NCBI GenBank assembly: GCA_964510425.1
Contig: CAZEBH010000001.1
Coordinates: 1-31,654, forward strand
From: an uncultured archaeon
GTDB taxonomy: Archaea > Iainarchaeota > Iainarchaeia > Iainarchaeales > Iainarchaeaceae
Length of the DNA stretch: 31,654 bases
Direction of reading: 5' to 3'
In this document: one piece after another, positions 1-31,654 of the stretch
How positions within the stretch are numbered: position 1 is the first letter of the stretch
Layout of the letters: every line of letters begins with the position of its first letter
The notes under the pieces: generated by a model
The model's database searches: none
Told to the model about the DNA's origin: nothing
Seen by the model: the letters and a program-made list of their open reading frames with translations, nothing else
Program-made: the position numbers and the translations under genes

Positions 1-3
1 GTA

Positions 4-960
4 ATGGATGCTCATGGAGAGTACCGTTCGCTTGCCGAACCCACAACAGATAAGCGGTATGCGGATTTTTCCTCACAGTCGCGTTTCATAAGGGCAAGCG
101 AAGTGCATATCGGCGTTCCAAAACTCTCAGCAGGTTTGATTGCAAGCATTCTTCCGGGAATTTCATCCCCGCAGAAGCGGGATTTGGGCAGGGTTTTGGA
201 AAAGCTGCGCCGCGAGATGAAAGATGGCATGGGTCCGTTTGATTTTGCCTCAGTGCGGGAGGAAATAAATCGCGACAGCGAAATAAAGAGCTCTACAAAG
301 GATTCTCTCATCGGATGGATTTTATCGCTTGAGCAGATTGGTCTCTTTGGCAAGACAGATAACCCAAGCATCAACGACCTTGTCCGGCCGGGGCAGCTTA
401 CAATTGTTGATTTGAGTGATGTAGTTGATATGCGAAAAAAACAGATTATTGTCGCGTATTTTGCAAAAAAACTTTTTGACGAGCGCAGGCAGAAGCGCAT
501 TCCGCCATTTACCATGGTAATTGAGGAGGCTCACCAGTTCGCGCGCGAGAAGGCTTCGCAGGAAAATGCGATTTCAAAATGGATTATAGAAACCATTGCG
601 CGCGAGGGCAGAAAGTTTGGTGCGGGTATTTGCCTGGTTTCCCAGCGTCCCGTGAACCTTTCCACAACCGCGCTGAGCCAGTGCAACACGCACATTATCC
701 TGCGCGTGACAAATCCCTATGATTTGAAGCACATCGGAGAAACAAGCGAAGGTCTTGACAATCGCAGCATTGACATGATAACTTCGCTGCGAACAGGCGA
801 AGCGCTAATTGTCGGAGAAGCGGTGAACTACCCGTGTTTTTTTAAGGTTCGAAAGAGGCTCTCGCAGGAATCGCGGCACGAATCAACGCTTGAAAGGGCG
901 GCGCTTGATTTCGAGGAGGCAAAAGATGCGTCTTCAAAGGACATTTCAGATTTGCTCTAA
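4..960 (+). CDS. herA: HerA/FtsK-family ATPase (DNA double-strand-break repair helicase HerA-like), 5'-partial
   Basis: DAHGEY (DxHGEY), Walker B VIEEAHQF, REGRKFG and VSQRP motifs, followed by LSQCNT. The frame is open to the window edge and Walker A is not in the window. Confidence 0.85.
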   Translation: MDAHGEYRSLAEPTTDKRYADFSSQSRFIRASEVHIGVPKLSAGLIASILPGISSPQKRDLGRVLEKLRREMKDGMGPFDFASVREEINRDSEIKSSTKDSLIGWILSLEQIGLFGKTDNPSINDLVRPGQLTIVDLSDVVDMRKKQIIVAYFAKKLFDERRQKRIPPFTMVIEEAHQFAREKASQENAISKWIIETIAREGRKFGAGICLVSQRPVNLSTTALSQCNTHIILRVTNPYDLKHIGETSEGLDNRSIDMITSLRTGEALIVGEAVNYPCFFKVRKRLSQESRHESTLERAALDFEEAKDASSKDISDLL

Positions 961-974
961 ACACATTTAAAGCC

Positions 975-1001
975 TTTATAACAAAAATCAATGGTTATAA
1001 A
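975..1001 (+). promoter_or_regulatory. TATA box of dedA inside a perfect 8-bp inverted repeat (TTTATAAC-N11-GTTATAAA)
   Basis: TTTATAA at 975-981 is centred ~23 nt before the ATG at 1001. The second arm (994-1001) overlaps the start codon. Confidence 0.5.
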
Positions 1002-1618
1002 TGTTTGATTTGCTTGGCAGCATTGAGAGTCTTCTTACGAATTTTGGCTATTTTGCGCTTTTTGCAATTGTCTTTGCCGAGTCAGGACTTTTTTTCGGTT
1101 TTTTCCTCCCGGGGGATTCGCTTCTTTTTACAGCAGGGCTTCTTGCCTCAAACGGAATTCTTGATATCCGAATTATGATTATTGGGGTTGTGATTTCTGC
1201 AATTCTTGGCGATCAGGTTGGTTACTGGACCGGCAAAAAATTTGGCAGGGGACTTTTCAATAAGCCGGGTTCTTTCTTTTTTGATCCGGCGCATGTTGAT
1301 GAGGCGCAGGCTTTCTATGAAAAGCACGGAAAGAAGGCAATTGTAATTGCAAGATTCATTCCGGTGATTAGAACATTTGCCCCAATTGTAGCCGGGATTG
1401 CCGGCATGGAATACCGGGCATTTGTGATTTATAATATTGCGGGCGGTGTTCTTTGGGGTTCGACCCTATTGCTTGCCGGGTATTTTCTTGGACAAATTTT
1501 CCCGGATGCAGACCAGTACATCACCGGAATTGTCCTTGTGATTATTGTGGTTTCAACAATACCAATTGTTTTGGAATTTCTAAAGCGGCTCAAGAAGAAC
1601 AGGCAGATGAATTCATAA
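1001..1618 (+). CDS. dedA: DedA/VTT family membrane protein
   Basis: VFAESGL..GFFLPGDSLLF, GDQVGY and ARFIPVIRTFAP motifs plus hydrophobic helices. Confidence 0.93.
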   Translation: MFDLLGSIESLLTNFGYFALFAIVFAESGLFFGFFLPGDSLLFTAGLLASNGILDIRIMIIGVVISAILGDQVGYWTGKKFGRGLFNKPGSFFFDPAHVDEAQAFYEKHGKKAIVIARFIPVIRTFAPIVAGIAGMEYRAFVIYNIAGGVLWGSTLLLAGYFLGQIFPDADQYITGIVLVIIVVSTIPIVLEFLKRLKKNRQMNS

Positions 1619-1624
1619 TTTTCA

Positions 1625-1757
1625 TGCTGTGTTGCATGATTACGAAAACCAGACAAATTGACATTCAATGGCTTTGTCTTATGGCTTCAATTATGGCTTG
1701 ACCAATTATGGGCAAAGACAAAAAAGACATTTTTTTTGGGAATTGTGCAACAGGGCA
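1625..1757. mobile_element. MITE-like non-autonomous element, copy 1 (133 bp) with 9-bp target-site duplication TAATTTTCA
   Basis: Ends TGCTGTGTTGCATGATTACGAAAA and (reverse complement) TGCCCTGTTGCACAATTCCCAAAA. Flanked by TAATTTTCA at 1616-1624 and 1758-1766. Homologous to 6884-7020. No coding frame is conserved between the copies. Confidence 0.85.
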
Positions 1758-1963
1758 TAATTTTCAAATAAATCTTTTTGTGAAGCTGGTCCAACTTTGT
1801 GTTGGCAACATTTTGACAACCGGAGAAATAGGCTGATATTTCATTTGCCAAAGTGTTGGGCGCCCCATCCCGGCCGAAGGTTCCCGTGGTATGGGCATGC
1901 GGGCTTGGCACCGGCACCGAACTCCCTCCAAATCCTTTTTAAAGTCCGATTCGAACCTCTTGC

Positions 1964-3466
1964 ATGCTTCCAAGTACGCCGGTATTTCTCGGCACCCTCA
2001 CCTATGTTCCACAAAAGCGGCAGATAGTAGCGGAGTTCTCAAACCGCACAGAGAAATATTCAAAGCGATATTCATTTTTCCCAAAGATGTTTTTTCCTCT
2101 CCGTGGCATTTCACAAGAATCCTTCAGGAACGCACTTTGCGAATGCGACATGCGGCGCATAAAGATTGATTTCTCTACAAATACTGCCATCATTTTCGCG
2201 GCAACTTTTTCGGATTTGAAAAAAGTAAATAATCTTTTGGCAAAATTATTCGGTTTCCACTCAAATCTAATCGAACCTGAGCGGCAGTTCCTTTTGGGGA
2301 AGGGCTGGAGTTATTTCGAGCCTTTCTCATTTAAGGGCGGCGAACCCGCAAGGCTCGGATCGTTTGATTTTCCGGACATTATCCCGGAATATCTCTGCGG
2401 CTCTCTTGCCCAAAATGTTGCGGAGCTTCTTTTTTCTAACAGGCCGCTTGCAGAATCAATGGTTGCAAGGCTTGCAAGTTCACGCGTGCTTAGGGTGCCA
2501 TTGGTTGGCAGCGAACTTGAAATTTCCCCGGAAGAAATTTTTCTTGAGAATGTTTTCTTTGCAAGCGAAATGCCCCTGTCTTCCGGTCATAAAGCCCCGG
2601 GTCAAAAGCATGCCTTCTCGGGGCAGAGTGCAGAACTTGATTTTTCGCGGCTGGTTGCAATTGTTGCCGCACGCCCTTTCAACAACATAGGCTTCGAATC
2701 CATTGGCTGTGATTGCTGCAGGCCACTTTCGTTTTCAGAGAGAAATGTTCTGCCATCTTCGCTTGTAAAAGTGCAATTTTTTAAGGAAGGGTTTTACTTC
2801 AATTCAGTATCATCTGCCTGGACGGAGCATTACCACAATTCGCATGATTTTTCAAAAAGCCGCGAGCGCAGAAAACACGAGTATTTTTACCAATCATATC
2901 CCGTAGGCCCATTTGCGCGCGCAGAAGAGGGGGATGTTCTTCTTGCAGATGCGCTTGTGCTGCAGCAATCAGGGGACGTGGAGATTTTACAGGGTTCTGT
3001 TGCCGCTTGGTGCTGCTCAAAGCATGAGAGCCGCCTCTCACAAGAAATTAACATTCTAAAGGAATCGCTTTCAAATCTTTTGCTAACTCTTGAGTCGGAG
3101 CAGGTTTCACTTGTGGCTTCAAAAGGCCTCTTCTTCGCGCAGTCGCTTGATTCGAACCTGCAGGTTTTCTATTCAAGGGCGCTTTTGGAGGTCATGTCTT
3201 CAATACTTAGCGAAATTCCATCGGCACTAACCAATCCAAAAGCCCGGTTCTTTGACCCGCAAGTTGCAACCGCTTTGGAGTGCCTGAAAGGGAACATACA
3301 CAAAGAACTCGATTCCCTTGCATCTTCTTCCGGTTTCCAGCCAAGAGCCATTGGCAATTCCTCAAGTATTCTTGTCGACCACTGCGCAGTTCTCGGGGTT
3401 TTGAGGCATTTTTCGGAGCTCTACAATATCGGGAAGCCCTTTATCCGTGTAAAATCTGGCTTTTAG
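1964..3466 (+). CDS. Family-B DNA polymerase homologue, predicted catalytically inactive and truncated
   Basis: N-terminal YSFFPKMFF and EPERQFLLGKGW resemble the PolB N-terminal domain. LDFSRLVA...NNIGFESIGCDCC aligns to DFxSLYP...NISPET-CxCC. GFQPRAIGNSSSILV sits in place of GxxVxYGDTDSxFV. The protein ends shortly after the palm. Confidence 0.65.
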   Translation: MLPSTPVFLGTLTYVPQKRQIVAEFSNRTEKYSKRYSFFPKMFFPLRGISQESFRNALCECDMRRIKIDFSTNTAIIFAATFSDLKKVNNLLAKLFGFHSNLIEPERQFLLGKGWSYFEPFSFKGGEPARLGSFDFPDIIPEYLCGSLAQNVAELLFSNRPLAESMVARLASSRVLRVPLVGSELEISPEEIFLENVFFASEMPLSSGHKAPGQKHAFSGQSAELDFSRLVAIVAARPFNNIGFESIGCDCCRPLSFSERNVLPSSLVKVQFFKEGFYFNSVSSAWTEHYHNSHDFSKSRERRKHEYFYQSYPVGPFARAEEGDVLLADALVLQQSGDVEILQGSVAAWCCSKHESRLSQEINILKESLSNLLLTLESEQVSLVASKGLFFAQSLDSNLQVFYSRALLEVMSSILSEIPSALTNPKARFFDPQVATALECLKGNIHKELDSLASSSGFQPRAIGNSSSILVDHCAVLGVLRHFSELYNIGKPFIRVKSGF

Positions 3467-3659
3467 CGGTGTGCAGTTTGTCCTAAAATGCCAACTGCCC
3501 AACAGGCACCTGCCAATCGGAAGGCGCATATTTTGGATATTGGATGTGGCAGTCCGGTTGGCCAGATTTGGCTCCGGGCTTCGCAACTCCCCCCTGCGCT
3601 TTTTAAGGCTTTCTCTGGAAAGAATAATACTGAATCAGGCTTTTTTTAAAGTGTTTAAG

Positions 3660-3866
3660 ATGTCTAAACTTACGCGTTTTGAGGTAACCCGGCTCATAAG
3701 TGCAAGGGCTTTGCAGCTCTCACTGGGTGCTCCTGTTCTTGCAAAGGTTCCTAAAACCGCGAGTTTTATTGAGATGGCAAGAATTGAGCTTGAGAACAAG
3801 TCAATCCCCCTTGCGGTTTTGCGCGAGTTTCCTGACGGTCATGTTGAAAGATTAGAGGTGGCTTAA
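3660..3866 (+). CDS. rpo6: DNA-directed RNA polymerase subunit Rpo6 (K/omega)
   Basis: LTRFEVTRLISARALQLSLGAP motif. Start moved to the ATG at 3660; the ORF track's upstream extension is not homologous. Confidence 0.95.
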   Translation: MSKLTRFEVTRLISARALQLSLGAPVLAKVPKTASFIEMARIELENKSIPLAVLREFPDGHVERLEVA

Positions 3867-4061
3867 ATGGGCAAGGCTGTTCCGCAGAAAGTTAAAAGCA
3901 CGGCAAATGTTTTATTGCAAACTTACCCTGGCCAGTTGACCGGCGATTTCGGGCAGAATAAAAAATTCGTTGACACATTTGAAATGCCACTTAGCATCAC
4001 ACAGCGAAACCTTGTTGCGGGCTTTATCACACGAAAAGTCGCAAAGACAAAGAAGAACTAA
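3867..4061 (+). CDS. rps17e: 30S ribosomal protein S17e
   Basis: MGKA...DFGQNKKFV...QRNLVAGFITR pattern, 64 aa, abutting rpo6. Confidence 0.93.
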   Translation: MGKAVPQKVKSTANVLLQTYPGQLTGDFGQNKKFVDTFEMPLSITQRNLVAGFITRKVAKTKKN

Positions 4062-4088
4062 TTTTTCCAATAATTTTCCGCCTGTTTT

Positions 4089-6140
4089 TTAGCCGCCTTC
4101 CACTCTGGTTACTCCGTCCTTTTCCTTTTCCCGTTCAAGCGTGTAGAGTTTTCCCGATGCCGCATATTCCATTTCCTTGTCATGGGTTATTATGAAAACC
4201 TGCCCGATGATTTGGGGCAGGTGCGTTCGCATTGTTTCGCTCAGTTCCTTTACCGAATTTGCATCAAGGTTGTGTGTGGGCTCATCAAGTATAATCCATC
4301 CAAGGTTTTGCGTGAGCACGAGCGAAACCGCGATTCTCATTGTGAGTGCAACCGAACTGCGTTCGCCCCCCGAGAGTATGCCTTCGACGCGCGCCCACTC
4401 CCCATTCAGTTGCCTTGCCATTATTTCATAGCTGCCTTCCTCGACCATTATTTTTGCGGTGGTGTAATCGCCATACGGATAAATTTTTTGCCATATCTCG
4501 TCCATTGCTGAATTGATTGTCTCTATCATGGCGTAGCGCAGCTCCCCCTGCGTTGATTTCAGTGCAGATGTGAATATCGCGAGTTTTTGCGCCGCCTTTT
4601 CAAGTTCTGAGCACTCTTTTTCCCATTTTTCAATCTGCTCCTGCGTTTCCATGATTCTTCTGAGTGCATCCGCAAGCTCTTTTTGCAGCTCTTTTGCGGA
4701 ATTTATCTCCGCCCTGTTTTTTGCAGCCCGTTCGCGCAGGGAGTAGAACTGCTCCCTTTCCTTTGCAAGGGCCAAATCATCGAATTTTTCTTTCGAGAGC
4801 TGCTCGGCTATTTTAGCCAGTTCCTTTTCAATTGCCGCTTTTGACTTTTCCTTTTCCGCAATTTCAGAGCTTATTTCACCAAGGCGCTTTGCGCTTTCCG
4901 CGTCGCGCTGCGCAAGCTCCTTTTGCTTTTCAGTTTCGCGCAGGTTTTTTTCGCAACCTTCAGATTCCTCAAGCGCTTTTTCAAGCAGTTTTTCGGTTGT
5001 GGTTATTTCCTTTTGAATTTTTTCCTTCTCTTCCCCCAACTCTTTTTCAAGTTTTTCCCTGTCATGGCCTGCCATTGGCTTTCTGCACACGGGGCACCCT
5101 GCGCCAATCGATTTTGCATTCGCCATCCCAATCGATTTTGCATCAAGGCTGTTTTTTTGCGCGGCGCGTTTTTCCTTAAGTTCTGTCACTGTTTTGGCGG
5201 CACCTGAAATTTCCTTTTCCGCCGACTTTTTTTCAGCGCTGATTTTTGCGAGTTTTTCCGCCGCCTTTTCAAGCATTGATTTTATTTCTCCGGCTTGCGC
5301 GCCGCCAAGTTTTTGGCGCATCCGGTTTATCTCGGCTTTGAAAGATTCCAGTTTTGATTTTGCCCCGAGTTCTGTTTCAAAGAGAATCTTGTGCCCTTTT
5401 TCTTTTTGCTCAAGCTGCTTTACAATCGCCTGCTTTTCCGCGCATTCTTTTTCCGCTTTTTCGAGGGCGGCGGATTTCTCGTGCATCTCATTTTCCTTTT
5501 CCGCAATCCGTTTTGCCATTTTTTCAATTTCTCGCGGGTCGTTTTTACTTCTCTGCTCCGCAATGAAGAGTTTTTTGTCCTCCGCGGTTTTTTTAATCCT
5601 GTTTGAAAGTGTTGTTGCATTGTTGCGCACGAGTTCATATTTGTCAAGGCCCAAAAGCTCGTCGAATTTTTCCTTGCGCTGTGCGGGCGAGAGCCTGAGG
5701 AAATAATCCATCTGGTTTTGTTCGGAGTAGATGGCCCGGCTGAAGAGGTCATATGAAACCTCGAGAATTTCGGTTATTTTTTTTGTGACATCGGTTTGTT
5801 TGGGGCCGGCAATTGTTTTCCCGTTTTCCTTTAGCGAGCCTTCATTTATGCCGTTTCTTTTTACGGTTCTTTCAACGGAGTAGCTTTTTTCATTGTAGTC
5901 AAATTCCAGCCTCACAATGCTTTTGTCCTGTTTTATTGGCTTTGACATGATTGTTTCTTCGAGCGAAACCTTGTGGCTGGCCTGTGATGGGAAAGTTCCG
6001 TAGAGTGCAAAGGAGATGGCATCCATTACAGCACTCTTCCCTGAGCCCATTCTGCCCACTATTACATTGGTGCCCATTGAAAACTCGAATTTTGTATCGA
6101 GATGGGTTTTCCAGTTCTGCAGTGAAATGGACTTTATCAT
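4089..6140 (-). CDS. rad50: Rad50/SbcC-type SMC-family ATPase
   Basis: Walker A GRMGSGKS, Q-loop SEQNQ, coiled coil with central CPVC zinc hook, signature LSGGE, Walker B ILDEPT, H-loop ITHD. Confidence 0.9.
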   Translation of the reverse strand: MIKSISLQNWKTHLDTKFEFSMGTNVIVGRMGSGKSAVMDAISFALYGTFPSQASHKVSLEETIMSKPIKQDKSIVRLEFDYNEKSYSVERTVKRNGINEGSLKENGKTIAGPKQTDVTKKITEILEVSYDLFSRAIYSEQNQMDYFLRLSPAQRKEKFDELLGLDKYELVRNNATTLSNRIKKTAEDKKLFIAEQRSKNDPREIEKMAKRIAEKENEMHEKSAALEKAEKECAEKQAIVKQLEQKEKGHKILFETELGAKSKLESFKAEINRMRQKLGGAQAGEIKSMLEKAAEKLAKISAEKKSAEKEISGAAKTVTELKEKRAAQKNSLDAKSIGMANAKSIGAGCPVCRKPMAGHDREKLEKELGEEKEKIQKEITTTEKLLEKALEESEGCEKNLRETEKQKELAQRDAESAKRLGEISSEIAEKEKSKAAIEKELAKIAEQLSKEKFDDLALAKEREQFYSLRERAAKNRAEINSAKELQKELADALRRIMETQEQIEKWEKECSELEKAAQKLAIFTSALKSTQGELRYAMIETINSAMDEIWQKIYPYGDYTTAKIMVEEGSYEIMARQLNGEWARVEGILSGGERSSVALTMRIAVSLVLTQNLGWIILDEPTHNLDANSVKELSETMRTHLPQIIGQVFIITHDKEMEYAASGKLYTLEREKEKDGVTRVEGG

Positions 6141-6369
6141 GATATATCCAAAGTTGCCTGAAAGGGTTAAAACTTCATTCCCACGGGTCGCAGGTAATAA
6201 TAACCGCCCTTATTTATCTCGGAATTTTCATCAACAACTGGCGATGCAAGGTTATGATGGGGGGTAAATGTTTTGTGCCAAAGACAAGTGTATTTTTCCT
6301 TTGGGCAAATATGTGTTTTTGGTGCCGTGGCAATAAGAGAATTGGCATGGAGCTGATTTTGGTTGCATA

Positions 6370-6633
6370 TTAGAGAAGTGTCATTCCTTCTATTTCTGCA
6401 TCCTCAACTTCTTTTAGGGTTCCAATTTCCTCAAGGACCCTGTCCAATGCCTTTTCGTCCTTTGAATCAACAAGTATTCCGGCTTTTATGACTTCCACGC
6501 CAAAGCCAATAGGTTCGCGGCGTACATCCTTTACTGCGCCAGATTTTATGCCTTTAACGGCATTTACAGTTTCATCCAGTTTTTCCATGTTTTTGGCGTT
6601 TATTCGCACTATCAATAGAGTCTTATCTGGCAT
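6370..6633 (-). CDS. ef1b: Translation elongation factor aEF-1beta
   Basis: REPIGFGVEVIK motif, 87 aa, acidic C-terminus, typical Zn-ribbon gene neighbour. Confidence 0.92.
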   Translation of the reverse strand: MPDKTLLIVRINAKNMEKLDETVNAVKGIKSGAVKDVRREPIGFGVEVIKAGILVDSKDEKALDRVLEEIGTLKEVEDAEIEGMTLL

Positions 6634-6655
6634 GGAATCGACCTTGGATTAGGTT

Positions 6656-6808
6656 TTATGGCCCTGTGAAGTTGCATAAAGGGCACTTGTATGTGAGGCT
6701 CTGGTTTCGTGCGTGCAGGCTTCTTGAAATGCGTTCATTGCATCCCGGGCAGTGGAACTCCACGAAATCGTTCGTGAGCACCTTGTTTGTTGTAATGCAT
6801 GTTTTCAT
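6656..6808 (-). CDS. Small Zn-ribbon protein (HVO_2753/DUF1610 family), 50 aa, absent from the ORF track
   Basis: Hand translation MKTCITTNKVLTNDFVEFHCPGCNERISRSLHARNQSLTYKCPLCNFTGP. F.CP.C and Y.CP.C.F.GP motifs, conserved position upstream of ef1b. Confidence 0.88.
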   Translation of the reverse strand: MKTCITTNKVLTNDFVEFHCPGCNERISRSLHARNQSLTYKCPLCNFTGP

Positions 6809-6883
6809 GGTTTTCACTGTTTGTGGATTAGTATTCTTCCCCCAGCAACCTTTAAAAAGGTTGATTTGTGAATTGACGTGGGC

Positions 6884-7020
6884 GGCTGTGTTGCATGATT
6901 ATGAAAACCAGGTAAATCGGCCTTCAATGGCTTGCCTTTAGGGTGGTCCTCTAAAGGGCTTTGGCCAATTTAGGCAGCCAGACAAAAAAGACAAATTTTT
7001 GGGAATTGTGCAACAAGGCA
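6884..7020. mobile_element. MITE-like non-autonomous element, copy 2 (137 bp) with 9-bp target-site duplication GACGTGGGC/GACGCGGGC
   Basis: Shares 26/27 nt at the left end, AGACAAAAAAGACA and TTTTTGGGAATTGTGCAACA with copy 1. Flanked by an 8/9-identical direct repeat at 6875-6883 and 7021-7029. Confidence 0.85.
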
Positions 7021-7181
7021 GACGCGGGCAGTGAACTGTCAAAAGACCTAATTAAGAATACTTCAAAATCCTCCAGATATGGAGTTTGGAAGAAATTCGG
7101 CTTTTGCCCAGCCAATCTTTCGTTTGCGCAGAGAAAACTAATATTAAATAACGAACTTGACCCCAATAGCTTCTATTCTAA

Positions 7182-7252
7182 GGGCCCGTCGCTAACGGAT
7201 AAGCACCCCGCCTTCGAAGCGGGACATGAGGGTTCGAGTCCCTCCGGGCCCG
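7182..7252 (+). tRNA. tRNA-Arg (anticodon UCG), intronless, CCA not encoded
   Basis: Acceptor GGGCCCG/CGGGCCC plus discriminator G, D-loop GGA, anticodon stem CCCGC/GCGGG with loop CTTCGAA, T-arm GAGGG-TTCGAGT-CCCTC. AT-rich TATA-like ATTAAATA at ~7143-7150. Confidence 0.93.
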
Positions 7253-7283
7253 CTGAACCCCTTTCTTTCCTTTACCAAGAAAG

Positions 7284-7387
7284 AAAAGCGTCCCTCGTAC
7301 CCTATGGGTACACAGGGCATGGCACCCAAAAGGGTGCAATGTCGCGGAAAAGAAAGTGTTAAAAGCGTTCGCGGAAAAGAAAGTGTT
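7284..7387. repeat. 27-bp tandem duplication whose first copy is interrupted by a 50-bp twin-hairpin insert
   Basis: AAAAGCGT at 7284-7291 and 7361-7368. TCGCGGAAAAGAAAGTGTT at 7342-7360 and 7369-7387. Hairpins GTACCC-TAT-GGGTAC (7297-7311) and GCACCC-AAAA-GGGTGC (7322-7337). Confidence 0.7.
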
Positions 7388-7394
7388 TGTTGAG

Positions 7395-8792
7395 TCAGTA
7401 ATCCAAAAAATCCTCTTCGCCCTTCAGGTACTCCGTGAGGAACTGCCCGAACTGGCGATTTTTTTTGTAAAGCGAAATTAGTTCCTTCTCATTCATTATT
7501 TTTGCTCCCTTGTTTAGCGCCTTTCTTATCCCTTTGCGTTCCTCTTTTTTTAGTTTTTTGAGAAGTTTTGCCAAAACAATTTCAATTTTTGTGTCCGCGC
7601 GCTCAACTTCCAGAACCCATTTCCCATTCTCAATGCGCGGTCCAGAGAGCGGCTTTGGGTGGGCGCCTATGAATGCATCAGAATTGTGCCGGTCTGTTGC
7701 GGGCGGGCCGGTTAATATTTTCGCTTTTTGCAGTTCGGTTGATTCAAGTTCAAGCACTATTACCATATGCCTGTTTTTCTCAAGCCACTGCGCCGAGCGC
7801 TTAACCGTAAAATCCGCGCCCTCAACCATCCCTGAAATTTTGCGCCCAAATCTTCGCAGCTGCCCCCACATGATGTCTTCAAGTACGCCTTTTGGATAGC
7901 CAAAGCTTATTGCCACAAGTTCGGTTTTTTGCAAAAATGTGGACAGTTTTTTCGAGCTCCATATTTTGTGCGGCTTTGGGAAGAAAAAATTGAGCGAAGA
8001 TTTTTTCAAAAATATGCGGCAGGCGGTAATGAATCTCGCGTACTGGTTTGCGGAGAGCGCTGCCGCCACATTGCGGTTTTTATCTACCGGATCCACGACC
8101 ACAAAATGCGTGCCGAATTTTTTCATCGCATCTTTTGTGTTCCAATAATTTTCAATATCGATTACTTCTCCTGATTCCCACCCTGCCGCCGCCCTGATTA
8201 CATTCCCAAACGTTCCATAGTTGAGGACAAGTATTTCCGCAACGTAACCCGGAAAGCTGTTTGTGCTAAGGTCGGCTCCGTAGCATTTCACTCCCTTCAT
8301 GAATTGCTTGAGAAGCCTCACTTCATCCTGTTGCCCCGCACTGAAATGCGTAAGCAAATACCTGTTGTGCAGCGCGCTTCTGTCCACCGCGCTTTTGAGA
8401 TTCTCGGCCCTTTCTATAAGGTATGCGGGAACTATTTCGACTTCAAACCCGCTGATTTGCCCGCGTATGTACGGGTGCTCCGAATATGCCTTTTCCCATC
8501 TGTGCCCGCGAAACACCGCCTTTCCTATTCGAAGCCCCTCACGTTCAAATTTTTCCCGTGCAAGCGAATCTGGGAAGAATACGAATATGTCAAGGTCATT
8601 GTCGCCGCGCAGGTGCGTTCCGCGCGCAAGGCTGCCAACAAGCTCCGCCTTTTTGTGCGCGCCGCGCATTGCCATTATTCTGGAAATTAGTTTTTGCGCG
8701 AATTTTTTTTCAGTGAGAATTTCCTTTTTTGTCGGTGTGATTTTTTCCATCACTTTTAATAAAATCTTCTTTTCCAAAACAATCACCGTCAT
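7395..8792 (-). CDS. cca: CCA tRNA nucleotidyltransferase (archaeal class I)
   Basis: VGSLARGTHLRGDNDLDIF nucleotidyltransferase motif, AEHPY-like SEHPY, VDPVDKNRNVAAA. Start codon uncertain (8819, 8792 or 8750). Confidence 0.95.
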   Translation of the reverse strand: MTVIVLEKKILLKVMEKITPTKKEILTEKKFAQKLISRIMAMRGAHKKAELVGSLARGTHLRGDNDLDIFVFFPDSLAREKFEREGLRIGKAVFRGHRWEKAYSEHPYIRGQISGFEVEIVPAYLIERAENLKSAVDRSALHNRYLLTHFSAGQQDEVRLLKQFMKGVKCYGADLSTNSFPGYVAEILVLNYGTFGNVIRAAAGWESGEVIDIENYWNTKDAMKKFGTHFVVVDPVDKNRNVAAALSANQYARFITACRIFLKKSSLNFFFPKPHKIWSSKKLSTFLQKTELVAISFGYPKGVLEDIMWGQLRRFGRKISGMVEGADFTVKRSAQWLEKNRHMVIVLELESTELQKAKILTGPPATDRHNSDAFIGAHPKPLSGPRIENGKWVLEVERADTKIEIVLAKLLKKLKKEERKGIRKALNKGAKIMNEKELISLYKKNRQFGQFLTEYLKGEEDFLDY

Positions 8793-8853
8793 TTTTGCGT
8801 CATTGTTTATATACTGCAAAATTGTATAATAACTAGCTTAATGGTGCATAAAA

Positions 8854-10431
8854 ATGGAACCTGTGGTTAACGAATTTCGCGGGCAAAAGGCTGAATCATA
8901 CGCCCGGACAGTAATATATGAGGGCTTCCCGTTCTTTTTTTATGATATTGCCGAACCAGTCCTTAACGATCAGGAAGGCGCTGTCAGTGAGGCTCTCACA
9001 AGCCTCATACTTGGCAAAATTGGCGCAGATGAACTCGAGTCGCGCTATGGCAGGCTTTTCCCGGTTGATTTTGTCATCAGGTTCCGCGAAAAAATCATAA
9101 AACCCATAACCTACAGCGAGGCACTCGAATATCTCATGCGCACCGAAGAGCTAAACGAGCTGCGCGTTTCACTGCTCTCAATTCTCAGGGAATTTTTCCC
9201 GCAGAGTGAGAACGCCGAAATCATGGCGGATATTATCCTTGACAATTCAATTGGCTATGGCAAGATTGCGCCGCTTCTGCGCGATGATGGCCTCGAGGAA
9301 ATAATGGTTAACGGGTATGAAAGAAGCGTGTTTGTTTTCCACAGGCGCTATGGCCACTGCAAAACCAACATTGACTATTCCAACAAAAAGTTTCTTGATG
9401 ATTTGCTGCAAAAGATTGCAAAATCCGTGGGCAAAAAAATAGATTCCGACCACCCGCTGCTTGATGCCCGGCTTCCGGATGGCAACAGGGCAAATTCCAC
9501 TTTCTCTTTTGTGACGCCCTTTGGTTCAACCCTTACCATAAGAAAATTCACCGCGGTCCCGCTTACAATAGTTGATTTGATAAGCAACAACACAATGACT
9601 TCAGAACTTGCGGCATTCTTCTGGCTGATGGTTGAAGGCATCGGGGTGGAACCGATGAATGCGATAATAATCGGCGGTTCGGGTACCGGGAAAACCACGA
9701 CCCTTAATGCGCTTTCTGTTTTCATCAGGTTTTCCGAGAGGGTAATTTCAATTGAGGACACGCTCGAATTGCAGCTTGGCAACAGGGACAACTGGGTGCA
9801 GATGGAAACGCGCCCAAAGCTCAAGGGGCAGGATGGCATAACCATGAATGATCTGCTAAAGAACGCCCTGCGAATGAGGCCTGACCGGATAATAGTCGGG
9901 GAGGTCAGAGGTCCGGAAGCGCAGACGCTCTTTGTTGCAATGGACACCGGGCACAAGGGCATTTTGGGGACATTGCACAGCAACTCGGCGCATGAAATGA
10001 TGCTGCGCCTAAAGTCCGAACCCATGAATGTTCCGGAAGAACTTGTCCCGCTCTTAAATCTTATAATTGTGCAGTACCGGGTGTATGCAAAAGGCGCCGG
10101 CTGGCAAAGGCGTGTTGTGGGCGTAACCGAAGTGACCTCAATGGAGCGCCAGGCGCTTATCAGCAGCATTTACGAATGGGACGCAAAGTCCGACACGATA
10201 AGCCGCACAGATACCCCGATGCATCTGACAGAGGTTCTTGCAACAAAAACGCTCAGGACCAAAAAGGATGTTGAAAAGGAAATGTTCATCCGCAAGAAAA
10301 TACTCGACTGGATGGTTTCAAATAAAATACGCTCTATTCAGGAGGTCGAGCTTGTTGTGCAGCAATATTACTACAACCCGGATTCGCTTCTCAAAAAAGT
10401 GCTCTCGGAAAATACGCAAAGCCCATTGTAA
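8854..10431 (+). CDS. Type IV pilus/secretion ATPase (VirB11/TadA/CpaF family), stand-alone paralogue
   Basis: EEIMVNG, DARLPDG.R, TIRKF, Walker A GGSGTGKTT, Asp box SIEDTLEL, LRMRPDRIIVGEVRG, His box TGHKG..GTLHS. Confidence 0.92.
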   Translation: MEPVVNEFRGQKAESYARTVIYEGFPFFFYDIAEPVLNDQEGAVSEALTSLILGKIGADELESRYGRLFPVDFVIRFREKIIKPITYSEALEYLMRTEELNELRVSLLSILREFFPQSENAEIMADIILDNSIGYGKIAPLLRDDGLEEIMVNGYERSVFVFHRRYGHCKTNIDYSNKKFLDDLLQKIAKSVGKKIDSDHPLLDARLPDGNRANSTFSFVTPFGSTLTIRKFTAVPLTIVDLISNNTMTSELAAFFWLMVEGIGVEPMNAIIIGGSGTGKTTTLNALSVFIRFSERVISIEDTLELQLGNRDNWVQMETRPKLKGQDGITMNDLLKNALRMRPDRIIVGEVRGPEAQTLFVAMDTGHKGILGTLHSNSAHEMMLRLKSEPMNVPEELVPLLNLIIVQYRVYAKGAGWQRRVVGVTEVTSMERQALISSIYEWDAKSDTISRTDTPMHLTEVLATKTLRTKKDVEKEMFIRKKILDWMVSNKIRSIQEVELVVQQYYYNPDSLLKKVLSENTQSPL

Positions 10432-10445
10432 AATCCCGTTTTTTT

Positions 10446-11075
10446 TCACTTCAGTTTAATTCTTAATTGTTCCTCAAATTTTGCAAGCCGCCAAAAGTTT
10501 TTCGAGAGCATTTTGTTTGCCCTTGGAAGTATTGTGCAAAGATACTCTTCGCCCAGAAGATTTTTCCCCCCAAGCTTTATTGGAAAGCCCATCTGTTCGG
10601 TGCCCTGAATTTCCATCAGGAATTTTTCGTTTTCCGCGAGCATTATCCCGCCGCGTTTTACTCCGCTCCTTTTCATCGCGTCAAGTATTTTATTCGCATC
10701 CTCGATATTTGCGCATCCGATGTGGAGTATGAAAGGGTCAAGCTTGAACCACATCTCGCCCTTTACGTTTTCCGTAAAACCCTCGAGCAGTTCTTTTTTT
10801 GTGACCTTGCGGTGCCATTTGCGGTGGAAAAAGTTCTCGGTTTTTTTGTCCCCGCGCTTCTCTAAAAGCATTATCCTTCCGCTGCAGCAGCTTGAGGTGT
10901 AATAGCCGCCTGTTTTTGCTATAAAAGTGCAGAGGTTTTGCATCTGCTCGTCCACTTTGCCCTGTGCAAGTGCGGTTTCATATGTCCTGCCATGCCTCTC
11001 TTTTACCATTGCAAACCTTGTGCCTGTTTCTGGCAATTCCTGTGTATTTTGGCTTAAAAGGCTTTTTTTGGGCAT
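10446..11075 (-). CDS. taw3: tRNA wybutosine-pathway methyltransferase TYW3/Taw3
   Basis: GKVD...YYTSSCCSGRI...KWH...PFILHI motifs. Start codon uncertain. Confidence 0.88.
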   Translation of the reverse strand: MPKKSLLSQNTQELPETGTRFAMVKERHGRTYETALAQGKVDEQMQNLCTFIAKTGGYYTSSCCSGRIMLLEKRGDKKTENFFHRKWHRKVTKKELLEGFTENVKGEMWFKLDPFILHIGCANIEDANKILDAMKRSGVKRGGIMLAENEKFLMEIQGTEQMGFPIKLGGKNLLGEEYLCTILPRANKMLSKNFWRLAKFEEQLRIKLK

Positions 11076-11149
11076 TTAGGGGACCCCCCTAAGAGGCTTC
11101 AACCAATTGTTTTTTAATTTTCCCCATATCTGTCTACTTAAGTGAACCT

Positions 11150-11953
11150 ATGAATAAGAACCTGTTTTTTTTTGCCTGTGTACTGGCGGTTTCCTGCATT
11201 GCAAGTGCGGACATCTCCATGACCTACCCAATCGAATCCACCATGGCAAACGGTTCATCCATACAGGCGGGTTTTGTTGCCCCGGGTCAGTCCTTTGATT
11301 TGGTATTTTCGAATGATTCAGGGCGTGGCACAAAATGGGATTCAATTTCGGTAAACGAACAATCACTTTCCGCCGGATGGAAAGTTGTTTCAACACAAAA
11401 AACCGATCCCTCGCTGCTTGCCACAATAAAAGTCCCGGCAAACGCGCGGCCTAATATTTATCCGATAAAAGTCACCCTGTCAGATTCTTCCAATCCGGGT
11501 TCATCAGAACAAATCGAAGCCCGCGTTGTTGTGCGGGAAAATCTTGTGGATGTTTCATTTGCAAGAAAATCCACTGGTGGATTCCAGTTCGCCGGTGGCA
11601 AGGTAATTTACGCCTCAAAGCTCACGAATTCTTCCATCTCGCCAATAAAAGTGAGGATTGCTTCGAATCTTCCAAGCACGTGGTTTAGCGAAGAAACCCT
11701 GGAACTAAAGCCCGGCACTTCACAGGATTTAGAGCTTGTGGTTCGTCCGCTCTCTTCCGGGCATTTTGCATTTGCTTTCCATGCATTTGCAGGGGAGAAT
11801 AACTTAATTGTAAAGACATATTCCTCCAATTTGAGCGTTCGCCCAACTTTAAAGGGCAAGTTCGGCTCGGCGCTTTCGGGTTTTCCGTTCTTCACATTCA
11901 GCCTCCTGCCATTTCAGCTCTTTGATTCGTTCTTCAGCCTCGTGCTGCCATAA
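11150..11953 (+). CDS. Hypothetical secreted/membrane-anchored protein, probably with Ig-like beta-sandwich domains
   Basis: N-terminal signal peptide, beta-strand-rich body (vPANARPNIYPIKVT), hydrophobic aromatic C-terminal segment. Confidence 0.6.
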   Translation: MNKNLFFFACVLAVSCIASADISMTYPIESTMANGSSIQAGFVAPGQSFDLVFSNDSGRGTKWDSISVNEQSLSAGWKVVSTQKTDPSLLATIKVPANARPNIYPIKVTLSDSSNPGSSEQIEARVVVRENLVDVSFARKSTGGFQFAGGKVIYASKLTNSSISPIKVRIASNLPSTWFSEETLELKPGTSQDLELVVRPLSSGHFAFAFHAFAGENNLIVKTYSSNLSVRPTLKGKFGSALSGFPFFTFSLLPFQLFDSFFSLVLP

Positions 11954-11985
11954 AGCAGATTATTTACTGCCAAGATTTTTGTAAA

Positions 11986-13680
11986 TCAAATTTTCTTCGC
12001 CATGTACGCTCCCTCGCGCGCGTATCCAAGCTTTTTTGAGTAGTATTCGCGCGCGCCAACGCCGCTTATCACAAGCATCTTGTGCGCGCCGAATTTTTCT
12101 GATGCGAGTTCTTCTGCGCGCCCCATTAGCATTTTTCCGTATCCGCGGTGCTGCTGGCTTGCAGTTATGTGTTCTCCTATTCTTGTTGTTTGCCCGAACA
12201 CATGCAGTTCGCGGATGCATGCGCTATTTTGCGTAAATTCCTTTCGGAAAGGTTTGGCGGGTTTTCGCAGCCTGCAAAAGCCCAGCAGCAAATCATTTTT
12301 CTTGTCCTCAAATGAAATAAAAATTTCCTCGCCTTCGCTTGCGGGGTATTCTCTCTCAACCAGTTCAACAAAATCATAGTCGACAATTTTTCCCTTTTCG
12401 GAATTGATTCCGGATTCGCGGCACCTGATGCATCTGCATCGTAGCCCCTTTTCGTGCATCTTCTGCCCGACAATTTGCCGCAGATTGTTCTTGTCAAGGC
12501 CTGCAACTGAAAATTTTGTCGGAATGTCCCGCTGAATTCTGTGCACACGGGTATATTCCGGGAAGTATTGTTTCGCCTCGGCAATGATATCTGCCGCTTG
12601 TTCAGTACTAAGCGGGGTGAATCTTCCTGCTTCATAAATCTTTGCAAGCGCGGTTCCGGGCATTACCATGCACGGGTAAATTTTGAGCCCATCCGGGCGA
12701 AATGCGGGGTTTGTGAAAATTTCACGAAACATTTCGATGTCTTTTTCGCGTGAGCTCAGGGGCTGGCCTGGCATCATATGGTATGTGACTTTCAGAGCAC
12801 AGTCCTTGAGAAGCCTTGTTGCTTCAATTGTATCCTCTACCGTATGGCCCCTGTGGGTGAATTTGAGAACGTCATTGTAAATGCTCTGGGCGCCAAGTTC
12901 AACTCTTGTTGTTCCAAGTTCAAGCATTTTATCAATATGTGCCTGCAAGCTCCAGTCAGGTTTTGTTTCGATGCACATTGTGACAATTCTTATATTTGCC
13001 TTTTCGTTGCGTACCTGCTCCCTTTTGACATCAGCCCTTTTTTTGAATTCCAATAGTTTTTCTGCCTGCCACTCTTTGCCGTTTTGGAAAAATTCATTGA
13101 ATTTTTTACCATCAAATTTTCCTGAAGTAAAGAATTTTTCTGAAAAATCATTTGTTGCCTGGAATGCACCTGAAATGAATTCATCCTGGTATTCTCTTGG
13201 CGTTGCCGGGAAGGTTCCTCCCATTATTATGAGTTCGAGTTTTTCAGGGCAGTGTGCAATGGCATAGTACTGGAAAATCCTGTTCATTGTCTGCAGGTAC
13301 GAATCATAATTGTTGTTTATCGCGCGCATTGTGGCGGGTTCGTGCCCTGTATATGATTGCGGCACGGAGCCGAATACGCTATTTGGCCCTCCAGGGCAGT
13401 AGATGCACGTGCCATGTGGGCAGCTAATGGGTTTTGTCATTATTGCAACCGGTGCAACACCTGAGAGCGTGCGAAGAGGCTTAATTGAAAGCATTTTGGA
13501 GAGTTTTTCCGTTTTTTCATCCGACTGCATTAATATGTCAGGGTTTGAGGGAAGTTCAGATATTCCAAATTTTTTTCCAGCCGCAAGCTTATGGGAATCC
13601 AGTTCTTTTTTGCTCTTAATTGTGCCATCCTCAATTGCATCTATTATTGCCCTTGAAAATTTGGCCATTTTTTGGTTCAT
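11986..13680 (-). CDS. elp3: tRNA uridine(34) acetyltransferase Elp3 (radical SAM + GNAT)
   Basis: CPHGTCIYCPGG cluster motif, GGTF, ETKPD, RVELGAQS, RELHVFG...QHRGYG GNAT motif. Confidence 0.96.
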   Translation of the reverse strand: MNQKMAKFSRAIIDAIEDGTIKSKKELDSHKLAAGKKFGISELPSNPDILMQSDEKTEKLSKMLSIKPLRTLSGVAPVAIMTKPISCPHGTCIYCPGGPNSVFGSVPQSYTGHEPATMRAINNNYDSYLQTMNRIFQYYAIAHCPEKLELIIMGGTFPATPREYQDEFISGAFQATNDFSEKFFTSGKFDGKKFNEFFQNGKEWQAEKLLEFKKRADVKREQVRNEKANIRIVTMCIETKPDWSLQAHIDKMLELGTTRVELGAQSIYNDVLKFTHRGHTVEDTIEATRLLKDCALKVTYHMMPGQPLSSREKDIEMFREIFTNPAFRPDGLKIYPCMVMPGTALAKIYEAGRFTPLSTEQAADIIAEAKQYFPEYTRVHRIQRDIPTKFSVAGLDKNNLRQIVGQKMHEKGLRCRCIRCRESGINSEKGKIVDYDFVELVEREYPASEGEEIFISFEDKKNDLLLGFCRLRKPAKPFRKEFTQNSACIRELHVFGQTTRIGEHITASQQHRGYGKMLMGRAEELASEKFGAHKMLVISGVGAREYYSKKLGYAREGAYMAKKI

Positions 13681-13732
13681 GGCAAAGTTTTGCCCTGAAA
13701 GGTTTTTATTATAGTTTAACTATTTGGTGTTC
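13681..13732. promoter_or_regulatory. Candidate bidirectional core promoter between elp3 and the nuclease gene
   Basis: 52 nt between the two ATGs (13680 and 13733), with TTTTTATTATA at 13703-13713 near the midpoint. Confidence 0.5.
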
Positions 13733-14101
13733 ATGGCTGATTTTTTGCTTTTAATTGTGCTGGGGGCGGCAGTTTTGCTGCTCTTGCTTGTGCTTTATTT
13801 GCTTTCGCGCACTTCAAAACTAGAATCAGACATTGCCCATTTGCAATTCTCAAAATCTTCGCAAAGTGTAAAATATGGCAAATTAACTGAGCAGTTTATG
13901 CCATTCACAAAAAACTTTCCATTCGATTCAGCAAATTTCCGGTTTTTAGGTTCGCCCATAGATGGGGTTATTTTCGAGGATGATAAAATAGTGTTTGCGG
14001 AGTTCAAGGCTTCAGGCGCCCAGCTCTCGCCAAAGCAGAAGCGCATTAAAGAACTGGTCGAGCAAAAAAAGGTCGAGTGGTATGAACACCACGCAAACTG
14101 A
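13733..14101 (+). CDS. Membrane-anchored Holliday junction resolvase-like endonuclease (Endonuc_Holl-type PD-(D/E)xK)
   Basis: N-terminal TM helix, GKLTEQFMPF, FRFLGSPIDGVIF, FAEFK, QLSPKQKRIK. Confidence 0.8.
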   Translation: MADFLLLIVLGAAVLLLLLVLYLLSRTSKLESDIAHLQFSKSSQSVKYGKLTEQFMPFTKNFPFDSANFRFLGSPIDGVIFEDDKIVFAEFKASGAQLSPKQKRIKELVEQKKVEWYEHHAN

Positions 14102-14199
14102 TTTTTTTGTTTGCGCGCTAAACCGAATGATTATATTTTGAAAAAGGGGCTTATTATTTTGGTGTTGTTATTGCAGGGCGAAAGGAAAAAATTTGCCAT

Positions 14200-15240
14200 C
14201 TACTGCCACTTTCTCCTGTAGCGAAGGGTAGCCCCGACTCCGCCAAAGCCTTCAAGTTGCCTTCCTGCTTCGCTTTTTTGGGAAATAAAAATTATTTTCG
14301 CCCCGCTTTGCTGAGCCATGTCAAGCAAATTTTCGGCTTCGCTTCGCTTTTCAGTGAGCATGTTCTCAAGCATTGCAACTTCATTCGCGGCTGTGGCATG
14401 CAGCGCTTCATTAACTTCCTTAAATCCAATTGCCGCCATTTCGTTCGGGATTGCGGCGAGCAGCTTTTCGACTATTTTTGCTTCTTCCGCAGAATGCAAC
14501 TCCCCTATTATTTTATCGATTTTTCCGGCCTTCACAAGTTCGTTTAACCCTGTTATTCCAACTGAATTTGTGGATTCAAAAAAAATCTGCAGCTTCGCGT
14601 TTTTTCCTTTTGCATATTTTTCAAAATTCTGCCTCTCAAAACCTGGCCCGGCTACCACTATTTTTCCTGCCTTTAATTCGGATATTTTGTTTAAGAGCTC
14701 CTCAAAATATGGGCTCTCTTTTGATTCGTCCTTAAATCTCTTGCCATGGCGCATAGAGCCAATGTGAGCCTTCATCTCAAGGCCGGTGTCTTTTAGAAAT
14801 GCAATGTCCGCAGTTTCATCATCCATAACCACTAAGAGCACCTTCTCCCTGCCTGTGGCTTCCTTTGCCCTTGTGAGCCTATCTGTGTGGAAGTTTTTGA
14901 GTGCTTTTTTTGTAACCTTTATTTTTTTGCCGATTTCCGCTTCAAGTGTGTGGTGGCTTTTGAGAGGGACAAGTTCAACCGGCACCGCACCAACAACAAC
15001 TCCCTGAATACGCAGCTGGTTGGTCGCCTCATGGAAAATTGCCTTTTGCGCCTCAAGCTCTACAAATATTTTTTCCCTGTATGCAGAGTCGCCCTCGTTT
15101 TTTGGCTTGATTTTTCTTTCAGCGCTGCCGCTCACAATGTCGCCCTTTTCGACAAGCTTTTCAAGGTGCCACAGGTCCTCAAATGTGTCAGGGACCACTT
15201 CAAACCAGTTGTTTTTGCGGTCAATTTTAAGTATCTGCAT
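14200..15240 (-). CDS. pelA: mRNA surveillance/ribosome rescue protein pelota
   Basis: EDLWHL...GDIV, QLRIQG, HHTLE, AGPGF, C-terminal QLEGFGGVGATLRY; eRF1-like three-domain layout. Confidence 0.95.
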   Translation of the reverse strand: MQILKIDRKNNWFEVVPDTFEDLWHLEKLVEKGDIVSGSAERKIKPKNEGDSAYREKIFVELEAQKAIFHEATNQLRIQGVVVGAVPVELVPLKSHHTLEAEIGKKIKVTKKALKNFHTDRLTRAKEATGREKVLLVVMDDETADIAFLKDTGLEMKAHIGSMRHGKRFKDESKESPYFEELLNKISELKAGKIVVAGPGFERQNFEKYAKGKNAKLQIFFESTNSVGITGLNELVKAGKIDKIIGELHSAEEAKIVEKLLAAIPNEMAAIGFKEVNEALHATAANEVAMLENMLTEKRSEAENLLDMAQQSGAKIIFISQKSEAGRQLEGFGGVGATLRYRRKWQ

Positions 15241-15292
15241 AAGGAGATTAGCAAAATAAAGGTTTTAAAGCCTCGCAAGCCACTTTTCCATT
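15241..15292. promoter_or_regulatory. Shared palindromic TATA box (TTTAAA, 15264-15269) at the exact midpoint between pelA and ABCE1
   Basis: Exactly 23 nt from the hexamer to each ATG, with purine-rich BRE-like flanks on both strands. Confidence 0.65.
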
Positions 15293-17101
15293 ATGGCTCG
15301 TGTGGCAGTGCTTGAGGCCGATAGGTGCATCAATGGCGATGGGTGCAATTTTATTTGCGGCAGCGTCTGCCCTGTGAACCGGGCAGGAAAGGAGTGTATA
15401 GTTCTTCCGCCAGATAAAGAGGGTTTTTCAGACACCGGGCCGAAAAGAAAAATCCCGATTATTAATGAGGGCCTTTGCATTGGCTGCAATATCTGCGTAA
15501 TAAAATGCCCGGTTGATTGCATCTACATTGAAAATCTTGTGCAGGAATTAAAAGAACCTCCCATTCACCGGTTCGGCGAAAATGCGTTCAGATTCTACAG
15601 GCTTCCAAATGTGCGCAAGGGCGAAGTCATAGGCCTTATCGGAAGGAATGGAATTGGCAAATCCACAATACTAAAAATTCTGACGGGCCAGTTAATTCCA
15701 AATCTTGGCAACTGGCAAAGGAAGAGTGAGTACGGTGCTGTTATGGATTTTTACCGCGGCAAGGAATTGCAGCAATACTTTTCAAGCCTGAAAAACAAAT
15801 CCATTAATGTTTCATACAAGCCGCAAAATATAACCGACATTCCAAAAGTTTTCAAGGGAAAGGTCAGCGAACTTCTATCAAAGGCCGATTCAAAAAACAG
15901 GCTGGGCGAAGTTGTTTCGCACCTTGGTATCGTAAAAATCCTGGACCGAAATCTCTCTGATTTGAGCGGGGGCGAGCTGCAGCGCGTTGCAATTGCGGCA
16001 GCCTGCTTGAAGGAGTCAGATTTTTATGCATTTGATGAGCCGACATCATATCTTGATGTGCGTGAGAGATTGAATGCGGCAAAACTCATTCGCTCCGTTG
16101 CGCAGGCGGGAAAGAGTGTTATGCTAATCGAGCATGACCTTGCAGTGCTTGATTATCTGAGCGATTATATTCATCTGCTTTACGGTAAAAAGGCGGCTTA
16201 CGGGATAGTTTCGGGCCCAAAGAGCGTTCGCAATGGAATCAATGAATTTTTGGAAGGTTTTGTGCGCGATGAGAATGTTCGGTTCAGAAAAGAGGAATTG
16301 AAATTTGAAGTGAAGCCAGCAGGCGATTTCAAGCGCAAAAAAGTTGCCGCCACCTATCCTGCCATGCGTAAAACTCTGGGCTCTTTTTCACTGCATGTAG
16401 AGGGCGGGGATTTGCGCGAATCAGAAGTTCTTGGCATTTTGGGGCCCAACGGGATTGGCAAGACAACATTTGTGAAAATGATTGCGGGCCTAATTAAGCC
16501 GGATTCCGGAAAGCCGGATTTTTCCCTTAAAGTTTCATACAAGCCCCAGTATCTTGCGCCTGTTGAGGGCATGAGTGTGGGCGAATTTGTTGAAGGGCAG
16601 GATATTGACCGCACGCTTTTTAATTCAGAAGTTGACAGAAAGCTCTCAATTACAGAGCTTGAGCACCACTCTTTAGAAGAGCTAAGTGGCGGGGAGCTGC
16701 AAAAGGTCGCGGTTGCAATGTCGCTTTGCAGAAGCGATGCGGATATCATACTTCTTGATGAGCCAAGTGCATTTGTTGATGTTGAGGAGCGCATAAATAT
16801 GGCGGATGCAAAACGCTCGGTTGCCGAGTCAAGGCGCAAAATCTGCATGGTGGTGGACCATGATTTGCTATTCCAGGATTATGTAAGTGATCGGCTCGTG
16901 GTTTTTTCGGGTGAGCCTTCGGTTAAGGGCTTTGCCGCAGGGGCTGTTTCAATGCACGATGGCATGAATGCATTCCTTGCACAGATGCAAATAACAATGA
17001 GGCGCGAACAATCAAACGGCCGCCCGAGGATTAACAAGTCCGGTTCGCAGCTAGACGAGGAGCAGAAGGCAGCCGGCGAATATTACTATGCGGTGCATTA
17101 A
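15293..17101 (+). CDS. rli: Ribosome recycling/translation ATPase ABCE1 (RLI)
   Basis: N-terminal Fe-S motifs (C..ICGSVCP, CIGCNICVIKCP) and two ABC domains (GRNGIGKST, LSGGELQ, FDEPT; GPNGIGKTT, LSGGELQ, LLDEPS). Confidence 0.96.
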   Translation: MARVAVLEADRCINGDGCNFICGSVCPVNRAGKECIVLPPDKEGFSDTGPKRKIPIINEGLCIGCNICVIKCPVDCIYIENLVQELKEPPIHRFGENAFRFYRLPNVRKGEVIGLIGRNGIGKSTILKILTGQLIPNLGNWQRKSEYGAVMDFYRGKELQQYFSSLKNKSINVSYKPQNITDIPKVFKGKVSELLSKADSKNRLGEVVSHLGIVKILDRNLSDLSGGELQRVAIAAACLKESDFYAFDEPTSYLDVRERLNAAKLIRSVAQAGKSVMLIEHDLAVLDYLSDYIHLLYGKKAAYGIVSGPKSVRNGINEFLEGFVRDENVRFRKEELKFEVKPAGDFKRKKVAATYPAMRKTLGSFSLHVEGGDLRESEVLGILGPNGIGKTTFVKMIAGLIKPDSGKPDFSLKVSYKPQYLAPVEGMSVGEFVEGQDIDRTLFNSEVDRKLSITELEHHSLEELSGGELQKVAVAMSLCRSDADIILLDEPSAFVDVEERINMADAKRSVAESRRKICMVVDHDLLFQDYVSDRLVVFSGEPSVKGFAAGAVSMHDGMNAFLAQMQITMRREQSNGRPRINKSGSQLDEEQKAAGEYYYAVH

Positions 17102-17173
17102 TTGCATGCAAGTATTCTGTGAGCGCCATTATTTTTGTAAAGCGACAGGCTGCAGGGAAAGAGGTTTCGTGTT

Positions 17174-18592
17174 ATGTGTTCGGTAATCGGGGTTTATTCA
17201 AAAAAGGGGGAGGATGTTTCGCACGAGGCATACAAACTGCTGGCTTCACTTTCCCGCCGGGGGCCGGAGGGCTTTGGTGTCAAAACACAAAAAGAGGAAA
17301 AAAAATCCGTTGCCCTAAAAGGCCTTCTACCGCTCCCAACGGGCAGTATAATTTTGGGCCATTGCCTGCTCTCAACTACAGGGTTTGCAGTTCAGCCAAT
17401 AACGCATTCAAAAATTTCAATAGCGCACAATGGGCAGATTTACAATTACAATGAAATCAACACATTCCAAAAAAAGCCATCCTCTGATTCAGAAGTGATT
17501 GCCAAGTTTTTTTCAAAAGGCCTGCAAAATAAAAATTTCAGTGCAGTTGCCCGGGAATTTTTCTCCAAAGTGGAGGGGGAATTTGCGGTTGGCGCCCTGT
17601 ACGGCAATAAGCTCTATGCTTTCAGGGATTTTTTGGGCTTAAAGCCGCTCTGGTATGGCGAGAATAACTCCCTAATCGCATTTGCTTCAGGGCCAGGTGC
17701 TCTTATGAAAATCGGCATTCAGTTCCCGCAGCCACTGCTGCCCGGATATCTTCTTGAAATTTCCAAAAAAGGCGCATTCACAAAACCAATTTGCACTTTG
17801 GCGGATTTCAAAAAATCAGTCCCAAAAAAACATCCGGCTGCCGCATTGAGGCGTGAATTTGAGAGGGCAATGGATTTGCAGTGCGCAGGCCTCAAAAAAG
17901 CCGCCGTGCTTTTTAGCGGCGGGGTTGATTCATCTCTAATTGCAAAGGCTGTTTCGCAAAGGGTTGGGCAAACCGTGCTCTTTGTTGCAGGAGTTGAGGG
18001 CAGTGATGATATAAAAAACGCAGATACTGCCTCGCGTGAACTCGGCCTTGTGCTTGAAAAAATAATCCTTTCTGAAGAGGAGATAAAATCACTTTCCTTG
18101 AAGTGCATGAAAATTCTCTCATTTTTCGATGAAATGCAAATTGGTCTTGCCGTGCCGGAGCTTGCATGCGCCGGGTGCATTTCCAAAATGGGTTTTAAGG
18201 TCGTTTTTTCAGGGCAGGGCAGCGATGAGATTTTCTGCGGCTATTCAAGTTATGCGAAATCGTTGGAAATCGGGGGGTATTTGCAGGTGAATTCGGATAT
18301 CTGGGCATCGCTTTCGCGCATGTGGTCGCGGAATTTTTATCGCGATGATGCAATCATTTCATCGTGCTCGCTTGAGCTTAGGGTGCCATTTATGGCAGGG
18401 GGTTTTTTGCGCGAGGCATTGGCAATTCCCGCGCAGCAAAAAATCCTCTCTGTTCAAGATCCGTTGCGAAAACATCCTCTGCGTGAGCTTGCAAAAAGCT
18501 ATGGTCTCTCAGACTACATTTGTTTACGCCCAAAAAAGTCCATGCAGTACGGTTCCGGCGTTCAAAAAATAGTTTCAAAATTACTGAATTGA
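17174..18592 (+). CDS. asnB: Asparagine synthetase (glutamine-hydrolysing), AsnB family
   Basis: N-terminal MCS Ntn-hydrolase Cys, RRGPE, HNGQIYNY, RDFLGLKPL, PP-loop FSGGVDSS, SGQGSDEIF, ELRVPF. Confidence 0.88.
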   Translation: MCSVIGVYSKKGEDVSHEAYKLLASLSRRGPEGFGVKTQKEEKKSVALKGLLPLPTGSIILGHCLLSTTGFAVQPITHSKISIAHNGQIYNYNEINTFQKKPSSDSEVIAKFFSKGLQNKNFSAVAREFFSKVEGEFAVGALYGNKLYAFRDFLGLKPLWYGENNSLIAFASGPGALMKIGIQFPQPLLPGYLLEISKKGAFTKPICTLADFKKSVPKKHPAAALRREFERAMDLQCAGLKKAAVLFSGGVDSSLIAKAVSQRVGQTVLFVAGVEGSDDIKNADTASRELGLVLEKIILSEEEIKSLSLKCMKILSFFDEMQIGLAVPELACAGCISKMGFKVVFSGQGSDEIFCGYSSYAKSLEIGGYLQVNSDIWASLSRMWSRNFYRDDAIISSCSLELRVPFMAGGFLREALAIPAQQKILSVQDPLRKHPLRELAKSYGLSDYICLRPKKSMQYGSGVQKIVSKLLN

Positions 18593-18629
18593 TTGACGTT
18601 TTTTTCAGTTTTATTAAAATTTATTTGAT

Positions 18630-19157
18630 TTAAGCTTTGCAGACCGTTGTTCTTGTCCCATTCTGGTATTCCATGCAGTTAGAAACCGAGTCGTTGATAT
18701 CGCAGTTTGCACCAAAATCAACCCAAAGCAATTTGCTGTAGCCAAAAGTTTTTGTGGCTGTAGAATTTGCGCCATTTATTTTTGTAAAGCATGTTAGCGT
18801 ACCAGCAACTGTTGCAGGATTTCCATTGCCAACTTGTGAGAGCATGAAACTGCACTGTGCAGGGCTTAATTTATTGAAATCATTTAGTGCTGAATCAAAT
18901 TCGGCTTTTACGTTGATTGAATTAAGTCCATTTAAGCAGCCGACTCGGGTTGCGTTCAAAACTTTTGTAGTTGCCTTATCCAGTATTCTAATTGCCTGTT
19001 CGGCCTTTATTGCGCTCTCGCGGCCTACCTGCATTTTGGCAAAAGTTGAGTTGTTGTTTTGCTCCATTATGGAAGAATTTATGGTAAAAACCAATAGAAT
19101 TATCGCCGCAACGGCCGTTATTGCTGCAATTGAGCCTCTCATTCTATGCCTGTGCAT
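18630..19157 (-). CDS. Pilin-like protein with atypical class III signal (RG|SIAAI)
   Basis: Basic N-terminus, Gly, hydrophobic helix, Cys-containing beta-rich extracellular part; last gene of an overlapping pilin run. Confidence 0.6.
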   Translation of the reverse strand: MHRHRMRGSIAAITAVAAIILLVFTINSSIMEQNNNSTFAKMQVGRESAIKAEQAIRILDKATTKVLNATRVGCLNGLNSINVKAEFDSALNDFNKLSPAQCSFMLSQVGNGNPATVAGTLTCFTKINGANSTATKTFGYSKLLWVDFGANCDINDSVSNCMEYQNGTRTTVCKA

Positions 19158-19423
19158 TTTTTCACCTTTGCAGATGTTTTATTCTGGGAATTGTAGTCAA
19201 AAACTTCTGAGCAATTAACGTTTTCTTTTGTTGAAGATGAAATGCTGCCAATCCCAAGAAGATATTCTGCCTGGGCTGCATCCGTTGATTTTGCATACAT
19301 TGCAGCGCGAGTTTTCCCATCATTTTCCGAAGCATTGTTAAAAAGTGAAACGCTTGCAAATAGGAGGGCAACAATTACAATTGCAAGCATTGCGTCATAG
19401 CTAAATATTATCCCGTGTTTCAT
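19139..19423 (-). CDS. Minor pilin-like protein (KHG|IIFSYD)
   Basis: Class III-like signal with TM helix. The ATG at 19423 overlaps the upstream stop codon (ATGA). Confidence 0.7.
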   Translation of the reverse strand: MKHGIIFSYDAMLAIVIVALLFASVSLFNNASENDGKTRAAMYAKSTDAAQAEYLLGIGSISSSTKENVNCSEVFDYNSQNKTSAKVKKCTGIE

Positions 19424-19965
19424 TTCCACACCTTGAGGGTTAAGACATTTTTGTGGTAAATCAACGTGCTGCATAATCCATAAATGCAGTTTTCATAATC
19501 TTTTTTTGTAAGCGAGATTTGTTGTTGGGCTAAAAAGTTGCGATCAACTGAAACCATGCTTCTATCGGGTGGCACAGGGTTTGTGCATCTTGGTTCAGCT
19601 CCTGTTGTCTGGCTCTGGATTGTGCCATTATCAAGGTCTTTCCAGCTTAAGTTGCAGCTAAAATCCGCTGGAATCATCATGTCAGATTTTGACATTGCCG
19701 TAAAAGTTGTATGCATGCAGCCATAAACCCTGTATCCCTGGGAAGCAAAGCCGATTTCAAGCGAGCACGGATTGCGTTCAAGTATCAGGGAACTGGCATT
19801 AGCCGCAATTGCCGCAAGCTCGTTTTGGGTCCTTGATTCTTTTTCTGCATTTGCTACTGTTTCATAATAATTCAGAAGCATCCCAATGGCAAGTACTGCA
19901 AGGCCTGCGGCTATCAGAAAATCAATAGAGAAAATCTGCCCTCTTTCTTTTTTCACTTTTGTCAT
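19420..19965 (-). CDS. Minor pilin-like protein (RG|QIFSID)
   Basis: Class III signal KKERGQIFSIDFLIAAGL and six cysteines in the C-terminal domain. Confidence 0.78.
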   Translation of the reverse strand: MTKVKKERGQIFSIDFLIAAGLAVLAIGMLLNYYETVANAEKESRTQNELAAIAANASSLILERNPCSLEIGFASQGYRVYGCMHTTFTAMSKSDMMIPADFSCNLSWKDLDNGTIQSQTTGAEPRCTNPVPPDRSMVSVDRNFLAQQQISLTKKDYENCIYGLCSTLIYHKNVLTLKVWK

Positions 19966-19966
19966 T

Positions 19967-20386
19967 TCATCCTCTCCTTATTGTGAATTGTTCCCCGCAG
20001 CTAAATGTCCTTGTGCCAGAGAGTGCTGTGCCATTAAGTTTAATCTCAAGATTTACATTTTCATATCCATAATTGTATGGGTCGGAAATTACATTCAAAT
20101 CGCCCTTGCCGCCTCCCGTAGCCGTAAATTGTATGGCGCAGTCGAGCTGTTTTGAGCTCTCCCCAATCCGCAATCTGGGCGAGCTGTATGGCATATCAAT
20201 TTCATAAGATTTTGCCGTGCCAACCGCGGAGTAGACATCAAGCAAGATTGATTTTACCCCGTTTTTAACCGAAATATCGTATGTTTGTGCGCTAAGGTTG
20301 CTGTTGTGGATATTTAACACTGCAAAAAAGCCGACCGCCACAAGAATTGCGAGTATTATATCAATGCTTGTCTGTCCTTTGGGCAT
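19967..20386 (-). CDS. Pilin-like protein (KG|QTSID)
   Basis: Class III signal MPKGQTSIDIILAIL. An upstream TTAAATA fits the ATG at 20386. Confidence 0.78.
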   Translation of the reverse strand: MPKGQTSIDIILAILVAVGFFAVLNIHNSNLSAQTYDISVKNGVKSILLDVYSAVGTAKSYEIDMPYSSPRLRIGESSKQLDCAIQFTATGGGKGDLNVISDPYNYGYENVNLEIKLNGTALSGTRTFSCGEQFTIRRG

Positions 20387-20494
20387 TTTAATCATAAGGG
20401 ATTTTTCTTATTTAAGATTAACTTATTGCCCATTAAAAGTGTTTGGGCGGTTTTTTTTCAGAAGGGTTAGAATTCAGATATTATCTGTTAGGAG

Positions 20495-21193
20495 TCATTC
20501 AAGATAGTAGTGTTTTAGTGGTACGAGGTTTTTATTCAGTTCATATACCAGCGGTTTTCCCGTGGCAATTTCAAGCTTTGGGATGTCTTCATCTGAAATA
20601 TTGTCAAGGTTTTTTACAATTGCCCGCAGGCTGTTCCCGTGCGCGCAGATAAGCACCGATTTTCCGCTTTTTATTGCAGGTGCAATGTCAGATTTCCAGA
20701 ATGGCATCACTCTCTTAATCGTGTCCTTCAGGCTCTCGCCTAGAGGTTTCTCAGAATTCTTAAGGCCGGCATATTGCGGTAGGTTGCCGGTGTATCGCGG
20801 GTCTTTTCTATCCAGCTTTGGCGGGCGTATTTCAAAACTCCTTCTCCACAAAAATACCTGCCCATCCCCGTATTTGTCCTGCATTTGCGCATGTCCAATT
20901 CCCTGCAGAGCCCCATAATGCCTCTCGTTTAGCCTCCAGCTATGCTTAATAGGTACCCACATTTGACCCATTGATTCAAGTGCAATCCATGCAGTTTTAA
21001 TAGACCTTTTCAGGATGGAGGTGTAGGCCACATCAAAAGAGTAATTATTCTTTTTTAGAATTTCTCCCGCCATTTTGCAGTCCGCTTCGCCTTTTTGAGT
21101 CATTCCAATATCTGTCCAGCCTGTAAATATTTTGTCAACATTGTACTGTGTTTCCCCGTGCCTTAAAAGAACCAGCTTGATTGTGTTTGTCAT
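20495..21193 (-). CDS. gpmA: 2,3-bisphosphoglycerate-dependent phosphoglycerate mutase
   Basis: LRHGE, FTGW.D, TSILKRS, WRLNERHYGALQG, WRRS, GESLKD, AHGNSLRA. Confidence 0.96.
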   Translation of the reverse strand: MTNTIKLVLLRHGETQYNVDKIFTGWTDIGMTQKGEADCKMAGEILKKNNYSFDVAYTSILKRSIKTAWIALESMGQMWVPIKHSWRLNERHYGALQGIGHAQMQDKYGDGQVFLWRRSFEIRPPKLDRKDPRYTGNLPQYAGLKNSEKPLGESLKDTIKRVMPFWKSDIAPAIKSGKSVLICAHGNSLRAIVKNLDNISDEDIPKLEIATGKPLVYELNKNLVPLKHYYLE

Positions 21194-21552
21194 TCCAAAA
21201 CCCTGAGTGTCATTTTTTTTCCTTTATTATCAAATGCCCGAATCGTATTAAAATCGTAGGGGTGTGAAATTATCAGGTGCACTTCGCCAAACTTTTCAAA
21301 CGACTCAAGATCGGCATCCGATGGATAATTATGCTCAGTCGGGTGGGAATGCACGGTGCCAATAATTGTGCGATCTATTGGCACATGCTCCATGCTATAC
21401 GACGCATAATTTTCTCCGAATACCGCAGGGACTATTACAAGTTCTTCAATTGTCTTGTTTTTGCCGCCTAGCATTGAGAAAAATTCCAGCGGGTGCACAT
21501 TTCTTGCGGCAATTATAATCGAATCAAGTGTTGGTCTGCGGATATTGTACAT
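21190..21552 (-). CDS. JAMM/MPN+ (Mov34) metalloprotease
   Basis: Catalytic E in HPLEF and motif HSHPTEHNYPSDAD (HxHx7Sx2D). Start placed at MYNIR after a GGGGGA SD-like run. Confidence 0.88.
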   Translation of the reverse strand: MYNIRRPTLDSIIIAARNVHPLEFFSMLGGKNKTIEELVIVPAVFGENYASYSMEHVPIDRTIIGTVHSHPTEHNYPSDADLESFEKFGEVHLIISHPYDFNTIRAFDNKGKKMTLRVLE

Positions 21553-21643
21553 TAATAATTTGAGTCCCCCCTTCATTAAAATATAGTGCAGGTCAATTAA
21601 ATAATTCGGCAATATTTCAGGGCTTGCTATAACTTGTCGCAAT

Positions 21644-22837
21644 TCAACCAAACCCCAGATAGAACGCAAGTGTGGGAAAAAGCAAAAAGGACATGCAGTG
21701 GCTCCTGCGCACTTTGCTGCCGAGGGCGTAAAGGGAAATGCCGGTACAAACACTGCAAGCGAGCAACCCTAGGGGTCCGGAAAAATAGTAAATCAGGGCA
21801 ACAATGAAAACCAATGTGCACGCTGTGACTTTTTTGTAGTCAAGTTTTTGCAGAATATTTAATGACGCCGAGGCAAACGACCCAATTACCGCCGCGCAAA
21901 ATCCGGCTGCCATAAGCGCAGTTGCAGAGAGCAGCAAAGCCGTATTGGTATCAAGCGGCATGGTTGTGCTCTCAAGTGCTGCTGCCATTCCGGTTCTTGT
22001 TTTGCCAAGTGCAAAAAGCATAATGGTGCTGAAAAATAAATTCCCGGTGTTTATTCCGCCATTTAGCACAAGATATTCCTGCGGCGAAATTTTGCGATAG
22101 GCTGCTTTCAGAATGGTTGCCGCTTGTGCAGGCCCAATTCCCGGAAAAACCGCCAGCAGTCCGGATGTCAACGCAGCAACAAAACCCAGATTGAGGTTTG
22201 CGTTTGCCTGCATTTTTTGCTGCCTTGGAATGCGGGTTTTTACACTGAGTGATTGCAAAAGGCCCGGCAGCCCAAAAAAACCAGTAACAAGAACAAAAAT
22301 CGGCTCTCTTATTCCGGAGCCTAAAAGAAACATTCCGGCAATCCCGGCGCAAAGAGAAACCGCAGCCGCCGCAAACTTATTTTGTTCCTCAATTATCATT
22401 AGTAATATAGTTCCGGTAACCAGTGCCGGAATTATTAGCGGGAAAAAGGCCGAGTAATTTTTTGCAAATGAAAAGAAGGCCAGTGCGAGTATTGCTGAAA
22501 AAAATATTGTGATAAGGCTTCCGAATGCGCTAAGATTAATTGCTTCCAGACCCCTGCCTTCAAGAAGCATCTTGTGTCCGGGGAGAATATTCAGCGAATT
22601 TTCCTCAGATGGCGCGCCTAGCAGAATACTTGGGATGGCGTCAAATATGGAGTGCGTTATGCTCATTGAGACAATAAACATCGCTATTCCAAGCCTGTTT
22701 TCAAATTGCAGAAAAAGTGCAATCAGTGCAATTGTGTTTGCATGAATTCCGGGGGCAAGACCTGTTATAATTCCCGCAAAAATTCCAAGTATTGCCCAGA
22801 TAATTTCTTCAATCAATTTCTCTGACCTTTTCAACAA
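21644..22837 (-). CDS. TctA-like (DUF112) tripartite tricarboxylate transporter permease
   Basis: GIITGLAPGIHAN, DAIPSILLGAP, LPGHKMLLEGRG motifs; polytopic hydrophobic profile. Confidence 0.85.
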   Translation of the reverse strand: MLKRSEKLIEEIIWAILGIFAGIITGLAPGIHANTIALIALFLQFENRLGIAMFIVSMSITHSIFDAIPSILLGAPSEENSLNILPGHKMLLEGRGLEAINLSAFGSLITIFFSAILALAFFSFAKNYSAFFPLIIPALVTGTILLMIIEEQNKFAAAAVSLCAGIAGMFLLGSGIREPIFVLVTGFFGLPGLLQSLSVKTRIPRQQKMQANANLNLGFVAALTSGLLAVFPGIGPAQAATILKAAYRKISPQEYLVLNGGINTGNLFFSTIMLFALGKTRTGMAAALESTTMPLDTNTALLLSATALMAAGFCAAVIGSFASASLNILQKLDYKKVTACTLVFIVALIYYFSGPLGLLACSVCTGISLYALGSKVRRSHCMSFLLFPTLAFYLGFG

Positions 22838-23165
22838 TGAGTTCTAATTCTCCCCTGTACTTTGAAATTGTTGCGATTGCCTCAATCGGCCTGTTTTCCA
22901 CAAGTACGTGCAGCTCATTTGCCTTCGGGTTGAAGAAAACCGATTTTATCGAGCCGCTATTTTCCATCCCAAAGAATGCATTGCCGTTTTTTATTTCAAG
23001 ATTTCTTATTGTGCCATAAAATTTTGCCTTCTGGCCTATGTTCATTTTTCCGATTTCCGATATTTTCATGGTTGGTTCATCAGGCATTGCAATAATAACT
23101 GCAAGAAAACCAAGGAGGGCAAGTGCCGCGCCAATTTTTGGCATATTTTCAAGTGCTATTTCCAT
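22809..23165 (-). CDS. Membrane-anchored OB-fold nucleic-acid-binding domain protein
   Basis: N-terminal TM helix, then IGQKAKFYGTI...GSIKSVFF...YRGELELIVEK OB-fold pattern. Confidence 0.72.
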   Translation of the reverse strand: MEIALENMPKIGAALALLGFLAVIIAMPDEPTMKISEIGKMNIGQKAKFYGTIRNLEIKNGNAFFGMENSGSIKSVFFNPKANELHVLVENRPIEAIATISKYRGELELIVEKVREID

Positions 23166-23230
23166 TATTCATATAACAAAGAAAAAGTATAAAAATACGT
23201 TGATTGACGAATTAATGGTTTTAGGGGTTT

Positions 23231-23935
23231 TTATGGCTCGTCACTTTCAATTGTATAGGTCAGGTTGCCAGTTGGCATGGTTATGTTGCAATTCTGGTAT
23301 GTGTCTACAACGCCAGTTATTAGTGTTGGGCAAGGTGTTTCCAGTCCGCCTTCATACGAAGAATTCTTTCCTAGGTCTAATGTCAGAATATACTCTCCGG
23401 CCGGCAGCTGCGTGCTTGCACAAAGAATCGTTGCGCCTCCGGTTCCTGTGCCCTCACTAACAGTACATGAAAAGCCCGGTGGATTTGATGTGATTGCCAT
23501 TCCGGCTTTTGTATTTCCCACTCTGTCGATATAAATTGTAAGGATTCCTGGCTGGGCAGAAGTGCTGCATGGTTGGCCGCATAAAAGCGAGGTTGGGTTA
23601 TTGTATGCAACGCAAACCGTTTTTGCCCCAAGATTTCTTGTTGTTTTCACGGCATCCTTCAATTTCGCGCTTAGGCTTAAATCATCCCCATTTGCAGCAG
23701 GGTCAGGCTTAATTGTGATGTTTAGCCGTATGTTTTCCGGGCATTCTGCAAAATCAACTTTTTTTACGTCATATTTTGTATTGAGTTTTTCTATTTCGGT
23801 TATGAGCTGTGAGCGTGTCGACGCTGCCGTGAATACGCTTTCCTGAAGTCCTGTGAATTTCCCAAGTACCATCATGGCAAGCAATATAGAAATGCTGATT
23901 ATGAGCACAAGTTCAATACTGGTCTGGCCCTTCAT
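23231..23935 (-). CDS. Pilin-like protein (KG|QTSIE) with an extra C-terminal Cys-containing beta domain
   Basis: Class III signal MKGQTSIELVL, 234 aa. The stop of the upstream pilin overlaps its start. Confidence 0.8.
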   Translation of the reverse strand: MKGQTSIELVLIISISILLAMMVLGKFTGLQESVFTAASTRSQLITEIEKLNTKYDVKKVDFAECPENIRLNITIKPDPAANGDDLSLSAKLKDAVKTTRNLGAKTVCVAYNNPTSLLCGQPCSTSAQPGILTIYIDRVGNTKAGMAITSNPPGFSCTVSEGTGTGGATILCASTQLPAGEYILTLDLGKNSSYEGGLETPCPTLITGVVDTYQNCNITMPTGNLTYTIESDEP

Positions 23936-24603
23936 TGGACCACACTAAAACCAGCAGTTATATTGCCAACGGGATTTTTGGAAATTGATGCGCTATAAAT
24001 TCCAGGTGCCAATGTTGCCGGAGTGCAGGTAAATTTTGGCCCCACGGCAATACTTCTGGTGCAGTTTGCCGATGCACCGTCACCATCGCCTTCGCAGGCC
24101 GCGATTCCCCTCCCGGATTTTAGTGTATACGTAAACTTGATGGAAGTGGAATCAGTTTGAGGTTCACATGAAATAATGCCTGCCGGTGGAACCACTATCT
24201 GGATTGCCTGTCTTGTTCCAGCTCCAGAAACTGAAACATATTGCACTGCGTTTGATATTTTTTGTGCAGAGACACTTATTTTTCCAATAGCGGCAACATC
24301 CTCGATTGAATTTGAGGCTGCATCGGCATTTGGCTGGATTATTGCGACAATATAACTAACCGAGACTAAAAGAATAAGTATGAATTCAACTGTTGCCTGT
24401 CCAGTCCGAGCTGCTCCTCGGAAGGGAGCGTCCACCTTCGGTAGGACTTGCTTTGCCCGAACTGCTCCTCCCAATCGGGGACCTGTTGGTCGGAAGGGAG
24501 CGTCCACCTTCGGTAGGACTTGTTTCGCCCGAGCTGCTCCTCCCAGTCGGGGACCTGTTGGTCGGAAGGGAGCGGACCTTCTTCGAGTGGTCCGGCTGCG
24601 CAT
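23932..24603 (-). CDS. Pilin-like protein (RTG|QATVE) with a 68-residue repeat-containing leader
   Basis: GQATVEFILILLVSVSY class III signal. Nearest in-frame ATG is 24603; in-frame GTGs lie inside the repeats, so the start is uncertain. Confidence 0.75.
   Translation of the reverse strand: MRSRTTRRRSAPFRPTGPRLGGAARAKQVLPKVDAPFRPTGPRLGGAVRAKQVLPKVDAPFRGAARTGQATVEFILILLVSVSYIVAIIQPNADAASNSIEDVAAIGKISVSAQKISNAVQYVSVSGAGTRQAIQIVVPPAGIISCEPQTDSTSIKFTYTLKSGRGIAACEGDGDGASANCTRSIAVGPKFTCTPATLAPGIYSASISKNPVGNITAGFSVVQ
24406..24593. repeat. 72-bp GC-rich tandem repeat (two full units plus partial units) in frame in the prepilin leader
   Basis: TCGGAAGGGAGCG recurs at 24418, 24490 and 24562. The two full units differ at 4 positions and encode APFRPTGPRLGGA(A/V)RAKQVLPKVD. 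Confidence 0.92.
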
Positions 24604-24617
24604 GTTTTGGAGTTTTT

Positions 24618-25829
24618 TCAACCTATCGCCCTGAAAAAAATATTCCACAAAATGTCCCCGCCAATCTGGAGAACAATATATGCCGCAAGAATTGCCGGGA
24701 CAAATGCCATGGTTTTTTTTACGGTTATATTTTTTGGCGCCTTTCCTTTTTTTGCCATTTCGCGCAATCTTTCTGCAGCCTCTTGCGAAATTCCGCCAGC
24801 ATCCATTGGGGCGGCAAGTATTTTTCCGGTGATTTTATTTTCTTTCATAATTGAACCTGCCAGCTTATTATTGATTAACTGATTTATAACCGTTTTTATG
24901 GTCTGTCCAGCCACAAGTTCTATTCGTCCGTTGCGTTCAACTATAAATGAATCCGGAATCATTCCTTCCTCGATTTTTTTGGTTGGGATAATTTGTTTAA
25001 AAGCAATTTCCCTGCTTTCGGCGTATATTTTCCAGAGCGCATACGCGGCAAATATTGGCACCGAAACAGCCAAGCTTGCCGCAATAAATTCGAGGGGTAA
25101 AATCACAAGCCCTGCAAGCCCAAAAGCGGCGGAGATGATTTTTCCCGCCTTTTTTGGCAAGAGCGCGACAATTAGAAGTAGTGCAAATGAAACTCCGTCC
25201 ACGATATTTTGGGGAAATTCATTTGCAGCAATTATGCCGCTTCCAGAAAAAAACCAGCCAAGAAATATCCGGCTTCCGCTAACAAGTATTGCAACGCCAA
25301 ATATTGACAATGCTTTTTTTGAAAGGGCATTTACTGTTTTTGCAAGTATGTCCCTGTGGCCTAGGGCTGCAGCAAGACTCATTGTAATCCCAAGCGGAAA
25401 AACCATGAGTGCCGATAAAAAAATCAGTGAAATCGCAAAAATGGGCAGGCTTATTGTATTGAATGCAAAGCCATGGATTGGATTTAGCCATGATAGGGCG
25501 GCATAATTTATTGGGTTTGCAAACGCAATTGCGGTGACAAGCTTTACATCCCCGCCTGCCCAAACACCCATTCTGTAGAGTGCATACGAAACAACAAACC
25601 CTATCGCCCCTGCAATAATTGATGCCTCAAGCGGGCCAAGGTTGCCTGCAAAGTAAGATTCCGCCCCCCTGAGCAAAAGTCCAATTGCTGCAAACGAGTA
25701 CACCAAACTGTTACTGACAAGCCTTTTTTTGATATCAGTAATTGTTGCAACAAATAGGGCTGTGATTGTCAGTAAGACATAAACTGATGCAAAAGCAAGC
25801 ATTGTCGGTTCGCCAAAGTATAAACTCAC
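24618..25829 (-). CDS. A24-family prepilin peptidase with C-terminal extension (FlaK/EppA-like)
   Basis: TDIKKRLV (first Asp), WAGGDVKL (GGD), polytopic TM helices, C-terminal EGMIP...FVPAIL domain. GTG start. Confidence 0.88.
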   Translation of the reverse strand: MSLYFGEPTMLAFASVYVLLTITALFVATITDIKKRLVSNSLVYSFAAIGLLLRGAESYFAGNLGPLEASIIAGAIGFVVSYALYRMGVWAGGDVKLVTAIAFANPINYAALSWLNPIHGFAFNTISLPIFAISLIFLSALMVFPLGITMSLAAALGHRDILAKTVNALSKKALSIFGVAILVSGSRIFLGWFFSGSGIIAANEFPQNIVDGVSFALLLIVALLPKKAGKIISAAFGLAGLVILPLEFIAASLAVSVPIFAAYALWKIYAESREIAFKQIIPTKKIEEGMIPDSFIVERNGRIELVAGQTIKTVINQLINNKLAGSIMKENKITGKILAAPMDAGGISQEAAERLREMAKKGKAPKNITVKKTMAFVPAILAAYIVLQIGGDILWNIFFRAIG

Positions 25830-25835
25830 CTGCCC

Positions 25836-26034
25836 TTATTTAATGATTGCCCCGAAGAAAAAATTATGGCAATTCAAGCGGCTTGGCAGTCTGCCCATTA
25901 ATGCCGGAATTGTACTGTCATAGTTATATAATGGCTCAAGCTGCGCCCTGTCGGCAATTATTGCGATGTTGAATGCGATTATGGTTACTGCGATAACCAG
26001 AAGTGCAGCAAACATTACTGTTATGGAATATTTA
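25836..26034 (-). pseudogene. 5'-truncated copy of the small pilin at 27442-27612
   Basis: 52 bp identical (25938-25989 = 27490-27541) plus ~45 bp diverged homology. Reads KYSITVMFAALLVIAVTIIAFNIAIIADRAQLEPLYNYDSTIPALM and lacks the RA|Q cleavage motif. Confidence 0.8.
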
Positions 26035-27288
26035 CTGGTTTTTTTCCAGCAGCCACTTCCATGCTGGCGTGATTTTTATGGTGCCGGCCTTTTCCTTCAT
26101 TTCGCCTTCCTTATGGGCGGTTAATATGTAGCCCTTTTTCACGTCGAACTTGCGCATGAATTCCGTCATGCCTTTTGTTTCTATTTTGCCTGATTTGATT
26201 TCTATTGGCAATGGCCCCGCGGCATCAAGCACAATGTCAACCTCATTCTTGTACTGGTCACGCCAGAAGAATTCAGCCTTGAGGCAGTTCACAAGAAAGG
26301 ACTCAAATGCAATTCCGATTGCATGGCTGTCCTGTGCGTAGAGGAGCGAGGGCGGCAGTATTGCAGGGTAGTATTTCTTGAGTTTTCTCGAGCTTTTCCT
26401 GACGTTTTTTGAGTAATTGAACAGCCTCCTCACAAGAAATGATTTTTCCAGAAGGTTCAGGTAATTTGACACCACAGCCCTTTGCAGGCCAAGTTCTTTT
26501 GAAAGTGAATTTGCCTCTATAACCCTTCCAGGTTCGTTCATGATAATTTTTGCCACCGACTCAAAGCCCGCCATGTCGCGTATCCTAAACATTCTCTGCA
26601 AATCCTTGTATAGCACCTTGTCAACAATCCCCTCCATGAGATATTTTTTTACAAATTCCATGTTTTCTGTTTCGCCTATTAGCTGCGGGAAACCCTGTGT
26701 GAGCATGAATTCTTGGAAAAGGGCGGAGAGCTCCTTTCCCTGAAGTTTCCTGTCAATGGATTCTTTGCCCTTAAATGAGAGAAATTCGCCAAATGAAAGC
26801 GGCTCCACGCGGAATTCGAAAATCCTCCCGGCTAATGTTTCCTTGGATTTTGAGCGTATGAAAAGTGATTCGGAGCCGGAAATGGTTAGGCGCATTTCGG
26901 GGTTGAGATCATATGCTGTCTTGAGCTGCGCCTCCCAACCTTCAACTTTTTGGATTTCGTCAAAAAAAACGTGATAGTCTTTTTTCCCAGTATAGGAAAA
27001 CAGGGATTCGAATTCCGAGATGACCCTGCGGATGTCGGCATCGGGAAATTCGTCAAAGGAAAAAAACAGGATTTTTTTTGCCTGAAATCCATTTTTCAGG
27101 AGTGCGTCAACAAGCCTTAACATGAGAGTTGTCTTGCCAGTCCTTCTCAGTCCGCAAAGCGATATTATTTGGCGCTTCCCAAAAAATTTCAGTATTTCGG
27201 TGAAAATCTCCCGGTTCTTTGAGGAGTGGCTAAATGTGCCATGCCACCAGGGGTTGAATTCCAAAAGACTCTCTTTTATTTGTGCCAT
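26032..27288 (-). CDS. AAA+ ATPase with winged HTH and C-terminal DUF4143 PD-(D/E)xK-like domain
   Basis: EFNPWW, Walker A GLRRTGKTT, Walker B FFDEIQ, SGSES, LAGR, GFP, HTH-like ANSLSKELGLQRAVVSNYL, EVDIV...PIEIK. Confidence 0.88.
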   Translation of the reverse strand: MAQIKESLLEFNPWWHGTFSHSSKNREIFTEILKFFGKRQIISLCGLRRTGKTTLMLRLVDALLKNGFQAKKILFFSFDEFPDADIRRVISEFESLFSYTGKKDYHVFFDEIQKVEGWEAQLKTAYDLNPEMRLTISGSESLFIRSKSKETLAGRIFEFRVEPLSFGEFLSFKGKESIDRKLQGKELSALFQEFMLTQGFPQLIGETENMEFVKKYLMEGIVDKVLYKDLQRMFRIRDMAGFESVAKIIMNEPGRVIEANSLSKELGLQRAVVSNYLNLLEKSFLVRRLFNYSKNVRKSSRKLKKYYPAILPPSLLYAQDSHAIGIAFESFLVNCLKAEFFWRDQYKNEVDIVLDAAGPLPIEIKSGKIETKGMTEFMRKFDVKKGYILTAHKEGEMKEKAGTIKITPAWKWLLEKNQ

Positions 27289-27301
27289 AAAAAACCATCA
27301 C

Positions 27302-27313
27302 AAATCATGATTT
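27302..27313. promoter_or_regulatory. Perfect 12-bp palindrome AAATCATGATTT between the TATA-like CTTATAAT (~27337-27344, minus strand) and the ATPase start
   Basis: Palindrome read directly from the sequence. An operator role is inference. Confidence 0.35.
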
Positions 27314-27441
27314 ATGTTACATTACTATGGCACAGATTATAAGCCTTTTGGTGGGGCAAAAAGGGTTTCCGTTAACCTGTAAGGGGGGTGTGTGTTCGGA
27401 AGCGTACGTCAGCCCATTTGCAATGGGCTATAAGTTCAAAT

Positions 27442-27612
27442 TCAATTCATGAGCATAGAAATTGCCGAATCGCGGTTCTGCACAACCTTAAGCTGCGCCC
27501 TGTCGGCAATTATTGCGATGTTGAATGCGATTATGGTTACTACAATAACCAGGAATACGGCAAACATAACTGTAAGGAGATATTCAACCGAAACCTGTGC
27601 GCGTGAATTCAT
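27442..27612 (-). CDS. Small class III signal-peptide pilin (RA|QVSVE), 56 aa
   Basis: MNSRAQVSVEYLLTVMFAVFLVIVV class III signal; start placed at the ATG at 27612. Confidence 0.85.
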   Translation of the reverse strand: MNSRAQVSVEYLLTVMFAVFLVIVVTIIAFNIAIIADRAQLKVVQNRDSAISMLMN

Positions 27613-27643
27613 TTCAACCAGCAATATTACTGCGCGGTGGTAT

Positions 27644-27840
27644 TTATTCCTTTTTGGGGGTGTGCATTGCCAGCAGATATTTGAAAGCGGGGATTGTTTC
27701 GATTTTTCCCTTCGGTTCACTTTTAGCGTCCTGAGTCACTATATGCCCTTTTTTCGGCTTGTACTTTTGCATGAACAGTTCAAGGCTCTTTGATTTTGTT
27801 TCGGACAATTTAACTTCTATCGGGGTCAATTCCGGTTCCC
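27644..27840 (-). pseudogene. C-terminal remnant of a second AAA+/DUF4143 ATPase
   Basis: ELTPIEVKLSETKSKSLELFMQKYKPKKGHIVT...IPAFKYLL aligns with PLPIEIKSGKIETKGMTEFMRKFDVKKGYILT...TPAWKWLL of 26032-27288. No ATPase domain upstream. Confidence 0.75.
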
Positions 27841-27981
27841 GTTCTGCTGATGTTCGTATGAGCGGCCCAAACAATGCGGTTGTTGAATGGCGTGGCATTA
27901 CATGAAACCGCCTGCATCCGGACAAGTGCATGGGTTTGCCCTATAGCTGTCCCAGTGGGAGGCGACGGGAGAAAGCATTTG

Positions 27982-28022
27982 AAAAAAAAGAATTAGAAAG
28001 CACAGTTTTTCTGCTGTGCTTT
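27982..28022 (-). terminator. Hairpin plus U-tract terminator after the putative major pilin
   Basis: 9-bp stem AAAGCACAG/CTGTGCTTT (27997-28005 and 28014-28022), 8-nt loop, followed on the minus strand by CTAATTCTTTTTTT. Confidence 0.65.
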
Positions 28023-28048
28023 TTTTTGTGTTTAATTATTTTTTTTGT

Positions 28049-28462
28049 TTATCCTGGTATCATTACGTATGAATTGTTGTTGGTATTTGTTCCTGCATCT
28101 ATGTCCCTTAGGCATGAGCCTCCGGTAACACAACATGCTGCTGCTGTTGCTGCGCCTGTTGTAGTTGCTGTGCATGCTGGGTAGGTGCCTAGTATTTGCC
28201 AGCATTGGTTGTTGTTCCAAATGTGTCTGACTGTCAGTGCAGTGGGTCCTTCTAGTGCTCCTGATATATCATTGCAATTTGGTGCTGGGTTTCCGGCTGT
28301 TGCTGCTAGTTGTGCGGCTACTGCGCCCATGCTGGTGGCGTTTGCGTTTGCTCCTCCTGTGCTTCCTAGGTTGAGGAGTAGTGTTACTACTACGACTGCT
28401 ACGATTATTGCCCCTCCTATCAGAAGCAGGTATTCTAGTGCTCCTTGTCCTTTTTGTTTCAT
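28049..28462 (-). CDS. Class III signal-peptide pilin, probable major pilin (KG|QGALE)
   Basis: MKQKGQGALEYLLLIGGAII canonical signal, GGGAGG SD 6 nt upstream, own terminator, strong codon skew, six Cys. Confidence 0.88.
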   Translation of the reverse strand: MKQKGQGALEYLLLIGGAIIVAVVVVTLLLNLGSTGGANANATSMGAVAAQLAATAGNPAPNCNDISGALEGPTALTVRHIWNNNQCWQILGTYPACTATTTGAATAAACCVTGGSCLRDIDAGTNTNNNSYVMIPG

Positions 28463-28493
28463 GTTTTTCCTCCCTTGTTTTTTTTATTTTGAA

Positions 28494-28643
28494 TCATAAT
28501 TTTTGTTGTATCTGTGGCGCTACTTGCTGGGACACAAAGTTTTTGAGGAAAAAACCAACAGTTATTGCCGCAACCACTGCAAGTCCTAGTATTACCAGGA
28601 TTTCAGTTGAAGCCTGCGCTTTTTCCTCTCCAAATATTTTCAT
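28494..28643 (-). CDS. Small pilin-like protein (KA|QASTE), 49 aa
   Basis: MKIFGEEKAQASTEILVILG class III signal. ATG overlaps the stop of the upstream gene (ATGA). Confidence 0.8.
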   Translation of the reverse strand: MKIFGEEKAQASTEILVILGLAVVAAITVGFFLKNFVSQQVAPQIQQKL

Positions 28644-29605
28644 GTTGACCCAACCCCTACCAGAATTCCGGAAATGAATGCTGCCAATAGGTAGGAAATA
28701 TATGCTATACACAAGAGAACTGGGATATATATAATGCTTTTGCTTATTTTGCCTTCCCTCATAATTGAAATCATTATGCCTGTAGCCACCGATTCCACAA
28801 AAAGATAGCCCTGAATTGATAGCTGTATTATCCCAAGGGCGTTACTGGATTCCGCCACCCTTTCCGCGCTGACTGCGGCAGATGAGGCGTTTAAAAGCAC
28901 TTTTGAAATGGTTGAAACAAAGCCAAAAATCATTGGCGCAACAAACCCGCCCGCTGCAAACATGAAAATGACCTGCAGCACGGTTCTGGCTTTTCTTTCC
29001 TTTTGTGCCCTGTGGGATTCGCGCACATCCTCGGCAATTTCTTCAAGCACATTGGCAAGGCCGGCGCCTGCCGCCACCGAATCTATTATGATGGTCACGG
29101 TTCTTTTTACAAGCCTTGAATCTATGTTGTAGGCGAGTGTTTTTAGCGAGGTTTCAAAGTTTTCGCCTTCCTCAAGTTTTTTGAGTGCCTCGTTAATTTC
29201 CTTCTTTAATGGGCCCAAATCGGAGTTTGCAACTTCTCGTAGGGCATATTCATAAGTTCCCCCGCTTTTGAGGGTGTCTGCCATCTGCCGCAGTGCGTCC
29301 GGCAAATCCCCCTCTATTTGCTCGATGCGCTGCTCCGCCTTGAAATATGGGTATCCGATTAAAAGGTCAAGAACAACAAGAAAGAGTAGAAATGATACCT
29401 GCGGTGTTTCTTTGACCAAAAGAATTTCGCCGCTAACATACCAAACCATTATCCCAACAAGTACTGCCGCAAGAAAAGCGAAGCCAATCCATAGCAGCGG
29501 GTCCGCACGGAACTCTGCTGTGCGCAGGTATTCGGCATAATTGCGCAAAAATTTGTTGTTTTTTAGGAATGGGATGTTTTGCATCAGTTTTAGTTCCATT
29601 TTCAC
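28640..29605 (-). CDS. Type II secretion system F / TadC-like pilus platform protein
   Basis: IEGDLPDALRQMADTLKSGG...AL..GPLKKE...GAGLANVLEEIAED T2SSF pattern with flanking TM helices. Confidence 0.88.
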   Translation of the reverse strand: MKMELKLMQNIPFLKNNKFLRNYAEYLRTAEFRADPLLWIGFAFLAAVLVGIMVWYVSGEILLVKETPQVSFLLFLVVLDLLIGYPYFKAEQRIEQIEGDLPDALRQMADTLKSGGTYEYALREVANSDLGPLKKEINEALKKLEEGENFETSLKTLAYNIDSRLVKRTVTIIIDSVAAGAGLANVLEEIAEDVRESHRAQKERKARTVLQVIFMFAAGGFVAPMIFGFVSTISKVLLNASSAAVSAERVAESSNALGIIQLSIQGYLFVESVATGIMISIMREGKISKSIIYIPVLLCIAYISYLLAAFISGILVGVGST

Positions 29606-30744
29606 ACCTTAGGTTCGCTCATTTTCAGGTAAATTATAAGTATCCCAAGTATTGAGGGCATTATCATCAGGTATGCTATTGCTATTAGAATTGGCGGTAT
29701 CGATACGCTGCCTATCGAAATCGGGGCGTTTAGCACCGCGCCTATTATTGCAAGAAAAACGGGCGCGACAATTGCTATGAAAATGTATATTACCCCAAAA
29801 AAATTCATTTTCTCGGAATAGTCCCTAACCTTTACCCTCAAATCAAAACTGACATCCTCTGCGATTGTATTCATGGTATCGGATAGGTTCCCGCCGGTTT
29901 TTAGCGCCCTTACCATGTGCAGCATGGCGTTGCGCAGGGCCTTGGACTGGGTCCTCATGGCGAAATGTGTGAGTGCCTCTTTGGCATCGGTTCCTTCCTC
30001 AATTTCTGTGACCGTTCTTGCAAATTCCTCGCTTAAAATCCCATAATCCGCAACTGCAATTGTCTGGATTGTCTTGTATAGCCCGATTCCGGCCTTTAGT
30101 TCGGTTGCCATGTGCCTTAGTGCAAATGGAAGTTCGGTGCTCACTTCGCCTCCCCTGCGCCGTGCCACCTCGCGCGGAACCATGAGCATTACAACAAGTG
30201 AAAACCCCCCGACCAGCATCGGGATAAATATTGTAAATGCGGGGGAGAATTCAAAGTAGTAAAACAGAAAGCCCATGAACACAAAGGCAAATAGCATTGT
30301 TGCAACGGTTGTGGACACTGTAAGTGCCAGCCACTGGGTTATTGAAAATTTCATGTTTGCGGAGTAGAGGTAATAGCGCGTATCTGCAGTAATCGGTATT
30401 TTTTTTAAAAAATCGAGGAGCAAATCCATTATTGGCCGGAACCAGATGTAGAATTTTCCAAGCCTTTTAATTACCGGCGAGCGGAATTCGGCGAGGTCCT
30501 CGACGCTCTCGACCTTGATTGCAGCGGCTTCGTTCTCGGTTATTATGCCGCGAAGTTCGCCCAGTTTCCCCCCAACCTTTTCAAACTCCACGCCCTGATC
30601 CGTGTATTTTTTCTTCATGCGTTCGACAATCTTGTCGACCTTTTTGGTATCAAGCCTCTCTTGCGGTGCGGGAATTTCTTCGGGCAGAACCTTTTTCTTT
30701 TTCCTCTCCTCAATCTGCTTTCTTATCTGGTTAAGTTCCGCCAA
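29602..30744 (-). CDS. Type II secretion system F / TadB-TadC-like pilus platform protein
   Basis: ELPFALRHMATELKAGIGL...YGILSEEF...TGGNLSDTM T2SSF pattern with TM helices. TTG start. Confidence 0.88.
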   Translation of the reverse strand: MAELNQIRKQIEERKKKKVLPEEIPAPQERLDTKKVDKIVERMKKKYTDQGVEFEKVGGKLGELRGIITENEAAAIKVESVEDLAEFRSPVIKRLGKFYIWFRPIMDLLLDFLKKIPITADTRYYLYSANMKFSITQWLALTVSTTVATMLFAFVFMGFLFYYFEFSPAFTIFIPMLVGGFSLVVMLMVPREVARRRGGEVSTELPFALRHMATELKAGIGLYKTIQTIAVADYGILSEEFARTVTEIEEGTDAKEALTHFAMRTQSKALRNAMLHMVRALKTGGNLSDTMNTIAEDVSFDLRVKVRDYSEKMNFFGVIYIFIAIVAPVFLAIIGAVLNAPISIGSVSIPPILIAIAYLMIMPSILGILIIYLKMSEPKV

Positions 30745-30748
30745 GCAA

Positions 30749-31654
30749 TCAGCCCTTTGTCATTATGTAATCCTTCATTTTTCTCGAAACAGCCCTCATT
30801 TCGTGGGTGTTTTCGTGCATGAGCTTTGTAAGATAATTCCCGCGGTGCTCTATTTCTGTTTCTATTTCTTTTCTTGTAAGCCCGCTTAGTTCCTGCAGTG
30901 TTATAATGTATTCCATGGGTTCATCAGTTCTTTTAAGCGTGTCAAGGATTGGGTCCCACTTGTAAATGGTCGTGGCTGTCGGTTTTCCCTTAAGGGCTCC
31001 TGTAACTTCGGCTATTTCAGTTACCCTTCTGATTGTTCCGAGTTTTTTGTCATGGAGCCTGTGTATGACCACAATGAAGTTGAGTCCCGAGAGCATCACT
31101 TCAGGGACATTCATGGGGGGGTTTGTGACCCTTACAATTGTCTCTTCAGGTGAATTTGCGTGCACTGTTCCCAAACTTCCATCATGTCCGGTGTTGAATG
31201 CGGTGAATAGCGTGAAGGCCTCATCGTGCCTGACTTCGCCGACAATTATCCTATCCGGCCTCATTCGCAGCGAGTTTTTTGTGAGTATGTCCATTGTAAG
31301 TTCTCCTGTTCCCTCAAGGCCTGGCGGGCGCGCCTCCATTCTTATCCAGTGCCGGAGCGGAAGGCTTAGTTCAGCCGTGTCCTCTATTGTAATTACCCTT
31401 TCATTGTCCGGGATAAATGTTGCAAGAACGTTTAGCAGCGTGGTTTTTCCGGCGCCTGTTCCGCCGGAAACCAGAATGTTTGCCGGGCGTGTTCCCGAGC
31501 CTTCGGTGCAAAGCCACAAAAATCCGGCGGCGTGCGTATCAAGCGTGCCTGATTGTATCAGGTCAATTATTGAATATGGCTCTTCGCGGACTTTTCGTAT
31601 TTTCAGGGTCGAGCCCTGTACACTTTCCGGCGTCATTGTTGCCGTTAACCGCTC
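30749..31654 (-). CDS. Type IV pilus assembly ATPase (TadA/CpaF/FlaI family), 5'-partial
   Basis: Walker A GGTGAGKTT, TIEDTAEL, LRMRPDRIIVGEVR, TGHDGSLGTVHA. The frame is open to the window edge. Confidence 0.92.
   Translation of the reverse strand, partial: ERLTATMTPESVQGSTLKIRKVREEPYSIIDLIQSGTLDTHAAGFLWLCTEGSGTRPANILVSGGTGAGKTTLLNVLATFIPDNERVITIEDTAELSLPLRHWIRMEARPPGLEGTGELTMDILTKNSLRMRPDRIIVGEVRHDEAFTLFTAFNTGHDGSLGTVHANSPEETIVRVTNPPMNVPEVMLSGLNFIVVIHRLHDKKLGTIRRVTEIAEVTGALKGKPTATTIYKWDPILDTLKRTDEPMEYIITLQELSGLTRKEIETEIEHRGNYLTKLMHENTHEMRAVSRKMKDYIMTKG

What the first reader, a model, noticed from the sequence alone, without database searches (positions are those of the whole stretch)
1616..1766. 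Unannotated MITE family: two ~135-bp copies, each with its own 9-bp target-site duplication
1625-1757 and 6884-7020 are homologous non-coding elements with near-identical ends and a variable hairpin-forming middle (CTTTGTCT/GGGCAAAG in copy 1; CCTTTAG/CTAAAGG in copy 2). The ends form imperfect inverted repeats (about 16/23 matches in copy 1). The flanking direct repeats are unrelated to each other: TAATTTTCA here (starting at the dedA stop codon) and GACG(T/C)GGGC at copy 2. That is the signature of two independent transposition events. No transposase is in the window. The end motif (GGCTGTGTTGCA / TGCCCTGTTGCA) resembles the IS6-family IS26 repeat GGCACTGTTGCA, but IS6 elements normally make 8-bp duplications, so the mobilising enzyme is unassigned. 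Mobile elements of DPANN-type genomes are poorly catalogued, so this may be an undescribed family (inference).
Basis: partly seen in the sequence, partly recalled or inferred. Interest (0 to 1): 0.8.

Follow-up and report, generated by a model that had tools for sequence, protein, structure and literature searches.

The report
Small IS5-type hitchhiker transposon (MITE) family
The two ~135-bp elements are genuine copies of a roughly 20-copy miniature transposon (MITE) family in a small archaeal genome, and its ends match an IS5-family insertion sequence found intact in a sister species, so this is a new example of a well-known kind of mobile DNA.

Summary
Elements at 1625-1757 and 6884-7020 are homologous. 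Each has 17-18-bp terminal inverted repeats and its own 9-bp direct repeat: TAATTTTCA, and GACGTGGGC/GACGCGGGC.

The window's 1.2-Mb assembly holds 19 full-length copies (128-137 bp) plus 4 truncated ones. Twelve of the 19 have 9-bp duplications matching at 8/9 or better (8 perfect). None of 342 mismatched control pairings reaches 8/9. Same-genus species lack the element at both orthologous loci.

The "unassigned" enzyme can be assigned. The ends match (17/18) the ends of a 1,062-bp IS5-family insertion sequence with a 307-aa DDE transposase. That transposase passes the same NCBIfam model (NF033579) as ISAba12. The IS is intact in one same-genus genome. In this assembly it survives only as two decayed remnants, one with a perfect 9-bp duplication.

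The IS6/IS26 resemblance is superficial, and no IS6 transposase was found. The closest known pair is MITEAba12/ISAba12: 113 bp, 9-bp duplication, end GGCTTTGTTGCACAAA.

There is no Rfam match, and only the terminal-repeat stem folds consistently. One extra finding: 17 of 19 copies lie within 60 bp of a gene's 3' end, often on the stop codon.

Verdict: a real MITE and a new member of a known kind, of modest interest.

The parts
1616..1624 (.). Left 9-bp target-site duplication of copy 1 (TAATTTTCA). It contains the TAA stop of the DedA/VTT gene.
1625..1757 (+). MITE copy 1, 133 bp, the younger subfamily (90-96% identical to the copies on contigs C3, C18, C20 and C79). Left terminal repeat about 1625-1641, right terminal repeat about 1741-1757.
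1758..1766 (.). Right 9-bp target-site duplication of copy 1 (TAATTTTCA, 9/9).
6875..6883 (.). Left 9-bp target-site duplication of copy 2 (GACGTGGGC).
6884..7020 (+). MITE copy 2, 137 bp, second subfamily (closest to the copies on C16, C62, C90 and C102). It starts GGC rather than TGC. It lies in the divergent promoter region between a small zinc-finger protein/aEF-1beta gene pair (minus strand) and tRNA-Arg(TCG).
7021..7029 (.). Right 9-bp target-site duplication of copy 2 (GACGCGGGC, 8/9).

Best explanation
[quoted passage not shown] The window's genome is a 1.2-Mb archaeal MAG and holds about 20 copies.

Each copy is 128-137 bp and non-coding. It ends in 17-18-bp inverted repeats, TGCTGTGTTGCATRATTA and (reverse complement) TGCCTTGTTGCACAATTC. 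These ends are the binding and cleavage sites of a DDE transposase supplied in trans by a 1,062-bp IS5-family insertion sequence with near-identical ends.

Inference from family knowledge: the transposase excises or copies the element and makes a staggered 9-bp cut in AT-rich target DNA. Repair of that cut produces the 9-bp direct repeats.

Shown: copy number, inverted repeats, duplications, empty orthologous sites, and the end identity with an IS that carries a full-length IS5-family transposase.

Inferred: that this particular transposase moved these copies, and that they moved by cut-and-paste. In this assembly the IS survives only as two decayed remnants. The family may therefore be stranded now, unless an intact IS lies in the unassembled 11%.

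Surviving copies sit almost only just downstream of genes, often on the stop codon. The most likely cause is an AT-rich target preference combined with selection against promoter or coding-sequence hits in a compact genome.
For: Copy number and ends: 19 full-length and 4 truncated copies in 1.2 Mb.

Duplications: 12/19 have 9-bp repeats at 8/9 or better, 8 of them perfect, and 3 more have repeats shifted by 1 nt. The control gives 0/342.

Empty orthologous loci: the dedA locus is empty in G001, G003, G004 and G005. The tRNA-Arg locus is empty in G001, G003 and G004.

Patchy distribution: about 20 copies here, 2 full-length copies plus 1 gapped partial in one same-genus genome, one fragment in another, none in 38 other relatives. 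No hits in JGI metagenome contigs.

Partner IS:
- A solo terminal repeat on C68 lies next to an 84-aa C-terminal remnant of an IS5 transposase.
- Its best full-length relative is P0001, 307 aa, 72% identical to the remnant. It scores 203 bits on NF033579 (cut-off 140) and hits PF13737 and PF01609.
- P0001 sits in a 1,062-bp element with ends TGCTGTGTTGCACAACTC and (reverse complement) TGCTGTGTTGCATAATTC.
- An intact copy lies inside a contig of same-genus genome G003, with an 8-bp direct repeat.
- A 645-bp decayed derivative on C28 of this genome has a perfect 9-bp duplication, ATGGTTTCC.

Link to the known family: the ISAba12 transposase hits the same NCBIfam model at 409 bits and aligns over its full length with P0001 (23% identity, E = 4e-18). 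ISAba12 and MITEAba12 have ends GGCTTTGTTGCACAAA and 9-bp duplications (PMC6382973).
Against: - No intact cognate transposase is present in this assembly, so current mobility is unproven.
- The only intact IS copy with readable flanks (G003) has an 8-bp repeat, not 9 bp, and the G006 MITE copies are ambiguous between 8 and 9. Assignment to the 9-bp IS903 group rather than the 8-bp ISH1 group is therefore open.
- Similarity between MITE and IS is confined to the terminal ~18 bp. The MITE is not visibly a deletion derivative of this IS.
- No empty-site allele was seen in the source metagenomes, but only low-depth contigs were available.
- Four copies (C20, C29, C30, C90) have no recognisable duplication.
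Confidence: 0.86

Rival explanations
1. An IS6/IS26-family MITE: the ends are recognised by an IS6-type (DDE_Tnp_IS240) transposase that works through cointegrates.
For: IS6 occurs in archaea and has two known MITEs (PMC7986276).
Against: No PF13610 match was found in the own genome, while the control genomes do give matches. IS6 family members make 8-bp repeats and are about 800 bp long with 14-bp inverted repeats (PMC7986276), whereas this genome's copies have clear 9-bp repeats. The same ends bound a 1,062-bp IS that encodes an IS5-family transposase, not an IS6 one.
Confidence: 0.02
2. A structured non-coding RNA or regulatory repeat (a REP-like or terminator module) that is conserved for its function and not mobile.
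For: The element folds better than shuffled sequence in some copies (z from -0.8 to -4.3). Both strands carry conserved T-runs (T5-8 and T6). 17/19 copies sit just after gene 3' ends, where a terminator would act.
Against: No Rfam family matches. Only the terminal-repeat stem is predicted consistently, and the internal folds differ from copy to copy (no covarying pair, whose alignment mixed strands; no common internal stem in the strand-consistent RNAalifold). Copy-specific 9-bp duplications and empty orthologous loci show insertion, not vertical conservation. Orientation relative to the upstream gene is 12 same to 6 opposite (my count), so there is no strand rule.
Confidence: 0.05
3. A MITE of this end type that is mobilised by a different resident transposase, for example the second IS5-family element split over contig ends C61 and C107, rather than by the G003-type IS.
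For: The genome has another NF033579-like transposase gene that appears open where assembled. The cognate IS is decayed here, yet one subfamily is 90-96% identical, which suggests fairly recent movement.
Against: The sequence upstream of the C61 gene and downstream of the C107 fragment shows no TGCTGTGTTGCA-type end. Transposases normally need matching ends.
Confidence: 0.07

Closest known systems
MITEAba12 with its parent ISAba12 (Acinetobacter; IS5 family, ISAba12/IS17 type), PMC6382973
   Same: A short non-coding element (113 bp there, about 135 bp here) with ~16-18-bp imperfect terminal repeats and 9-bp AT-rich target duplications. Similarity to the parent IS is confined to the terminal repeats. 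The parent is about 1.04-1.06 kb with one DDE transposase of about 307-310 aa. Both transposases pass NCBIfam NF033579. The ends are alike: GGCTTTGTTGCACAAA versus TGCCTTGTTGCACAAT, 13/16 by my count.
   Different: The host is archaeal, not bacterial. The transposases are only 23% identical. The ends start TGC rather than GGC in most copies. The internal sequence is unrelated. The parent IS is decayed in this genome. Duplications of 8 bp are seen at the intact IS in the sister species.
IS903/IS102 group of the IS5 family
   Same: 9-bp direct repeats (PMC10376468). An IS of about 1.05 kb with a single 307-aa transposase carrying DDE_Tnp_1. G/TGC-type ends with a TTG core.
   Different: Group membership could not be tested without ISfinder. 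The archaeal ISH1 group of IS5 is an equally possible home. From my memory of ISfinder, that group has 8-bp repeats and '-GC' ends.
IS6/IS26 family and its rare MITEs
   Same: A short shared end motif (TGTTGCA).
   Different: IS6 makes 8-bp duplications, is about 800 bp, has 14-bp repeats and a DDE_Tnp_IS240 transposase (PMC7986276). None of these fits, and no such transposase was found.
Bulk-catalogued archaeal MITEs, including DPANN genomes (PMC11602168)
   Same: Small intergenic elements flanked by terminal inverted repeats, taxon-specific, and dense in some DPANN genomes (about 100-146 per Mb reported there, versus about 16 per Mb here).
   Different: I could not check whether this sequence family is in that catalogue, because no supplementary text is held.

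Membership tests
MITE (non-autonomous IS derivative) | Small size (tens to a few hundred bp) with no room for a transposase gene | tested here: met
   128-137 bp, far too short for the 307-aa transposase. ORFs and stops inside the element were not examined separately.
MITE (non-autonomous IS derivative) | Terminal inverted repeats | tested here: met
   17-18-bp imperfect repeats conserved in all 19 copies. They form the only consistently predicted stem.
MITE (non-autonomous IS derivative) | Copy-specific target-site duplications of fixed length | tested here: met
   12/19 copies have 8/9 or better at 9 bp, 8 of them perfect. The control gives 0/342.
MITE (non-autonomous IS derivative) | Multiple dispersed copies, with presence/absence differences between relatives | tested here: met
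   23 loci on 22 contigs. Orthologous loci are empty in same-genus genomes. The family is absent from 38 of 40 relatives searched.
MITE (non-autonomous IS derivative) | Ends shared with an autonomous IS | tested here: met
   The MITE left end matches the right end of the IS at 17/18 (my count). The IS is intact in G003.
IS5 family (the partner IS) | Single DDE_Tnp_1-type transposase scoring above the curated family threshold | tested here: met
   NF033579 at 203 bits against a cut-off of 140, for P0001 and for the G003 copy. PF01609 at 93.6 bits, plus PF13737.
IS5 family, IS903 group | 9-bp direct repeats | tested here: inconclusive
   9 bp for the MITE copies and for the C28 derivative in this genome. 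The intact IS in G003 has 8 bp, and the G006 MITEs are ambiguous between 8 and 9.
IS5 family, IS903 group | Placement of the transposase with IS903-group members in the ISfinder classification | not testable with these tools
   The only available evidence is indirect. It shares an NCBIfam model and a full-length 23% alignment with the ISAba12 transposase.
IS6/IS26 family | 8-bp direct repeats | tested here: not met
   9 bp in this genome. The rule is taken from PMC7986276.
IS6/IS26 family | A DDE_Tnp_IS240 transposase available in the genome | tested here: not met
   No PF13610 match in the 89%-complete assembly, although the control genomes gave matches. Absence from the unassembled part is not shown.
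Known structured RNA family | A match to a curated covariance model, or a conserved fold with covariation | tested here: not met
   No Rfam match at E <= 1. Internal folds are not conserved and no compensatory pairs were found (the alignment mixed strands).

The most novel reading that the evidence does not exclude
The strong placement of copies on or just after stop codons (17/19 within 60 bp of a gene 3' end, 9/19 within 10 bp) may not be only a survivorship effect. It could reflect either active targeting of transcription-termination regions by this archaeal IS5-type transposase, or co-option of the element as a transcription terminator that works in both orientations, since both strands carry conserved T-runs. 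Such a role would be useful in a compact DPANN-like genome.
Probability: 0.12. Interest if true: 0.5.

Novelty: new member of a known kind. Interest (0 to 1): 0.3.

Why it matters
- It gives a clean, annotatable repeat family for this uncultured archaeal lineage: consensus ends, 9-bp duplication, a parent IS and decayed remnants. Gene callers and assemblers mishandle such repeats, and contigs in the source metagenomes break at these elements.
- It shows that an ISAba12/IS903-like branch of IS5 has spawned a MITE in small-genome archaea, with end sequences remarkably close to the bacterial ones.
- The insertion sites are polymorphic between species, so they could serve as strain markers.
- None of this changes how MITEs are understood. 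The 3'-end placement is the only feature that might lead somewhere new.

Tried and rejected
- IS6 hypothesis: searched the own genome for PF13610 and found nothing. Rejected.
- Second IS5-family element at contig ends C61/C107 as partner: its flanks lack the repeat. Set aside.
- Rfam scan of window 1-9000 at E <= 1: only tRNA-Arg and a chance snoRNA-like hit.
- First consensus fold: I mixed strands, because genome-search loci are not re-oriented, so only its terminal-repeat stem is usable. I redid it with oriented copies and per-copy DNA folds. No conserved internal structure was found.
- My own dinucleotide-shuffle script timed out. I used the fold tool's shuffles instead.
- Empty-site search in the source metagenomes: only Logan contigs at about 3-5x were available, and they fragment at the repeats. 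No joint skipping either element was seen. Inconclusive, not negative.
- Exact-pattern scan of JGI metagenome contigs with the right end: 0 hits.
- Genome-contig scan with the transposase: returned only the G003 copy.
- The NAR 2024 MITE catalogue supplements are not held, so prior cataloguing could not be checked.
- Earlier notes of this scan on this genome concern other features and did not bear on this finding.
- Taxonomy: only a weak hint of Aenigmatarchaeota from one protein's Atlas neighbours. The G003 record is titled just 'archaeon'.

Full report
OBSERVATION

Copy 1 (1625-1757, 133 bp) is flanked by TAATTTTCA on both sides (1616-1624 and 1758-1766). The left repeat starts at the TAA stop of ORF 1001-1618, which carries a VTT/DedA domain. 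Copy 2 (6884-7020, 137 bp) is flanked by GACGTGGGC and GACGCGGGC.

The copies align end to end at about 78% identity, with near-identical termini and a divergent centre. In copy 1 the first 23 nt match the reverse complement of the last 23 nt at 17/23 (my count). The core TGTTGCAYRATT is found at all four element ends, 5 hits in the window against 1.35 expected.

FAMILY SIZE AND TARGET DUPLICATIONS

The window is contig C1 of a 1.2-Mb, 129-contig assembly that is 89% complete. BLAST of both copies against the whole assembly finds 23 loci: 19 full-length copies (128-137 bp) and 4 truncated or degenerate ones.

I fixed the element boundaries from the conserved termini (TGCTGTG... ...CAAGGCA). 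With those boundaries, 8 copies have perfect 9/9 flanking repeats and 4 more have 8/9. Three more (C3, C62, C65) have the repeat shifted by one base, reading as 8 or 10 bp. Four show none. None of 342 mismatched left/right flank pairings reaches 8/9. The duplicated 9-mers are unrelated to each other and AT-rich.

Mean pairwise identity is 77%. One subfamily (copy 1 plus the C3, C18, C20 and C79 copies) is 90-96% identical, so it is the youngest burst. Copy 2 belongs to a second cluster with C16, C62, C90 and C102.

INSERTION, NOT CONSERVATION

Among 40 relatives, the element is found only in two same-genus genomes. G006 has 2 full-length copies plus 1 gapped partial, and G003 has one fragment.

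The locus of copy 1 is syntenic in G001, G003, G004 and G005. There the dedA homologue is followed by a short spacer and a conserved promoter-like block (TTGGCACCGGCA...CTTTTTAAAG), with no element.

The locus of copy 2 lies between a small zinc-finger protein/aEF-1beta gene pair and tRNA-Arg(TCG). It lacks the element in G001, G003 and G004. These species are only about 70% identical in DNA, so the exact single 9-mer cannot be read.

The G006 copies sit at other sites, with their own 8/9-bp repeats. The right-end motif has no exact match in JGI metagenome contigs.

THE MOBILISING ENZYME

No IS6-type (PF13610) transposase is found in the genome.

A genome-wide scan for the terminal repeat outside MITE copies found solo ends on C18, C28, C6 and C68. 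On C68 the end lies 39 bp beyond the stop of an 84-aa ORF that is the C-terminal remnant of an IS5-family transposase (NF033579, E = 6e-12).

An exhaustive HMMER search with that remnant returned one full-length relative, P0001. It is 307 aa and 72% identical over the remnant. It scores 203.5 bits on NF033579 (cut-off 140) and hits PF01609 and PF13737.

P0001's contig carries a 1,062-bp element with ends TGCTGTGTTGCACAACTC and (reverse complement) TGCTGTGTTGCATAATTC. By my count, the MITE left end matches the latter at 17/18 and the MITE right end matches it at 15/18.

Genome searches found the following copies of this IS:
- An intact copy embedded in a contig of same-genus genome G003, 88% aa identity, open frame, the same ends, and direct repeat AAATCGCA (8 bp).
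- A copy with one stop codon in G017, which belongs to another genus of the family.
- Only remnants in this genome: the C68 right end, and a 645-bp decayed derivative at C28:10925-11569. The first 120 bp of that derivative are 80% identical to the IS left end, and it is flanked by a perfect 9-bp repeat, ATGGTTTCC.

Beyond the terminal ~18 bp, the MITE and the IS share no similarity.

COMPARISON WITH KNOWN SYSTEMS

tblastn of P0001 against plasmids hits IS5-family transposases named ISEc35, ISVa2, IS17, ISAba12 and ISRm33 at 23-28% identity over their full length. An ISAba12-family transposase scores 409 bits on the same NCBIfam model and aligns with P0001 at E = 4e-18.

The MITEAba12 paper (PMC6382973) describes a 113-bp MITE with 16-bp imperfect repeats and 9-bp AT-rich duplications. 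Its similarity to ISAba12 is confined to the repeats. It lists GGCTTTGTTGCACAAA as the end of ISAba12, IS17 and their relatives, which are all about 1,039 bp long with 9-bp duplications. The archaeal MITE's right end agrees with that motif at 13/16 (my count).

PMC10376468 states that 9-bp repeats are expected for the IS903 group of IS5. IS6 elements are about 800 bp with 14-bp repeats and 8-bp duplications (PMC7986276).

The IS26 likeness is a short motif coincidence. Whether the archaeal IS belongs to the IS903 group or to the archaeal ISH1 group stays open. From my memory of ISfinder, the ISH1 group has 8-bp repeats. The intact G003 copy shows 8 bp, and ISfinder is not available here.

STRUCTURE AND RNA

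No Rfam family matches either copy. Per-copy folding gives z-scores from -0.8 to -4.3. The only stem common to all copies is the pairing of the two terminal repeats, and the internal hairpins differ between copies. The oriented alignment gives no consensus internal helix.

GENOMIC PLACEMENT

All 19 copies are intergenic. With a crude ORF map (ATG-initiated ORFs of at least 90 aa), 17/19 lie within 60 bp of a gene's 3' end and 9/19 lie within 10 bp, so the stop codon falls inside the duplicated 9-mer, as at dedA. The corresponding shares of background intergenic bases are 20% and 4.7% (binomial p about 2e-10 and 7e-8). The map is rough, so the p-values are indicative only.

Orientation relative to the upstream gene is 12 same to 6 opposite (my count). 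Copy 2 is one of the two exceptions, sitting in a divergent promoter region just outside a palindromic TATA-like box.

My reading (inference) is an AT-rich target preference plus loss of harmful insertions. A terminator role or active targeting is the less likely, more interesting alternative.

POPULATION DATA

Four rock-metagenome runs hold the locus, but only as low-depth Logan contigs that break at the repeats. No empty-site joint was seen, and this is inconclusive.

VERDICT

The partner is identified as an IS5-family (ISAba12/IS903-like) IS rather than IS6. It is a new member of a known kind. MITEs in DPANN-type archaea have already been surveyed at scale (PMC11602168). Interest is modest.

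Noticed in passing
G000 contig C28:10925-11569 (L030 about 1426-2070, minus strand): A 645-bp decayed, internally deleted derivative of the parent IS. Its left 120 bp are 80% identical to the IS, followed by a DDE_Tnp_1-like frame with 4 stops and a degenerate right end (...CAAGCA). It is flanked by a perfect 9-bp repeat, ATGGTTTCC. It looks like an intermediate between the IS and a MITE.
   Followed up: partly
All 19 full-length copies in G000; in the window, 1616-1766: Copies sit almost only just downstream of genes: 17/19 within 60 bp of a 3' end and 9/19 with the stop codon inside the duplicated 9-mer, against about 20% and 5% of background intergenic bases.
   Followed up: partly
G000 contig C20:14200-14220 (L003 about 1636-1656): The right end of a MITE copy is directly abutted by an inverted solo left terminal repeat (reverse complement TGCCGTGTTGCATGGCTGTGC). 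This copy has no recognisable target duplication. It may be a nested or rearranged insertion.
   Followed up: no
G000 contig C18:9387-9404 (L031): A perfect 18-bp solo left terminal repeat lies about 20 bp from what looks like a tRNA gene on the other strand. Copy 2 in the window also neighbours a tRNA gene.
   Followed up: no
L069 1410-1445 (G017:C75): The IS copy in this other genus has a tandemly duplicated left end (a 17-bp solo repeat directly followed by the full IS) and one in-frame TAG in the transposase.
   Followed up: no
G000 contigs C61:7332-8018 and C107:307-730: A second, unrelated IS5-family (NF033579-like) element whose gene has a CxxC-rich N-terminus. It runs off the end of contig C61. 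Its flanks lack the MITE-type ends.
   Followed up: partly
window 6848-6859: The palindromic TATA-like box CCTTTAAAAAGG, upstream of the zinc-finger protein/aEF-1beta gene pair, is conserved in G001 and G003 and nearly so in G004. The MITE landed about 16 bp outside it.
   Followed up: no
window 1893-1945: The block TTGGCACCGGCA...CCTTTTTAAAG, upstream of the 500-aa gene at 1964, is conserved in four same-genus species although the rest of the spacer is not. It is probably the promoter of that gene, or a longer 5' end.
   Followed up: no
L060 about 1200-1500 (G003:C28): At the locus orthologous to copy 2, G003 carries a different, unrelated insert of about 190 bp between the promoter box and the region upstream of the tRNA.
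   Followed up: no
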